Shown: positions 1-64,000 of the stretch, one piece after another | How the letters are laid out: each line of letters starts with the position of its first letter | How positions within the stretch are numbered: position 1 is the first letter of the stretch | Assembly: GCA_963793425.1 (NCBI GenBank) | Contig: CAWCAG010000005.1 | Location: forward strand, 768,001 to 832,000 | DNA length: 64,000 nt | Source of the DNA: an uncultured cyanobacterium | GTDB taxonomy: Bacteria; Cyanobacteriota; Cyanobacteriia; Cyanobacteriales; CAWCAG01 | Direction: 5' to 3' | Program-made: the position numbers and the translations under genes | The notes under the pieces: model-generated | What the model saw: the letters and a program-made list of their open reading frames with translations, nothing else | Databases searched by the model: none | What the model was told of the DNA's origin: nothing

Positions 1-1136
1 CTTCCAATGTTTACGGTTCTGATCTTACTACGGCTGCTTCTTTACGTAGTGGCGTGGGGGGTAAATTAAAAACCAGTATAGGTAACTTACTACCTTTAAG
101 TGATAGCAACTTCTTTTTAGCTGGAGATGTACGGGCTAACGAACAAGTTGGCTTAATCGCCATGCACACCTTATTTGTTCGGGAACATAATCGCTTAGCT
201 CAGGAGATTGCAACCGCAGACCCCAGTTTAACCGATGAAGAGATTTATCAACAAGCCAGGGCTATTGTGGGAGCGCAAATGCAAGTCATCACCTACAACG
301 AATTCCTGCCCCTCCTGCTTGGGGAAGGTTTAGGAAGTTATGCAGGATATAAAGATGATGTTAACCCCGGCATTAGTAATGAGTTTTCCACCGCAGCTTA
401 CCGAGTTGGTCATACCATGCTCTCACCAAACTTACTGCGTTTAGATGAAAATGGCAATCCTATCCCTGAAGGTAATATTGCTTTGCGGGATGCCTTTTTC
501 TCTCCCCATCGCGTTATTAATGAAGGAGGTATTGACCCAATTTTAAGGGGATTAGCTACACAACAGGCGCAGGAAGTGGATACTTTAGTTATTGACGATG
601 TACGCAACTTCCTTTTTGGGGTTCCTGGTAGTGGTGGTTTTGATCTGGCTTCTTTAAACATTCAACGGGGTAGGGATCATGGCTTGCCTAGTTATAATGA
701 AGCCAGGATTGCCCTTGGTTTGGGGGCTGCCAGGAGTGTTGCTGATCTCACTAGGGATGCAGAGTTACAAAATGCTTTTGCTGGAGTTTATAACGATATT
801 AACGATGTGGATTTCTGGATTGGCGGATTAGCAGAGAAACATACTAACGGAGGTATTGTAGGAGAACTGTTCGCCACAGTAATTAAAGATCAGTTTACCA
901 GACTCCGAGACGGTGATCGCTTCTGGTATACCAATGTGTTCTCCGGGGAAAGGTTGCAAGAACTTGAAGATACAACCCTAGCTGAGGTTATCCGCCGCAA
1001 CACAGATATTGAGAACATTCAAGATAATGTTTTCCTCGCCTCTGAAAAAGTTCCCGAACCAGCTTCCGTTATGGCTTTGTTGGCATTGGCTGCAATACTA
1101 ATCACCAAAAAAAGAAACCTAAAAACGAACAATTAA
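1..1136 (+). CDS. Animal-type heme peroxidase (peroxidase-cyclooxygenase family) with C-terminal PEP-CTERM sorting signal; 5' end lies before the window
   Basis: Frame is open from base 3 (SNVYGSD...). Motifs GDVRANE, REHNRLA, AYRVGHTML (proximal His) and NIQRGRDHG; C-terminus VPEPAS + hydrophobic helix + KKR. Confidence 0.92.
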   Translation, partial: SNVYGSDLTTAASLRSGVGGKLKTSIGNLLPLSDSNFFLAGDVRANEQVGLIAMHTLFVREHNRLAQEIATADPSLTDEEIYQQARAIVGAQMQVITYNEFLPLLLGEGLGSYAGYKDDVNPGISNEFSTAAYRVGHTMLSPNLLRLDENGNPIPEGNIALRDAFFSPHRVINEGGIDPILRGLATQQAQEVDTLVIDDVRNFLFGVPGSGGFDLASLNIQRGRDHGLPSYNEARIALGLGAARSVADLTRDAELQNAFAGVYNDINDVDFWIGGLAEKHTNGGIVGELFATVIKDQFTRLRDGDRFWYTNVFSGERLQELEDTTLAEVIRRNTDIENIQDNVFLASEKVPEPASVMALLALAAILITKKRNLKTNN

Positions 1137-1154
1137 GTACACAACTGTGTACTT
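1135..1154 (+). terminator. Hairpin directly after the peroxidase stop codon
   Basis: AAGTACAC-aact-GTGTACTT, a perfect 8-bp inverted repeat; no strong U-tract. Confidence 0.35.
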
Positions 1155-1328
1155 CCCACCTAATTGTGAGTCTTTATGCACAAAAACTTATTGTGTAGGG
1201 GTGAGGGGAGATAATGTTAACCAATACTAATAAATCTCGGTGGATGGTATCGTTATCTCCCTAAGTTTTTGTTCAATAAAATAGCTTCACCTATTTTAAG
1301 CAAAAGTTAGTAATCTACTCGAAAGATA

Positions 1329-1583
1329 ATGAGAATAAGCGATATTACCCAACAGGCTTTTAGTACAGGTCATTTAACAATTGAAGCAGAAAATCAACTG
1401 CGCCAATTACTAAAACAAAAAAACAATGATTCAGAACTGCAAGCTTTTATGGATTTGCAGGAAGCAGCAAGGCAAGGATGGATTAAGCAAGAATCTCGTG
1501 CTTTTCTTCAGTTTTGCTTAAACTATCAAACATCAGATAATTTTGGAGTAGTAAAGAGGAAAATTCTAGCTAACACTAGCTAA
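1329..1583 (+). CDS. Small conserved cyanobacterial hypothetical protein
   Basis: Pattern I..I.QQA..TG.LT.EAENQLRQLL...AFM.LQ.A...G..KQESR recognised as a cyanobacterial family of unknown function. Confidence 0.7.
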   Translation: MRISDITQQAFSTGHLTIEAENQLRQLLKQKNNDSELQAFMDLQEAARQGWIKQESRAFLQFCLNYQTSDNFGVVKRKILANTS

Positions 1584-1638
1584 TTTTCTTGTCTAATACT
1601 CCTACTTTAACTATTAGTTAATTTGGAGAATAAATAAT

Positions 1639-3207
1639 ATGTCTGTGCAGAATGAAACCAAAGTCTTAGTTCTATCGTTATTAGTAACTACAGGCTTGAT
1701 GGGAGCAGCGTTAGTGGGAGTAGGTAACATAAGTAATAAACAACCAAATCTTTTTAATACCGAAAGTGCTACTGCTGTGGATCGTCATGGCAAAGGGGAT
1801 ATTCGGGTGTTGGGGGATACTTTTAGCGGTTACTCTACTTTAAGAAATATAGATTTTCAAAATACCCTCAAAGAGCAAGAAGTTACTTTAAAATATGCTA
1901 ATGAGTTCGATCAAAAAGTTCGTGCTACGGCTTTAAGCACAGGTAAAGTAGATATAATTGTGACAACTTTAGATCAGTTTCTTACCCACAAGCCTGAAGG
2001 ACAAATTGTTGCTCTGATTGATCGTACTGTAGGGGCTGATGCTGTAGTTTTGAACAGCCAGGAATACCCCCAACTTAAGTCTTTAAATGACTTAGATAAT
2101 TTGGTACAGCAAAAAAGAGCGGTGGGAGAACAGTTGAAAATTGTTTATGCTGGGGATACTCCTAGTGAATTCCTCGCCAAAGTATTAGATACTAAGTTTG
2201 ACAACTTTAACTTAGCTGACTTTGAAATTGTTAAGGTTGCTGATGCTAGCGAAGCTTGGCAGCAAATGCAAAAACCCAACTCCCAAGTTGGTATCACCGT
2301 TCTCTGGGAACCCTATGTTACCGAAGCGAAAGCCCAGGGAAATACAGTAGTGTTGAGTAGTGCTGATGCCCCTAGGGTGATTGTAGATGTGGTGGTAGCT
2401 AGCGATCGCGTTATTAGTAGCAATCCTGGTGCAGTCAGTAGTTTTGTAACTTCTTACTACCGTCGCATGGATACTTCTATTCAAGATCAAACCCAGTTAA
2501 CTCAACAAATTGCTGCTGATGGTGATTTGAGCAATGCTGAAGCAACGTCGGTTAGGCAAGGGATTCAATTTTTCACCTCTGTGGAAGCGAATAATTGGAT
2601 TGAGTCAGGAACTCTAACGAAGAGAATTCGAGCTATTGCAGGAGTTTTGGCACTTTCGGGACGCACCGATGCTATACCTGCTAATCCAGAAACTCTCTTT
2701 ACAAATACTTTCTTGAAAACAGCAGCAGAACAAACTACGAATTTAATCAAGGCAGTGGAAATTGATAATCCTGAATTAGCGAAGAAATTAAGGGGCTTTG
2801 CAGAACCTGTCTTTACGACGGAAGTATCCGTAGCCGAGGTTAAGCAAGCTGATGATATTGGTAACTTGAAGGTGAGAGGTGAGGTTAAGTTCGAGACTGG
2901 GGCAGCCCAACTAACCCCCCAGGGACAGCAAACCCTTGATAAGCTGGCAACAGAGATTAGCGAATTTAATCCTTCCACTGTTGCTATTAAAGTGCAAGGG
3001 CATACCTCCCGTACAGGTAGTGCTGATTTGAATCAAAAACTTTCCCAAGGGAGGGCAGATGTAGTAGTTCAATACCTCAATGCTAACAATCTTCCCCACA
3101 AGTTTGTGGCAGAAGGATTAGGTTTCTCTCAAACTCTTCCTGGTGCAGATCCTGCTTCTCCTGTTAACCAACGTACAGTTATTCGCCTTGTCAGAATCGG
3201 TAACTGA
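1639..3207 (+). CDS. Substrate-binding protein (NMT1/THI5-like) fused to a C-terminal OmpA-like peptidoglycan-binding domain
   Basis: N-terminal hydrophobic anchor; SBP motifs DTFSGY, TTLDQF, GADAVV, LWEPYV; OmpA motifs F.TG.A.L, GHTS..G....NQ.LS..RA, NQRTVI. Confidence 0.85.
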   Translation: MSVQNETKVLVLSLLVTTGLMGAALVGVGNISNKQPNLFNTESATAVDRHGKGDIRVLGDTFSGYSTLRNIDFQNTLKEQEVTLKYANEFDQKVRATALSTGKVDIIVTTLDQFLTHKPEGQIVALIDRTVGADAVVLNSQEYPQLKSLNDLDNLVQQKRAVGEQLKIVYAGDTPSEFLAKVLDTKFDNFNLADFEIVKVADASEAWQQMQKPNSQVGITVLWEPYVTEAKAQGNTVVLSSADAPRVIVDVVVASDRVISSNPGAVSSFVTSYYRRMDTSIQDQTQLTQQIAADGDLSNAEATSVRQGIQFFTSVEANNWIESGTLTKRIRAIAGVLALSGRTDAIPANPETLFTNTFLKTAAEQTTNLIKAVEIDNPELAKKLRGFAEPVFTTEVSVAEVKQADDIGNLKVRGEVKFETGAAQLTPQGQQTLDKLATEISEFNPSTVAIKVQGHTSRTGSADLNQKLSQGRADVVVQYLNANNLPHKFVAEGLGFSQTLPGADPASPVNQRTVIRLVRIGN

Positions 3208-3258
3208 ATTTCCCAGATTGCTTTCGTAGTCTTGTATTGCCTTAAGGCAAAGTTCGTT

Positions 3259-4623
3259 ATGTCTAATTACCTTCTAGAAGAAGCATATCAACTATCTCAA
3301 ACTAATTCCCAACCGGGGCGACTGCTGAAGATTAGAGAACAACTTCGCTTCTCCAGTTATCCATTGCGAAAGAATCCTTTGCTTCCTCACCAGATTCCTT
3401 TAACCGTAAGACAGTGCTTTGCTAAGGCTGCATTGCTACTTACCCGTTATCCTCAATTGGGAGGAAAGCAAACCTTCGGTACTCTTCATTCCCCTACTCT
3501 AAGTAGCTATAGTTGTGATTCCACTCCAGAAATTTGGCAAGGAGAAGAGGGAATTACGAGATTATGTAACAATTTGGGATTAGATCCCAACTATACCGAA
3601 GAGTTGAGCCAATTATTGCGACAAAAAGATGAGGCGATCGCTAAGCATCAACAAATCATGGCAACTTTGTTGGAGGAGGTAGAAGGAATCGCCACTAAAA
3701 AGGCAGTTTTGCAGCTTTTCAAGTTACTTTTTGGTAACTTACCTTTACCTGAAGCAGCAATAGATTGTTTAGGAACACCAATGCAGTTATGCTTTACCAT
3801 TAATTATCAAGGCGGGAGGTTGCACAATAAGGGTTTGTGGCAGAGTTTAACGACAAGGGAACGAGTTCAATTAGGACGATTTTTGCAACAACTCGATCAC
3901 TTCAACTGTAAACAATTTGCTTGCTTCCCTAGCTTTGGCAAAATTCAACCCCAGAAAATTAATCATGAGTTAGGCGATCGCTTAGCTAAAAAAATAGGTT
4001 GCAGTAAAGATCAAATCATCTCAACTATTCAATCATCTGTTGGTATTTGCGCCACAGAAAAAGCAGAAGCTTTCTTTATTCATGATATTTGGGGACACTT
4101 TTGGCAACTATTCCTCACTGATTTCCCTTCAGATTACCAATTTCTCAGCCGTTGTGACGAACCTTCAACTTCACCCTCCCATCACCTCATCAACTCTTTA
4201 AAAACTCACCTACTAGCAGAGATATTAGCAGATATCAATGAATTCAAGTGGATTGCCCAACACCCTCAACAAGCAGATTTATTGCCCTCGTCTTCCTTGT
4301 TTAAACATGAACCAACAAAACTAGATTTGATTTGTAGAGATTTAGGCAGTTTGTTACCGCTGATTTTGAGACAAGAGTATCCAGATATTATGCCGCAACT
4401 TTTAGGAGAGTTGTTGGAATTACAAAATACTCTCAACCAGGTTTATACCCAACCTGCTATCAATCATAATTTCCCTCACCAAGATTTATTGCTTTTGTTC
4501 GCTGCTAACTATAACCCCAGAGATTTTTGTAATTTAAGTGAGATAATCAGTAAATATTTTTATCCCTGTAGCTTCCTTGTCACGGAAACATACCCACCAA
4601 ATTGTCTACTGGCTTGCGCTTGA
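3259..4623 (+). CDS. Hypothetical protein with a possible metal-binding HDIWGH motif
   Basis: Long ORF; ATG at 3259 preferred over TTG at 3232; IHDIWGHFWQ plus downstream E..ADINEFK. Confidence 0.6.
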   Translation: MSNYLLEEAYQLSQTNSQPGRLLKIREQLRFSSYPLRKNPLLPHQIPLTVRQCFAKAALLLTRYPQLGGKQTFGTLHSPTLSSYSCDSTPEIWQGEEGITRLCNNLGLDPNYTEELSQLLRQKDEAIAKHQQIMATLLEEVEGIATKKAVLQLFKLLFGNLPLPEAAIDCLGTPMQLCFTINYQGGRLHNKGLWQSLTTRERVQLGRFLQQLDHFNCKQFACFPSFGKIQPQKINHELGDRLAKKIGCSKDQIISTIQSSVGICATEKAEAFFIHDIWGHFWQLFLTDFPSDYQFLSRCDEPSTSPSHHLINSLKTHLLAEILADINEFKWIAQHPQQADLLPSSSLFKHEPTKLDLICRDLGSLLPLILRQEYPDIMPQLLGELLELQNTLNQVYTQPAINHNFPHQDLLLLFAANYNPRDFCNLSEIISKYFYPCSFLVTETYPPNCLLACA

Positions 4624-4778
4624 AATTATTAAGCTTTTCTTATTTTAGAAAAGGGTTTAAGAGGAATCATTTTTTCATCTTGTTGAACTTGCTCAACTTG
4701 ACATTCTCACTTAAAAAAGTTAGAAAAGAGTTAGCTCATATGAATGAAAAACTATTTATCTTTCCACTAATCTGAACC

Positions 4779-5798
4779 ATGACAACTATTTATACCAAAA
4801 TATTAATCTTTCCCCTGACCCTAACATTAGGTTTATCAACGGTAAGTTGCACTGAAAGTCCCTTGAGGCAGTCAACAAACCCACCAACACCTGTACAAGC
4901 AGAAGCAAAACCTCAAGCCCAAACAGTTTCCACCACTTCTGTAACCCCTACCCCAAAAACAAACCAACGTAGCACCTTTACCCAAGCCCTCGATCAAGGC
5001 ATGAGTGCCGCTGTGATGGGACAAACGGCCCTTTCATCAGAAGACTGGCAACTAGTAGCAAAACAATGGCAAAAGGCGATCGCTCTTTTAAAGGAGGTTT
5101 CCTCATCTGAGCGTAACTATAAACAAGCCCAAAGCAAAATCTCAGAATATCAGTCTAACTTAAGGATCGCCCAAAGCAAAGTTGCCCAATACCAACGCAA
5201 CTACTTTCAAGAAGCCTTAAATAGTGGTAGACAGGCTGCTAATGGTGCGAGTTCAGCCAATAGCGCCAAAGATTGGCAACAAGTAGCCCAAAACTGGCAA
5301 CAGGGCATCAAGCATTTGCAAACAGTATCAAGGACTAGCAGTAATTATAACAAGGCGCAAAATAAAATCTATGAATATGAGAATAACCTCGCCACTGCTA
5401 AATACCAACAACAACAATATCTTTACCAAGAAAATCCTTGCCTTTTAGTCGCCGAAGAAGCTAATTCTTCTCAGCTTGTGGAATTAAATAAAGTAGATTT
5501 TTACCCCACTTCTTCTGGGCAAAGCAACTATATTACTGGCTGTATTACCAATCATAGTGGCAAAACTTTAAGCAATGTTAGGGTTAGTTATAATTATGCT
5601 GGTTTAAACCCTGCCGCTGGAATTATTTTCGGACAAAAAAATTCTTCCCTCGCCTTTACTAACACCACTGTTAAACCCGGACAAACAGTGCCGTTTCAAC
5701 TTAATTCTTCCTTAGATGGAGATATACTATACGTGGAAATAACTTCCCTATCTTCAGAATTAGGAACGATTCCTTTGTATGTTGAAGTCGGAGGATAA
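4779..5798 (+). CDS. Lipoprotein with two helical TPR-like repeats and a C-terminal FxLYD-like beta domain
   Basis: Lipobox TVSC; Pro/Thr linker; two ~76-aa copies of F.QAL..G..AA.....A.S..DW..VA..W...I..L..V......Y..AQ.KI.EY..NL..A; C-terminal YITGCITNHSGKTLSNVRVSY...VKPGQTVPF. Confidence 0.7.
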   Translation: MTTIYTKILIFPLTLTLGLSTVSCTESPLRQSTNPPTPVQAEAKPQAQTVSTTSVTPTPKTNQRSTFTQALDQGMSAAVMGQTALSSEDWQLVAKQWQKAIALLKEVSSSERNYKQAQSKISEYQSNLRIAQSKVAQYQRNYFQEALNSGRQAANGASSANSAKDWQQVAQNWQQGIKHLQTVSRTSSNYNKAQNKIYEYENNLATAKYQQQQYLYQENPCLLVAEEANSSQLVELNKVDFYPTSSGQSNYITGCITNHSGKTLSNVRVSYNYAGLNPAAGIIFGQKNSSLAFTNTTVKPGQTVPFQLNSSLDGDILYVEITSLSSELGTIPLYVEVGG

Positions 5799-5818
5799 AA
5801 AGATCAGGAAAGGGGAAG

Positions 5819-6463
5819 ATGATCAAGAAAACACGATTGCAAAAGTGCTTATTTATATTCCCTCTTACTTTTACCTTGATATTATCCGCTTGCAAGAATC
5901 CAATTGAGTCAAAACCTCCTTTAACAATCAACTCAGATCTGATCGCATCGGGAGATATCATCTTTCGCCAAGGTAATAGCCTTTTAAGTCGAACCGTAAT
6001 TTCTGTTGATGAAAATGCCTCCTTTTCCCACGTAGGCTTAGTCGAGATTATTAAAGACAGTCCCTATGTAATCCATGCTTCTACTGGGGAACCTTTTGGT
6101 AAAAATGCTAAGGTGAAAATTGAGACTTTAGAAGCTTTTTTAGCTAAAGAAGAAACTACGGCGATAGCTTTATATCGAGTTAGGGAACAATATCAAAGTA
6201 CAGTAGAGCAAGCTGTTTTATTTGCTCATAGTTATGCAAGCAAGAAACTACCTTTCGATCAAGAATTTAACCTAGAAACGGAAGATAGTTTGTACTGCAC
6301 TGAGTTGGTATGGAGAGCCTACTTGCAAGCAGGGCTTGATTTGGTAGAAGGAGAGTTTGAAAATCTAGATTTACCCTTAGCTCAAGGGAACTATCTTTTA
6401 CCTAGTAACTTATTAAATAGTAAGTACACAAAAAAAGTTTATTTTTTGCAACTTAAAGATTGA
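5819..6463 (+). CDS. Permuted papain-like amidase (YiiX/YaeF, NlpC/P60 C92 family) lipoprotein
   Basis: Lipobox LSAC; GDIIFRQG, FSHVGLV (His), VIHAS, then LYCTELVWRAY (Cys) in the permuted order. Confidence 0.88.
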   Translation: MIKKTRLQKCLFIFPLTFTLILSACKNPIESKPPLTINSDLIASGDIIFRQGNSLLSRTVISVDENASFSHVGLVEIIKDSPYVIHASTGEPFGKNAKVKIETLEAFLAKEETTAIALYRVREQYQSTVEQAVLFAHSYASKKLPFDQEFNLETEDSLYCTELVWRAYLQAGLDLVEGEFENLDLPLAQGNYLLPSNLLNSKYTKKVYFLQLKD

Positions 6464-6469
6464 GTTTTT

Positions 6470-6859
6470 ATGAAAAGAAGACGTTTCCTTACCATCTCTA
6501 TTTTATCTTTAACTGCAACTATTATTACCAGTTGTTCTCTTAAAAGTGGCCCTGGTGCAACGGTAGAAGAATTTCACTATGCCATTGAAAAAGGAGAAAT
6601 AGAAGCAGCTACTAACTTATTTTCTAACAGTGTTATTGAATCTTTTGGCAAAGATAAAATCAAAGCTGGTATGTCCCAAGCCGTAAGGAATTTGCAAGAC
6701 AAGCAGGGGATTGAATCTATCAAAATTATGGAAGAAGAAGTCACTGGAGAAGTAGCCCAAGTTTCCTACAAAATCACCTACGGAGATGCTACAGAGGAAG
6801 ACAACACTGCTCAATTAATTAAAGAAGATGGTGAGTGGAAAATAGAACCTTCTAAGTAG
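6470..6859 (+). CDS. NTF2-like lipoprotein (DUF4878-like)
   Basis: Lipobox ITSC; P..TVEEF..AI..GE...A and C-terminal LIKEDGEWKI. Confidence 0.8.
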   Translation: MKRRRFLTISILSLTATIITSCSLKSGPGATVEEFHYAIEKGEIEAATNLFSNSVIESFGKDKIKAGMSQAVRNLQDKQGIESIKIMEEEVTGEVAQVSYKITYGDATEEDNTAQLIKEDGEWKIEPSK

Positions 6860-7327
6860 GTATGATTGAGTTATCCTAAAACTTCACAGAATAAAGTTAA
6901 TTGGTTTTATGATCTAGGATTACCCTGATGAGGGTATCATACCTGTAATTGAACTGGCCTAACTATGCTAAGTTCGGTAAGACCATTATTGGAAGTAACC
7001 AAGCTTTCCATAAGGAAAATATTTTGGTGTCATTAGAGACAGTAATCTTCTTATTAAGATTGCCAATACACTAGGTTTGAAGATTACCAACTGAAATCAA
7101 GTGTTTTTTCCCTAACCAAAGAGGTGTTTTATGGTTAAGATAGCTGATTATTCTCTCTATAGAGTGATGCGACAAGATTCAAGGTCAGCGTAATAATATA
7201 TCAAACTTAATTTTAATGAGTAGTTTTTGTAGTTAAAGATTTTTCTTTGGCTGTCAATTTTCAATTGACAAATCACTAATTCTATTAGTTTAGGACTTAA
7301 CCATTTTCTCTTGACTAGTTTCAAAAA

Positions 7328-8773
7328 ATGAAATTCAGTATTGTTATCACAACTTATAATCGTCTGCCTTTATTAAAGCGCGCTATCGAAAAATGCTTAG
7401 CGCAAACCATTCCCTGCGAAGTTATTGTTGTAGATGATTGTTCTGATGATGGAACCCAAGATTATGTAACTACTCTCATCAAAAAAACCGGTAATAAATC
7501 CTTAATTTATTACCGTAATCCAGTTAACTTAGGACATTCCCAAAGTGTTAATGCTGGGGTAAAAATCGCTACAGGAGAATGGATTAAGTTTCTTGATGAT
7601 GACGATTATCTTGCTCCTAATTGCCTCAAAGAAATTGCCAAAGTAATCTCTTTACATCCCCAAGGGGTAATTTGTTCGGTACAAGCAGCTCAAGTAGATG
7701 AAAATGAAGTAGAAATTACGAGAACCAGACAAATCAATTCTAGTAAGGCTTTTTACATCCCTCAAGAAGATATTCACTACGGTATGCTTCTAGAAATGGT
7801 TCCTTTTGGCACTCCGGTTCAAGTTGCTTGTCGTCGAGATGCCTTCTTAGAATCGGGCGGTTGGGATTCTGGTTTGGATGCTAATTTTGATGATATAGAT
7901 TCTTGGATTAAAATTGCTCAGTTTGGGGATGCTATTTTTATTAATGAATGTTTAGCTTATCGTACTATTTGGTCTGGTGCATATAATCACAAATTCTCTT
8001 TAGAAAAGCGGCTGGAAACCAACTTATTAATTAAACAAAGCATTCATGCTTTAATACATTCTAAACACCGAAGCTATACTCCTGCTATTGAAACCATTGC
8101 TAGATATCTTAAGTTGCATTGGAGCTTAGTTGCCCTAAAACAAGTCAAATTTAGTACGGCCTTTAAATTAATGTTTCCTAACATCTTTTTCTGGTCTGCT
8201 TGGCAACTAATTTTAGGTAAAGCAGGAGAAAGCTACCGTAACCGTAACTTACATCAAATTACCATTAAGCAGGATATTGATAAGGTAGCTCAAGAACAAC
8301 AGTCCTACAGAGAAATAATCGAGCAAATCAGAAGCTATTTAAAACTGCGTTGGGGCTTCAAAGCTTTTCAAAAAGGAGAATTTTCTACAGGCATTCAAAT
8401 CGCTTTATCAGCTTTATTTTCTTCTCAAGTTTGGGGTATTACCCTAGCCGCAGCTTTTCCCAAAATTTATCAAGAAAATCTGGAATTGAAAAAGCAATTA
8501 AATCAGAATATTTTAGTAATGGAAGCAATTTGCTCCTTGCTTAACGACAAGCACCAAGAAACCCTACCCAACCTCCAGGAACTAAAGAAATACCTTAAAG
8601 TACGTCTATTTCTTTTAGCTTTCCGTGAAGGAAAAATTAGTGTAGCTATGAGGTTAGCTTTGCCAACAATTCTCTCTCCAGTTGTCTGGAAGCTATTATC
8701 TAGAATTGCGATCTTAACCCGTATTAGTAAGCAAAAACCAATTATTCGTAGATTTGTCTTATTAGAATCCTGA
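7328..8773 (+). CDS. Glycosyltransferase family 2 with a triplicated C-terminal helical module
   Basis: FSIVITTYNR, VIVVDDCSDDGT and KFLDDDD (DxD) motifs; three YLK(L/V) repeats in the C-terminal half. Confidence 0.9.
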   Translation: MKFSIVITTYNRLPLLKRAIEKCLAQTIPCEVIVVDDCSDDGTQDYVTTLIKKTGNKSLIYYRNPVNLGHSQSVNAGVKIATGEWIKFLDDDDYLAPNCLKEIAKVISLHPQGVICSVQAAQVDENEVEITRTRQINSSKAFYIPQEDIHYGMLLEMVPFGTPVQVACRRDAFLESGGWDSGLDANFDDIDSWIKIAQFGDAIFINECLAYRTIWSGAYNHKFSLEKRLETNLLIKQSIHALIHSKHRSYTPAIETIARYLKLHWSLVALKQVKFSTAFKLMFPNIFFWSAWQLILGKAGESYRNRNLHQITIKQDIDKVAQEQQSYREIIEQIRSYLKLRWGFKAFQKGEFSTGIQIALSALFSSQVWGITLAAAFPKIYQENLELKKQLNQNILVMEAICSLLNDKHQETLPNLQELKKYLKVRLFLLAFREGKISVAMRLALPTILSPVVWKLLSRIAILTRISKQKPIIRRFVLLES

Positions 8774-8800
8774 GATCATTAAACATTAAGCATTAAATAT

Positions 8801-10225
8801 TTATCTAGCTAGGTTTTCTTGGCAGCGTTCTAGATAAATATGAGCGGTTTTATCTTTAGGATTTTGTGCGACACATTCTGAGAAAATAATTTCTGCTTCG
8901 ACATAATTATCTTGATGGAAAAGTAGCAACCCCTGTTCAAAACTAATTCTCGTAGCTAACTTTCCCTGGCGCACTTCAAGAGGATCGCCATCAAATACTT
9001 CATAAATACTAACCCAGTCCGATTTACCTTTCACTTTAACCCGGTCAATAATACGAATACAATAATTATTAGAGTCTTTTAATTCCAGAAAAGTATGATG
9101 GGAAATAAAAAAAGATACTCCATAACTTTCTGTTAATTCTTCAAGTCGAGCAGCTAAATTAACCGTATCGCTAATAACAGTACCGTCCATACGATTTTTT
9201 CCACCAACTGTACCCAACATCAAGGAACCTGTATTAATACCAATACCAATTTGAATGGGCGCACGTCCTGGTCTTTGCCTAGTTTGATTATAATTATTTA
9301 AAAGCTGTAACATAGTAATACCCGCAGTAACAGCATCATCAGCACTACCACTGAAAAGAGCCATAATAGCATCGCCAATATATTTATCAATGAAACCATT
9401 ATTATTAATAATTGCTGGTTCCATACGACTTAAATAAGCATTAATAAACTTAAAGCTATCCTCTGAACTCATGCTTTCAGAAAGACTAGTAAAGCCACGA
9501 ATATCAGAAAATAACACTGACATTTCCTTTTCTACAGATTCTCCTAACTCCACATCAATAATACTTTTTTTATTTAAAAATTGGAGAAACTCATGGGGGA
9601 CAAAACGTTCGTAAGCTTGGTTAAGTTTAAATAATTGGTTAGTATATTTGCGAAGCTCTAACTCAGCGTTTTTGCGTTCTGTAATATCAGCAAAAGCCGC
9701 GATCGCATAAATAATTTCTTTCTTTTCATTAAAGATTGGTGTCGCCCAAACTTCCACAGAAATAGTCTTATTTCCTTGGCGTATTTCTACATCATCAACA
9801 GCAACACTTTCTCCTTGCAAAGCCCTTAGTAAAGGTTGGCGATCGCCAGGATAAAATTCAGCTGTTTCTGATAGATAAAATTGATATACTTCTGATAGCT
9901 TCTCAGCAGTGGTTTCTGGGGCAATACCTTTACCTAGTAATTGCTCTGCTCTTTGATTCGCATAAAAAGGCTTACCCTGGGCATCAACAACAAAAACGCC
10001 TATGGGCATAGCTTCTAGAAACTGCTGTAACCTCTTCTCGCTTTCAACTAAAACCGTTTCTGCTTGTTTGTGTAATTCTGCCTCAATTGTGTCAGAATGC
10101 TCAGTAGTCGTCTCTAAGAGAATCTCCAGATCAGCTTTTTCTTGCCTTAACCCCGCAACTTCCTGACGCAAATTCTCTATCTCTAATAAGAGTTTTTCTG
10201 TAGAGGGTTGTTCTTCTTGCTGCAT
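8801..10225 (-). CDS. Class III adenylate cyclase with N-terminal coiled coil, PAS domain and C-terminal TPR-like helices
   Basis: FSDIRGFT, IDKYIGDAIMALF (ATP-specifying Lys, second metal Asp), GTVISDTVNLAARLE (class IIIb Thr, catalytic Asn/Arg); PAS segment MPIGVFVVD...YANQRAEQLLG...DITERK. Confidence 0.93.
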   Translation of the reverse strand: MQQEEQPSTEKLLLEIENLRQEVAGLRQEKADLEILLETTTEHSDTIEAELHKQAETVLVESEKRLQQFLEAMPIGVFVVDAQGKPFYANQRAEQLLGKGIAPETTAEKLSEVYQFYLSETAEFYPGDRQPLLRALQGESVAVDDVEIRQGNKTISVEVWATPIFNEKKEIIYAIAAFADITERKNAELELRKYTNQLFKLNQAYERFVPHEFLQFLNKKSIIDVELGESVEKEMSVLFSDIRGFTSLSESMSSEDSFKFINAYLSRMEPAIINNNGFIDKYIGDAIMALFSGSADDAVTAGITMLQLLNNYNQTRQRPGRAPIQIGIGINTGSLMLGTVGGKNRMDGTVISDTVNLAARLEELTESYGVSFFISHHTFLELKDSNNYCIRIIDRVKVKGKSDWVSIYEVFDGDPLEVRQGKLATRISFEQGLLLFHQDNYVEAEIIFSECVAQNPKDKTAHIYLERCQENLAR

Positions 10226-10294
10226 TGCCCAGGATAAGATTCATTTTTTTGTGTAAATTCGACTAAGCCCCTTCAGACTAGGCAATGATATATT

Positions 10295-10330
10295 TTTACC
10301 TATTACCTATTACCTATTACTTATTACTTA
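10295..10330. repeat. Heptamer tandem repeat (TATTACC/TATTACT)
   Basis: ttacc tattacc tattacc tattac ttattac tta in the gap between the STAS-like gene and the cyclase gene. Confidence 0.8.
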
Positions 10331-10343
10331 ATTACTCACTCCC

Positions 10344-10688
10344 TCATGCCCATTCTAATTCTAAATTAGGCATTAAGCGTTGAAGGTTTTTTAAAGATTT
10401 CCCCTGCCAAGGAACCTGCTTAGATCCCTGTACTACCATAGAAACATCCTTTTCCTGGCGGACTTTAATAACAAATTTTGATAAAACATTAATACCTGAA
10501 CTATTAAGAAACTGCAAGTCTTGCAAATTCAAAGTAATAATGGGAGACTTTTGTTCAAGGACTTGGTGTAGTAACTCAATAATTGGTGCATATTCTTCCA
10601 TACCACTAAGTCTTAGAGTCCCTTGACAGTTTACCGTTGCTGTAGATTGTTTATAGCAAATACTGTATTCTTTTGTCTTAATCTCCAT
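10344..10688 (-). CDS. STAS-like / SiaC-like small regulator (Slr1659 superfamily)
   Basis: LNLQDLQFLNSSGINVL resembles the phospho-acceptor loop of anti-sigma antagonists and SiaC; C-terminal PWQGKSLKNLQRLMP; strong SD GGGGGAG. Confidence 0.82.
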   Translation of the reverse strand: MEIKTKEYSICYKQSTATVNCQGTLRLSGMEEYAPIIELLHQVLEQKSPIITLNLQDLQFLNSSGINVLSKFVIKVRQEKDVSMVVQGSKQVPWQGKSLKNLQRLMPNLELEWA

Positions 10689-10703
10689 TTCTCCCCCTGT
10701 AAG

Positions 10704-11285
10704 CTATAACTTTAGCTGTACCAATGTGGTTAAAGCAACTATTTCTGGATTTTGCTGCACCGTCTCCAATTTCCAGCCCACCTTTGCCATATAATCATTG
10801 ATTATGGTTAGAAAGCCTAACCCAGAGTTGGTATCGTTGTCACCCTGAGCATTTTCTTCTAATTGCAGAATATATAATTCTTGGGGATCGTAGGTTGCTA
10901 GTTTGTTGATAAAAACTTTAAGTTTATCTTGGTATTGAGAACTAATACTATTAGTAGTAGAAAAAACCACTCTATCGCGGTGAAAATGCAAGCTAATACT
11001 GATCGGATAATCCTTTTCTTCATCATTGAACTTCATGGCATTTTCTAACAATTCATTGGCAATATAACTAACAGCACCTTTAATCTCTGCTTGATGCTCC
11101 ATCTCATTTAACTCAATTTCATTGTTAAGAAAGAAAGTGGTTAAATAGTCTCCTAAAAAATCAGCCGATAAACCATTGTTGCGCCAACGTTTCTTGATGG
11201 GAACTGAGCTAGGTGAAAATTGCAGGATCAAATATTCTTGAGTTGCAGGTAGATTGTGTCCGTAGTCTCCAAATACTTGCTTCAT
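10704..11285 (-). CDS. GHKL-fold kinase-like protein (Slr1658 / SiaB-like, DUF6272-like)
   Basis: N-box IANELLENAMKF, G-box SGLGFLTIINDY, N-terminal RWRNNGLSADFL; ATGA overlap with the upstream gene. Confidence 0.8.
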   Translation of the reverse strand: MKQVFGDYGHNLPATQEYLILQFSPSSVPIKKRWRNNGLSADFLGDYLTTFFLNNEIELNEMEHQAEIKGAVSYIANELLENAMKFNDEEKDYPISISLHFHRDRVVFSTTNSISSQYQDKLKVFINKLATYDPQELYILQLEENAQGDNDTNSGLGFLTIINDYMAKVGWKLETVQQNPEIVALTTLVQLKL

Positions 11286-13774
11286 GGTAATTCAATTATT
11301 TCTAACCCTTTTCTTTTAATTGCCACCAAAGTAATATCATCATAAACTTTTTGTTCTCCAATATATCCTTTAACATGGCTGATCACCTCAGAACAAACTT
11401 CCTCTACCGATGCAGACCAATTTTGTTGGATTACTTTACACAATCTTTCTATGCCATAGTGCAAACCCTGCTCATTTTCAGCTTCAGTAATGCCATCTGT
11501 ATAAAGTATTATTCCATCTCCTGGCCCTAACTCTACCTTTGTTTCTGCTAAGAACTCAACTACATCTTCAATTAAACCTAAAGGAAAACCTAAATCAATG
11601 GTATCAATCCGCTCAATTTCGCCATTTTGGCGTACTAAAATGACTTCTTCATGCTGTCCACTCAAGGTGAGAATACCTGCTTGGTAGTCAAGTAAACAAA
11701 GGGTAAGATTTTTTTCGGAACTCATACGTTGGACATTTTCATACACTGTCCAATTAATGGCTTCTAGGTACTTTTTGAGATCAGTCTCACCATTGGCTAA
11801 GAGGGTTCGTACAGCAGTTTGTACCATCAACATTAGTACTCCACTCTCTAATCCATGGCCGGTCACATCGCCGATACCAATTTTAATCCTGCCGTTATGA
11901 TAGATGACATCATAATAATCTCCTCCCACTTCCTGGGCCGGTTCCATGAAACCAGCTATTTCTAATTCTGGTATTTTTTTAAGTTCCTCTTGATTAGGAA
12001 GAATCATAGTTTGCAGACGGCGAGTAATATCTACTTCTGAACTGAGGCGTAGGTTTTCTTGTTGCAGTCTTTGATTAAGGGTGGTAATTTCTAAGTTAGC
12101 TTGAGCTAAAGCTTGTTGGGCTTCTTTGCGATCGCTTATATCTCGAAAAATGCCAGTGTAAAATCCCCCAGAGGCTAATTTTGCTTCTGATAAGCTAGCT
12201 TCTAAAGGTAGGGTTGAATCGTTAGCTTGCTTACCAACAACTTCATGTAAACCTACTCCTAATAAATTCTCTAAGGAAATATCTTCCGGCAATTCTAAAA
12301 GTTGATACATCGACATTCCGACTAAATTACTAAGAGGATAGCCGAAAATCACTTCTGCACTAGGATTAGCCATAATAATTTGTAAATCTAGTTTGCTGAA
12401 GGTAATGATGGCATCAGTAGCGGTTTTAAAAAGTGCTTCAGTGCGGCTTATAGCTTCTTCTAAAGCATCCATTACCTGGTTGTAGCGTTCGGCAATTAAG
12501 CCGACTTCGGTAAAGGGTTCTAGGGGAACACGCAAGCTTAAATCTTGGGTTTGAGCTTGCAAATCCATAACCTTAAATAAGTCATGAATTTCTGTTTTAG
12601 CACGATGTTCTGATATATTTAGACCAACTTTTTCTTGTTCTAAGGAAACTCGTAAAGGGAAGAAGCGGTTAAGAGTGCGTAGTAACAAGTAACTTAAACC
12701 AAAAGACCAGACAAAACAGACAAAAATCCCCAACAATTGTACTAATATTTGGTTTCCTTTCGTTAACCCCGTAGCTAACAAATCCGCTTTACCAAACAAA
12801 GCCACAGCCAAAGTTCCCCACACCCCAGCCCCGGCATGAACGGCGATCGCATCTACTGCATCATCAATACGCCAACGCCGAAGCCAATAGGAAACAAGTA
12901 TAGTAACTCCTGCACCAATTGAGCCAATAATTACCGCTTCTGCAGTGTTGACGACATTACAGTTAGCCGTAATCGCCACCAATCCGGCTAGGGAACCATT
13001 AATCAATATTTCTACTTCCGGGATTTTGTGCTGCTGCCAACCAATTATTCCGGCGGTAATCATCCCTGCCACCCCAGCTAAGACAGTGTTAACAATGATG
13101 CCAGGGACTTGCTCATTTAATTCTAAGGTACTGCCACCATTGAAGCCTAACCAGCCGATCCACAATAACATGGCTCCTAAAACAGAAAATTGTAAATTGG
13201 AGCCGTGAATCTTACGGGGCCTTCCTTCAGGGGGAAATCTGCCAGTGCGAGAACCAATAACGAATAAAGCGGCTAAACCTACCCAACCTCCTACGCTATG
13301 AACAACTGTAGAACCAGCAAAATCTAAAAAACCAAGTTGTTTTAACCACCCGGCTTGGTTCCAACTCCAATGGCCAAAAAAAGGATAAATTGTACTGGAA
13401 ACTAAAACTGTGGTGGTTAGGTAGGCCCCAAACTTCATGCGCTCCGCCACTGCCCCTGAAACGATGGTGGCAGTAGTGCTACAAAACATGGCTTGGAAGA
13501 GGAAGAAGGCAGCTTTTTGAGCTTGGGAGTCTAAATTGACCAAAAAGTCTGTTGAGCCAACCCAGCCCCCTTGGGAAACCCCGAACATCCAGGCATAACC
13601 AAATAGCCAAAAGCAGGCTACGGAAATGCCGAAATCTGCTAAGTTTTTCACCGCAACGTTAATACTATTTTTGGAGCGGGTTAACCCAGACTCCAAACAC
13701 ATAAATCCTGGTTGCATTAAAAACACTAAACCAGCAGAAACCAGGAGCCAGAGGATGTTGATAGTTGTCTCCAT
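11282..13774 (-). CDS. amt: Ammonium transporter (Amt) fused to a HAMP-like linker, PAS domain, coiled coil and SpoIIE/PP2C phosphatase
   Basis: Amt motifs MQPGF..LESG, FQAMF, SGAVAER, HWSW, DFAGSTVVH, WLGFNGGS, DDAVDAIAVH, E..GLNISEH. PAS segment TATDAIITF...ANPSAE.IFGY. PP2C motifs EVGGDYYD, GDVTGHG, YTDGITEA, DDITLV. Confidence 0.93.
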   Translation of the reverse strand: METTINILWLLVSAGLVFLMQPGFMCLESGLTRSKNSINVAVKNLADFGISVACFWLFGYAWMFGVSQGGWVGSTDFLVNLDSQAQKAAFFLFQAMFCSTTATIVSGAVAERMKFGAYLTTTVLVSSTIYPFFGHWSWNQAGWLKQLGFLDFAGSTVVHSVGGWVGLAALFVIGSRTGRFPPEGRPRKIHGSNLQFSVLGAMLLWIGWLGFNGGSTLELNEQVPGIIVNTVLAGVAGMITAGIIGWQQHKIPEVEILINGSLAGLVAITANCNVVNTAEAVIIGSIGAGVTILVSYWLRRWRIDDAVDAIAVHAGAGVWGTLAVALFGKADLLATGLTKGNQILVQLLGIFVCFVWSFGLSYLLLRTLNRFFPLRVSLEQEKVGLNISEHRAKTEIHDLFKVMDLQAQTQDLSLRVPLEPFTEVGLIAERYNQVMDALEEAISRTEALFKTATDAIITFSKLDLQIIMANPSAEVIFGYPLSNLVGMSMYQLLELPEDISLENLLGVGLHEVVGKQANDSTLPLEASLSEAKLASGGFYTGIFRDISDRKEAQQALAQANLEITTLNQRLQQENLRLSSEVDITRRLQTMILPNQEELKKIPELEIAGFMEPAQEVGGDYYDVIYHNGRIKIGIGDVTGHGLESGVLMLMVQTAVRTLLANGETDLKKYLEAINWTVYENVQRMSSEKNLTLCLLDYQAGILTLSGQHEEVILVRQNGEIERIDTIDLGFPLGLIEDVVEFLAETKVELGPGDGIILYTDGITEAENEQGLHYGIERLCKVIQQNWSASVEEVCSEVISHVKGYIGEQKVYDDITLVAIKRKGLEIIELP

Positions 13775-13906
13775 AATGAGTCGGGGAATTTATTGTTAGA
13801 GTGCAACTAGTTTAAGCACAATTATCTCTGTTGGGAAGCTAAGCTAGTCTCAAGATAATAGTTTTTTGGAAATTCCCCGCTAATTATCTTTCATCTCACT
13901 CAAGTT

Positions 13907-13930
13907 GAACATTAAGCGAACGTGATCGCA
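13907..13930 (+). promoter_or_regulatory. 24-nt motif shared with 48220-48243; CRP-like GCGA-N6-TCGC core
   Basis: GAACATTAAGCGAACGTGATCGCA versus GAACATTAAGCGAACGCGATCACA, 22 of 24 identical. Confidence 0.45.
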
Positions 13931-14021
13931 GACGAAGGTGTTCGACTATAGAAATAAGGAAGGGGTGGTTTATGGTAACAAAAATAATGGGGACAACTAG
14001 GTACTACTAGTCTATTAATTC

Positions 14022-16841
14022 ATGCAAATTTCAACTTCTTGTCTCAAACTACCTGCCCTGGAACAAATTATTAATTCCAATCCTTTAGTTGTACCTCCTA
14101 ATGCCTCAGTTAGAGATGTGATGACTTTTCTGCTCCAGGGGCAAAAAGGTACTCGTGGTGAATTTTGTGCTGTTGTTGAAGAGCAAGGGAAAATCCTAGG
14201 AATATTGGCTCAACAAGATGTTATTAAGTTAGCAACATTGGAAAAACGTTGGGAATTTTTTACTGTTGCAGATGTAGTAGAGAAAAACCATGTTGTTTTA
14301 GCTGAGGCTCAATATAATGATGTTTTTCAAGTTTGTAGTTTGTTGCGCCAATATGAAACTGACTACTTACTAGTTGAGGATCAACAAGGTAGCTTGAAAG
14401 GAGTGATAACCTCTGAGTTAATCCTCAATTCTTTGCAGGGAAGTCATATTTGGCAACAGGGTTTTGTTGGTGAGGTAATGAATACTGATGATTTCAGCGT
14501 TACTCCCCAAACTTCATTGCTTCAAGCTGCTCGATTAATGTCTGAAAACGAGAGAGATTGGGTGATTATTGCTCAAGATGTTCAACCTTTGGGATTGGTG
14601 ACAACTAAAGATATTATCCAGCACCAACTTAATAGCTCTGATTTGGCACAAGTCCAAGCTTTGGCAGTAATGAATACTCTCCCATCAAAAGTTTTAGCAG
14701 AAGATTCTTTGGATTCAGCATGGCAGAAAATACAGCAAAATAGTTGGCAACCATTATTAGTTACAAATAGTCAAGGAGCATTACTAGGAACTTTAACTCA
14801 AGCTAGTTTTTTACGATGCCTTGAACCCAGGGAAATGTATAGTAAACTTGAGTTGTTATACCGAGAAAATCAACAGCTTAGAAGCGAAAAAGCTCAGCTT
14901 TTAAAATCTCAATCTCATGAAACAGAAGCAGAATTAGAAGGAGCAAAAGACCAACTTCAAGCCGTTTTAGATGCTATGCCGGGAACTATTTCTTGGATTG
15001 ACTCTGATTTATGTTATTTAGGAGTTAACAAACAATTAGCTAGTCTTTTTAATAAACCGACAGAAGGTTTTGTTGGTAAAAAAATTGGCTTTTTTAAAGA
15101 AAACGATGAATTTGGTTATCACATGGAACGTTTCTTTGCTAGTTCTCAGCAAGAATCTTCCTTAGAAGTAGAAATGCAAGTTGGTGACTCATTTAATAAT
15201 TATTTAGTTGTTACTCGTAAGTATAATCATAATCGAGCGGCTGTGGCTGTAGGGGTTAACATAACTGACCGCAAAAAGACAGAGATGGCTTTGGTTAAAA
15301 GTGCTGCTACTAATCGCGCTCTAATTAATTCTATTCCTGATTTAATGTTCTGCTTTAATCATGATGGTATATTCCTAGATTATAAAGCAGCAAAAGATTA
15401 TGAAGCAGCAGTTTCTCCAGAAGATTTTTTAGGTAAAAGAGTAAATGAAGTGCTGCCACCACAAATATCTCAGTCAGTTTTGCAATGTATAAAGCGGGCT
15501 TTACAAACCAAAGAAATACAGTCTTTTGAATATCAGTTACCTCGAAGTTATCAGGATAACAAGATCAGAGATTGGGAAGCCCGTCTTTTTGTTAGCAATG
15601 AAAATGAAGTTATGGCTATTATAAGAGATATTACAGAACGCAAACGTTCGGAAACTGAATTACGTCGTCAAAGTCTTAAATCTCGACTATTCGCTGAAAT
15701 TAGCTTGAAAATTCGCCAATCTTTGCAATTAGAAGAAATCTTACAAACCACCGTTACAGAAGTACAGCAGATATTTCAAGTAGACAGAGTTTTAATTTAT
15801 CATTGCTTAGCTTCTGGGCTAGATAAAGTTATTATGGAGGAGGTTTTATTAGGTTGGCCAAAAACTTTAGGGATGTCTTTTCCCCAAGAAGTATCCTTTC
15901 AAAATCACCAAGATAGTTGGAGACAAGGAGAAGTTTTAGCTATTGCTGATTTGGAGAAAGAATATGGGAAAACTTCACCGTCTATAGTCGCTTTCTGGCA
16001 AAATTGGTTTGTTAAAGCGAAGTTGGTTGTACCTATTTTACAACAAGAAAAACTTTGGGGCTTAATCATAGTTCATCAATGTTCTAGTTGCCGACATTGG
16101 AGTAATTTTGAGACAGAACTATTACAGCAGCTAGCTGATCAAGTAGGTATTGCTATTTCTCAAGCCCAACTTTTAAAGGAACAGCAAGAAAGTGAAGCGA
16201 TGATTCGAGCATCTCTACAAGAGAAAGAGGTTTTGTTAAAAGAGATTCACCATCGAGTTAAGAATAATCTCCAGGTCATTTCTAGCCTTTTTTCTTTACA
16301 GTCTTATTATCTTGAAGATTCTAAAGCTTTGCGAGTACTTGAAGATAGTCAAAGTAGAGTCAAAGCCATGGCTTTAATTCATGAAAAAATCTATAACTCT
16401 CAAGATTTGTCTAAGGTCAATTTTGCTAAATATATCCAAGATTTGGCAAACTATTTATTTCATGCTTACGAACCTAACCCCCAAGTAGAGTTAGAAATTG
16501 ATGTCGAGCCTGTCTCCCTAAATTTAGATACGGCTACTCCTTGTGGACTGTTGATCAACGAAGTTATTTCTAATGCTCTTAAATATGCTTTTCCTAATAA
16601 AAAGAAAGGTAGGATCTGGATTAAGCTTTATTATTTAAACCAGGAAAAAATGGTTTTAGAAATAGGAGATAATGGGGTTGGCTTTCCTCCAAACCTTGAT
16701 TTGGAGGAAACGGAATCATTGGGTCTTCAGTTAGTAAAAGATTTAGCTCAGCAGTTAAAAGGTAAACTAGAAATAAATTGTCACCAAGGAACGCGATTGA
16801 AAATCACATTTTCTGAATTACAATACCGGAGACGAATGTAA
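14022..16841 (+). CDS. Sensor histidine kinase: 4 CBS - 2 PAS - cyanobacteriochrome-like GAF - HisKA_2/HATPase
   Basis: CBS repeats (G.ILGIL...D; LGLVTTKDI); PAS ends NITDRKK and DITERK; GAF RQSLQLEEILQTTV.EV...DRVLIY...VKAKLVVPIL...LWGL..HQC; H-box LKEIHHRVKNNLQVISSL; NEVISNALKYAF, DNGVG, SLGLQLV. Confidence 0.93.
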   Translation: MQISTSCLKLPALEQIINSNPLVVPPNASVRDVMTFLLQGQKGTRGEFCAVVEEQGKILGILAQQDVIKLATLEKRWEFFTVADVVEKNHVVLAEAQYNDVFQVCSLLRQYETDYLLVEDQQGSLKGVITSELILNSLQGSHIWQQGFVGEVMNTDDFSVTPQTSLLQAARLMSENERDWVIIAQDVQPLGLVTTKDIIQHQLNSSDLAQVQALAVMNTLPSKVLAEDSLDSAWQKIQQNSWQPLLVTNSQGALLGTLTQASFLRCLEPREMYSKLELLYRENQQLRSEKAQLLKSQSHETEAELEGAKDQLQAVLDAMPGTISWIDSDLCYLGVNKQLASLFNKPTEGFVGKKIGFFKENDEFGYHMERFFASSQQESSLEVEMQVGDSFNNYLVVTRKYNHNRAAVAVGVNITDRKKTEMALVKSAATNRALINSIPDLMFCFNHDGIFLDYKAAKDYEAAVSPEDFLGKRVNEVLPPQISQSVLQCIKRALQTKEIQSFEYQLPRSYQDNKIRDWEARLFVSNENEVMAIIRDITERKRSETELRRQSLKSRLFAEISLKIRQSLQLEEILQTTVTEVQQIFQVDRVLIYHCLASGLDKVIMEEVLLGWPKTLGMSFPQEVSFQNHQDSWRQGEVLAIADLEKEYGKTSPSIVAFWQNWFVKAKLVVPILQQEKLWGLIIVHQCSSCRHWSNFETELLQQLADQVGIAISQAQLLKEQQESEAMIRASLQEKEVLLKEIHHRVKNNLQVISSLFSLQSYYLEDSKALRVLEDSQSRVKAMALIHEKIYNSQDLSKVNFAKYIQDLANYLFHAYEPNPQVELEIDVEPVSLNLDTATPCGLLINEVISNALKYAFPNKKKGRIWIKLYYLNQEKMVLEIGDNGVGFPPNLDLEETESLGLQLVKDLAQQLKGKLEINCHQGTRLKITFSELQYRRRM

Positions 16842-16843
16842 CC

Positions 16844-17938
16844 ATGAAACCAACAAAAATTCTCATTGTTGAAGATGAGATTATCACCGCTAGGGATATA
16901 TCTTTAAAATTGCAAAAGCTTGATTATCAGGTAGTTGGTATTGCTGATTCTGGAAATGTTGCCCTGGAAAAAGTAGCTGAATATGAACCAGATTTAGTGC
17001 TGATGGATATAGTTTTGCAGGGGGATATAGATGGTATAGAAGTGGCTCAACAAGTTCGCCATTCCTTCAATATTCCTGTGATTTATTTGACTGCCTATGT
17101 TGATCAAGAAACTTTACAAAGAGCTAAAATAACTGAACCTTTTGGTTATATTCTCAAACCTTTTAAAGGGCAAGAATTACGTACCCATATCGAAATTGCT
17201 TTGTATAAACATAAGTCAGAAATAGAAATCCGTCGTGCTTTAGCTAAGCAAAAAGAATTAAATGAGCTTAAATCTCGATTTATTACCCTTGCTTCCCATG
17301 AATTTCGTACTCCTTTAACAGCGATTCTCGGCTCTACTGAATTGCTGAGACATTATGGAGAAAGTTTACCACAAAATAAAATAAATCATTATCTTGAAAA
17401 AATCAAAGCTACTATTAAAGGAATGACAAATACTTTAGATAGTATTTTAACTCTTAGTCAAGCAGAAGCGGATAAAATTATTTTTAAACCAGTCCCTTTG
17501 AATTTGGGTGAAGTTTGTCAAGATGTGGTTAGAGAGTTTCAAGGAGATGAGGAGGAAGAGAAAAGGATTGTTTTTATTGATAAATGTCTATTAAATTCTG
17601 TTTTAGCAGATAAGAATTTAATTCGTTATATTATGACTAATTTATTAGTTAATGCGATTAAATATTCTCCTAAAAATAGCAAAATATTGTTTTCTTTAAT
17701 TTGCCAACAGGAAGAAGCTATTTTGACAATTGAAGATAGGGGAATTGGTATCCCATCAGAAGAGTTGGATAAGCTGTTTGATTCTTTTTATCGGGCTAGC
17801 AATGTAGGAGATATTCCAGGAACTGGTTTAGGTTTATCTGTAGTTAAGCAATTAGTTGATTTGCATGGTGGCAATATAAAAGTAGAAAGCGAGTTAGCAA
17901 AAGGAACAACTTTTACAGTTGCTTTACCGTTAGGGTAG
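16844..17938 (+). CDS. Hybrid response regulator receiver - histidine kinase
   Basis: KILIVEDE, PDLVLMDI, YILKPF receiver; ASHEFRTPL H-box; NLLVNAIKYS, DRGIGI, GTGLGL. Starts 2 nt after the upstream stop. Confidence 0.93.
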   Translation: MKPTKILIVEDEIITARDISLKLQKLDYQVVGIADSGNVALEKVAEYEPDLVLMDIVLQGDIDGIEVAQQVRHSFNIPVIYLTAYVDQETLQRAKITEPFGYILKPFKGQELRTHIEIALYKHKSEIEIRRALAKQKELNELKSRFITLASHEFRTPLTAILGSTELLRHYGESLPQNKINHYLEKIKATIKGMTNTLDSILTLSQAEADKIIFKPVPLNLGEVCQDVVREFQGDEEEEKRIVFIDKCLLNSVLADKNLIRYIMTNLLVNAIKYSPKNSKILFSLICQQEEAILTIEDRGIGIPSEELDKLFDSFYRASNVGDIPGTGLGLSVVKQLVDLHGGNIKVESELAKGTTFTVALPLG

Positions 17939-18078
17939 AGAGTGAAAGTATTTCCACTTATAAATAAACTAATAATTTCGAGTATTTACGGCTTACTCAT
18001 GGAACTTTATTTCTGCTATAGTATAATACTAGTTGATTATATGTAAAAAATATGGATACATACTATACAGATTAGATA

Positions 18079-19688
18079 ATGCACAGAATTATTTCTTCCC
18101 ATCTAAAGACCTTCTCTAAAGAGCATGAAATTGAATCCAGTAAAGAAACAGAAAGGTTTGAGCATTTTGTTAATTACTGCATAGCCTCCAAATATTATTC
18201 TGGACGTATAGATACATCTGATATTACTACTGATAATGATGATGCAGGTATAGATGGAATCATTATCATTGCTGACGGAGAGTTAATTACTACAGAGGAA
18301 GAGATTAGTGATATTTTCGAGTCTCATAAAAGGAATATTGAAATAGATTTTATTTTTGTACAAGCTAAGACTTCAGAAAAATTTGAGAAGAGTCAAATTA
18401 CAAACTTTGGTGAAGGAGTATATGACTTTTTAAGTGAAGACCCAGAGTTGCCTCACGGCGATTTACTGTTAGAAGCTCATAAAATATTTAGTAAGATAAT
18501 TGATAATGTTTCTAAAGTGAAAGGTGGAAAACCTAATGCTAAGACTTACTTTGTTACAACTGGCATATGGGACGAGCCTAGAGAGTTATCTGCATCCTTA
18601 AAGACAAATCAAAAAAAAATAGACAGCACGGGGTATTTTGGAAAAGTAGAATGTCTAAAAATAGACAGAGATGAATTAATTAAACTATGGAGCAGTATTC
18701 ATCAACCAGTCGAGGCGACAGTGAGAGTTAAAGGATATGTTCCCTACGAGAATATCAAAGGAGTCGAAGAAGCTTATATCTGTGTTATTCCGGCTAAGAA
18801 TTTCATCAACTCTATCCTAAAAGATGATGAAGAGCATATTAAAAGTGGGATTTTTGATGAGAATGTGAGAGCTTTTTTGGGGGCAGATAATTCTGTAAAC
18901 TCAAACATCAAAGCTACTCTAAATTCAAGCGAAAAAAGAGATCGTTTCGCTATTTTAAACAACGGAATCACCATTGTTTCACCAGATGTGAGAGTCCAGA
19001 GTGATAGCATCAGCATATTTAATTATCAAATTGTTAATGGTTGCCAGACAAGCCATGTGTAGCAGATGAAAAATTCTTGTCCCTTAAGTCAAAAGCAAAA
19101 AATGTAGAAGTTTATTTTAACAGTTGTAATGATGATGTAAATGAGGATTCAAAAATCTATTTTGAAAGGAGAGAAAAGCAGTATGCTGGTATGGGAATAT
19201 CAGACTCAAAGATTTTTGATATAAGAACTGTAGCCCGTGCTTTTTCTGCAATGTTCCTAGAAATTCCTCATACAGCAGCAAACTATCCAACACAGATTTT
19301 TCAGCAGTCAGGAAATAAATTGTTTCAAGATGAACATAATGAAATTGCTTATTATTGTTCAACCCTTGCTTTCTATAAGTTTAAGAAGCTTTTCAATAGC
19401 AAAAAACTTCCTAAAAACTCTATAAAATACAAATGGCACACACTAATGCTATTAAAGTATGTGATAAAGGATAAAGAAGACACCCCAAAGTTAGAGTCAA
19501 AAAAAATAACAAAGTACTGTCAAGATATTATTAAAGTTTTAAGTAGTCCTCGCGAGGAGTTTATAGACAAATACGAAAGGTGCATGGAAATAATAGAAGC
19601 AGGTGGCTGGGTGAGTAAAGATAGGCTAAAGACTTCTAAGCATACTGAAGAGTTAAAGCAAATCTTAGCTGGTAAAAAAGTTAAATAG
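18079..19688 (+). pseudogene. AIPR-family (abortive infection phage resistance) gene split by an internal deletion and frameshift near 19058-19060
   Basis: D.GIDGI, FVQAKTS, IFDENVRAFLG, FAILNNGITIV and YQIVNGCQTSHV, then an immediate stop. The C-terminal half (VADEKFLSLK...YFERREKQY) continues in another frame; the usual TNSQ segment is absent. Confidence 0.8.
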
Positions 19689-19798
19689 TGAGTTGTTTGC
19701 AGAACAATTTCTTGAATACGTAATCTTCGCCGTAATTTGGAAGGTGCAAACTCCGTCATTTAAAATCTAGCTACATAGCACAATACTCCTTTTAGATT

Positions 19799-20425
19799 AT
19801 GAGCATCCTTTCCCCAACGGCACAACCCGAATCCCAAACCCCAAACTCCCCGGAAACACGATACTATTCTCCAGAGGAATATCTCGCTTTAGAAGAAGCG
19901 GCAGATTATCGAAGCGAATACATTAACGGGGAAATTTTAACTATGGCAGGAGGCTCTACTAATCATAATCAAGTTGCTGGCAACTTATACATTGAACTCG
20001 GCTTTGCTTTCAAAAAGCTAGATTACCGAGTATTTATAGCCGATGTACGTTTGTGGATTCCCGCTAAAAATACTTATACTTATCCTGATGTAATGGTAGT
20101 CAAAGGAGAACCAGAGTATCATAATAATCGCACTGATACCATTACCAATCCTTCACTAATTATCGAAGTACTCTCAAAATCAACTCAAAGTTACGACCGC
20201 GATCTTAAATTTCGCAGCTATCGTAGCATACCAACATTCCAGGAATATTTACTCTTTGAGCAAGATGAAATTTATGTAGAACAATATGTTAAAACAGATA
20301 CTAAGCGCTGGTCATTGCAGGAATATGATGAAACAGATGAAGCAATATCCTTTGCTGCTTTAGAAGGCAAAATTGCCCTCACTGATGCTTATAACAAAGT
20401 GAAATTTGCCCAAGAAGTACTTTAA
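19799..20425 (+). CDS. Uma2 family (DUF820) endonuclease-like protein
   Basis: YSPEEYLALE....RSEYINGEI..MAGG..NH, YTYPDVMVV, IIEVLSKST..YDR..KF..YR.I. Confidence 0.92.
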   Translation: MSILSPTAQPESQTPNSPETRYYSPEEYLALEEAADYRSEYINGEILTMAGGSTNHNQVAGNLYIELGFAFKKLDYRVFIADVRLWIPAKNTYTYPDVMVVKGEPEYHNNRTDTITNPSLIIEVLSKSTQSYDRDLKFRSYRSIPTFQEYLLFEQDEIYVEQYVKTDTKRWSLQEYDETDEAISFAALEGKIALTDAYNKVKFAQEVL

Positions 20426-20507
20426 CTTTTGAATCACTGACTTAACGTTGTTCCTTGCTCTCAACAAATAGGCTACATTGAGGAAGTGTGCTTTTCAACA
20501 AGATTAA

Positions 20508-22331
20508 ATGACCATCCCTGCAAATTCACCCAGGAAAAGAAACCGCGAGAATGATTGGCGGTTGTTTCTAAAACTTCTTCCCTACGCCCGTCGCAATCAA
20601 ACAATCTTCTTTGTTTCCCTCGCTTTATTAATTCCCCTTTCTTTAGCTGGGGCAATCCAACCTCTGATTATTGGACAATCTATATCGCTATTGCGAGATG
20701 AACCTAGTTGGGGTTTTCTACAAGATTTGAGTTTAGCAGAAGGATTAAATACCCTTGTGGGCTTACTTTTGCTAACTATAATTTTACGGTTATTATTTAG
20801 TTCCCTCCAAGGCTATTTAGTACAGAAAGTAGGACAAGAAATCACCGCAGGAATTCGTGAGGACTTATTTGCCCACGTTACTTCCTTAGCAATGCGTTTC
20901 TTTGATAAAACCCCTGTAGGGAGGCTGGTAACACGCTTAACTAGTGACGTGGAAGCTTTGGGAGATGTTTTTGCTACTGGGGCAATTGGCATTGTTAGCG
21001 ACATCGTTAATATTTTAATTATTATTGTCACCATCTTTTTATTGCAATGGAAATTAGCTTCCTTGCTTATTTTGATGTTGTTACCCATGACGGCTTTAAT
21101 TATTTACTTTCAACATCAATATCGCCAAGCTAATTATAAAGTAAGAGAAGAACTTTCTACCCTTAATTCCATGTTGCAAGAAAATGTAGCTGGTATTAAT
21201 ATTGTGCAGTTATTTCGCCGGGAAAGCTTCAACGCGAAGATGTTTCGCCGGGTTAACCTCAGTTATCTCAAAGAAGTAGATAAAACTATCTTCCACGACT
21301 CAGCTATATCTGCTTCTTTAGAATGGATTTCTTTAGTAGCGATCGCAGGAGTATTATTATTAGGAGGTCGGGCTGTTTTAGGAGAAACTCTTACCTTCGG
21401 AGTCTTATCAGCTTTTATTCTTTATGCCCAGCGTTTCTTCGATCCTTTAAGGCGATTTGCTGAGAAGTTTACCATGTTGCAAGCTGGTTTCACTGCTATT
21501 GAACGCATCAGCGAATTAATGAGTGAACCTGTAGAGATTAAAGATGCTGAAGGGTTACAGCTTAAAAATTTGCAAGTTAATAATTCCCTCAGTTCTAGCA
21601 AAAGTGGTGAGATTAAATTTGAGAATGTTTCCTTTGCTTACAAAGACGATGATTATGTCATCAAGAACTTAGATTTTACCATCCATCCAGGAGAAAAAAT
21701 TGCTTTAGTTGGGCCAACCGGGGCTGGGAAAAGTTCAATTATTCGCCTTCTCTGTCGCCTTTACGAACCTACTAAAGGGCGTATTATTATTGATGGCATT
21801 GATATCCGCGACTTAACCCAAGAAGAATTACGTCGTCATGTTGGTGTCATACTTCAAGAAAGTTTTCTTTTTGCCGGAGATGTGAAGCGTAATATTACCT
21901 TGGGAGAATCCTATAACTTAGAAGAAGTTAAGCAAGCTGCGATCGCCACGAATATTGATAACTTTATCCAACAACTACCCCAAGGTTACGCGACTCAATT
22001 AAGAGAAAGGGGTACTAACTTATCTGGAGGACAAAAACAACTCCTCGCTTTTGCCCGTGTTGCCATTCGTGATCCTCATATTTTAGTTTTAGATGAAGCC
22101 ACAGCAAGTTTGGATGTGGGGACAGAAGCCTTAATTCAAGAAGCTTTAGAGAGCATTTTAGCAGAAAGAACCGCTATTATTATCGCTCACCGCCTTTCTA
22201 CCATTCGCGATGTAGATCGGATTTTTGTACTTAAACGAGGCGAGTTAATCGAGTCAGGAAGTCATGAAGAGTTATTGAATCAAGGGGGTATGTATGCAAG
22301 TTTGTATCGTTTGCAAATGCTTGAAGATTAG
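20508..22331 (+). CDS. ABC transporter, fused permease and ATPase (MsbA/MdlB-like exporter)
   Basis: N-terminal transmembrane domain; Walker A GPTGAGKS, signature LSGGQKQ, Walker B ILVLDEAT, IAHRLST. Confidence 0.93.
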   Translation: MTIPANSPRKRNRENDWRLFLKLLPYARRNQTIFFVSLALLIPLSLAGAIQPLIIGQSISLLRDEPSWGFLQDLSLAEGLNTLVGLLLLTIILRLLFSSLQGYLVQKVGQEITAGIREDLFAHVTSLAMRFFDKTPVGRLVTRLTSDVEALGDVFATGAIGIVSDIVNILIIIVTIFLLQWKLASLLILMLLPMTALIIYFQHQYRQANYKVREELSTLNSMLQENVAGINIVQLFRRESFNAKMFRRVNLSYLKEVDKTIFHDSAISASLEWISLVAIAGVLLLGGRAVLGETLTFGVLSAFILYAQRFFDPLRRFAEKFTMLQAGFTAIERISELMSEPVEIKDAEGLQLKNLQVNNSLSSSKSGEIKFENVSFAYKDDDYVIKNLDFTIHPGEKIALVGPTGAGKSSIIRLLCRLYEPTKGRIIIDGIDIRDLTQEELRRHVGVILQESFLFAGDVKRNITLGESYNLEEVKQAAIATNIDNFIQQLPQGYATQLRERGTNLSGGQKQLLAFARVAIRDPHILVLDEATASLDVGTEALIQEALESILAERTAIIIAHRLSTIRDVDRIFVLKRGELIESGSHEELLNQGGMYASLYRLQMLED

Positions 22332-22470
22332 AGTTAGCTAATAAATCCTGCATCCTGAAAGTGATTAAACCTGGTGAAAGTTAGTTAGAAAGTAGCTTAT
22401 TGCTTAACTACGCTCAATGTGAGCCAGCTTTAGGCTACAATTAAAGGCTGTGATTATTTTTCTTAAGACA

Positions 22471-22833
22471 ATGAAAACTGAAGAAATCATCCGCTCTATA
22501 GAAGCAGAACATATTAAAAAGGATCTGCCTACTATCCATATTGGCGATACCGTCCGGGTTGGGGTACGGATTCGCGAAGGCAACAAAGAAAGGGTACAGC
22601 CTTACGAAGGTACAGTCATTGCCCAACGTAACGGCGGTATAAGTGAAACCATCACTGTCCGCAAAGTCTTCCAAGGAGTAGGAGTAGAAAGGGTCTTTTT
22701 GCTTCATTCTCCTCGTATCGACAAAATTAAAATTATCCGCCGTGGTAAAGTTCGTCGAGCTAAATTGTATTATTTGCGCGATCGCGTTGGTAAAGCAACT
22801 CGTATTAAACAGCGTTTCGACCGCTCTATTTAA
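22471..22833 (+). CDS. rplS: 50S ribosomal protein L19
   Basis: [23 protein letters not shown]...GVGVERVF...[15 protein letters not shown] at 22471. Confidence 0.97.
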
Positions 22834-22903
22834 ACAACTTGTGCCGCATTGAGTTACAATAAACGAGAGACAGGCTTAACTTTGGAGTAAAATCCGAAGC
22901 TCT

Positions 22904-22976
22904 GCGCTCTTAGTTCAGTTGGTAGAACGCGGGTCTCCAAAACCCGATGTCGGGGGTTCAAGTCCTCCAGGGCGCG
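22904..22976 (+). tRNA. trnW: tRNA-Trp (CCA)
   Basis: Cloverleaf GCGCTCT...AGGGCGC; anticodon loop CT-CCA-AA (22937-22939); T-arm GGTTCAAGTCC; canonical position before secE; 3' CCA not encoded. Confidence 0.97.
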
Positions 22977-23193
22977 CTCTCAAAAAGCAATAAAACAAGT
23001 GCTTTTATCTTGGCTAGTCCTAGTAAAAGCATCCCCTGACCTGTGTTAGACTTCAATGTAAGAGATAACGCAATTTCTGGGAATGTAATTAAAAGTGAGT
23101 GCAGAACTTTAAAACCTTAGAGTTCTTAGATTTTGTACTTTATAAATTCCCACATCATAAGCTATTCGGAATTAACGGGGGAGGGAATGGATA

Positions 23194-23433
23194 GTGGCAA
23201 AAAAAGACGTAGCACCAAAAGAAATAGCAACGGCTCAAGAAAGCAAAAGTTCTTCTGGGTTAGGTAAATTTTTCCAAGAAACTCAAGAGGAACTAAAAAA
23301 AATAGTTTGGCCATCTAGACAGCAGTTGATCAGCGAATCAGCCGCTGTAATATCAATGGTGATCTTGGTTGCTACACTTATTTATTTTATCGACAAACTC
23401 TTCGCATGGGGAGCAGAGAAGGTATTCGGATGA
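23194..23433 (+). CDS. secE: Preprotein translocase subunit SecE
   Basis: EELKKIVWPSRQQL followed by one TM helix; synteny trnW-secE-nusG. Confidence 0.96.
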   Translation: MAKKDVAPKEIATAQESKSSSGLGKFFQETQEELKKIVWPSRQQLISESAAVISMVILVATLIYFIDKLFAWGAEKVFG

Positions 23434-24053
23434 GTTTTGCAGAAGATGAGTCACCAGAAATACCAGAACAAGAGGCTCAAAGAAAACCAAAAAGCGGTCG
23501 CTGGTATGCCGTACAAGTCGCTTCTGGTTGTGAGAAGCGGGTAAAAGCCAACTTAGAGCAGCGCATCCATACCCTAGATGTGGCTGACAAAGTTTTTCAG
23601 GTACAAATCCCCCATACACCAACGGTAAAAATCCGTAAAGATGGTTCTCGCCAACATAGTGAGGAGAAAGTTTTTCCTGGCTACGTTTTAGTTAAAATGA
23701 CCATGGACGATGACGCTTGGCAAGCGGTGAAAAACACCCCTAATGTCATCAACTTCGTCGGTGCAGAACAAAAGCGCCGTTATGGTAGGGGGAGAGGCCA
23801 TGTTAAACCAATGCCTCTAAGTCCAGGGGAAGTAGAACGTATCTTCAAACAAACCCAAGAACAAGAACCAGTAGTCAAAATCGACATGGCTGTGGGAGAC
23901 AAAATTGCTGTTCTCTCTGGGCCATTTAAAGAATTTGAAGGAGAAGTAATTGAAGTTAGCCCAGAAAGGAGCAAATTAAAAGCACTTCTCTCTATCTTTG
24001 GGCGAGATACACCAGTAGAATTGGAATTTAATCAGGTTGAGAAACAAAATTAA
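23430..24053 (+). CDS. nusG: Transcription termination/antitermination factor NusG
   Basis: [23 protein letters not shown] motif [24 protein letters not shown] 23430 overlaps the secE stop (ATGA). Confidence 0.97.
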
Positions 24054-24055
24054 AG

Positions 24056-24481
24056 ATGGCAAAAAAAGTTGTTGCGCTGATTAAGCTAGCCTTACCAGCA
24101 GGGAAAGCTAACCCAGCTCCTCCCGTAGGCCCTGCATTAGGTCAACATGGTGTCAACATCATGGCATTCTGTAAAGAATACAACGCCCGTACTGCTGACC
24201 AAGTAGGAACGGTGATCCCCGTAGAAATTTCGGTTTATGAAGACCGGAGTTTTACCTTCGCCCTAAAAACTCCACCAGCCTCAGTTTTGATTCGTAAAGC
24301 TGCGGGGGTGGAAAAAGGAGCGAGTGAACCAAACAAACAAAAGGTTGGTACAATTACCCGCGCCCAACTCCAAGAGATAGCCCAAACAAAAATGCCTGAC
24401 CTTAATGCTAATGATATTGAGGCAGCGATGAAAATTGTCGAAGGCACTGCTCGTAACATGGGCGTTGGCGTTGAGGGTTAA
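24056..24481 (+). CDS. rplK: 50S ribosomal protein L11
   Basis: [22 protein letters not shown]...KTPPAS. Confidence 0.98.
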
Positions 24482-24506
24482 AGTAAAATTAAGCATAAAA
24501 GCAAAC

Positions 24507-24538
24507 TAGGGGAGAAGCCAAAGCTTCGTTAAGACCCA
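24507..24538 (+). promoter_or_regulatory. Putative L1-binding autoregulatory mRNA site in front of rplA
   Basis: GGGGA-GAAGC-caaa-GCTTC-gttaag-ACCC: two stems around an asymmetric loop, adjacent to the rplA SD AAGGAG. Confidence 0.5.
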
Positions 24539-24549
24539 AGGAGAAATAA

Positions 24550-25266
24550 ATGGCCAAAAAACTATCCCGTCGCATCAAAGCGGCTTTAGCAAAAATTGAA
24601 GACCGGGCTTACGAACCCTTAGAAGCTATCAACCTCATGAAGGAAACAGCCACAGCCAAGTTTGAGGAAACGGCTGAGGTGCATATCCGCTTAGGAATTG
24701 ATCCTAAATATACAGACCAACAGCTACGAACTACTGTTAGCTTACCCAAAGGTACAGGACAAGAAGTACGGGTAGCAGTAATTGCTAGGGGTGAAAAAGT
24801 CACCGAAGCCCAAGAAGCTGGCGCTGATGTGGCGGGTTCAGAAGAATTGATTGAAGAAATCCAAAAAGGTATGATGGATTTCGATATCTTAATTGCTACC
24901 CCAGATATGATGCCAAAAGTAGCCAGGTTAGGCCGCTTACTGGGTCCTCGTGGCTTAATGCCCTCCCCAAAAGGAGGAACTGTCACAGCAGATTTACAAA
25001 GTGCGATCGCCGCATTTAAAGCTGGTAAATTAGAATTTCGCGCTGACAGAACAGGCATTGTTCATGTTATGTTTGGTAAGGTATCTTTCCCCAGTGAAGA
25101 CCTTTTGGTCAACCTCAAAGCCTTACAGGAAACTGTAGAACGCAACCGTCCACCGGGAGCGAAAGGCCGTTACTGGCGGAGTATGTATGTTTCTTCCACT
25201 ATGGGACCATCTGTAGAGGTAGATATCACTGCTCTTCGAGACATAAAAACCCTTGAAGCTGCTTAA
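24550..25266 (+). CDS. rplA: 50S ribosomal protein L1
   Basis: [35 protein letters not shown]. Confidence 0.98.
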
Positions 25267-25318
25267 AAATAAGGAGAATTTGCTCAATAGCATTAACTAA
25301 ACAATTAAATCGGCTTAT

Positions 25319-25470
25319 GCCAAAGACAGCAGGGGATAGCTTACTAACTTAATTATCCTGCCGAGGTTAATGCCTGGAGTTTATGTCATCACGAATTACG
25401 GCGGTGGTGTATATCTAAAAACTCTGAGCAAATTCTTAACAACCCCGGCATCAAGTCGGGGTTGATTTTT
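25319..25470 (+). ncRNA. Ribosomal protein L10 leader
   Basis: CCAAAGACAGCAGG...TAA..ATCCTGCCGAGG core upstream of rplJ, followed by hairpin AACCCCGGC..GTCGGGGTT. Confidence 0.8.
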
Positions 25471-25474
25471 GGGG

Positions 25475-25520
25475 TTTAATGTAGCCTACGGCAAGGAAGT
25501 GCGCCAACAATGATCAATGA
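25475..25520. repeat. Small dispersed repeat (AGCCT..CGGCAA...GCG) embedded in an AATG(T/A)T(T/C) heptamer array
   Basis: Related copies at 62235-62260 and 62429-62481. Confidence 0.55.
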
Positions 25521-25540
25521 AATAAGGAGGTGAAAAGAAT

Positions 25541-26107
25541 ATGGGACGAAGCTTTGCAGATAAGCAAGAAGTTGTTGCCAATCTAATCGAAGAATTGAGC
25601 GATACTCAACTGGCCTTAGTTATAGACTACAAAGGTTTATCCGTTGCTGAAATTAGCGAATTGCGGAATCGCTTACGTCCGACTGGTACTACTTGCAAAG
25701 TCACTAAAAATACTTTGATGAATATTGCCATCAAAGAGGACGAAAACTGGCAACCAATGCAGGAATTTCTCAAAGATTCCTCAGCATTTTTGCTAGTTAA
25801 AGATGACCTTGGTGGTGCAATCAAGGCCTACCAAGGATTTCAAAAAGAAACTAAAAAAACCACCTTCCGTGGTGGTGTGATGCAAGGGAGGGCCTTAAGC
25901 GAAGACGATGTTAAGGCGATCGCGGAACTACCATCGAAAGAGGAACTTATGGCCAAAATTGCTGGCGGACTCAATGCCTTAGCTACCAAGTTAGCTGTAG
26001 GTATCAACGAAGTACCAACTTCTTTGGGTCGCGGCATCAACGAAGTACCTGGTTCCCTAGGTCGAGTCTTACAAGCTGTTTCTCAGCAAAAAGAAGGCGG
26101 CGAATAA
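25541..26107 (+). CDS. rplJ: 50S ribosomal protein L10
   Basis: IDYKGLSVAEISELR, KVTKNTL, LPSKEEL; SD AAGGAGGTG. Confidence 0.97.
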   Translation: MGRSFADKQEVVANLIEELSDTQLALVIDYKGLSVAEISELRNRLRPTGTTCKVTKNTLMNIAIKEDENWQPMQEFLKDSSAFLLVKDDLGGAIKAYQGFQKETKKTTFRGGVMQGRALSEDDVKAIAELPSKEELMAKIAGGLNALATKLAVGINEVPTSLGRGINEVPGSLGRVLQAVSQQKEGGE

Positions 26108-26156
26108 TTATTTACGCCCCTAAATCCAAATTTAAAACAATACAAGGAGAGTCTAA

Positions 26157-26552
26157 ATGTCTGCTACAACCGACGAAATCTTAGAAAAATTAAAATCCCT
26201 AACCTTATTAGAGGCTTCTGAATTAGTTAAACAAATTGAAGATACCTTTGATGTCAGTGCTGCTGCTCCTGTGGGCGGTATGATGGCCATGGCTCCTGCT
26301 GCTGCTGGTGGCGGTGCATCTGCGGCTGAAGAAGAAGAGCAGACCGAATTTGATGTTATTTTAGAAGACTTCGGTGCTAACAAAATTGCTGTCCTAAAGG
26401 TAGTACGTTCTATCACTGGTTTAGGTCTTAAAGAGGCTAAAGAAGTCGTGGAATCTGCTCCTAAGCCTGTTAAAGAAGCCGTAAGCAAAGAAGATGCTGA
26501 AGATATGAAAAAGCAGCTAGAAGAAGCTGGTGCTAAGGCTAGCGTTAAGTAG
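26157..26552 (+). CDS. rplL: 50S ribosomal protein L7/L12
   Basis: [33 protein letters not shown]. Confidence 0.98.
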
Positions 26553-26560
26553 AAGAAAGT

Positions 26561-26593
26561 TTGTAGAGACGTTGTTGTTTCGCGTCTCTACAA
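26561..26593. repeat. GTAG-type palindromic REP-like element, possibly also the rpl operon terminator
   Basis: TTGTAGAGACG-N11-CGTCTCTACAA, a perfect 11-bp inverted repeat. Confidence 0.65.
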
Positions 26594-26601
26594 CTTAGCT
26601 T

Positions 26602-27654
26602 GTGGAAAATAAGCTATTGAAAATTAACTGGAAATTTTCAGCAATTCTTGCTTTAGGAATCGTACTCTTGCCTTTTCCTGCCCTTGCAAATGTAGGAACA
26701 CCTTTGATATGGGCTAGAATTTCACATCTCCTACTCGGCAATGCCATTATTGGTTCAGCAGAAGCATTCTTACTGACAAAACTGTTTCATACTCCCAAAT
26801 GGCCATCAGTTTGGCTACTATATGCCGCTAACTACCTATCGGCTTGGGTAGGAGCATTCTTGCTCACAAATAGGCTATCTAGTATCCCCAGTATTACTAT
26901 TGAGAATGCCCAAATCTGGCTCTGGATCTGCGTTCCTTTCGCTTTTGCAGTCACGTTATTGATCGAATACCCCTTCTTTTGGTTTCTACTCCGGAAGCAG
27001 GAAAGGTCAATTACTAAAGCTATTAAGGCGACACTAATTATTCACGGCATTAGTTATCTGCTGTTATTCGGTTGGTATAGCTTATCTAGCCAAACAAGTA
27101 TGTTAACTCAGCTTGAGGTAGTCGCAGCCCAGGAGATACAGCCCCAGGAAGAATATGAGCTTTATTTTATTACCCCTGATGGCAAGCAAGTTATTCGTTC
27201 AAACCTTGAAGGGAAAAACCAAAAGGTTGTCAAGGATCTTGAAGCTATAGAGAGAGATAGCAAACTTGTTGTACGCCAAGACGAAGAAAGTAGATTTGAT
27301 CTTCTTGTCGATAACGAGGTTATCCTTACTAATTTTGCCTCTCTAGCCGGCGATCGTCCCCAATTTTATGAGGAAGTAACCAAGCTTACTGAAAATAGTG
27401 ACTGGGAATACCGTACTATAGTTTGGGCAGCAGGAGGAATTATTGGTAATAACCAGAAAGAGAATTCAGGATTCCAATTTGCCATTGAGACACCTTTTGC
27501 AGCTTGGAGGGTAAGCAATGCGACTCACCTTGAAGGGGATGCCGTTGTCTTTCAACTTGGAGACAATCAAGTGTGTATCCTACAGCCTCAAGAAAAAATT
27601 ATAGCATTGATTGCACGGGGCAAGGAACCAGTTGTGGTGAAACCTAAATCATAA
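26602..27654 (+). CDS. Hypothetical membrane protein (signal peptide, several TM helices, soluble C-terminal beta domain)
   Basis: PALA signal-like cleavage site; hydrophobic helices with LGNAIIG..E, ANYLSAW and TLLIEYPF. Confidence 0.7.
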   Translation: MENKLLKINWKFSAILALGIVLLPFPALANVGTPLIWARISHLLLGNAIIGSAEAFLLTKLFHTPKWPSVWLLYAANYLSAWVGAFLLTNRLSSIPSITIENAQIWLWICVPFAFAVTLLIEYPFFWFLLRKQERSITKAIKATLIIHGISYLLLFGWYSLSSQTSMLTQLEVVAAQEIQPQEEYELYFITPDGKQVIRSNLEGKNQKVVKDLEAIERDSKLVVRQDEESRFDLLVDNEVILTNFASLAGDRPQFYEEVTKLTENSDWEYRTIVWAAGGIIGNNQKENSGFQFAIETPFAAWRVSNATHLEGDAVVFQLGDNQVCILQPQEKIIALIARGKEPVVVKPKS

Positions 27655-27804
27655 ATTGAGATTATGTAGTGGCAACCAATATAAACTAAAATTATTTCCC
27701 AGGTGATAATTGTTAAAATAAATCTTGCTCTATCAGGTAGTAATAAAATACTGATAATTATCAAGAGTATCAACTATCATTTTATGATAACAATGAAAGC
27801 CAGA

Positions 27805-29133
27805 TTACAAAAGATTCCGTGCTTTAAGGCGTAAATATTGTTCAACTAACTCTTCACTAATTTGATTAGCTGGGGCATCAAGGACAAGAACACCTTTTTG
27901 TTTAAGTTGGGCGAAAGCAACTTCTCTTTGGGATAATAAATCTAAAGCTACCGCCCGGCTATAAGCTGTTTCTACTTTCCCTTGTTGTTTGTTTTCGATG
28001 GTGTTGGCAGTATGGGCAATTACATCAACTTGGGGATCGCGGAGAGTAACGCATAAAGGTAAATAACGGGGAGTTAAACGCATTAAAGAAGCGAGAAGTT
28101 CAGCAGAAGCCGTGGTATCAACTATATCAGTAATTAATACTACCAAAGCACGACGAGTTTGCTGATTAACTAATTTGGTAATCGCCCCCATATAATCTGG
28201 TTCTAATAATACTGGTTGAATGGGAGTCAGGCGTTCAATTAATTTGGGGAGATGGTTTTGTCCCCTTTCTGGAGGTATCCAAGTGGTAACTTCTCGATCA
28301 AAAACTCCTACTCCCACGCGATCGCCTCGATTTAATCCAGCTAAGGCTAAAGAAAGAGTTGCATTTAAGCCCCAATCAAAACGGGTTAAGCCTTGTACTT
28401 GGGCTGTCATTAAGCGCCCTCGGTCTAATAAAATAATTAAGGTTTGCTCTTTTTCTGGTTCTAAAACCCTAACTAAAGGGCGAGAACGACGGGCAGTTGC
28501 TTTCCAATCAATTAATCTGGTATCGTCACCAGTGCTATATTCCCGCAATTCGCTAAATTCTGTTCCTGTTCCTAAACGCTTCGCTTGGCGCATTGAACCA
28601 GTATTTTCTAAAGCAAGGCGAATAGAAAGCGATCGCAAGCCAATTAAGTCAGGATAGACAGCTACTTTTTGTTGCGCCGATACCTGCCAATCGTACCATC
28701 CTAAACCCCAAGGTCCTAATTGCCTAACCTGTATATTTCCCCAAAGGAATTCCCCTCGACTGTTTGGGTAAACTGTGTAAGTAAGTTCCTCGCTTGTATT
28801 AGAGGCAAGGGTTTGTTGAAGAGTAGATTGGGGAACATTAAACTGGAGAGGGTAGTAATCTTTAATAAGGACAGAGGCAGGAGTTTTTGATGATCGCAGG
28901 GATAATGTTACACGATTGTCTCGACCGACAGAAAGCCTTTCTGTGTGATGGCGCTTAATTTCTACTCGGTTTGCTTTAACTCTCAAAGCATCTATGACAC
29001 CTAACAGTAAGACTACAGCATCATAAATTAGGACAACCACCACTGCTATTTGTAAATTTTTCAAAATAGCCACAAAAATAGCGATCGCTATTCCTAAACT
29101 TAAGAGTAAGTAAACTAAGCGAGAAGGAATCAT
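27805..29133 (-). CDS. DUF58 domain protein (MoxR-associated, vWA-like)
   Basis: VAVYPDL, GTGTEFSELREY..GDD.R.IDWKATAR, IILLDRGRLM, VVLITD. Confidence 0.92.
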   Translation of the reverse strand: MIPSRLVYLLLSLGIAIAIFVAILKNLQIAVVVVLIYDAVVLLLGVIDALRVKANRVEIKRHHTERLSVGRDNRVTLSLRSSKTPASVLIKDYYPLQFNVPQSTLQQTLASNTSEELTYTVYPNSRGEFLWGNIQVRQLGPWGLGWYDWQVSAQQKVAVYPDLIGLRSLSIRLALENTGSMRQAKRLGTGTEFSELREYSTGDDTRLIDWKATARRSRPLVRVLEPEKEQTLIILLDRGRLMTAQVQGLTRFDWGLNATLSLALAGLNRGDRVGVGVFDREVTTWIPPERGQNHLPKLIERLTPIQPVLLEPDYMGAITKLVNQQTRRALVVLITDIVDTTASAELLASLMRLTPRYLPLCVTLRDPQVDVIAHTANTIENKQQGKVETAYSRAVALDLLSQREVAFAQLKQKGVLVLDAPANQISEELVEQYLRLKARNLL

Positions 29134-29155
29134 AGATAAAGGAACTGATTAAAGT

Positions 29156-30214
29156 ATGAAGTTATTTCATAATGGGCTTAAAGATTTATTATTACTCAAT
29201 AAATACAGTTCTGGGAAAAAGATTGGTTTTCTCTCTATTGAAACTGATTTACCAGAGCTATTTGTCAAGCTAACTAAAGCTTTACCTAGCTACGCCTTTG
29301 GTTTACATATTCGTCGGGAATATCGCCATATTATGATGGCATTGAGGGGATTTCAACTTCAAGATGCTGAGGCTTTATTTGTGTTTGAAATTTATTCTCA
29401 ACATTTACTATTAACTCTTCCTTTATTAGCCTTAACAGGAAAAGAAGTTTTACTAAGTTTACATGGCAATCAACAATTTGCTATGAACAGTAAAGTTAAA
29501 TATTTAGGTTTACTTTATCTCAAGTTGTTTTTAAATCTACCTACTTTTAAGGCTTTAACTTTAGAAATAGATGATGATGTTATTCCAGAGAAATATCAAT
29601 TACCAGATAACTCCAAACTAATTATTCCTCATCCTATACTTAGTGATATTAAACCTAATTTGAAACCAGGGGAAAGATGGCCAGAAGAACGCCCGATTAA
29701 AGTTGGCGTAGTTGGTATGATTAGGGCAGATAAACCTATTGCTAAACTTATTGAGGAATTGCAGCAATATATTACTCAATCTCAACATAATTGTGAGTTA
29801 ATTATTGGTACTCCTTTTTGGCAGAAACCAGATTATTTAAATGAAATAAATGCTACTCTTGTCGATACAGCAAAAGAGGAAGATTACCTCAAAGTTTTAC
29901 AACAAATTGATATTTTAGTTATTCATTATGACCAAGAGCGCTATTATTATCGTACTAGTGGCGTAATCAGCGATGCTGGGAGTTGTGGTTGCTATATTGT
30001 TGCTTCTGATTATCCAGTTATTAAACATCAAGTTGACTGGCCTGTTAAAATTGGCTCAACCTTTAAAGAGTTTGGAGAAATAGGTTCAATTATTGATGCA
30101 GCAATTCCACAAATTCGTTCTCAAGGACAAGACAATCACTGGTTATGGCGAGAAGGAAGAAATGCCGAGGCGATCGCTAAAATTCTTTTTCAAAACTCTC
30201 AATTGTCTGATTAA
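29156..30214 (+). CDS. Putative GT-B glycosyltransferase-like protein
   Basis: IIPHP, GVVGMIRADK, EEDY...L...DIL...Y......RTSGVISDA...IVASD.P resemble a GT-B C-terminal domain. Confidence 0.6.
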   Translation: MKLFHNGLKDLLLLNKYSSGKKIGFLSIETDLPELFVKLTKALPSYAFGLHIRREYRHIMMALRGFQLQDAEALFVFEIYSQHLLLTLPLLALTGKEVLLSLHGNQQFAMNSKVKYLGLLYLKLFLNLPTFKALTLEIDDDVIPEKYQLPDNSKLIIPHPILSDIKPNLKPGERWPEERPIKVGVVGMIRADKPIAKLIEELQQYITQSQHNCELIIGTPFWQKPDYLNEINATLVDTAKEEDYLKVLQQIDILVIHYDQERYYYRTSGVISDAGSCGCYIVASDYPVIKHQVDWPVKIGSTFKEFGEIGSIIDAAIPQIRSQGQDNHWLWREGRNAEAIAKILFQNSQLSD

Positions 30215-30230
30215 GTCTTAAATAAACCCT

Positions 30231-30497
30231 ATGTCTCATAATAAATGTTCTATGACTGTAGTTGTCAAACTATTTGCTGCTTTTCAAGAAGCTTATAGTT
30301 CTTCGGAATTGCAACTTGAATTACCTTCAGAAACTACTGTATACGGAGTATTAGAAAGGTTAATTAAGGAACATCCAGAATTGGAGAAATGGCGAAATTT
30401 AACTCGTTTTGGAGTCAATTTGCAATTTGTGGAACCCAATACTATTGTTCAGGATGGAGATGAAGTTGTACTCATTCCTCCTGTAAGTGGTGGCTAA
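30231..30497 (+). CDS. moaD: Molybdopterin synthase sulfur carrier MoaD/ThiS family (start may be 30252)
   Basis: VKLFAA..E, GVNLQFV, DGDEVVLIPPVSGG with C-terminal GG. Confidence 0.88.
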   Translation: MSHNKCSMTVVVKLFAAFQEAYSSSELQLELPSETTVYGVLERLIKEHPELEKWRNLTRFGVNLQFVEPNTIVQDGDEVVLIPPVSGG

Positions 30498-30509
30498 TTT
30501 CATTGAACG

Positions 30510-30598
30510 TTAAACATTTAACCTTAATAGTAATAGTAAATGTTTAATTTTAAGTCCAAAGACAAGCATAAGCAAGAATGCTGTTTTATGTCTTTTGA
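30510..30598. terminator. Inverted repeats between the convergent moaD and protease genes
   Basis: TTAAACATTTA...TAAATGTTTAA (30510-30547) and AAAGACA...TGTCTTT. Confidence 0.4.
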
Positions 30599-30600
30599 AA

Positions 30601-31539
30601 TTAAAATTCGACTAAAATATTAGCTAAACGGCGATTACGAGCTACAGTAAGTACCATAGAATCAGGACGAGTATTGAGGTAAGAAACTAACTGTCTGACA
30701 TCTCGAAGGCGACGACGGTTAACTCCTACCAACTGATCTCCTGGTCTTAAACCGATGGAAGCGGCGACAGAATTGCGTTCTACGGATTCGATAATCAAAC
30801 TGGCTGCGTCAACAGAAATGCCTAAACGAGGTGCTTGAGAAGGGGCAGCAGCTACTTGTGGGGCGGTTCGATTGCGGTTTTGGGCGACAAATTGCTGTGC
30901 TTCTGTGGCGCTAGTAGCAAAGCCTATACCAATATTGCCTCTTCCCCCAGCACTGAGAATAGCTTTGTTAACACCGATTAATTCTCCACGGGAATTCAAC
31001 AAAGGGCCACCAGAGTTACCGGGGTTAATAGCAGCATCGGTTTGCAAATCACCATTTGGGGCAATGCGACTCAGGGTTCCTTGAGTAAAAGTTCCTGATA
31101 AACCAAAGGGGCTACCAATAGCATAAACTGTTTGACCAACTTTAATACTGTTGGCACTAGCAATGGGGATAGTGGGCAGGCGATCGCTAGTGTTTAAGCG
31201 TACTAAAGCCAGATCATTAGGACTATCAACAGCAATTACATTACCTTGGTATTCTTTACCTTCAGCAGCAATAACTTTAACCACCCCTCGGTTGGCGTTT
31301 CTGATTACGTGTTCGTTGGTCAAAATCAGGCCTTCAGAACTAATAATACTGCCTGAACCTGCACCTCTACCAACTTGAATTGTGACTACAGCAGGGCTAG
31401 CTTGATTATAAACATCAATACTAACTTGTTCATCACCGTTATACTGAGCAAGTAATCTGGGTTCAGAAGCTTCAGCTACCATAGGAATGGCAGCTAGACA
31501 TAAGGAGAGGGCGTATACTGCGAAATTCTTGGGTTTCAT
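30601..31539 (-). CDS. Trypsin-like (HtrA/DegS family) serine protease with PDZ domain
   Basis: Signal peptide; GSGSII, LTNEHV (His), DLALV (Asp), QTDAAINPGNSGGPL (Ser); C-terminal RLGI...GLRPGD. Confidence 0.93.
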   Translation of the reverse strand: MKPKNFAVYALSLCLAAIPMVAEASEPRLLAQYNGDEQVSIDVYNQASPAVVTIQVGRGAGSGSIISSEGLILTNEHVIRNANRGVVKVIAAEGKEYQGNVIAVDSPNDLALVRLNTSDRLPTIPIASANSIKVGQTVYAIGSPFGLSGTFTQGTLSRIAPNGDLQTDAAINPGNSGGPLLNSRGELIGVNKAILSAGGRGNIGIGFATSATEAQQFVAQNRNRTAPQVAAAPSQAPRLGISVDAASLIIESVERNSVAASIGLRPGDQLVGVNRRRLRDVRQLVSYLNTRPDSMVLTVARNRRLANILVEF

Positions 31540-31782
31540 AGGTGCAGTAATTTAATTTGTGTGAGGGCTAGGAGTGATTAACTAATGTAGACGGGGCGAG
31601 AACAAAAGTGTTCCTGATTATAATTGATGAGTTAAAAACAAAAAAAGCTATTAACTATTAGTTTAAGGCAAAAATATTTTCAATTAAACAAATAATACTA
31701 AGTTAGTAACTTATTATAGACCGAGCTATTGAAACTAATTTCTGCGATCGCTACAGTAGTGCAAAAGAGAGGTCAATAATAT

Positions 31783-32229
31783 TCAAGTCTTAACTAAAAT
31801 AGAGCCCTCTTCCTCTTTCACTTCATAAGTTGGTAAAGGTTCTTGGGCAGGGCCTTTAAGTACTTCTCCATTAGGGGCAAACTTGGAACCATGACAAGGA
31901 CAAACCAAATTCTTTGCCTCCCCGTCCCACTCAACAGTACAACCTTTGTGGGTACAGGCAGGACTAACAGCAGCTAGATTATTATCTTCACTACGAACAA
32001 CAATTAAGTCATTTTTCTTTTGTAAAAGGTAGCCTGCTTGCTCTAACTCTGCTGTTGTTCCAGCTACCATAAAACCATCTTCACGAAGTCCTTCAGTAGT
32101 AGGGGCTGCTTCAGGAGAAGTTTCGGTTTCAGCTTCTTCTGTCTCTGAGTTACAGGCGGCGATCGCAACGGGTAAAGAACTAGCTAAAATACCCACACTA
32201 ACCCAACTTAAAAATTTACGACGTTCCAT
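31783..32229 (-). CDS. Rieske [2Fe-2S] lipoprotein, PetC3-like
   Basis: Tat motif ERRKFL, lipobox IAAC, CTHKGC and CPCHGSKF, GPA..PL. Confidence 0.9.
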   Translation of the reverse strand: MERRKFLSWVSVGILASSLPVAIAACNSETEEAETETSPEAAPTTEGLREDGFMVAGTTAELEQAGYLLQKKNDLIVVRSEDNNLAAVSPACTHKGCTVEWDGEAKNLVCPCHGSKFAPNGEVLKGPAQEPLPTYEVKEEEGSILVKT

Positions 32230-32256
32230 AATTGTTTCTTCTCTATTGGTTATTGT

Positions 32257-33168
32257 TCAACAACTAGTCTTTTCTATTTCAATTCCGTATTCAATTAATT
32301 GTTCTATATTTCCCTGAAGCTTTTTACATAAATCATCTAGAGGTAAATCGTTAGCATCTCTACCAAAAGGATTTTCGATTTCAATACCAATCGCTTCTAC
32401 ACCTAACAAAGCAAAACTTACTAAACCAACGGCTGGAATTGCTCCCCAACCTAAATCAGAGACGTAGGTAAAAGGCAAACCCAAACAGTAGATTAATAAT
32501 AAGTGTCTTAAGTGAATAGAATAGGCTTTGGGTAAAGGGGTATTGAGAATTCGTTCGCAACCAATAAGTCCCTCACTTATCATATCTAAAGATTTATTCA
32601 ATGTATCAAAAAAACGATCATTAATCAAACCTTCTTGATAATATATTTGACTAAAATAGTTTGCTAGCCAGTTATTTATTCTCAGAGGTATATGAGTGAC
32701 TTCTTCTAATTCTGAATACTGTTTGTTGTCAAGTAAATCAATAAGTTCAGCATTCAAATACTCTTTCCTTAAGTGAGTTTTAATTGCCACTATTAAAATG
32801 ATAACTAATCTAATTTGCTTAATCTTCTCCCTTTGTTCTTCTTTTGTTTTAGCTGGAACAATAAACCAGATATTTCTAGATAATATTCTACTATTATTGA
32901 GCAAACTGCCAAAAAGCTTTCTTCCTTCCCAATATCTGTCATAGGCGGTGTTTGTTCTAAAAACAATAAGTAATCCTAAAACAATGGTGGGAATCAAAGT
33001 ATTAATGATGGGCCTATCTACTGACCATCCTTCATAATAAGCAACAGTAACGAGGGCAGCAAAAATCATTGTTCCAGCTACCCGCCTCCAAATTGTCGGA
33101 ATAACTGAACTTTTTAAATCGATTGCTAACCTGAACCAGGTAAACCACTTTTTTTGAGCAGAGGACAT
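32257..33168 (-). CDS. Bestrophin-family ion channel (YneE/KpBest/VCCN type)
   Basis: FRTNTAYDRYWEGRK, CERILNTPLP.AY, EIENPFG.D.NDLPLD. Confidence 0.92.
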   Translation of the reverse strand: MSSAQKKWFTWFRLAIDLKSSVIPTIWRRVAGTMIFAALVTVAYYEGWSVDRPIINTLIPTIVLGLLIVFRTNTAYDRYWEGRKLFGSLLNNSRILSRNIWFIVPAKTKEEQREKIKQIRLVIILIVAIKTHLRKEYLNAELIDLLDNKQYSELEEVTHIPLRINNWLANYFSQIYYQEGLINDRFFDTLNKSLDMISEGLIGCERILNTPLPKAYSIHLRHLLLIYCLGLPFTYVSDLGWGAIPAVGLVSFALLGVEAIGIEIENPFGRDANDLPLDDLCKKLQGNIEQLIEYGIEIEKTSC

Positions 33169-33191
33169 ATTGTATCTATTTGAAAATTGCT

Positions 33192-33521
33192 TTAAATCTT
33201 ATTTGCTAAGTTTAAGTTATCTAATTCTTGCCAGAGAATATTAATAAATTCTTCTGTATTTTTTAGTTTCATTTCACCAAATGCTGCTAGTTCTTCAGGA
33301 CTATATTGATGATCTTCTCCCATAACTTCCTGAATCCAATAGGGTAAATCGGTAGGATTCTCAATAAACATTTGGCTAATTTTTACGGCATCTTTACCTA
33401 AAGTTGTACCATCAAATGTTGTTGCTAAGCAAAACTTTAGTAACTTGGCTAAATTGCTTTGGGGGGGGATAGAAATTAAAAAAGCCATGTATTGAGCTAA
33501 TGCAGATTTTGATAGGCTCAT
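33192..33521 (-). CDS. Hypothetical protein, 109 aa
   Basis: Clean ORF with SD GGAG, tightly spaced within the operon; no family recognised. Confidence 0.7.
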   Translation of the reverse strand: MSLSKSALAQYMAFLISIPPQSNLAKLLKFCLATTFDGTTLGKDAVKISQMFIENPTDLPYWIQEVMGEDHQYSPEELAAFGEMKLKNTEEFINILWQELDNLNLANKI

Positions 33522-33580
33522 TGAAATTGCTCTCCATTATTAATTACTTGGTTTCCTATAAACAATGGTTAAATAAACCA

Positions 33581-35417
33581 TCACGAATGTATAGAACCAT
33601 CGGGCATGATAGCTCCTTTAAGATAAGCTTTTCGTAAATCAAATTCGTTTACCTTAGCATTTTTCAGGTTAGCACCAGTTAAGTAAGTATTGTTAAGATC
33701 AGCACCGCTTAGATTAGCATGACTAAGATTCGTACCGCTTAAATTAGCATCTCTTAAATCAGCACAAACCAAATTAGCATAACTTAAATTAGCGCTGCTA
33801 AGGTTGGTGTAACTTAATTTAGCAAAACCTAAGTTAGTACGCTCTAAATTAGCCCCAGTAAAGTTGACACGAGCTAAAAGAGCATTACCTAAGTTGGCAT
33901 GACTAAGATTTGCATTGCTGAGATTAGTTTTAGTTAAATTCGCATCACTAAGAATCAGCTTTAGGTAAGTTTATTTTAGCTAAATCCGCATTAGGAGCAG
34001 TCAATCCTTTTAAGGTAACTCCATCTTCATTCAAATCTTGCAAAGCCAAAATTCTCGCATAGCTAACCTTAACTCCAGTAGCATTATCTACTGTACTCCA
34101 AGCTTGATAGTGAAATTCTTTTTTGCGATCAGGTGTTTCTTTGATATATAAAACCAAGGCAACTAAAAGGCTAATTGCATCTGCACCTTCTAAAAGTTCT
34201 GCTAGTAATGTTTCGTCATCCGCAGCTAGATATAAAAACGATAACAAAAAAGCTGAACCAACTGCCACAGCCCAGGTAGGTAAAGACCAAAATTTTTCTA
34301 AGAGTTTATCTAATATTAATTTAAGAAAAGAATCAAGGGAAGGAATTTTTTCTTGTTGTCGTTCCTTACTCCTCTTAAACTTCACCTTAAGATTATTAAA
34401 GGCTATTAAAGGCTTTTTAACAGCAAATTTTATTTTAAGTTTATCAAAAGCTACCAAAGGTTTTTTACTAGTGACTTTACCCTCTTGCGGAGTTTTGCTA
34501 ATAGTAGTTCCTTTTGCACCTTCAAGCATCATTTTGGTAACGGTGTTGTAGGTTTCTAACCAAGCTTGTTGAACTTCATTTGTCCAATCTTCTTGTAGAT
34601 AATCAGAGAAGGTTTGTAAGAGAACTTCCCCCACTAAAGGATAATACTTGGGTAATGTACCGTATTCTTTATGTCTCGACCCTAAATCAGTAAGAATCTG
34701 TCTTAATAATTCTGGTTGCCGTAAACTTTCTACTAACAAAACTAAAGAATTAAGAAACTTTTTTTCTTGCTTAATAACATCAGTTTTGGCAAAGAGTTTT
34801 TCTGTTTCTGGATGGGCAGTAAATAAATTTTGATAAAAGCTAGCAACAAAAGCTTCGGCTTGAGGTTTTATGCCCTCAAAGCTTTGTTCAACAAGTTCGA
34901 TTTGGCTCTTCTGAGATGATACAGGAGTTATTACTTTATCTGGTTTAATTGCTTGAGGTTTTGGGGCAATTTCTTCTGGAGTTAAGGTAATCTCCGATTG
35001 AGGTGCTACATCTACTCCTGCACCTTCAAGCATCATTTTAGTAGCAGTATTGTAGGTTTCTAACCAAGCTTGTTGAACTTCATTTGTCCAATCTTCTTGT
35101 AGATAATCAGAGAAGGTTTGTAAGAGAACTTCCCCCACTAAAGGATAATACTTGGGTAATGTACCGTATTCTTTATGTCTCGACCCTAAATCAGTAAGAA
35201 TCTGTTTTAATAATTCTGGTTGCCGTAAAGTTTCTACTAACAAAACTAAAGAATTAAGCAGCTTTTTCTCCTGCTTATTCATATCAGTTTTAGCAAAGAG
35301 TTTTTCTGTTTCTGGATAAGCAACAAAGAGATTTTGGTAGAAGCTAGCGACAAAAGCTTCAGCTTGAGGTTTGATTCGCTCAAAGCTTTGTTCAACAAGT
35401 TCAATTTCTAAAGACAT
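33581..35417 (-). pseudogene. Globin-globin-2TM-pentapeptide repeat fusion interrupted by a +1 frameshift at 33953-33954 (mutation or sequencing error)
   Basis: Two flavohemoglobin-type globin domains (FYQNLF, KLF, KQEKK, LGSRH.EYG, YPLVGE.LL, AW..TY), then two hydrophobic helices, then pentapeptide repeats. Removing one T from gat-T-ctt-agt gives a 611-aa ORF ending GAIMPDGSIHS. Confidence 0.85.
34515..35408 (-). repeat. Internal duplication of the globin domain, 504-nt period
   Basis: 35019-35408 versus 34515-34904; 34546-34701 is identical to 35050-35205 (156 nt). Confidence 0.92.
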
Positions 35418-35435
35418 TATTTGAAAATAATTAAC

Positions 35436-35479
35436 ACTATAACTTTGTATTCTTTTTCAGAACAGTATCAGTAGTTACA
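35436..35479 (-). promoter_or_regulatory. NtcA-activated type promoter for the globin operon
   Basis: Minus strand tGTAACTACTGATACt (GTA-N8-TAC at 35478-35465), 23-nt spacer, then -10 TATAGT (35441-35436), 18 nt before the ATG. Confidence 0.7.
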
Positions 35480-35611
35480 GTTCTTTTATCCATTGAACTA
35501 GGATTTTAATTGAGTTGCTTATCAGTAATTGTCGTTAAACAGCGATTTCTCTACTAAAATTAATAACAGAGGGAATATAGAATTAGTAGCTTTAGTGGTA
35601 GTAGTATCAAA

Positions 35612-36010
35612 ATGTTTGGTAAATTTCAACAAAGCAATATTCGTATAGAAGTAGAAGCACCAGCAAAAGTAATTGGTGCTAGTCTCTTGCAACCTGCTAA
35701 ATTGAGCAAGTGGCTTTTTCCTCAGCGTTTAGAATCGGGAATGCCAGAAAAGTTAGTTTCTGGCTTAAACTTTACTAGTTGGACAGGGCCGGTAACTGTC
35801 CAACACCAAGTAGAAATAGCCAGCCCTAATTGCTTACGCCTGCTATTAAGCAAAGGTATTGATGGCTATCACGAATGGTACTGGGGAGAAGGTTGGGTAC
35901 AATCTCGCTTAGAAGGAATTTCCTACCTACCCTTAAATCTTGGTCAAACCCTTAGCTTAGTTAAATTGCGTCAATTCCTAACTTGGGAACAGGGAAAATT
36001 CAGTAAATAA
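35612..36010 (+). CDS. Conserved cyanobacterial hypothetical protein (SRPBCC/START-like fold suspected)
   Basis: FQQSNIRIEV.A...LSKGIDGYHEWYWGEGWVQSRLEGIS.LPL.LGQT. Confidence 0.8.
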   Translation: MFGKFQQSNIRIEVEAPAKVIGASLLQPAKLSKWLFPQRLESGMPEKLVSGLNFTSWTGPVTVQHQVEIASPNCLRLLLSKGIDGYHEWYWGEGWVQSRLEGISYLPLNLGQTLSLVKLRQFLTWEQGKFSK

Positions 36011-36042
36011 GTAACAAGCGATACCAAAAGTAGACTCAATTA

Positions 36043-36675
36043 TTACTGACTTAACCAAGAAATAGCGCTTTTGATCCATTCTTCTGGTTTAGGGTTTTTA
36101 AGTAGTTGATTGTCCTTACTTAAAGCAGACAATGCTTGGTCAATTTCTTCATTACTATAACCCAAAGCCAAAAGAGTCATTTCTACATCTTCTTGGATTT
36201 GTACTGAGGGGGTAGCCGCTAAACCTGTGGTAGTAATTCCTGTCATTTGTCGCCATTGAGACAACTTGGTTTTCAACTCTAAGGCGATACGTTCAGCAGT
36301 TTTTTTGCCTACACCAGGGGTTTTAGCTAAGGAGCGAATATTAGTTGTGACGATCGCTTGGACTAAATCTGTCAAACCTAAAGTATCAATTAAGGCGATC
36401 GCTAATTGCGCCCCAATGCCATTAACGCTGATTAGATGCCGAAACAAGTCTCTTTCCGCCCCAGAAGCGAAACCGTAGAGGATAGGTTGTTCTTCCCGTA
36501 CTTGTAGGTGAGTAAAGACTTGTACTGCTTCTTCTTTGCCTACTGGTAATTGTCGGGCAAAACGAGAAGTCGTTTGAATCTCGTAACCCATTTGGTTAAC
36601 TTCCATAACCAAGATAACTTTGTTGGTAGTGGTTTTAACCACCTCTATGGCTTGCCCTTTAAGATAGCTGATCAT
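36043..36675 (-). CDS. ruvA: Holliday junction branch migration protein RuvA
   Basis: MISYLKG, VREE...LYGF....ERDLF, VNGIG, PGVGKKTAERIALELK, LLALGY. Confidence 0.96.
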   Translation of the reverse strand: MISYLKGQAIEVVKTTTNKVILVMEVNQMGYEIQTTSRFARQLPVGKEEAVQVFTHLQVREEQPILYGFASGAERDLFRHLISVNGIGAQLAIALIDTLGLTDLVQAIVTTNIRSLAKTPGVGKKTAERIALELKTKLSQWRQMTGITTTGLAATPSVQIQEDVEMTLLALGYSNEEIDQALSALSKDNQLLKNPKPEEWIKSAISWLSQ

Positions 36676-36858
36676 TAAGATTGATGGTTAAGGAAATTGC
36701 TGATGTTTAATCTTTTTACCATTCCCAGTACAGCTTTTCCACATCAAAGATGATTTCTTCCCTAACCCAGATACTTGATGTTGCTGAAGAGGAATTGGGT
36801 TTGGGGAATCTGGGGGGAAATCTACTGATTACTTTCTCCTGATCTTCTCACCGCCTAT

Positions 36859-37635
36859 CTATAACTGAGGAGGATAAGTTACTTCTTGAATTTGACCAAG
36901 TTTACCTAACTTCTTGGCTTTGTTTTGGTTATAAGCTACCAAAACCCCCCCGGCATTACCAGCAAGAAGAGTAATACTCTCTTGGGCTTCCCAGGTGTGC
37001 TTTTTACCCTCTTTAACTGTCCCCTCAAACTTGGTTTTGCCATCTGCTACTACCCGTAACCAAGATTGATCCTCAACTGTCACATCCAATGTCACTGGTT
37101 GGTTTTGAACATCTTCTGATTGTTTTTTGTCTAGTTTAGATAGTCCTGATGTTTTTTTTGTATGAGTATCCTTTTGCTTATACCTAGCTGCTTCTTTTTT
37201 CTCCGGCTTTTGGTTATCTGCTACAGCTTGGGAATAATCCATATAGTTAGATACACTACTAACTGTGCCAACTACCACAGCTACATAAAGAGCATACCAA
37301 TGAACAGGACGGATTCTTAGCTTAGGGAAACGTCCCAAAGAAGGCTTGAGGAACTGAAAGTTAGAATCTTCAGGAAAATCCTTAGCCATTTTAGTGCCAT
37401 TTAAACCCAAATGGTCGCCAAATTGCTTCAGCAATCCTTGAATATAAACTGATTCTGGTAATGCTGCTCTATTTCCTTCCTCAATTGCCCTCAGCAAACG
37501 TTCAGGAATCAAAGTTTTCCTGGCTACATCTTCTAAAGATAAAAACTTAGCCTCACGAGCCTGCTGTAGGCGAGAACCAAACTGCTTAAGCTTGTCAAGT
37601 TGTTCTTGGCAAAGATGAGCTTTATTCTCCTTCAT
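36859..37635 (-). CDS. rodZ: RodZ-type HTH-TM-DUF4115 cell shape protein
   Basis: LQQAREAK.LSLEDVA.KT.I..R.L.AIEEG...LPE.VY..G; one TM helix; SWLRVVADG and AGNAGGV. Confidence 0.85.
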   Translation of the reverse strand: MKENKAHLCQEQLDKLKQFGSRLQQAREAKFLSLEDVARKTLIPERLLRAIEEGNRAALPESVYIQGLLKQFGDHLGLNGTKMAKDFPEDSNFQFLKPSLGRFPKLRIRPVHWYALYVAVVVGTVSSVSNYMDYSQAVADNQKPEKKEAARYKQKDTHTKKTSGLSKLDKKQSEDVQNQPVTLDVTVEDQSWLRVVADGKTKFEGTVKEGKKHTWEAQESITLLAGNAGGVLVAYNQNKAKKLGKLGQIQEVTYPPQL

Positions 37636-38452
37636 ACATTAAATTCTCCTGGATGTCTTCTGGCGCTCTTGGTGATGTTAGATGCACTCTTTTTTGGAGA
37701 AAACGAATTTCAAATTCTTTAAGAAAACGATGGTTACCGCTAGACAAAATAGGTTCATTGTTATCTTGTAACCTAATTGGGCCAATTGCTGTGCGGTGAA
37801 GTTTAGTTACTTCAAACCCAAGTTGCTCAGCAACACGGCGAATCTGTCGGTTTCTCCCTTCAGTTAGGACTACTTCTAAAAGAGTTTTGTTACTTACTTG
37901 CTTGAGAATTTCTACCCTAGCGGGTAAAGTTTTTTTCCCAGCGAGAATAACACCCTTACGCCAAGTTGCCAATACTGATTCTGGAGGATGGGAATTTACC
38001 CAAACATGATAAGTTTTAGGCAAATGATAGCGGGGGTGAGTTAAGCATAAAGTTAATGCTCCGTCATTAGTTAGCAGTAATGCCCCTGTAGATTCTACAT
38101 CCAAACGTCCTACCGGATGAATGCCTTGTTCGCCCCTAAGCTTAGGGGGTAAAAAATCCAGTATAATAGGGCGATCTTGGGGGTCGCTACAAGTCGTTAC
38201 CACCCCGATAGGCTTGTTGAGCAGAAGGTAAACTGGTTGAGGGCGTTCAGCAAATTTGATGACTTTCCCGTCAACCTTAAGTTTATCTTTTCTCAAATCA
38301 GCTTTCTGCCCTAATTGAACTACCCGATCGTTAAGGTACACTCGCCCAGAGAGGATCATTTGCTCTGCTTGTCGTCGCGAAGCAATCCCCCACTGGGATA
38401 AAATTTTTTGTACCCTTTCTACTCTGGGTTTTTCTAGCATCTCTTGTTTCAC
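37622..38452 (-). CDS. rRNA pseudouridine synthase (RsuA/RluB family)
   Basis: S4 domain ERVQKILSQWGIASRRQAE; LNKP.GVV; HPVGRLD..STG.LLLTNDG; EGRNRQIRR. Confidence 0.93.
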   Translation of the reverse strand: MKQEMLEKPRVERVQKILSQWGIASRRQAEQMILSGRVYLNDRVVQLGQKADLRKDKLKVDGKVIKFAERPQPVYLLLNKPIGVVTTCSDPQDRPIILDFLPPKLRGEQGIHPVGRLDVESTGALLLTNDGALTLCLTHPRYHLPKTYHVWVNSHPPESVLATWRKGVILAGKKTLPARVEILKQVSNKTLLEVVLTEGRNRQIRRVAEQLGFEVTKLHRTAIGPIRLQDNNEPILSSGNHRFLKEFEIRFLQKRVHLTSPRAPEDIQENLMYEGE

Positions 38453-38681
38453 GCCATAAAGGGCGACTTGCCCTCATAATTTAGCTGAAGTTACTATTAA
38501 CACTATGTAAGAATATTACAAAATCTGAAGAAAAAAAACTAAGGGCTGGTAAAAATCACTCTGATTTGACCAAATAGCTAAAGTTTTGGGGATTTTCGAT
38601 TAGTGATTGGTATTTCTATAGTTGGTATTTTGTATTACATATAACTTCCTCATTATTCCCTAAGAAATTCCTATTGTTTAG

Positions 38682-39398
38682 ATGAAAAGCAAATCTTCCC
38701 AGTCTTTGATTAGCCAAGTTCTCTCTCCGGCTTTAAAACTATGGCTAGCAACTCAAGTAGAAGAAATAGCCAAATTACAAATTAATATTTCCGGGAGCAA
38801 TCGCCAAATTATAGGTGGTTACATTCCTAGAGTATCGCTAAAATGCGATCGCGCTATTTATCAAGGTTTGCACTTAAGCCAAGCTGAACTGCAGGGTGAG
38901 AATATTCGTATTAATATAGGTCAAGTTATTAAGGGTAAACCCCTTCAATTACTAGAACCGATAGTAGTTACAGGAAAAGTTCTACTAGAGGAAAAAGATT
39001 TACAAGCTTCTTTGTCAGCAAACTTACTATCTGCTGCTTTAGCCAATTTACTTCCCTTATTTATTGCTGCTAGTCAAGAGCAATCCTCAAAGAAATTGTG
39101 GAAGGATAAGAGACTTAACTGGCAGGAAATAAAAATAGATGCGGGGAAATTAACCCTAAGAGGCACTTGTCAGGACGCTGAAGCCAAAGAAATGCCTATT
39201 TCGCTGTGTACCGGCTTAGATTTGACAAGTCCTCATGAATTGTCCCTTAGCCCTATTTCAATTGAAACACCAGAATTGGACTGTATCAGTATTAATAACT
39301 ACAAAGTCGATTTGGGTGAACAAGTCCATCTTGAAGAATTAAAAGTAACTCCAGGTCAAGTTTTTTGTCGGGGAAGCTTGACGGTTATTAGTGACTAG
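38682..39398 (+). CDS. DUF2993 (LmeA-like) protein
   Basis: VLSPALKLWL.TQVE, G.IP.VSL....AIYQGLHL, INIGQV.KGKPL.LLEPI. Confidence 0.8.
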   Translation: MKSKSSQSLISQVLSPALKLWLATQVEEIAKLQINISGSNRQIIGGYIPRVSLKCDRAIYQGLHLSQAELQGENIRINIGQVIKGKPLQLLEPIVVTGKVLLEEKDLQASLSANLLSAALANLLPLFIAASQEQSSKKLWKDKRLNWQEIKIDAGKLTLRGTCQDAEAKEMPISLCTGLDLTSPHELSLSPISIETPELDCISINNYKVDLGEQVHLEELKVTPGQVFCRGSLTVISD

Positions 39399-39428
39399 CG
39401 GGGGGATTGGGGAGCTGGGTAGAAAAGA

Positions 39429-39869
39429 TCAGCCATTAGCCATAACTCGAATAAACTCTAAAGGCAAGCCATCAGCATCAGCAATAAAAGCAACTTCATA
39501 AATGCAAGCGCCGATCATTTGTTGATTCGGCTCCAGTAGTATTTTCAAAGGTTGGAACTGTTCGGGGTTAGTGTTTGCTGCTTGGCGAAAGCTAGCTTCT
39601 AACTCTCTAAGCCAATTTGGTAAACTCTCAACAACGTCGGTTAGATCAAAAGAAAGATGGTAATACCCGACATAATGCTCATCATTAAAGGCATCAGCAG
39701 CTGGTTTTGGTTCAGGAATTTGAATCAACTCAATTCTTCCACCTAAACCTTCTAGCCAACAAGCGAGGGTATAGCCTGTGGTAAAGCGTTCTCGAACAGT
39801 AAATCCCAACTGTTCATAAAATGTGATTCCTCGATTAATATCAGCAGTACGAATAGAAGCATGGTGCAT
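39429..39869 (-). CDS. VOC / glyoxalase family protein
   Basis: MHHASIRT.DI...I.FYEQLGF, RIELI, GYYHLSF, FIADADGLPLEF. Confidence 0.9.
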   Translation of the reverse strand: MHHASIRTADINRGITFYEQLGFTVRERFTTGYTLACWLEGLGGRIELIQIPEPKPAADAFNDEHYVGYYHLSFDLTDVVESLPNWLRELEASFRQAANTNPEQFQPLKILLEPNQQMIGACIYEVAFIADADGLPLEFIRVMANG

Positions 39870-39970
39870 TTTTTTAATTGCTAATTGCTAATTGCTAATC
39901 GGCAAGGGTTAAAGGTTAAGGGGGCAATACTTTTTTCCTAGCTGCCTGCTGCCCTCTCCCTGCTGCCTTC

Positions 39971-40480
39971 TTAATCAAATAAACGAAAATAAGGGTAGCG
40001 TACAGGAACTCCTGGTTCTTTTTCTAGATTAAAATTAATTACTTCCCAACAAGGATCTTCGTTAGGTTCTTCACTAAAGGTTACAGGCAGTCCATAAAGT
40101 TTAGGGGACTGGGCATCAGAATTACCCCGCCAAGGAGTACTGCGTTCTAAATAAGTGCTAACTAATTCTCGATAGCGATTAGCAATAATCACCTTAGTGG
40201 CCCTGTAGCCTTCTGTATAGAGTTTATCCAAAGCTTCGTGGATCTCAAAACGAATTCCATCGGGATGGGTATGTTGTCGATACCATTGTCCATCCCAAAG
40301 TCGCCAGTGACGACCAGACTGCAAATGAACAAGTTCGCCAGTTTTAGGATCTGCCTCAAAAGCACCGTGGCGCGGACAGAGATAGGTATCTGTGAGGGTC
40401 AAAGCGGGTATGGTTTGGCGACAGTGAGGGCATTTTATATCTGCGCCAAAGATAGGATACTGCAAACTTGCATTCATCAT
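39971..40480 (-). CDS. Conserved cyanobacterial Zn-ribbon protein (TIGR02652 family)
   Basis: YPIFG..I.CPHCRQTIPALTLTDTYLCPRHGAFEA...RQHTHPDGIRFEIHEALD. Confidence 0.85.
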   Translation of the reverse strand: MMNASLQYPIFGADIKCPHCRQTIPALTLTDTYLCPRHGAFEADPKTGELVHLQSGRHWRLWDGQWYRQHTHPDGIRFEIHEALDKLYTEGYRATKVIIANRYRELVSTYLERSTPWRGNSDAQSPKLYGLPVTFSEEPNEDPCWEVINFNLEKEPGVPVRYPYFRLFD

Positions 40481-40585
40481 TGTGGGCGTATAATCATTTT
40501 TGAGCTAGTACTAGTGGCAGTGGCTATATTATATCTGCTAAACTCTTTGGCAATTGGTGAGTATTTTATACCTTGAGCAGCGAAA

Positions 40586-41131
40586 GTGAGTAAAGAACTC
40601 AATATTTTCTCCTCTGTTCCCTATTGGCAGCCTCCGGATCTTTCCTTAGCTGCATTTGTTGCCCCCAACGCGGTAATAGTAGGGAATGTTTCTTTAGGTT
40701 TGGGTTCTAGTGTTTGGTACAGCGCAGTGGTTAGGGGAGACGTAGAAAGAATTGCCATTGGCGAATATACAAATATTCAAGATGGAGCTATTTTACATGG
40801 TGATCCTGGCAAACCTACGATTCTAGAAGAATACGTTACTGTAGGCCATAGGGCTGTAGTCCATTCAGCCCATATTGAAAAAGGCTGTCTTATTGGTATT
40901 GGAGCAGTAATTCTTGATGGGGTGAGAGTTGGTGCTGGTAGTTTAATAGGAGCAGGCTGTGTGGTGACGAAAAATGTTCTCCCCGGTTGTTTAATGGTAG
41001 GAGTTCCGGCGAGAAAAGCACGAGGATTGAAAGAGGAAGAAATTGCTGGTTTAGTTGAACACGCTAAACGCTATGAAAAGTTAGCTCTAGTCCACAGCGG
41101 CAAGGGAACAGATTTAGGATTTTACTGTTGA
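40586..41131 (+). CDS. Gamma carbonic anhydrase family hexapeptide-repeat protein
   Basis: VWYSAVVRGDV, TNIQDGAILH, VTVGHRAVVH (three His ligands). Confidence 0.92.
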   Translation: MSKELNIFSSVPYWQPPDLSLAAFVAPNAVIVGNVSLGLGSSVWYSAVVRGDVERIAIGEYTNIQDGAILHGDPGKPTILEEYVTVGHRAVVHSAHIEKGCLIGIGAVILDGVRVGAGSLIGAGCVVTKNVLPGCLMVGVPARKARGLKEEEIAGLVEHAKRYEKLALVHSGKGTDLGFYC

Positions 41132-41478
41132 TGTTCCGTTAGGCTAAAATCCCGAAACTGCCTAGCTTGTTGTTCTATACGATTAGCCAGACGATTTCCC
41201 ACTAGATGACACAACTCAAAAATTAGTGGATCTTCTACGCTATAGTAAGCGGATGTCCCTTCACTACGACGACTAAGAATTCCTGCTTGAAGCATAACTT
41301 TAAGGTGCTTGGAGACATTGGCTTGACTAGTTTGGGTAGCCTCTACTAAATCCTGAACGCACCTCTCACCATCCCTAAGTAAATTGAGAATGCGTAGGCG
41401 CATCGGCTCGCTTAGGACACTAAAATACTCAGCTATTTGCTGTACTACTTCTTGCGATACTGATTTTGCTAGTTCCAT
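41122..41478 (-). CDS. ArsR/SmtB family transcriptional regulator
   Basis: FSVLSEPMRLRILNLL..GE.CVQ.LV......QANVSKHLKV....G......G...YY. Confidence 0.92.
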   Translation of the reverse strand: MELAKSVSQEVVQQIAEYFSVLSEPMRLRILNLLRDGERCVQDLVEATQTSQANVSKHLKVMLQAGILSRRSEGTSAYYSVEDPLIFELCHLVGNRLANRIEQQARQFRDFSLTEHQQ

Positions 41479-41534
41479 TTAACTAACCAAAAGTAATTAA
41501 ACCCCAATTTTTTTGAATTCCATCAGTCATTGAG

Positions 41535-42026
41535 CTATGGCTCTGGATTCACTAACATTAGGGGTTGGCCGTACTCTACAGGTTCTCCATTTTCTACCAA
41601 AACTTCAACAATTTGCCCAGACACTTCTGCCTCAATTTCGTTCATCACCTTCATCGCTTCAATAATACAAACAATTTGTCCTTTAGTGATTTGGTCATTA
41701 ACTTCTACAAAGGCAGCTTCATCAGGGGTAGGAGAGCGATAGAAAGTTCCTACCACCGGAGAGGTAATTTCTTCCCATTTCCCCTCAGAGTTTGGAGTTT
41801 TAGGCTCACCGGAGCCGTTGTCAGGAAGATTAGGACGAGATGGAGGCGCAGGGTTAGGAGCGAAAGTTAAATTAGCATTTTCCTGAGTAGATATATTTCT
41901 GGGCATTGTGGGAATGCCCTTACGTACCGTTAGCTCAAAATCATCGCTTTTGAGAGTTAACTCCGCAATGTCAGTTTGAGCAATTGAACTCAAAAGTTCC
42001 CTAAGCTGATTAAAATCTATAGGCAC
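41535..42026 (-). CDS. accB: Acetyl-CoA carboxylase biotin carboxyl carrier protein
   Basis: SP.VGTFYRSP.P, IIEAMKVMNEI (biotinylated Lys), VEYGQPL. Confidence 0.96.
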   Translation of the reverse strand: MPIDFNQLRELLSSIAQTDIAELTLKSDDFELTVRKGIPTMPRNISTQENANLTFAPNPAPPSRPNLPDNGSGEPKTPNSEGKWEEITSPVVGTFYRSPTPDEAAFVEVNDQITKGQIVCIIEAMKVMNEIEAEVSGQIVEVLVENGEPVEYGQPLMLVNPEP

Positions 42027-42129
42027 AAATCATACATCCCAATTCGATTAAGTTAGTCATCTTTTGCTTATTACTAACCCATAACTTTTGACCAATGGCT
42101 CATTCATTCGGTGTCAACAATTCTTAAGA

Positions 42130-42687
42130 TTACTCTCTACCGAGATAAGAATCATTGCGGGTGTCAATTTTGATTCGTTCCCCTATGGAAATAAACAAAG
42201 GAACCATAACCTGCGCTCCGGTTTCTAGTGTAGCTGGTTTAGAACCGCCAGTGGCGGTATCGCCTTTAACACCAGGATCGGTTTGGGCTACCTCTAGGAC
42301 TACTGAGGTTGGTAATTCTACTTCCAAAACTTGCTCATCCCATTGCACTATGTTAACTTCCATACCTTCGGTAATGTATTTAACGCGATCGCCAATTTTA
42401 TCTGGGTTGAGACGAGTTTCTTCAAAAGTCTCCATATCCATAAAGACGAACTGATCACCATCTTTATAGGTATGTTGCATAGTCCGTTTTTCTAAGTTGG
42501 CTTGGGGTACAGTTTCCCCTGCTCGGAAGGTACGTTCGACAACGCTACCAGTTTGAGCATTTTTTAGTTTGGTTCGTACAAAGGCAGAGCCTTTACCTGG
42601 CTTGACGTGGAGAAATTCCACGACTCGCCATACTGCTCCATCCAACTCAATTGTTACGCCGGGTCTAAAATCGTTACTTGAAATCAT
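42130..42687 (-). CDS. efp: Elongation factor P
   Basis: [51 protein letters not shown] at 42687. Confidence 0.97.
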
Positions 42688-42873
42688 GAAGCTTTTTCGC
42701 AAGCCTGAACAATCCAGGATTACATTTTACCCCCCCAGTGGCGATCTATCTAAAGAAGCTCGGAAAAATACCATAGTCGGTAAATACACAATGGGAGAGC
42801 GGTTGTCTACACTAGAGTACTAAAGGAGAATCTGTCAAGATAATGGTAGTTCAATAAAAAAGCAGCATTTCTT

Positions 42874-43173
42874 ATGAAAATTTCTGTAGAGTCCATTTAT
42901 AATTGGTATCGCAATACTTTACGCAATCCTAAGTATCGTTGGTGGGTAATTTTAGGCTCCTTAATGTATGTTTTAAGCCCTATTGATCTTGCCCCGGATT
43001 TTCTGCCTATCGCTGGATTCATTGATGATGGTGTAGTGTTAACCCTATTAATTACTGAGTTATATCAACTAGCCCTCGATTTCGCCAAAAATCGCCAAAA
43101 TGTTTCTCAAGCAACCGATGAGAAAGCTGGCGGCAAAGATGCAGTTGATGTTGATGCCATTCCCGTTGATTAG
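42874..43173 (+). CDS. YkvA / DUF1232 family membrane protein
   Basis: Y.LSPIDL.PDFLPI.G.IDD motif. Confidence 0.9.
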   Translation: MKISVESIYNWYRNTLRNPKYRWWVILGSLMYVLSPIDLAPDFLPIAGFIDDGVVLTLLITELYQLALDFAKNRQNVSQATDEKAGGKDAVDVDAIPVD

Positions 43174-43220
43174 TTAAGGAAGTAGGGAGTTGGGGAGCTA
43201 GGGGGCTAGGGAGACAACAA

Positions 43221-44762
43221 CTAGTTGTTGGTCATTAACAGCTTCAAAACTTTCCATAAATACTGAGATAAAGTATGAGCATCCACACCTAACTCACTAC
43301 GTTCCTTTGCAGCCATAATTCCGGCTTGAGCGTGCCACCAGGCTGCTGTAGCAACTATAGCTTCTAAAGGATAATCAGAGGTCATTTGCTGCGCTAACAG
43401 ACCTCCTAGCAAGCCTGTGAGGACATCTCCACTACCTCCCCTGGCCAAAGCAGGGGTACTTTGAGGAACGACCCAAACCCTACCGTTAGGATGGGAAATT
43501 ATAGTTTTCGCACCTTTTAATAAAATTACTGTACTGCTTTTTTGAGCAGCTTCTTGTACCGCTTTGATTCTATCTTGGTCAGAATTAGCTGCATCAGGAA
43601 ATAAGCGTTCAAATTCTCCTAAATGAGGAGTTAGTATAGTTGAGGATTTTCTGAGCTTTAAAACCTCCATCGTCCCCATTTGAGCAACAATATTCAAACC
43701 GTCAGCATCTAAAACTAAAGGAATTTCAGTCTTGAGTACTGTTTGCACAACAGAGGTGGCATCTTTGGTTAAACCAGGGCCACAAGCGATCAGATTAAAC
43801 TGACTTAAATCAGCAATTTCTGAAGGAAGTTCGGCGATCGCCCCGGTTTCATTTTCCGGACAACCAATAACTAAAGCTTCTGGTAAATGACTAACCAATA
43901 TAGGTTTAAGAGATTCCGGGACAGCGATAGACAGCATTCCTACACCACTAGTCCTTGCCCCCAATGCTGTTAAAATTGCCCCTCCACTATAACGACGAGA
44001 ACCACAAATCAAGAGTAAATGCCCTTGTTTATATTTGTGGGTAATTTGTGGTCTAGGCAAAGGAAAATATTTAGTAATGTTACTGGCTACAGCAAGTTGA
44101 ATCGGTGGCGGCTTCCCCAAAACTGACCAGACATTTTTAGCCGGAATACCAAAACTGATTAACTCTGCCTTACCGATATAATCTAAAGCTTGATCTTGAT
44201 AAAAAGCTAGCTTCCATAAACCTAAACATAAAGTATGGGTTGCTTTTACCGCCGTACCAAGAATTTTTCCTGTATCTGTATCAATACCTGAAGGTAAATC
44301 AATACTAACTACGGGTTGATTCCAAAAATTAAGTTGATTAATATCCTCTGCTAGTTTGCCAGAAATAGACCGAGTTAAGCCAAAACCAAACAGTCCATCA
44401 ATAATTAACTCACAGGTGTATAAAGCCTGAATCTGTTCAGAAGAAGGTATACCTAAACTCGCTGCGTAATTAGCATGACTTATTGTTAATTCCTTAAGCT
44501 TGCTGATAGGGCGATAGAGAAAAACTTGATAGCCGAGCAAATGTAGCTCTCTGGCCACAGCTAAAGCATCTCCTCCATTATGACCTGGGCCTACCAAAAC
44601 CCCAACGCGAGATACTTCAGAAAGAGGATAAAGTTCAATGACGCGAGTAACTATTAACCCCGAAACCTTCTCCATTAAAGCCGCCACGGGCATTCCCGCA
44701 TCAAAGATTTGCCCCTCGATTTGGCGCATTTGTTCGGCATTAACTACAACTTTATCGGTCAT
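43221..44762 (-). CDS. nnr: Bifunctional NAD(P)H-hydrate epimerase/dehydratase (YjeF)
   Basis: GPGHNGGDAL, DGLFGFGL, SIDLPSG, HKYKQG, GPGL, LDADGLN, LTPHLGEF.RL, LARGGSGDVLTG. Confidence 0.93.
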   Translation of the reverse strand: MTDKVVVNAEQMRQIEGQIFDAGMPVAALMEKVSGLIVTRVIELYPLSEVSRVGVLVGPGHNGGDALAVARELHLLGYQVFLYRPISKLKELTISHANYAASLGIPSSEQIQALYTCELIIDGLFGFGLTRSISGKLAEDINQLNFWNQPVVSIDLPSGIDTDTGKILGTAVKATHTLCLGLWKLAFYQDQALDYIGKAELISFGIPAKNVWSVLGKPPPIQLAVASNITKYFPLPRPQITHKYKQGHLLLICGSRRYSGGAILTALGARTSGVGMLSIAVPESLKPILVSHLPEALVIGCPENETGAIAELPSEIADLSQFNLIACGPGLTKDATSVVQTVLKTEIPLVLDADGLNIVAQMGTMEVLKLRKSSTILTPHLGEFERLFPDAANSDQDRIKAVQEAAQKSSTVILLKGAKTIISHPNGRVWVVPQSTPALARGGSGDVLTGLLGGLLAQQMTSDYPLEAIVATAAWWHAQAGIMAAKERSELGVDAHTLSQYLWKVLKLLMTNN

Positions 44763-44805
44763 AGATCTCAGTTATTACCTTGTCAATTATCTGTACTGTT
44801 GCCTT

Positions 44806-45729
44806 TTATTTATGGTACAAACGGGCATCCATACCAACCCAGTGAAAATAACTATTCCAGCGTTCTGCTAAAGACCGGGTAGCGAAGGGACCCACAGCAA
44901 CATGGGAACCGATAGGGCCTTGTTTTTGTCTAATGGAGCGTGAGTTTATCCCCGATTCTGCTACTTTAGCAGCAATCGTGGGTAAATCTTGGCGTGAGGC
45001 CGGAATAATTACAAAGTAACCTTTTTCCTCATTTCTTTGTTGAATATTGTTGCTGTTGTTGAGGACGGTGGGAGTTTCATTATTACTGGGGTTAACCTGG
45101 GGGACAGTGGGAGTTGTATCGTTGCTGGGGTTAACAGGGGGAGTTGGTTGAGGCTGACGATAAACTGGTGCGGGATAGCTAGTATTATTAGGTCTACTAA
45201 CAGCAACATCTACAGGTACAACCCTAGCCTGGAAACCTTGGCTTTCTAAAACTTCTACTCGGCGTTGGGCATTATATCTTTCTGAAAATAATCCTGCTTG
45301 AATTGTTCCTTCTTTACCTCGAATAAAAGCTTGTGGTTCAATATTTTGAATCTGAGTTAGCAAAAGTGAACTATCTCCTTCTACCTCAACTCGATAGTAA
45401 TCTGAATAAGTTGTACTAGGACTTGGTGTTGGAGTAGAGGGCCGACTATTAGGAAGAGGTATTGTAGGTACTTGATAGTCAGGCTCTTGGTTATTGTTTT
45501 CTGGTTTTGGGGTGATAGTTGGCGGTTGTTGAGGAGGAAAGTTAAGGTCGTTAGGGCCTGGGGGCAATTCTTCAATAATCAATGGAGGAGAAGGTGTATC
45601 TTGAGCTACACTGAAAGAAGAAGGAGCAATGAGTATATATCCTCCTAGAAGCATTGATAGCCAACTCAAGTAAATTCTCACTTGAGACATAGGTAAGGAA
45701 GTAAATTTCACTACTTTACTTTTATCCAT
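44806..45729 (-). CDS. Secreted Pro-rich protein with two SPOR-like domains
   Basis: Signal-like N-terminus; IQAGLFSERYNAQRRV..L...G and HVAVGPF..RSLAERW......GMDARLY; 13-aa internal duplication (PVNPSNDTTPTV / QVNPSNNETPTV). Confidence 0.7.
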   Translation of the reverse strand: MDKSKVVKFTSLPMSQVRIYLSWLSMLLGGYILIAPSSFSVAQDTPSPPLIIEELPPGPNDLNFPPQQPPTITPKPENNNQEPDYQVPTIPLPNSRPSTPTPSPSTTYSDYYRVEVEGDSSLLLTQIQNIEPQAFIRGKEGTIQAGLFSERYNAQRRVEVLESQGFQARVVPVDVAVSRPNNTSYPAPVYRQPQPTPPVNPSNDTTPTVPQVNPSNNETPTVLNNSNNIQQRNEEKGYFVIIPASRQDLPTIAAKVAESGINSRSIRQKQGPIGSHVAVGPFATRSLAERWNSYFHWVGMDARLYHK

Positions 45730-45864
45730 ATTCGTTACTTATTGCTATTTGCGATCGCAAGGTTATTGCTTATTTAGTATTAGGCTTGTCTGTGAATTTT
45801 AATCTTATTTAGATGTCAGGTTAAAAAAATTTAGTTCCTTAACAGCAGCAAAATTGATAATTCC

Positions 45865-46914
45865 ATGAAGAAAGTAGTAGTCGGACTCTCCGGCGGAGTA
45901 GATAGTTCTGTTGCAGCGGCTGTCCTCCATAACCAAAAATATGATGTAGTTGGTCTTACCCTTTGGTTAATGAAGGGTAAAGGGCAATGCTGTTCAGAAG
46001 GAATGGTTGATGCTGCTTTTATTTGTGAACAACTAGAAATTCCTCACCATATAGTTGACAGTCGAGAAGTTTTCCAAGCAAGTATAGTTGATTATTTGGT
46101 TTCTGGTTATGAAGCGGGGATTACCCCTTTACCTTGTTCTCAATGTAATCGGGCAGTTAAGTTTGGCCCCATGTTGAACTATGCTCAAAAAGAGTTGGGT
46201 ATTGACCGCATTGCTACTGGTCATTATGCCCGTATTCGCTACGATGAAAATAGTAAACGCTATCAGTTATTGAGGGCTGTTGATCGCAACAAAGACCAGT
46301 CTTATTTTCTTTACGATTTAACCCAAGAAATGTTAGCGGGAACCGTTTTTCCTTTAGGTGAACAAACTAAAGAAGAAACCCGACGTATTGCGAACCAGTT
46401 TAATTTAAAAACCGCTGACAAACCAGAAAGCCAAGACTTGTGCTTAATTGAGGCACATGGTTCCATGCAAAAATTCTTAGATCGCTACATTAACCAAAAA
46501 CAAGGAGATATTGTTGACCAAAAAGGTAATATCTTAGGGTATCACCAAGGAGTTCATCACTATACCATTGGGCAAAGGAAAGGTTTAGGTATTGCTGCGG
46601 CTGAGCCATTATATGTCCTTGCCTTGGATGCTGTTATGAATCGAGTTATCGTCGGCGATCGCGCTAGTGGAGGGCAAGAAGAATGTACAGTTAGTAGGAT
46701 GAATTGGGTTTCTCTAGCTCAACCAACTACTCCCTTTAAAACTCAAGTACAAATACGGTATCGTTCTTCTGCTGTTGCGGTTCAGGTTATTTCTTTAGAA
46801 AACTCTCGCCTCAAATTGGTATTTGACGAACCTCAGTTTGGTGTTACTCCCGGACAAGCGGCTGTGTTTTACGATGGGGAAATTCTTCTTGGTGGTGGCA
46901 TTATTGAAAAATAG
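45865..46914 (+). CDS. mnmA: tRNA 2-thiouridylase MnmA
   Basis: [61 protein letters not shown]. Confidence 0.96.
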
Positions 46915-46952
46915 AGGCAACTGAAATTTAAGAGTAATATTATAGAAAAACA

Positions 46953-48167
46953 ATGTACTCAAAACTGAGTTCGTTAGTTAAACAAACCTTGCCCAATCCA
47001 CCAGACATCAAAAGGGCAAAGCGACTCCATCAAGAATTGTGGAATGATGCGGGCTGGGATACAGATTATGTGGTTTTGACCCATACTTCTTGTTTAATTG
47101 CTACCTTTGGTTTGATTAGCAATAGTGCTGCGGTAATTATTGGGGCAATGTTGGTGGCTCCTTTGATGTTACCTCTAAGAGGGTTAGCTTTTAGCGCTTT
47201 GGAAGGGGATTTATCGTTATTTCGTAAGGCTTTGCTAGCCATCATGGGAGGAACTCTTATCTCCATTGTTTTATCTTCTCTAATTGGCTTAATTGCCGGC
47301 ATTCCAGAATTTCAGTCAGAAATTCTCAATCGTACCCAGCCCAACTTAATTGACTTAGGCATTGCTGTGGCCGCAGGCTTAATTAGTGGTTTTGCTAAAT
47401 TGCGTCCTCGACTCAGCGATGCTTTAGCTGGAACCGCTATTTCAGTAGCTTTGATGCCTCCTTTATGTGTCGTTGGTTTGTCTCTCTCCCAAGGTTACGC
47501 TTCTTTAGCCACAGGAGCATTTCTACTCTACGTTACTAACCTTTTGGGTATTACCCTAGCTTGTATGCTGGTTTTTATCATTGCTGGCTATGCCAAAATG
47601 AACCACGCTTTGGGTGTCACTTTTGGTTTAACTGCGATTTTAGTTTTTCCTTTAGGAGCTAGTTTTTTACAGCTAGTTGAAAAAGCTCAGTTAGAAAAAG
47701 CCATTCAAGATAAATTAGTTCGAGAAACTGTTACGGTGGGGCAACAAGAAGTAGAACTATTAAGAACAAAAGTGAATTGGACTACTCAGCCTCCTATAGT
47801 TTATCTCAGCTTGCAAGTAGGAAAACAACAGGGAAAAGAAGAAGTTGAAATTACCCCCAAGCAAGTTCAGGAAGTTGAAAAATTTATCTCCGCAGCAACA
47901 AGCAAAAATTTTGAGCTGGTTTTTCTCGTTAATGATGTCAAAATCATTACTGCCCAAGAATATCAGCAAGTAGAACCAGAACAAGTGCCTATAACGCAAT
48001 CAGAACCTTTACAAAAAGATATTAAACCTCAGCCTTCAGAAGAAAAAGCAGTCCCGGAAACTTCACCTCAAGAACAACTAAAGGAAAGCCCAACAGCCGA
48101 AACTTCTCCGGAAGTTGAACCCAAAAAAGAACCAAAGGAAATTCTCCCACCTTTAATTCCGCAGTAA
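46953..48167 (+). CDS. DUF389 family membrane protein
   Basis: IATFGLISNSAAVIIGAMLVAPLM.P, EI..RTQPNL.DL.IA, AL.GTAISVALMPPLCVVG. Confidence 0.9.
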   Translation: MYSKLSSLVKQTLPNPPDIKRAKRLHQELWNDAGWDTDYVVLTHTSCLIATFGLISNSAAVIIGAMLVAPLMLPLRGLAFSALEGDLSLFRKALLAIMGGTLISIVLSSLIGLIAGIPEFQSEILNRTQPNLIDLGIAVAAGLISGFAKLRPRLSDALAGTAISVALMPPLCVVGLSLSQGYASLATGAFLLYVTNLLGITLACMLVFIIAGYAKMNHALGVTFGLTAILVFPLGASFLQLVEKAQLEKAIQDKLVRETVTVGQQEVELLRTKVNWTTQPPIVYLSLQVGKQQGKEEVEITPKQVQEVEKFISAATSKNFELVFLVNDVKIITAQEYQQVEPEQVPITQSEPLQKDIKPQPSEEKAVPETSPQEQLKESPTAETSPEVEPKKEPKEILPPLIPQ

Positions 48168-48219
48168 AATGTGTTTGCTTTGTTGTCATTGGAAATCGAA
48201 CACAACTTATACAAAAAAA

Positions 48220-48243
48220 GAACATTAAGCGAACGCGATCACA
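48220..48243 (+). promoter_or_regulatory. Second copy of the 24-nt motif (CRP-like AGCGA-N6-TCACA)
   Basis: 22 of 24 identical to 13907-13930; ends 54 nt before ATG 48298. Confidence 0.45.
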
Positions 48244-48297
48244 AATCCCCATCTCTGATACTGAGTTTAATGAGTAAAATGAAGCTTGGAATCTACT

Positions 48298-48789
48298 ATG
48301 ACGCTTCTCCAGAAGAATTCTAATACCAACCAAAGAAATGCTTGCTACTTCACTCCTAAGCAGTTATTGAAGCAATATTTAGCGGGAGAGAGAGACTTTC
48401 GCAAGATTGTTTTTAGTAATTTGATTCTCCGTTGGAGTGATCTCCAAGAAATAGATTTAAGCGAAGCTTGCCTTCATCTTTCTATTTTAGAAGGTTCTAA
48501 CTTCTCCAAAAGCAACCTAGTAAAAGCTGATTTGAGTAAAGCTAGCCTTGTTGCTGCGGATTTAAGTCAAGCTGATTTGAGGTCGGCTAATCTTCAAGAA
48601 GCTAATTTAAACGGGGCTAACTTAACCGGTGCGAATTTAACTGGTGCTAACCTCTCAGGAATCAACTTAGCACAGGCAGATTTAACTGATGCAATTATGC
48701 CCAATGGACAAATTTATGCCCATAGGAAAATAGCTTTTGCCAAACGTAGTTCCCGATTATTATCTTTATGGCAACAAGCTTGCGCTTAA
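48298..48789 (+). CDS. Pentapeptide repeat protein
   Basis: LL.QY.AGERDF followed by A(D/N)Lxx repeats ending AIMPNG. Confidence 0.9.
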   Translation: MTLLQKNSNTNQRNACYFTPKQLLKQYLAGERDFRKIVFSNLILRWSDLQEIDLSEACLHLSILEGSNFSKSNLVKADLSKASLVAADLSQADLRSANLQEANLNGANLTGANLTGANLSGINLAQADLTDAIMPNGQIYAHRKIAFAKRSSRLLSLWQQACA

Positions 48790-48868
48790 GAAGACAGTAG
48801 GGAGCATAAAAACCTGAAAAGCAAACCCACCTAGCAAGCTTTCTCCTGCTCCCTGCTCCCCCTAACTC

Positions 48869-51475
48869 TCACTTTGATGTCATAGTCCAAACTCCATCCC
48901 AATCTCCATCTGGAGGCTCAGCTAGGAAATGCTGACAGCGCTCCATATGTAGCTTGGCTGCTTTATTATCTTTATCTATACCCATAACTTGGGCAAACTT
49001 ACCTACTGCACCAACAAAGTCGCGGCTGAGGTAAAGCTTTCTACCTTCATGATAAAATTCAACAATTTGCTCTTGTTGGGGGGAAAGGGTATCTCCTTTT
49101 TTACCTAGCAATTCGTAAACAGATACAGGTAAGTTCTTTCCTTTAACTTTAATACGATCCAACTCTCTTACAATTACTTGGTCGCGACAAGGTTCATAAG
49201 TATTTTCGCTAATAATAATATCGCAGCCATATTGCTTACTGGCGCTTTCTAAGCGGGAGCTTAAGTTTACTCCATCACCAATGGCAGTGAACTCCATCCG
49301 CTTACTAGAACCGATGTTACCACTGATTACTGAGCCAGAGTTGATCCCAATACCAATACGGATAGGAACCTTATTTTCTTTTAACCTTGCTTCATTGAAT
49401 ATTTCTAAGCGTTCACGCATTTCTAAGGCCGTTTGTACAGCTTTCCAGGCATGATCTTCTAAGGGTAAAGGAGAGCCGAAAACGGCCATAATTGCGTCGC
49501 CGATATATTTATCTAAGGTTCCTTTATGCTTAAATACTGCCTCAACCATACTTTCAAAGTAACCGTTGAGCATACCCACAACTTCTTCAGCTTTGAGTTT
49601 CTCTGTCAAGCTGGTGTAGCTACGAATGTCAGAAAAGAGGACGGTTACTTCTTTGCGATCGCCCCCTAATTTCGCATCCCCTAGTTTGAGTAACTCTTCA
49701 GCTAATTCTTGGGTCATGTAACGGTACATAGTACTCTTGAGGCGCTTTTCATCAGAAATATCCTCCATAACCACTAAAGCCCCATAAACATTGCTAGCAT
49801 CCCTAGCATCGCTGATGGAGTTAATGGAGAGGTTAACGCTATGTTCTTCTTCGTCTGCGAGTAAGGTACGATCTGGATAATACTGTTCTCGACTAGAGCG
49901 ATCGTCACTAGGAGATAGGGCTTTATTAAACCAGCCTGCAAATTTCCCTTCTTTGATATTAATCAAATCAACGACCTTTTGCCCTTCTAGAGCTTCTAGA
50001 TCGTCAAAGCCTAATAAATATTTTGCTCTTTCATTAGCAGCGATAATACGTCCTGCTTTATCTGTAGAAATCACTCCGTTAGTTAAACTCCGCAAGATAT
50101 CCCTCTGCATTTGTTCTTGCTGTTTAACTTGGTTGAAAAGCTTAGCATTTTGTAGGGCTACCCCAGCTTGAATGTTGAAAGCTTTCATGAATTCTTGGTC
50201 ACTGCCATTAAAACTCGCTTTCCAACATTCGGGGGCTTCAGGCCAGGTATCAGGATCGTAAGGAGGATATTCTCCTTGCCGCTTTTTGTTTAATAGTTGG
50301 GTGACACCAATTAATTTACCGTCGGCATTGAACACAGGCATACAGAGAAGACTACAGGTACGATATCCTGTTTTCGGATCAGTTTTCTTAGCATTTTCTG
50401 CATCGGGATGGTTATAAAGGTCAAAACCAATGTTGAGAATTTCTCCTGTTTCTCCTACTTTCCCTGCAAATCCGACACCAACGGAAACTCGGATTTCTTT
50501 TAAAGACCCGCCGGGCATGGGGATCTTTGTCCAGAGGTCGTTTTTATCTTCATCAATTAACCAAAGTGTGCTACGGTCAGCACTCATCAGCTTTTTGGCT
50601 GCATCCATCACTGTTCTTAAGGTGGCATCTAAATCTAAGCTGCCCTTACTCAAGGAGTTAGTGGCCTCAATTAAAGCATTGGCTGCCCGCTGTCTTTGAG
50701 TCGCTTTATAAAAAGAGCGGGAAGATTCTAATATGAGTTGAATTGAGGTGGCAAATTCATTAAATAATTTAACGTCTTCCTCTGTAAATCCTTCTTTGTT
50801 AACCTTCTCGTCTAAAGGAGCATCAGGAGTTACATCAGGCTGTAATTTATTAATTAACTGCACTACAGCCACTAGTTTTTGCTGGGTGTCGAGTAGAGGC
50901 AAAACTAGCATCGTATAGGTACGATAGCCATTTTTTTTGTCGAATTTTTTCGCTGAGGCTGAGCGGTAGTCGTCATAAAAATCGTAGGGGATGTTGACAA
51001 CTTCTTTAGATTCAGCTACTGCTCCGGCAATACCTATACCAATAGGAATACGAATTTCTATTGGTTTACCATCTTCTCCCTTCGCCACAATAGAAACTAG
51101 TTCATCTTCATCATCATCTAATAAGTAAATGGTAGTTCGATCAGCCCCTAACAATTCTCCAGTTTTCAAGGAGATGGACTGCAACATTTCATCAAGAATG
51201 GCATCAAAACCCTGGCTATCCAGCACATTATCTAGCATGGATAGGGTTTGATTCACGATACGCAGTTTGTCTTCTACGCCATCAACAACTTCTTCAAAAG
51301 ATTCTTTACCTAAAGGAGCAAGGAAGGTCGAAAAACTGCCTCCTGTTGTGGCTAAGGAACTGCCAGAAGAGGATTGATTGACATTATGATGATTTTCGCC
51401 GCCTACGACTTCAGCTTCTAGGGTTTGACCGTCGTGTGGTTTTAAAGATGAGGATTGAGAAGATGCAGCAGTCAT
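48869..51475 (-). CDS. cyaB: GAF-GAF-PAS class III adenylate cyclase (CyaB type)
   Basis: Two GAF domains with ADRT/ST, GIAG/GFAG, GYRT and NK...F...D; PAS segment LTNGVISTD; FSDIRSYT, LDKYIGDAIMAVFG, FTAIGDGVNLSSRLE; C-terminal WDGVW.M.SK. Confidence 0.9.
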   Translation of the reverse strand: MTAASSQSSSLKPHDGQTLEAEVVGGENHHNVNQSSSGSSLATTGGSFSTFLAPLGKESFEEVVDGVEDKLRIVNQTLSMLDNVLDSQGFDAILDEMLQSISLKTGELLGADRTTIYLLDDDEDELVSIVAKGEDGKPIEIRIPIGIGIAGAVAESKEVVNIPYDFYDDYRSASAKKFDKKNGYRTYTMLVLPLLDTQQKLVAVVQLINKLQPDVTPDAPLDEKVNKEGFTEEDVKLFNEFATSIQLILESSRSFYKATQRQRAANALIEATNSLSKGSLDLDATLRTVMDAAKKLMSADRSTLWLIDEDKNDLWTKIPMPGGSLKEIRVSVGVGFAGKVGETGEILNIGFDLYNHPDAENAKKTDPKTGYRTCSLLCMPVFNADGKLIGVTQLLNKKRQGEYPPYDPDTWPEAPECWKASFNGSDQEFMKAFNIQAGVALQNAKLFNQVKQQEQMQRDILRSLTNGVISTDKAGRIIAANERAKYLLGFDDLEALEGQKVVDLINIKEGKFAGWFNKALSPSDDRSSREQYYPDRTLLADEEEHSVNLSINSISDARDASNVYGALVVMEDISDEKRLKSTMYRYMTQELAEELLKLGDAKLGGDRKEVTVLFSDIRSYTSLTEKLKAEEVVGMLNGYFESMVEAVFKHKGTLDKYIGDAIMAVFGSPLPLEDHAWKAVQTALEMRERLEIFNEARLKENKVPIRIGIGINSGSVISGNIGSSKRMEFTAIGDGVNLSSRLESASKQYGCDIIISENTYEPCRDQVIVRELDRIKVKGKNLPVSVYELLGKKGDTLSPQQEQIVEFYHEGRKLYLSRDFVGAVGKFAQVMGIDKDNKAAKLHMERCQHFLAEPPDGDWDGVWTMTSK

Positions 51476-51788
51476 ATCTCTTCACGAAAACTTGGGTGAG
51501 AATGTAAAAATACTTAAGCAAATGAGCGTACTTTAAAGGGAATTAATTTTCAAGCTAAGGGTTTTCCTCTGAATATATAGATAAACTAATCCCTAGTGTA
51601 CTCTTATGAATTTATTTTGAACACTAATTCAACTTTGATGTTTTAGCAACAGTATTATTAATATTAGTTTGCCATGGTTACAATCAATCCTTAATTTCTG
51701 GCTAATTTGTAGATACAAAGCGAAAAAATTAGGTCAGAGCTTAATTTATCCCTAGTTTTTCTTGACTCCAGTTTATTTTTCCCATTAT

Positions 51789-53588
51789 CTAATCACTAAC
51801 TGCTAATTTCTGCTCCTGACGATGGGCAGCAGCTTTAGAGAGTAGAGACTCAGCAAAAGCCATAGCTTCTTGAGCCGATTGTCCTCCAGCTAATTGAGCT
51901 AGTTCTTCTTGGCGACGCAGGCTGTCTTTTAAGCTGGTAACTCTAACCACAGTGCGAATCTCTGGTGTTTCTGAAACAAATTCGCTTTGAGGGATTTTGT
52001 TACTCTTAGCTTCTCTTTGCCCTAAAGATAAGCGATCAATAACTTCCTTGTCTACCCGGAAGTGAACATCTGCCATTGCTGCAATTAGGGGTTGGTGGGT
52101 GACGCAAAGAATTTGGTGGTTTTGACTTAGTTGATGGAGTTTTTCGGCAATCGCTTGAGCTACTCTACCAGAAACCCCGGTATCTATTTCGTCAAAGACT
52201 AGAGTGGCAGCATTTTCTTCAGAATCAGTAAAACAGGCTTTTAATGCTAATAAAAAGCGGCTCATTTCTCCTCCTGAAGCCGTTGAAGATAGGGGCTGTA
52301 GCTTTTCACCAGGATTAGGACTAAACTGAAAAATAACGCGATCCCCGCCGGAATAACTAGGGTCATTAGGGGTGATTTGGCACTCAAATTTTACCTTTTC
52401 CATTGCTAAAGGTTTAAGTTCCGCAATTAACCTTTTTTCCAATTGCACCGCTGCTTTTTGTCGCAATTTAGTTAGTTTTTGGCAGTCCTTTGTTAATTTT
52501 TCCTGACATTGGGCGTATTCTTGTTCTAATACCTCTAGGGCTTGGCTATCATCGGTGAGTTCTTCTAATTCTGCTTGAAGCTTACGATAATAGGCGATCA
52601 CTTCAGGAAGGTTGGGGCCATATTTGCGGCAAATTTGTTTGAGTAGGCTAACCCTTTCTTCCAAGATGGCTAGTTGTTCGGGATCGGTTTCTAGACTATC
52701 TCCGTAGGCATTTATTTGCTGTCCTGCGGCTACAACTTCCATGAAAGCGCCTTTGATGGTTTCTAAAAGCGGTTCCAAACTACGATCATATTCTGCCATC
52801 TCCGTTAAGATAGCTTCTCCTTTACCCAAAAGATCCGCTACAGCTACTCCATCACTATCATTTTGATAAAGCAGTTGATAAGTTTGGTAACTTAGGTTTT
52901 GCAGTTCAACGACATGGGAAAGCCGATCTCTTTCTATTTCTAATTTGCTTAATTCGTCGGGATCACTCAAATTAGCTTCTGCTAGTTCCTGAGTTTGGTA
53001 TTCTAGCCAATCTAGCCTTTGCAAGCGCTCTTGTTCTGATTGGCGGCGTTTAACTAGGGCTTGTTGTGCTTCTTGATAAACTTTATAGGTCTTACCGACT
53101 TTCTGTCTTTGTTTGAGCAGAGGTTCACCTCCATAATAATCTAGTAGTTGTCGCTGAATAGCTGGGACCATAAGCTGTACAGTTTGACCCTGGGCTGTAA
53201 TTTCTACTAAACGAGGGCGCAGTTGTTCCATAAAAGCGCGATTAACCAAAACACCGTTGACACGAGAGCGCGATCGCAAGCTCCCTTTGCCAACGGCAAT
53301 TTCTCGACAACAAATGATACTCCCTTCATCTAGGGGATCAATTTCTTGCTCTTGTAACCATTCTTCTAAAGCCCTGTCTACTTGAAAGGTTGCTTCGACT
53401 ATGGCTTTTTTAGTGCCGGTGCGAATTAAGCGATTATTTACCCTTCCTCCTAAGACAACATCAATGGCATCGAGAATAATTGACTTACCCGCACCAGTTT
53501 CGCCAGTTAAAACATTGATACCAGTTCCTAAATCTACCTCTAGGTGGTCAATCAAAGCAAAATTACGGATTTGCAAGGAAAGAAGCAT
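51789..53588 (-). CDS. recN: DNA repair protein RecN
   Basis: LQIRNFALID, LTGETGAGKSII, FSPNPGE...PL...ASGGEMSR, FDEIDTGVSG, CVTHQP.IAA. Confidence 0.96.
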   Translation of the reverse strand: MLLSLQIRNFALIDHLEVDLGTGINVLTGETGAGKSIILDAIDVVLGGRVNNRLIRTGTKKAIVEATFQVDRALEEWLQEQEIDPLDEGSIICCREIAVGKGSLRSRSRVNGVLVNRAFMEQLRPRLVEITAQGQTVQLMVPAIQRQLLDYYGGEPLLKQRQKVGKTYKVYQEAQQALVKRRQSEQERLQRLDWLEYQTQELAEANLSDPDELSKLEIERDRLSHVVELQNLSYQTYQLLYQNDSDGVAVADLLGKGEAILTEMAEYDRSLEPLLETIKGAFMEVVAAGQQINAYGDSLETDPEQLAILEERVSLLKQICRKYGPNLPEVIAYYRKLQAELEELTDDSQALEVLEQEYAQCQEKLTKDCQKLTKLRQKAAVQLEKRLIAELKPLAMEKVKFECQITPNDPSYSGGDRVIFQFSPNPGEKLQPLSSTASGGEMSRFLLALKACFTDSEENAATLVFDEIDTGVSGRVAQAIAEKLHQLSQNHQILCVTHQPLIAAMADVHFRVDKEVIDRLSLGQREAKSNKIPQSEFVSETPEIRTVVRVTSLKDSLRRQEELAQLAGGQSAQEAMAFAESLLSKAAAHRQEQKLAVSD

Positions 53589-53726
53589 TTAATTTCAGTT
53601 AAAAATCTATTTCTAAAGTTGTAGCGATCCCCATACAGGAAAAGTTTTTTTCATACTAACGTTGACAGCCAAGATTGTTACAATACTTCACAGGGAAAAA
53701 AGCTCGCGTTAGTTAATTTAAAGATT

Positions 53727-55733
53727 ATGAAAGAGAACAATTTATCATTAGCTTCATATAAAAAAGATTCAGTTCCTGCTACACAAGCAAATCTAGAAAT
53801 GAATCCAGATTTGCCACCATCGCCCCCCCAAGTATCTACAGTAGAGCGTTACGATCCCAATTTCATTAAACAACATTATCGCCGTCGTCCTCTGAAAGTA
53901 TTAGGAAGGGCTGTGGCGATTGTTGCCCCTTTTCTTTCTTTTGGGATCAAGCTATGGTTAGACAAAATTACGGGGCAAGTTGCTAAAAAACGCCAGAAAC
54001 GAGCAATTAGATTAAGAGAAGTTATAACTTCTCTTGGTCCCACCTATATTAAAATTGGTCAAGCTCTTTCGACACGCCCTGACTTGCTTCCCCCCACTTA
54101 CCTCGAAGAGCTAGTTAAGTTACAAGATCAACTACCCCCTTTCCCTAATGAAGTTGCTTTTCAGTTAATTGAAGAAGAATTGGGAAAGCATCCCCACGAA
54201 ATTTTTGAGCAACTTTCTCCTGATCCCGTTGCTGCGGCTTCTTTGGGACAGGTTTATAAGGGTAAGCTTAAAACTGGAGAAGATGTTGCTGTTAAGGTAC
54301 AACGTCCAGATTTAATTGAAAGAGTTGCTTTAGATATTTACTTAATGCGTAACTTAGCTGAGTGGGCGCAAAATAATATTAAGCGGGTACGCAGCGATTT
54401 AGTTGGTATTACTGATGAACTAGCAGCACGGATTTATGAAGAACTAGATTACTCTTTAGAAGGGCGTAATGCTGAGCATTTCGCTGAACTATACGATTAT
54501 TTACCAGAAATTTATATTCCCCAAATTTATTGGGATTATACTGCCAAGCGTGTCCTAACCATGGAATGGATTGTGGGGACGAAGTTAACCAACCTCGAAG
54601 CAATTCAAGCCCAAGGTATTGATGCTGCATATTTAGTAGAAGTGGGAGTTGAATGTTCCTTGCGGCAGTTATTAGAACATGGATTTTTCCATGCAGATCC
54701 CCATCCTGGTAATTTATTAGCTACTCCCGATGGTAAACTCGCTTACCTAGATTTTGGCATGATGAGTACCATTAAACCCCATCAACGCTATGGTTTGATT
54801 GAGGCGGTGGTTCATTTGGTTAACCGAGATTTTGAATCCCTAGCTCGTGATTATGTCAACCTGGAGTTTTTAACTCCGGATACTGATCTTAGACCCATTG
54901 TTCCTGCTTTAGCTGGGGTGTTTAATAATGCTCTTGGAGCCAGTGTTGCAGAATTAAACTTTAAGAGCATCACTGATCAAATGTCCGATGTGATGTACGA
55001 ATTTCCCTTCCGAGTGCCAGCTTATTATGCTCTGATTATCCGCTCTATGGTCACTCTCGAAGGGATAGCTATCAATATTGACCCCAACTTCAAAGTACTC
55101 AGTAAAGCCTATCCTTACATCGCTAAGCGCCTTCTCACTGATCCTTCCGAAGAGTTACGCTCTTCTTTGCGGGATCTTCTTTTCCAAGATGGTAGCTTTC
55201 GTTGGAATCGTTTAGAGAATCTTCTTCGCAATGCCCGTAGCAGTCAGGATTATGATTTTGCCAATGTTCTCAACCAAGCTATAGATTTTCTCTTTTCTTC
55301 GCGAGGGGATTTTATCCGCGATCGCTTAACCAATGAGATTGTTAAAGCTTTGGATACTTTAGGGAGGCGTAGTTGGTTTAATTTTTCTTCTGGGTTACGA
55401 CAACAGATTGGTATGGCGGTGCAGGAAACTCCTCCTGATTTAGAGGGTAATTCCCAAAGTCTTGAACATATCAAGCGTATCTGGGGTATTTTACAAGAAA
55501 CCCCTGGCTTTGAAGCTAATACTGTTTTAAACCTGATACCTAAGTTGTTAGCTAAACCCGAAACTCAAGCAATGGGACAAAAAATCGCTAGTGGTTTAGC
55601 TCAAAGGGCAGCAGCAAGATTGATTCGTCAATGGCTTTTGGAAGATGAGCTTACGAATGCCAAAGCGACTCCGAAAGTTACTGTGGTTCGAGAACAACCT
55701 CAGTTGAGCCTTCCCCCAGCAAGAGTTGTTTAG
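53727..55733 (+). CDS. ABC1/UbiB family atypical protein kinase
   Basis: LGPTYIKIGQALSTRPDL, AAASLGQVY, VAVKVQRP, GFFHADPHPGN, YLDFGMM. Confidence 0.94.
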   Translation: MKENNLSLASYKKDSVPATQANLEMNPDLPPSPPQVSTVERYDPNFIKQHYRRRPLKVLGRAVAIVAPFLSFGIKLWLDKITGQVAKKRQKRAIRLREVITSLGPTYIKIGQALSTRPDLLPPTYLEELVKLQDQLPPFPNEVAFQLIEEELGKHPHEIFEQLSPDPVAAASLGQVYKGKLKTGEDVAVKVQRPDLIERVALDIYLMRNLAEWAQNNIKRVRSDLVGITDELAARIYEELDYSLEGRNAEHFAELYDYLPEIYIPQIYWDYTAKRVLTMEWIVGTKLTNLEAIQAQGIDAAYLVEVGVECSLRQLLEHGFFHADPHPGNLLATPDGKLAYLDFGMMSTIKPHQRYGLIEAVVHLVNRDFESLARDYVNLEFLTPDTDLRPIVPALAGVFNNALGASVAELNFKSITDQMSDVMYEFPFRVPAYYALIIRSMVTLEGIAINIDPNFKVLSKAYPYIAKRLLTDPSEELRSSLRDLLFQDGSFRWNRLENLLRNARSSQDYDFANVLNQAIDFLFSSRGDFIRDRLTNEIVKALDTLGRRSWFNFSSGLRQQIGMAVQETPPDLEGNSQSLEHIKRIWGILQETPGFEANTVLNLIPKLLAKPETQAMGQKIASGLAQRAAARLIRQWLLEDELTNAKATPKVTVVREQPQLSLPPARVV

Positions 55734-55935
55734 GAGCTTGCTTTTTTATCCCTTGAGATAATATTATGTATATGGTAGAAAAGATGGGCCCTGAAAAGAA
55801 GTTTTTAAAAACATTCTTGGGTTTGAGAAATTCTGAAGCTTAAAAAATCGCAGCAATATTTAGTAGGAGTTGATGACAAGATTGTCTGGGGCGGGGAAAT
55901 CTCGCCCCTAGTTTTTGATAATCCCCTTAAGTATT

Positions 55936-56787
55936 ATGGCTAATTCCCTCAACCTGAAAAAGGAACATCGTTGTTTTGGCGGCAAAGTTGCTTACTATAG
56001 CCACAAATCTCAAGCTTGTAACTGTGAGATGAATTTTGCGGTTTATCTTCCTCCGCAAGCCCAATTTCAAAGAGTCCCCGTACTTTATTATCTTTCTGGT
56101 TTAACTTGCACAGAAGATAATTTTATCCTCAAAGCGGGGGCGCAACGCTGGGCAGCGGAGTATGGTTTAATGTTGGTTGCTCCTGATACCAGTCCCCGTA
56201 ATACCAATACTCCTGGAGAAGATGAAGAATGGTTTTTGGGTACTGGTGCTGGTTTTTATCTTGATGCTACTGTTGCACCCTGGCAGGAACACTATCAAAT
56301 GTATAGTTATGTGGTGCAAGAGTTACCAGATTTAATCGCAGCCAACTTTCCTGTTAAACCAGAAAAGCAAGGGATTTTTGGTCATTCTATGGGAGGACAT
56401 GGGGCCTTAATTTGTGCTTTAAAAAATCCTGGCAAGTATCAATCAGTTTCTGCTTTTGCCCCCATTGCGGCCCCAATATCTACTACATTGGGACCACAGG
56501 TATTTACTACTTATTTGGGTACGGATTGTAATTGGTGGAAGGCTTACGATGCTACTGAATTGGTGAAGGAAACTCAGCTTGATACTTTAATTCTTATCGA
56601 TCAGGGTAAAGCTGATTCTTTTTTCCTGGACAATGAACTCAAGCCTGAAGTATTTGCCCAAGCTTGTGAAGAAGTTGGTCAAACTTTGGAGTTACGTTAT
56701 CACGAAGGGTACGATCATGGTTATTTCTTTGTGAGTAGTTTTATTGAAGATCATCTGCGTCATCATAGTGAAATTTTGAATGGTTAG
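55936..56787 (+). CDS. fghA: S-formylglutathione hydrolase
   Basis: [53 protein letters not shown] at 55936. Confidence 0.93.
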
Positions 56788-56845
56788 TTTAAAGCAGAAA
56801 GATAGAATCTATAATTAACGCGATGTTATCAAAATAATTATAAAA

Positions 56846-57832
56846 ATGTCTCGCCAAAATAGTAAAACCTTTGGAGATTGGGCTTATTTAGCGATCGCCA
56901 AACATTTCCGCAAAATGAGTAAATATGAAGCAGGGGTATTGGCAGATAAGAATCCGGAAAAATTACATAAAATGCGTATTGGTATGCGGCGTTTACGCAG
57001 TGCTATTAGTGGTTTTGCCCCGGCAATTAATTTACCTAAACCAGCTAGGGAAAAAAACGTCGCCCATATCGCCCGTAAGTTAGGAGAGTTGCGAGATCTT
57101 GATGTTTTGCAGAAGACTTTGCAAGAAGGTTATTATTCAGAGTTACCTAAAGCCGAAAGAAAGCATTTAGATAAAATTTTTAAACAGTTAGCAAAGCAAC
57201 GTCGTACAACTTTTAAAGAAGTTGAAGCTACCCTCCAAGGAAAAAAATACCAGAAGCTACAAAAATCATTTCAAGATTGGTTACAAGAACCTCAATTTCA
57301 GGCGATCGCCGCTTTAGAGGTTAAGCAGATTTTACCAGATTTGCTTTTGCCTCAAGTTAGTCAATTACTTCTTGATCCAGCTTGGTTAGTGGGTGTTAAA
57401 GTGCGAGGGGGAGAATGTATTTTTCCTGAAGAGTTAGAGCGAAAGCAAGTTGAAGAGATTTTAGCAATTCAGGAAGAGAAGCTGCACAAATTGCGTAAAC
57501 GAGCCAAAAAGACCCGCTATCAAATGGATTTATTTACCCAATTTTATGGTGAAAAATATCAAGTTTATCTCAATAAAGTTAAAGATATGCAAGGGGTGTT
57601 AGGAGAATTTCAAGATAGTTTTGTTTTGAAGGATTTTTTAAACAAGTGTTGTAATGGCAAGGTGGAAAAAGATTTGCCAACTTTGACAGCATCTCTACAA
57701 AATAAACGCTATGAGAAATGGCAAGAATGGCAAAACTTTCAAGGCTATTTTCTTGATTTAGGTAATAGAAAAGATTGGCGATTGGTGATTAATGATTGTT
57801 CTTCTGAGATGGTAGAGAAGACAGTAGAATAA
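56846..57832 (+). CDS. CHAD domain (polyphosphate-binding) protein
   Basis: LHKMRIGMRRLRS, LGELRDLDV, LHKLRK..KK.RY, QGVLGEFQD. Confidence 0.9.
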   Translation: MSRQNSKTFGDWAYLAIAKHFRKMSKYEAGVLADKNPEKLHKMRIGMRRLRSAISGFAPAINLPKPAREKNVAHIARKLGELRDLDVLQKTLQEGYYSELPKAERKHLDKIFKQLAKQRRTTFKEVEATLQGKKYQKLQKSFQDWLQEPQFQAIAALEVKQILPDLLLPQVSQLLLDPAWLVGVKVRGGECIFPEELERKQVEEILAIQEEKLHKLRKRAKKTRYQMDLFTQFYGEKYQVYLNKVKDMQGVLGEFQDSFVLKDFLNKCCNGKVEKDLPTLTASLQNKRYEKWQEWQNFQGYFLDLGNRKDWRLVINDCSSEMVEKTVE

Positions 57833-57842
57833 TACTTTTTTC

Positions 57843-58576
57843 GGTTCTACCGAACTTGCAATGTGAAAGCAAAAAACAAGAAAATAGATACTCAGGCTTT
57901 AAATATATAGTTTTATGTCTATAAAGTTTATCCAGCTTGCATTATAGCTCTTTCAAAGATTAAATGATAGTAAAAATAAAACTACTATTTAGACTTAACT
58001 TATACAAATGCCATCGAATCCTCAACTAAACCTCATGACAAACTTACTTCAATTAGAAGGAGTTACCGTTAAACATTATCAGTGTATAGAGAGTATAGGC
58101 ATAGTCTTACACATAGAAAAAATAGAGAAAAAAGCTACCTGCACTAACTGCGGTGCAATAACTGAAAAACTCCATCAGAATAATCAGCTAACGATTAGAG
58201 ATTTACCTTGGGCAACTCAACCAGTGTATCTCAAAATTAATCGTCGCCAAATGAGATGCTCGCAATGTGGCAAGAAATTTAATGAATTAGACTTGAGCGA
58301 AGAGCAAAAGATTAAATTGAACCAAGTCAATAAAGTCTCACCTCTTCTGGGTAAAATGCACAGATTAAAAGAGGAATTTAGAACTATATTTGAACAGAGC
58401 CAAGACTGGAGTGAAGGATTATTAGAAATAGCTAATTGGTGCGCTCAAGCTTACTCGTATTTCCCAAAAAGCTGTGGAACAATAAGGCGTTGGATGGGAG
58501 AGATTATAGCCTACTTTGACTCCCGTACAACTCAAGGAGTAGTGGAAGGAATTAACAACAAGTTGAAGTTGATTAA
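57843..58576 (+). mobile_element. ISL3-family insertion sequence remnant: left end plus an internally deleted, 3'-truncated transposase (ORF 58008-58592)
   Basis: Left end GGTTCT; zf-ISL3 CTNCG...IRDLPW...RR..C..CGKKF joined directly to the C-terminal part ...[17 protein letters not shown]; central HTH/DDE part and right end missing. Confidence 0.82.
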
Positions 58577-59224
58577 GATGAAGAAAGTATAGTTGTAGAA
58601 GATAAAAATAAAGGGTCAAGTCTACAAAAAATCTACATTACTGATTTGGCTTACACTAATCAAAAATCAACGGTAGAGAAAATTTGGCGAGTTGATTTAG
58701 AAAAAGAAATTCCTGGTATTTCAACTAAAGATGCAACACCGGAAGTAGCCTTACTAGTCTTACAAAAGTTTTCCTGCAATGAAAATACAGTAGTTGAAGC
58801 AAATGAAGAATATAGATTAACGGTAGTACTAATAGAATTAAAATCGTCCTTGCAACCAGCAAAAGAGAAGAAGGGTAAATTGAAAAACGGTTCTTTAACC
58901 CAAATAGAAAATAAGTTTAAGTGTGCTATTAATCGTATTTATCTATTGCTTACTCTCAACAATCATGGCAATCTAAATAAGGGTTATGAAAGTGCTAATA
59001 TTCATCTAGATTTTCGTGGCATTATTGCTTATAACAGAAATAAAATCCAAGGAGATGATGGAAGCGAACTTTGTCAAATTCTTAATAAAGCTAAGAAACA
59101 TCCTCTCTTGTCTTGCTCAACTATACTTAGCCCTAAAGATAAAATTGAAGTAGGTTTTTTTGCAAATCCCGACGCTGATAGTAACAGCTTTTCTATAGCC
59201 TTGGGAGATTTACTAAAAAAGTAG
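58577..59224 (+). pseudogene. 5'-truncated hypothetical gene with a PD-(D/E)xK-like motif
   Basis: Frame is open from 58577 ([10 protein letters not shown]...) at the IS junction with no ATG; motif TPEVAL...VVLIELKSSL. Confidence 0.55.
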
Positions 59225-59247
59225 AGACTTTTGCTTCTAAACTTGTC

Positions 59248-59865
59248 TCAAGGTTCTACAATCACAGGAGTACCCATTTCTACTTCCTTAAACAAGGCTA
59301 CTACGTCTTCGTTACGCATTCTGACGCAACCATTAGAAGCGGCTTGACCGATAGAGTCACGGTTGGGAGTACCATGAAAGCCTATGTAGTCTTTGCCATC
59401 TGTCCAAAAGCCAATCCATCTTAAACCGAGAGGACTATTTTCTCCCGGAGAGAAAACTTCTCCTGTCCAAGGATTTTCCCAAGCAGGATCAATAATCATT
59501 TGAATTATTTTATACTCTCCTTTTGGTGTAGGAGTACTATTTTTGCCAATTGCCACAGGATAGCTAACTTCTATTTCTTTACCCCGATATAAATAAACTT
59601 TGCGCTCTCTTAATTTAAGTACTAAACGTCTAGTTTGAGATACTTCTGGAAAATAGAGAGAAGCTTCTTTTAAAGGAGGTAACTTGGGCTTTAGTTTAAT
59701 GGTTTCCAGTAAGGCTTCTAATTCAGCATTCATTTCTATTTGAGCAGGATTGGAAGCCGTACTTGTCTGTTTTTGACCAACCAGTATTAAAGTAAAAATA
59801 CTAAAGCAAATAACAGATAATTTGCTCAGCCAGGCTTTAACTGAGAAGTTGAGAAGTTTATCCAT
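59248..59865 (-). CDS. L,D-transpeptidase (YkuD/ErfK family)
   Basis: YPVAIGK..TPTP.G, PLG.RWIGF, IGFHGT....SIG.AASNGCVRM.N.DV. Confidence 0.92.
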   Translation of the reverse strand: MDKLLNFSVKAWLSKLSVICFSIFTLILVGQKQTSTASNPAQIEMNAELEALLETIKLKPKLPPLKEASLYFPEVSQTRRLVLKLRERKVYLYRGKEIEVSYPVAIGKNSTPTPKGEYKIIQMIIDPAWENPWTGEVFSPGENSPLGLRWIGFWTDGKDYIGFHGTPNRDSIGQAASNGCVRMRNEDVVALFKEVEMGTPVIVEP

Positions 59866-59959
59866 CTATTTCCTGGGGCTGGTTGTTGACAATGCGGTAT
59901 TCTACTCAATGATTTGGCTATCAATTTTAAGCTGGAAAGTGCATATTCCTAAAAAAGCT

Positions 59960-60622
59960 ATGTTTAATTATTTTCTGAGAAGATTTTTTCCTCTTGTTAC
60001 TTTATTCTTTTGTTTATTTTACCTCTCTGGTTGTGATCGCGTGGCTCAAAAAGAAAAACAATTGCAAACAGAAGCAGAAATTGCTCGCGATCATCAATTT
60101 AAAAAAGAATGCCAATTATTAAGAGAAACCATGGATACAGTTAGTACCGAAATTGGCTTTCCTTCTACGAAAGTTAACTTAGATATCAAAGAAAATGCTT
60201 CACCAATTTTATTGACTGCTTCTTCTCGATTGGCCGCTAGTCATGCAGAAGAAATTCCTGAAAAAATCAAAGTTGCTTTAGAAAAGCTTTACCAATTAAA
60301 ATTAACTGAGCAATCTATTAAAAAGCATCGTGAGGAGATAACTTTCAAGCTCAACCAACTCAAAGAGATGATAGAAAGTTCCCGCCCAGAACTAGAACAA
60401 ATTAGAGAATCTGTGACTTTACTTGCTAACATTGATATAGATACCTCTTCTGCTGAGTATAAACAAGCTCAAGAATTAATTGGAAAAGCAGCTAAAGCAG
60501 AAACAGTTCCTACTAATTTAACAGCAATTAGACGACACGAAAATGAGTTAAGCGAATTAAAAATCAAGTTGTTTTCTCAACAATGTTTACTAAACAAAGA
60601 GCAAGACTCAGATATTGAATAA
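59960..60622 (+). CDS. Hypothetical helical lipoprotein
   Basis: ATG 59960 gives MFNYFLRRFF + hydrophobic stretch + LSGC lipobox; coiled-coil-like body. Confidence 0.65.
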   Translation: MFNYFLRRFFPLVTLFFCLFYLSGCDRVAQKEKQLQTEAEIARDHQFKKECQLLRETMDTVSTEIGFPSTKVNLDIKENASPILLTASSRLAASHAEEIPEKIKVALEKLYQLKLTEQSIKKHREEITFKLNQLKEMIESSRPELEQIRESVTLLANIDIDTSSAEYKQAQELIGKAAKAETVPTNLTAIRRHENELSELKIKLFSQQCLLNKEQDSDIE

Positions 60623-60639
60623 ATATATAGCAATTGATA

Positions 60640-60667
60640 AATGTTTAATGTTTAATGATCAATGATT
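60640..60667. repeat. Heptamer array AATGTTT/AATGATC
   Basis: aatgttt aatgttt aatgatc aatgatt; the last unit supplies the ggt ATG. Confidence 0.65.
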
Positions 60668-62194
60668 TCTAAGACTCGTGGCGCGATCGCTGCCGGACAT
60701 CAGAAAACGGCAGAAGCTGGACAAGCAATGTTTGCTTTAGGAGGTAATGCTTTTGATGCTGCCGTAGCAGCAGTATTGGCTGCTTGTGTGACAGAGCCTT
60801 GTTTAACTTCAGTGGCAGGGGGAGGATTTTTACTTGCTCATACTCAAGATAATCAACAACTTTTATTTGATTTTTTTACTCAAACTCCCCAGCAAAAAAA
60901 GCCTCTTTCCCACCTTGATTTTTATCCTGTTGAAGTTAACTTTGGTGGCGCGAAGCAAATCTTTCATATTGGTAAGGGGGCAATGGCTGTGCCGGGTAAT
61001 CTGGCAGGCTTATTTACCGTACAGGAGAAGCTAGGTAAATTACCCTTTGAGGAAGTAGCCCAACCCGCTATTGATTATGCCAGTAAAGGAGTAGAAATCA
61101 GTAAGTTTCAAGACTTTTGTTTGACAATTCTCGAACCAATTATTAGCGCTTCTCCTGAGTCAAGAAACTTGTTTTTCTCTCAAGGAAAAAGATTACAAGC
61201 CGGAGATATTTTCAAAAACTCAGATTTTGCGATTACTTTAAAGCATCTAGCTAAACACGGAGTAAAAGAGTTTTATGAAGGAGAAGTTGCTCGACAGTTA
61301 GTTGAAGATTGTCAAAAACAAGGAGGACATCTAACTTTAGAAGACCTACAAAGCTACCAAGTAATTATTAGGCAACCCCTCAAAACCCATTATCGTGGCT
61401 ACCAAGTTATTACCAATCCATCTCCTAGTTCCGGGGGAACATTAATTAGTTTTTCCCTACAACTATTAGCAACAATTAACTTAGCTAACCTCGAATTTTC
61501 TAGCCAAGAACACTTACAAATTCTAGCTCAAGTAATGAGTTTAACCAATATAGCCAGGGAAAGCAAACAAGATGACTTTCCTGACAATTTCCTGGCTTTA
61601 GAACATTTACAAAACTATCAAAAAAGCTTACAACACAACGCCAATAAATTGGGCGGTACTACCCATGTTAGCGTCATTGATGAGTTAGGAAATGCTGCTA
61701 GCGTCACTACTTCTAACGGGGAAGGTTCTGGTTATATTATTCCTGGCACAGGAATTATGGTTAACAATATGCTAGGCGAAGCAGATTTAAACCCCAAAGG
61801 ATTTCATAATTGGCCAACAAATCAGCGCCTTACTTCTATGATGGCTCCCACTATTATTCTTCAAGAAAATAATCCTCAGTTTGTCCTTGGTTCGGGAGGT
61901 TCCAATCGAATCAGGACAGCAATCTTACAGGTTATTTCCAATTTAATCGATTTTAAAATGAGTTCTCAATTAGCAGTAGAAAGTCCCAGAGTACACTGGG
62001 AAAATAATTTATTCCACGTTGAACCTATGGCTAATCTAGAAGTTATTGATAACCTCAAATTACCAAACTCTAGCCAAGTCGTTTTATGGCCAGAAAAAAA
62101 TATGTTTTTTGGTGGAGTTCATGGAGTAGAAGTTACTAATAACGCCCTATTTGGTGCAGGAGATTCTCGGCGTATGGGAGTATTTCTGAAGTAA
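60662..62194 (+). CDS. ggt: Gamma-glutamyltransferase
   Basis: GGNAFDAAVAA, GGGFLL, autoprocessing site G-TTHVSVID..GNAAS.T.S, NNMLGE, SMMAPTI, LGSGGS.RI, GAGDSRR.G. Confidence 0.93.
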   Translation: MISKTRGAIAAGHQKTAEAGQAMFALGGNAFDAAVAAVLAACVTEPCLTSVAGGGFLLAHTQDNQQLLFDFFTQTPQQKKPLSHLDFYPVEVNFGGAKQIFHIGKGAMAVPGNLAGLFTVQEKLGKLPFEEVAQPAIDYASKGVEISKFQDFCLTILEPIISASPESRNLFFSQGKRLQAGDIFKNSDFAITLKHLAKHGVKEFYEGEVARQLVEDCQKQGGHLTLEDLQSYQVIIRQPLKTHYRGYQVITNPSPSSGGTLISFSLQLLATINLANLEFSSQEHLQILAQVMSLTNIARESKQDDFPDNFLALEHLQNYQKSLQHNANKLGGTTHVSVIDELGNAASVTTSNGEGSGYIIPGTGIMVNNMLGEADLNPKGFHNWPTNQRLTSMMAPTIILQENNPQFVLGSGGSNRIRTAILQVISNLIDFKMSSQLAVESPRVHWENNLFHVEPMANLEVIDNLKLPNSSQVVLWPEKNMFFGGVHGVEVTNNALFGAGDSRRMGVFLK

Positions 62195-62220
62195 TAAGTA
62201 ATAAGTAATAAGTAATAAGT
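62192..62220. repeat. Heptamer tandem repeat (TAATAAG)x4
   Basis: taataag repeated from the ggt stop codon; a second array (A(T/C)TAGC(A/G)) lies at 62271-62305. Confidence 0.8.
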
Positions 62221-62306
62221 TTGAAAATTTTCTCTAGCCTGACGGCAACCCTCCGCGCACTGTGTTGGTAATTAGCGATTAGCAACTAGCAACTAGCAAT
62301 TAGCCA

Positions 62307-62423
62307 TCACTTTTGTGTCCAAAAAGTAGTAAACATCATCAACATCGCACCTATAAAAATTATCACTCCAAGTCCACCAGCAATATAGTTTAGTAATTCA
62401 GTATTTTCCATAATTTCAACCAT
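62307..62423 (-). CDS. Small single-pass membrane protein, 38 aa (34 aa from ATG 62411); absent from the ORF track
   Basis: MVEIMENTELLNYIAGGLGVIIFIGAMLMMFTTFWTQK*; directly downstream of queG on the same strand. Confidence 0.6.
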   Translation of the reverse strand: MVEIMENTELLNYIAGGLGVIIFIGAMLMMFTTFWTQK

Positions 62424-62467
62424 AAATGTTTAATGTAGCCTAACGGCAACGCTTACGCGAATAATGT

Positions 62468-63400
62468 TCAATGTTCAATGATATTAGCATTGGCATTCCT
62501 TCGTAACATTTTAGGCTTAATTCTCCTCAAAGCTGAAGCAGGAAATCTTTGTTGCCATTCTTCTTCGGTAATTTCTGCTAATTCTGTTAATTTGGGAGCA
62601 ACATTACCAGGATAGGGTTGAAAATCTTCCACATCAGTTTCTTGAGCAAAACGCTGATTCCAAGGACAAACATCTTGACAAATATCACAACCTGCTACCC
62701 ATCCTTCTAAATGGGGTTGGACTGATTTTGGTAACTCCGTATCTCGATTTTCGATGGTATGATAAGCAATGCAGCGATTAGCATCCACAACAAAAGGTTG
62801 GACAATAGCATCCGTAGGACAAGCTTCTAAACAGCGAGTACAAGTGCCGCAATGTTCTGTATGGGGAGTATCCGGTGATAAGACTAAATTAGTAACTATT
62901 TCCCCTAAAAACACCCAACTACCATATTCTCTCGTAATTAAATTACTATTTTTAGCCACCCAGCCAATTCCTGCTTGTTGGCTCCAAAATTTATCTTGTA
63001 TTGGCGCAGTATCAACATAATAACGTGCTGTCACCTCTTCTTCTTTCCCTTCTTCCTGCAACCAAGCCGTCAAAGCTTTCAGTTTCTTCTGCATAACTTT
63101 GTGATAATCCCTTCCCCAACCATAACGGGATATTTTCCCGTATTTTTTCCCTTCTGGTCGCTGATGGGGGGTATAGTAATTCAGAGCCAGACAAATCACT
63201 GATTTAGCCTCTGGCAGCTCGAAGCGCTTAGGATGAGCCATCCAAGCCATATTAGCTTGATACCCCAAACTTAACCAATTCTGAAGGGAAGCAGCAGCAG
63301 CCTGGTGAGACTCAGTTGCCGCTTCAACAGAAGCAACACCTACTTCATGAAAACCAATAGCTAGAGCTTGTTCTTTAAGTAAAGAACTATCAATGTTCAC
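62468..63400 (-). CDS. queG: tRNA epoxyqueuosine reductase QueG
   Basis: KISRYGWGRDYH, YVDTAP, GIGWVAKN, GSWVFLG, CGTCTRCLEACPT, GCDICQDVCPWN; likely GTG start at 63400. Confidence 0.95.
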   Translation of the reverse strand: MNIDSSLLKEQALAIGFHEVGVASVEAATESHQAAAASLQNWLSLGYQANMAWMAHPKRFELPEAKSVICLALNYYTPHQRPEGKKYGKISRYGWGRDYHKVMQKKLKALTAWLQEEGKEEEVTARYYVDTAPIQDKFWSQQAGIGWVAKNSNLITREYGSWVFLGEIVTNLVLSPDTPHTEHCGTCTRCLEACPTDAIVQPFVVDANRCIAYHTIENRDTELPKSVQPHLEGWVAGCDICQDVCPWNQRFAQETDVEDFQPYPGNVAPKLTELAEITEEEWQQRFPASALRRIKPKMLRRNANANIIEH

Positions 63401-63405
63401 TGTAC

Positions 63406-63837
63406 TTAAGTTTGCTTTATTTCTGGTAGAGTAGTTTCCAATTTTAAACAATTACGACCATTTACTTGTAAGCGGTATTCCACTCTATCCATCAAACGGT
63501 TCATAATTAACCAACCATAACCGCCTTCTTGCTTATCATCAGGTTTCGGCGGCAAATAGGTTGAGAGATCAAAACCCTTGCCGTAGTCCCAAATTTCTAC
63601 AGCAATATCCCGCTCTTTCAATTCTAGGCAAACTAAAACAGGTAAATTGGGTTGATCCTTATGGGCATGACGTACTACGTTCGAGTAAGCTTCTACTAAG
63701 GCTAAGCGTATCCGATTTTGTTGACTAGGCCAATCAACAGAATCACCTAACTCTAGAGTCAAAGAGTCAATTAACCAACACTCAACAACCTTGAGAAACT
63801 TCAACTCACTTGGTACGTGTAGTTCAGTCTTCATCAA
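63406..63837 (-). CDS. Anti-sigma factor-type Ser kinase (RsbW / HATPase_c_2)
   Basis: RLALVEAYSNVVRHAH, IWDYGKGFD, EGGYGWLIMNRLMDRVEY. Confidence 0.9.
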   Translation of the reverse strand: MMKTELHVPSELKFLKVVECWLIDSLTLELGDSVDWPSQQNRIRLALVEAYSNVVRHAHKDQPNLPVLVCLELKERDIAVEIWDYGKGFDLSTYLPPKPDDKQEGGYGWLIMNRLMDRVEYRLQVNGRNCLKLETTLPEIKQT

Positions 63838-64000
63838 CTACATAACCTCCAGAGATAAAATAGTTTGGTCATCTTCTTGGACTTTATTGGTGTATTCTCC
63901 CAAGTGCTTTAGTAACTCGTCCAAGTTTAAAGGATCGGACTCTTGGAGTAGTAATTGCCAAAGACCTTGTTGATTTAGCATTGAGCTAGCCTGGATTGTT
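63838..64000 (-). CDS. C-terminus of a SpoIIE/PP2C phosphatase (continues beyond the window)
   Basis: ...MLNQQGLWQLL...QEDDQTILSLEVM*, abutting the RsbW-like gene. Confidence 0.75.
   Translation of the reverse strand, partial: TIQASSMLNQQGLWQLLLQESDPLNLDELLKHLGEYTNKVQEDDQTILSLEVM

Follow-up and report, generated by a model that had tools for sequence, protein, structure and literature searches.

The window, a 64,000-nt stretch of DNA from an uncultured cyanobacterium, holds four co-oriented minus-strand genes, identified by ORF calling, whose products are an Amt-PAS-PP2C fusion, a kinase-like protein, a STAS-like protein and a PAS-containing adenylate cyclase (Table 1, genes 1 to 4). Reading the junctions directly in the sequence bore out the compact layout given in a preliminary description of this DNA: the TGA stop of gene 1 shares bases with the ATG of gene 2 (an ATGA overlap), the 15 nt between genes 2 and 3 contain a GGGGGAG run, and 118 nt separate gene 3 from gene 4. 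This last spacer yielded no terminator call, no promoter call and no stable hairpin, and its counterpart in the sister genome measures 66 nt, with the final ~30 nt conserved. Both flanking genes lie on the opposite strand, no sigma factor gene was found within the cluster or adjoining it, and the intergenic region upstream is presumed to be the promoter region of the cluster, its matches to promoter consensus being weak and fewer than in shuffled sequences. What follows on gene order, on protein families and folds, on the integrity of catalytic and receptor motifs and on how trio, leader and client are linked across genomes was established by computation; the motifs quoted in the preliminary description were all found in the translations, and alignments of the families show little or no variation in them.

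Table 1. Features of the four-gene cluster and its flanks, in window positions
Feature	Position	Strand	Basis or remark
Gene 1: Amt (ammonium-receptor type)-helical linker-PAS-coiled coil-PP2C/SpoIIE phosphatase fusion, 830 aa	11282..13774	-	ORF, Pfam, NCBIfam
Amt module, aa 1-400	12575..13774	-	N1/N2 signature
PAS domain of the fusion, aa 444-556	12107..12445	-	Pfam PAS_9, TIGR00229
PP2C/SpoIIE phosphatase domain, aa 627-821, four Asp-bearing motifs	11312..11896	-	Pfam SpoIIE 1.4e-38
Gene 2: slr1658-family kinase-like protein (DUF6272, GHKL anti-sigma-kinase fold), 193 aa	10704..11285	-	NF052618, model
Gene 3: slr1659-family STAS/SiaC-like phospho-switch protein, 114 aa	10344..10688	-	NF047705, model
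Ser63 codon, predicted phospho-acceptor, N62-S63 loop	10500..10502	-	invariance, alignment, model
118-nt spacer with GTAATAG/GTAATAA heptamer repeats	10226..10343	-	read directly
Gene 4: leader-PAS-stalk-class III adenylate cyclase-C-terminal helical tail, 474 aa	8801..10225	-	ORF, Pfam
N-terminal leader, aa 8-62	10040..10204	-	heptad coiled coil, then DLEILLETTTEH-D--E-EL motif
Cyclase homology domain (CHD; Guanylate_cyc), aa 233-403	9017..9529	-	Pfam E 2e-18
Divergent intergenic region, 247 nt, upstream of the cluster	13775..14021	.	role inferred
Glycosyltransferase gene	7328..8773	opposite to cluster	flanks cluster
CBS-PAS-GAF histidine kinase gene	14022..16841	opposite to cluster	flanks cluster

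The first protein opens with an Ammonium_transp domain (aa 8-393, E 8e-123; Pfam/NCBIfam) whose best solved relatives are Sd-Amt1 (8qj3/8qpf, 2e-119) and then Ks-Amt5 (6eu6, 6e-89), AmtB chains reaching only about 1e-41. Searching with a regular expression of the N1/N2 ammonium-receptor signature, as defined in the accessible text of PMC11152129, we found it complete in the fusion (Q21...E28...N44..D47-F48...T103..S106); neither standalone Amt of this genome has it. By grouping with the characterised receptors and by carrying this signature, the module conforms to the ammonium-sensor type that had been suggested for it. The Asp motifs of the PP2C domain are conserved and align to those of Rv1364c (3ke6) and SiaA (6k4e), which, together with the Pfam domains, upholds the proposed Amt-PAS-PP2C architecture with intact metal motifs. 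The label 'HAMP-like' given to the region behind the Amt stands only in part: Pfam HAMP finds no match in this protein, but the alignment with Sd-Amt1 extends through residue 438, into the helical linker of Sd-Amt1, and PF00672 is present in some homologous Amt fusions. The Amt could instead be a working transporter, with the phosphatase set by transport flux or by the PAS domain (responding to redox, light or a metabolite), and external ammonium would therefore not be the direct cue. We consider this quite improbable, since among solved relatives two proven receptors outscore the transporters by a wide margin, since the two signature-free standalone Amts of the genome can serve uptake, and since in other cyanobacteria histidine kinases and cyclases bear the same Amt-PAS head; on its side are the position of the PAS domain between Amt and PP2C, the pore motifs, all retained as in Ks-Amt5, and the occurrence of the signature in transporting Amts, the authors of the signature placing single-domain transporters in their cluster 2 (PMC11152129, accessible text).

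The second protein scores 271 bits against NF052618 slr1658_cyano (cut-off 200) and 31 bits against DUF6272, which exceeds the cut-off of 26.6. Residues N77, E78, L79, N82 and G157 are invariant or nearly so in an alignment of 55 family members, and the structure model (pLDDT 85.5) finds UsfX, SiaB (TM 0.51/0.56), SpoIIAB and RsbW as fold matches, with which the atlas result agrees; the GHKL-like character assigned to it earlier is thereby confirmed. The small third protein, previously described as STAS-like, is placed in its family by NF047705 slr1659_superfam (170 bits, cut-off 100). Its model (pLDDT 94) has SiaC as first fold match (6k4f, E 1e-4; 7e6g_F, TM 0.71), followed by RsfB, SpoIIAA and RsbV. 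Across 53 sequences N62, S63 and G65 are invariant or nearly so and the N62-S63 loop is invariant; Ser63 sits at the N-terminus of helix 2 (64-78 in the model), in a loop that aligns with the serine loop of SpoIIAA. The HMM comparison that the preliminary description had called for thus gives membership of the slr1658 and slr1659 families and a remote similarity to SiaB, SiaC and STAS: all three Sia HMMs score well below their cut-offs (SiaA 54 bits against 700, the SiaB family 25 against 85, Pfam SiaC 18.2 against 24.5), which makes the kinship to SiaA, SiaB and SiaC remote. The sequence profiles of genes 2 and 3 reach neither SiaB nor SiaC, and the window proteins do not reach STAS (20.9 bits for gene 3, narrowly short) or HATPase_c_2 at Pfam cut-offs.

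In the fourth protein Pfam recognises a PAS domain (aa 65-185) ahead of the cyclase domain, whose best solved relative is CyaB (3r5g, 3e-28). Residues D241, K281, D285, T349, N356 and R360, whose roles we take to be those familiar from the class III cyclase literature, align with CyaB and are invariant in nine orthologues, so that the earlier reading of a PAS-cyclase with intact catalytic residues stands. The module of cyclase domain plus tail is common, with at least six copies in the home genome at 61-64% identity, and in the cyclase tree the cyclases adjacent to slr1658/slr1659 pairs formed no supported clade.

What is new in this analysis is a conserved leader at the N-terminus of the cyclase, of about 55 residues (...DLEILLETTTEH·D··E·EL...), that is common to neighbours of slr1658/slr1659 pairs and heads the GGDEF, cyclase and PAS proteins adjoining them. 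No Pfam or NCBIfam family covers the leader region, the coiled coil of its N-terminal half being of a generic kind. With a leader HMM built from the ORF set that also served for the counts, it was found in 31/236 co-oriented ORFs within -2..+4 of slr1658 versus 2/871 elsewhere, and both of the latter adjoin slr1659. All 11 adjacent GGDEF proteins have it (11/11), these GGDEF clients carrying it twice, as does a CHD protein in 11 of the 16 CHD loci. At the level of genomes, 58 of the 72 that are slr1658-positive contain a leader versus 1/329 negative ones, the two lists being compared by hand. Taken together, the sequence evidence suggests that the leader-bearing cyclase carries a docking tag typical of clients of the slr1658/slr1659 switch, and we propose the leader as the docking site for the switch protein. 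Not every leader gene is such a neighbour: in six genomes 7 of 13 leader genes adjoin a pair and 6 do not, and in family f4 one pair and one leader gene occur in 5/6 genomes, the leader gene being a leader-GGDEF gene encoded away from the trio in 6/6 sampled genomes.

The trio of Amt-PP2C, kinase and switch protein is adjacent in 19/25 fusion loci and in 11 of the 13 fusion-bearing genera. The cyclase joins it in only 3/25 loci and 2/13 genera, the client in the other genera being likely a GGDEF enzyme. A synteny survey, as had been suggested, recovered the complete four-gene order at L112 of the sister species and at L127 of G563, a genome from another family. Considering all slr1658/slr1659 loci, a co-oriented CHD cyclase adjoins the pair in 16/57 (11/40 genera) and a GGDEF protein in 10/57. 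On the tree, Amt-linked kinase and switch pairs group together (4 label changes versus 11.9 in shuffles, none of 500 as low), and the AU test does not reject a single clade of them (p-AU 0.44). Amt, PAS and cyclase also occur fused in one polypeptide; the sister species has an intact copy and the home genome only a decayed remnant.

These counts bear on whether the cyclase is a mere neighbour, governed by its own PAS domain, while the trio targets another partner or the 782-aa PAS-only protein on contig C7, which with the cyclase makes up the only two significant leader matches of the home genome. Such an arrangement would fit the rarity of the cyclase beside the trio, the 118-nt gap before its gene, the second leader protein, the 35 CHD matches of the genome and the 14/72 slr1658-positive genomes without any leader. 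We nevertheless give it little credence, as the leader is almost confined to neighbours of pairs and to genomes with pairs, the gap has neither terminator nor promoter call, and the arrangement recurs in a different family.

On balance we favour, if by a modest measure, reading the four genes as a single signalling unit: a partner switch that takes its input from an ammonium receptor and gives cAMP as its output. A receptor-type Amt-phosphatase, a kinase, a switch protein and a docking-tagged cyclase encoded together would therefore probably convert external ammonium into a cAMP signal, and the route from ammonium through a phospho-switch to cAMP, first put forward in the preliminary description, is supported computationally by the families, the receptor signature, the gene order and the leader. 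We infer the biochemistry, step by step, and the direction of the response as follows. The membrane Amt module would bind external ammonium at an N1/N2-type receptor site, and the helical linker, PAS domain and coiled coil would relay binding into an altered activity of the fused cytoplasmic PP2C. The slr1658-family GHKL kinase would phosphorylate the slr1659-family protein at Ser63, and the PP2C would strip this phosphate. The unphosphorylated switch protein could then dock on the leader of the PAS-cyclase and hold its coiled coil as a parallel dimer, which would turn the cyclase on because class III cyclase active sites form only in the dimer. If Sd-Amt1, Ks-Amt5 and SiaABCD are a guide, ammonium would probably activate the phosphatase, free the switch protein and raise cAMP.

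The same components could also be wired in the Rsb manner, with the slr1658 kinase binding the leader and keeping the cyclase inactive until dephosphorylated slr1659 sequesters the kinase and frees the cyclase; the output sign would be the same and the contacts different. We judge this unlikely, though it deserves weight. The kinase model matches UsfX, SpoIIAB and RsbW as well as SiaB, the antagonists RsfB, SpoIIAA and RsbV fall little behind SiaC as matches of the switch protein, whose sequence profile reaches SpoIIAA and not SiaC, and the genomic evidence links the leader to the pair and not to the switch protein specifically. Against this, SiaC is the first fold match of the switch protein, the enzyme's binding partner is the STAS-like protein in the characterised cyclase switches SiaC-SiaD and, as cited in the accessible part of PMC8457831, HsbA-HsbD and BgrV-BgrR, and the doubled leader of GGDEF clients resembles the two motifs on the SiaD stalk that, in the accessible literature, SiaC binds and from which phospho-T68 blocks it.

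Among the closest known systems is SiaABCD of Pseudomonas aeruginosa, where the genes follow the same order and the same logic, from a sensor-PP2C through a small GHKL kinase and a small STAS-like phosphoprotein to a nucleotide cyclase; the likeness had been pointed out before and is sustained by SiaC and SiaB being among the best fold matches of genes 3 and 2. As far as the accessible Sia texts describe, the N-S-S loop of the window protein sits where SiaC has N67-T68-S69, and a coiled-coil element at the N-terminus of the window client recalls the SiaD stalk bound by SiaC, although the leader profile does not detect SiaD. The two systems differ in the predicted acceptor (Ser here, Thr in SiaC), in the sensor (Amt here, TM-HAMP in Sia) and in the output (class III adenylate cyclase here, GGDEF in Sia). 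With RsbU/RsbV/RsbW and SpoIIE/SpoIIAA/SpoIIAB the cluster has in common a SpoIIE-family PP2C, a GHKL Ser kinase fold, a STAS fold and an aligned serine loop, but its clients would be nucleotide cyclases.

On the input side, the fusion has, like Sd-Amt1 of Shewanella denitrificans (Amt-HAMP-GGDEF) and Ks-Amt5 of Kuenenia (Amt-histidine kinase), an Amt with the full N1/N2 signature and a C-terminal cytoplasmic transducer. In the window, however, the transducer is a PP2C feeding a separate kinase/phosphoprotein pair, and the signal would therefore cross a phospho-switch before reaching an enzyme; the accessible texts on these two receptors mention no phosphatase or class III cyclase fusions. The Amt-PAS-PAS-cyclase fusions of Okeania, Dapis, Limnothrix and Phormidium, which are uncharacterised, share the Amt head of the window fusion, N1/N2 signature included, and that of Limnothrix also has the CHD-plus-tail type of the window cyclase. 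They would couple an Amt receptor straight to cAMP synthesis, unlike the window genes, with no phosphatase, kinase or switch protein in between. The type locus of the kinase and switch families to which genes 2 and 3 belong is slr1657-slr1658-slr1659 of Synechocystis, where Slr1657 is listed as 'XXX-GGDEF', which fits GGDEF/kinase/switch loci such as L043, and for which the accessible text of PMC7555055 gives as sole reported phenotype a poor recovery from iron limitation with pgr5 over-expression. The client there is a GGDEF protein and neither PP2C nor Amt is adjacent.

The four co-oriented minus-strand genes of the cluster were recovered as open reading frames exactly as the preliminary description had drawn them (see table), and their junctions were read on the sequence itself: an ATGA overlap joins genes 1 and 2, genes 2 and 3 are separated by 15 nt that include a GGGGGAG run, and a 118-nt spacer (10226-10343) stands 5' of gene 4. 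In this last spacer neither a promoter nor a terminator was called, the scan yielding fewer sites than shuffled sequences, and RNA folding was no better than in shuffles (z -0.56), with no stable hairpin call; these features are compatible with read-through into the cyclase gene and fall short of proof of it. Tandem repeats of the heptamer GTAATAG/GTAATAA fill the spacer (window 10270-10330, minus strand) and make up most of the difference between its length in the window and the 66 nt found in the sister genome. Inspection of ORFs and domains between 7328 and 17938 gave no sigma factor gene as a switch target. Divergent from the cluster, the stretch 14022-17938 (plus strand) holds a CBS-CBS-PAS-GAF-HisKA_2 histidine kinase and then a REC-HisKA-HATPase hybrid kinase, which begins 2 nt past the stop of the former.

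Genes of the cluster, its two flanks, and the second leader-bearing protein of the home genome (G000). Positions refer to the window unless a contig is named; the leader is the N-terminal segment of the cyclase that is proposed as a docking site.
Feature	Position	Strand	Remarks
Gene 1, Amt-PAS-PP2C fusion	11282..13774	-	ORF, 830 aa
Gene 2, kinase	10704..11285	-	ORF, 193 aa
Gene 3, switch protein	10344..10688	-	ORF, 114 aa
Gene 4, cyclase	8801..10225	-	ORF, 474 aa
Family-2 glycosyltransferase, cluster flank	7328..8773		opposite strand to cluster
CBS-PAS-GAF-HisKA_2 histidine kinase, cluster flank	14022..16841	+	opposite strand to cluster
Second leader-bearing protein (P0121; L152:736-3084)	G000 contig C7, 123735-126083	-	782 aa, leader at aa ~230-283

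Gene 1 encodes an Ammonium_transp domain (aa 8-393, E 8e-123), a PAS domain (444-556) and a SpoIIE/PP2C domain (627-821, E 1e-38), as assigned with Pfam and NCBIfam. The phosphatase part passes PF07228 (133 bits against a cut-off of 25) and keeps four Asp-bearing motifs, which we take to be metal-binding and which align with those of Rv1364c (3ke6) and SiaA (6k4e), in agreement with the earlier claim of intact metal motifs; the SiaA model NF038263 was not passed by the fusion (54 bits against a cut-off of 700, over the PP2C part only). The solved structures nearest to the Amt module are 8qj3/8qpf (2e-119) and 6eu6 (6e-89), with E. coli AmtB chains at about 1e-41. According to the accessible text of the two papers concerned, these proteins are Sd-Amt1 and Ks-Amt5, ammonium receptors with an N1/N2 site for two NH4+, which control a diguanylate cyclase or a histidine kinase fused to them (PMC11152129, PMC5764959). 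The signature proposed there for the receptor class, QX6EX15NX2D[F/T]X54-60TX2[S/T] (PMC11152129, accessible text), is matched by the fusion Amt from Q21 through S106, and by neither of the two standalone Amts of the home genome. Since its authors also place single-domain, transporting Amts in the signature cluster (PMC11152129, accessible text), we regard the N1/N2 signature as necessary and not sufficient; the fusion shares the second property of the receptor class as well, a cytoplasmic PAS and PP2C transducer C-terminal of the Amt. The fusion is widespread: among the best 120 homologues listed, most are Amt-PAS-PP2C proteins from cyanobacteria, with Beggiatoa represented too, and Amt-PAS-histidine kinase and Amt-PAS-PAS-cyclase fusions are present alongside.

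The strict N1/N2 pattern deviates in the Amt-PP2C fusions of two genera, g186 (loci L114-L116, L128, L130, L131) and g60 (L120-L123, L129): the D-F/T pair reads D-L in L114, and the spacer is apparently one residue shorter in L120, L121 and L129. Large Amt-PAS proteins (1122-1461 aa) occur beyond the cyanobacteria in two Chloroflexaceae loci (L099, L103), where PP2C is encoded separately, two genes downstream, and in one locus of the Gemmatimonadaceae (L110); the Amt heads of all three depart from the strict pattern.

For the two small proteins, comparison with Slr1658 and Slr1659 had been suggested, and the curated cut-offs of both families were exceeded: the kinase passes NF052618 slr1658_cyano (271 bits against 200) and NF047703 (243 bits against 100), and the switch protein passes NF047705 slr1659_superfam over its full length, 1-111 (170 bits against 100). 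The suggested likeness to SiaB and SiaC held in part, the kinase scoring above the DUF6272 cut-off and both folds agreeing, but the kinase fails the SiaB-family model NF038262 (25 bits, E 1e-5, against a cut-off of 85) and the switch protein fails the SiaC family PF09345 (18.2 bits, E 0.002, against a gathering cut-off of 24.5). The switch protein also stays below the gathering cut-off of STAS PF01740 (20.9 bits against 22.6). Neither single sequences nor profiles of the two proteins reached SiaB or SiaC when the PDB was searched; a profile built from 53 switch proteins reached SpoIIAA (E 0.002) with the serine loops aligned, and one built from 55 kinases matched no solved PDB chain. The predicted structure of the switch protein (pLDDT 94) matches SiaC first (6k4f, E 1e-4; 7e6g_F, TM 0.71; TM range of the two 0.64-0.71), then RsfB, SpoIIAA and RsbV, and that of the kinase (pLDDT 85.5) matches the anti-sigma factor UsfX first and SiaB second (6kko_A, E 5e-5, TM 0.51/0.56), along with SpoIIAB, RsbW and other GHKL kinases. 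A structure atlas agrees, with DUF6272 among HATPase_c_2 look-alikes and with STAS- and SiaC-labelled clusters. As judged by sequence, the kinship to SiaB and SiaC is remote only; as judged by the modelled folds, it is clear. These folds, together with residues that are invariant across the families (N77, E78, L79, N82 and G157 in 55 kinase sequences, N62 and S63 in 53 switch proteins), bear out the original identification of a GHKL-like kinase and of a STAS-like protein with an FLNSSG loop. In the switch-protein model S63 immediately precedes helix 64-78, at the N-terminus of helix 2, at a place equivalent to that of the phospho-serine of SpoIIAA, presumably Ser58. The accessible text of PMC8457831 gives the SiaC loop as N67-T68-S69, with T68 at the position equivalent to S63.

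Gene 4 combines a PAS domain with Guanylate_cyc (PF00211, 66.9 bits against a cut-off of 21.9), and GGDEF, the output domain of SiaABCD, was not found in it. Six residues show no variation among 9 orthologues and line up with CyaB (3r5g), namely D241 and D285, which we take to be the metal aspartates, K281 and T349, presumably the substrate pair, and N356 and R360, presumably the transition-state pair; the subclass we take to be IIIb. In agreement with the first assignment to the class III adenylate cyclases, the predicted protein has all the residues expected of an active enzyme. The home genome contains 35 matches to the class III cyclase homology domain (CHD) in 5.28 Mb, and another such domain lies inside the window itself (49133-49654, minus strand, within an 870-aa open frame). 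We also considered the CHD-plus-tail type of gene 4 as a subfamily dedicated to the switch, and rejected it: a reverse search showed the type to be common, home genome included (at least 6 copies), relatives with 58-69% identity end many large proteins, and the CHD tree is star-like, adjacent cyclases forming no supported clade. Because the type is common and the tree has this shape, the argument from a dedicated subfamily was abandoned.

Starting from the single fusion protein, a search for related loci found only 22, of which 2 have a full-length fusion; it was superseded by a genome-wide search, in which the matches listed among 401 genomes of the order comprise 37 full-length Amt-PP2C fusions and one cut by a contig end, spanning 13 genera of 4 families. 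In the 25 fusion loci that were compared, the window counted, the kinase/switch pair adjoins the fusion in 19; fusions with no adjacent pair are those of the genera g60 and g196, of Limnospira (L090) and of Lyngbya (L091). In favour of the original reading, the trio of fusion, kinase and switch protein recurs in 11 of the 13 genera; with a cyclase gene after the switch gene, it was seen at three loci only: the window, L112 of the sister species G414 (fusion 94% identical, 66-nt gap before the cyclase) and L127 of G563, a genome of another family with the order Amt-PP2C, PP2C, kinase, switch, cyclase. In one family, f4, the trio is followed by a gene for a class I lysyl-tRNA synthetase or by a gene of opposite strand. 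When kinase and switch proteins were concatenated and a tree was built, the 13 Amt-linked pairs showed clustering, with 4 label changes where shuffling gives 11.9 and with none of 500 shuffles giving so few. The nearest non-congener of the window pair on this tree is L127, and the hypothesis that the Amt-linked pairs form one clade is not rejected (p-AU 0.44). Direct Amt-PAS-cyclase fusions occur in related cyanobacteria, and, at the level of predicted domain architecture, they independently show this Amt head wired to cAMP synthesis. The home genome carries a decayed Amt-cyclase fusion (contig C9, ~245267-246300): the open frame covers Amt residues ~1-218 only, and behind it, in another frame, lies the C-terminal half of a type-A cyclase domain. 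The counterpart of this fusion in the sister species is an intact 1141-aa Amt-...-cyclase ORF.

Of the 401 genomes of the phylum that were sampled, 72 have the slr1658 family above its cut-off. Our survey of pairs took all loci above the cut-off in one genome per genus, from 40 genera, with two genomes for g3 and g44, giving 57 loci, and 133 neighbours of the same orientation (positions -2, -1, +2 and +3) were examined with Pfam; the kinase genes of L127 and L078 were located by tblastn, that of L078 being missing from the ORF table. The pair is adjacent and co-oriented with the kinase first in the window, and the same order is kept in nearly all 57 loci. The PP2C proteins beside the pairs bear a wide range of heads: CHASE, CHASE2, CHASE3, dCache, HAMP, HK-REC, REC (with CheB), ETR1_N, STK-AAA-GAF and Amt. 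The slr1658/slr1659 pair is a portable module. Co-oriented neighbours include class III cyclases in 16 of the 57 loci (11 of 40 genera), GGDEF proteins of ~290 aa in 10 and MscS-like channels in 6. Chance adjacency of a cyclase, given about 35 cyclase genes per genome, would come to a few per cent at most by a rough, uncomputed estimate.

Many of the enzymes next to pairs share the leader, formed in the cyclase of the cluster by the first ~62 residues, a heptad coiled coil and then DLEILLETTTEH·D··E·EL. It also stands at the head of adjacent GGDEF proteins, of both CHD types and of some PAS-only and small proteins. Its HMM matches 33 of 1269 neighbourhood ORFs, and the distribution of these matches, 31 of 236 co-oriented ORFs at -2 to +4 from the kinase gene against 2 of 871 elsewhere (both adjoining a switch gene), tests specificity only, since the HMM was trained on the same ORF set. 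All 11 adjacent GGDEF proteins have the leader, many in two copies, and among the 16 CHD loci there are 11 whose CHD protein has it. In L046, L065 and L080 the pair is followed by 160-190-aa proteins with little beyond the leader; in these loci the PP2C, which has CheB beside it, contains a receiver domain. A six-frame search of the home genome gave two significant matches, the cyclase and the PAS-only protein on contig C7, which is without an enzyme domain and far from any pair and might serve as another client or as an adaptor. Five other genomes have 1-3 leader genes each, and, with the home genome included, 7 of 13 adjoin a pair. When genome lists were compared by hand over the same 401 genomes, the leader was found in 59, of which 58 belong to the 72 slr1658-positive genomes; the lone exception, G319, is from a genus in which the slr1658 family is present in the 18 other genomes. 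In family f4 one pair and one leader gene are present in 5 of 6 genomes, the leader gene being a compact leader-GGDEF encoded elsewhere in 6 of 6. A database census restricted to word-sharing candidates found the leader in 143 of 192, including PAS-GAF histidine kinases and HK-REC-cyclases. Neither Pfam nor NCBIfam has a model that spans the leader, and in the PDB its profile matched generic coiled coils only, SiaD not among them. For the cyclase as a client of the switch, then, the argument from the leader held and that from the CHD-plus-tail type failed.

No leader was detected by the HMM on the MscS-like proteins among the neighbourhood ORFs. Such channel genes follow pairs in L038, L045, L055, L061 and L063 (and L044), and the MscS-linked pairs form one group on the kinase and switch tree; this clustering, with channels that have no leader, suggests that MscS-like channels form another class of client that docks differently. 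In L061 (genome G201) a gene for a urea transporter-EF-hand fusion lies directly 5' of an ETR1_N (ethylene-receptor-like)-PP2C gene, a kinase gene, two switch genes and an MscS-like channel gene.

The statement that the combination has no characterised example agrees with our literature search, which yielded neither an Amt-phosphatase fusion nor a partner switch in control of a class III cyclase, nor any account of the leader, although supplements and subscription papers may say more; one supplementary file that was searched has no mention of SpoIIE, PP2C or the corresponding Pfam identifiers. We take Sll0537 to be Amt3. A network paper of 2015 groups Slr1657-1660 with Sll0537 and Sll0536, a mutant phenotype is all that the accessible text of PMC7555055 gives for Slr1658, and the accessible part of a published table enters Slr1657 merely as 'XXX-GGDEF'. 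Nostoc hcyA-D was considered as a precedent and set aside, as the accessible text describes a classical RsbUVW-type switch in which mentions of 'adenylate cyclase' refer to two-hybrid assays.

Cyanobacterial nitrogen sensing is thought to be internal, through 2-oxoglutarate, PII and NtcA, and, to our knowledge, few of the signals that drive the many cyanobacterial adenylate cyclases have been identified. Since the locus has the same parts as SiaABCD and a cyclase with the expected residues, we propose a chain in which ammonium at the N1/N2 site would set the activity of the PP2C, this activity would set the phospho-state of Ser63 of the switch protein, and that state would decide whether the switch protein docks on the leader of the cyclase and so promotes cAMP synthesis. 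That ammonium raises cAMP, and does not lower it, would follow by analogy with Sd-Amt1, Ks-Amt5 and SiaABCD only. Families, modelled folds, motifs, synteny and the linkage of the leader support the switch interpretation as a whole. We further advance, tentatively, that the ~55-residue leader may be a portable docking tag by which one pair commands any tagged enzyme, the Amt-fused phosphatase turning external ammonium directly into cAMP (in this genus and in G563) or into c-di-GMP (in f4), independently of 2-oxoglutarate, PII and NtcA. If true, a class III adenylate cyclase would for the first time be seen under partner-switch control, and the phosphatase would be a third transducer type for Amt receptors. 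The locus would then offer a directly testable path, predicted to lead from outside ammonium to cAMP, and the leader a simple sequence rule for finding switch clients in any genome, even those encoded far away.

The accessible text of PMC8457831 reports that SiaC, when unphosphorylated, attaches to a pair of repeated motifs in the coiled-coil stalk of SiaD and stabilises the active dimer, and that phospho-T68 blocks this binding; the parallel between leader and stalk is one of possible mode of action, not of sequence homology. The locus has corresponding parts, namely a PP2C, a GHKL kinase, a protein of SiaC/STAS fold with an invariant N-S-S loop, and clients in which one or two copies of the leader stand ahead of a domain that has to dimerise. 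If the proposed mechanism is correct, SiaABCD-type switches would acquire cAMP as an output, and their clients a tag by which to recognise them. What we propose from the sequence is a locus that would combine Amt receptors with SiaABCD-type switches, in a new pairing of input and output and with a client tag that would make the wiring predictable.
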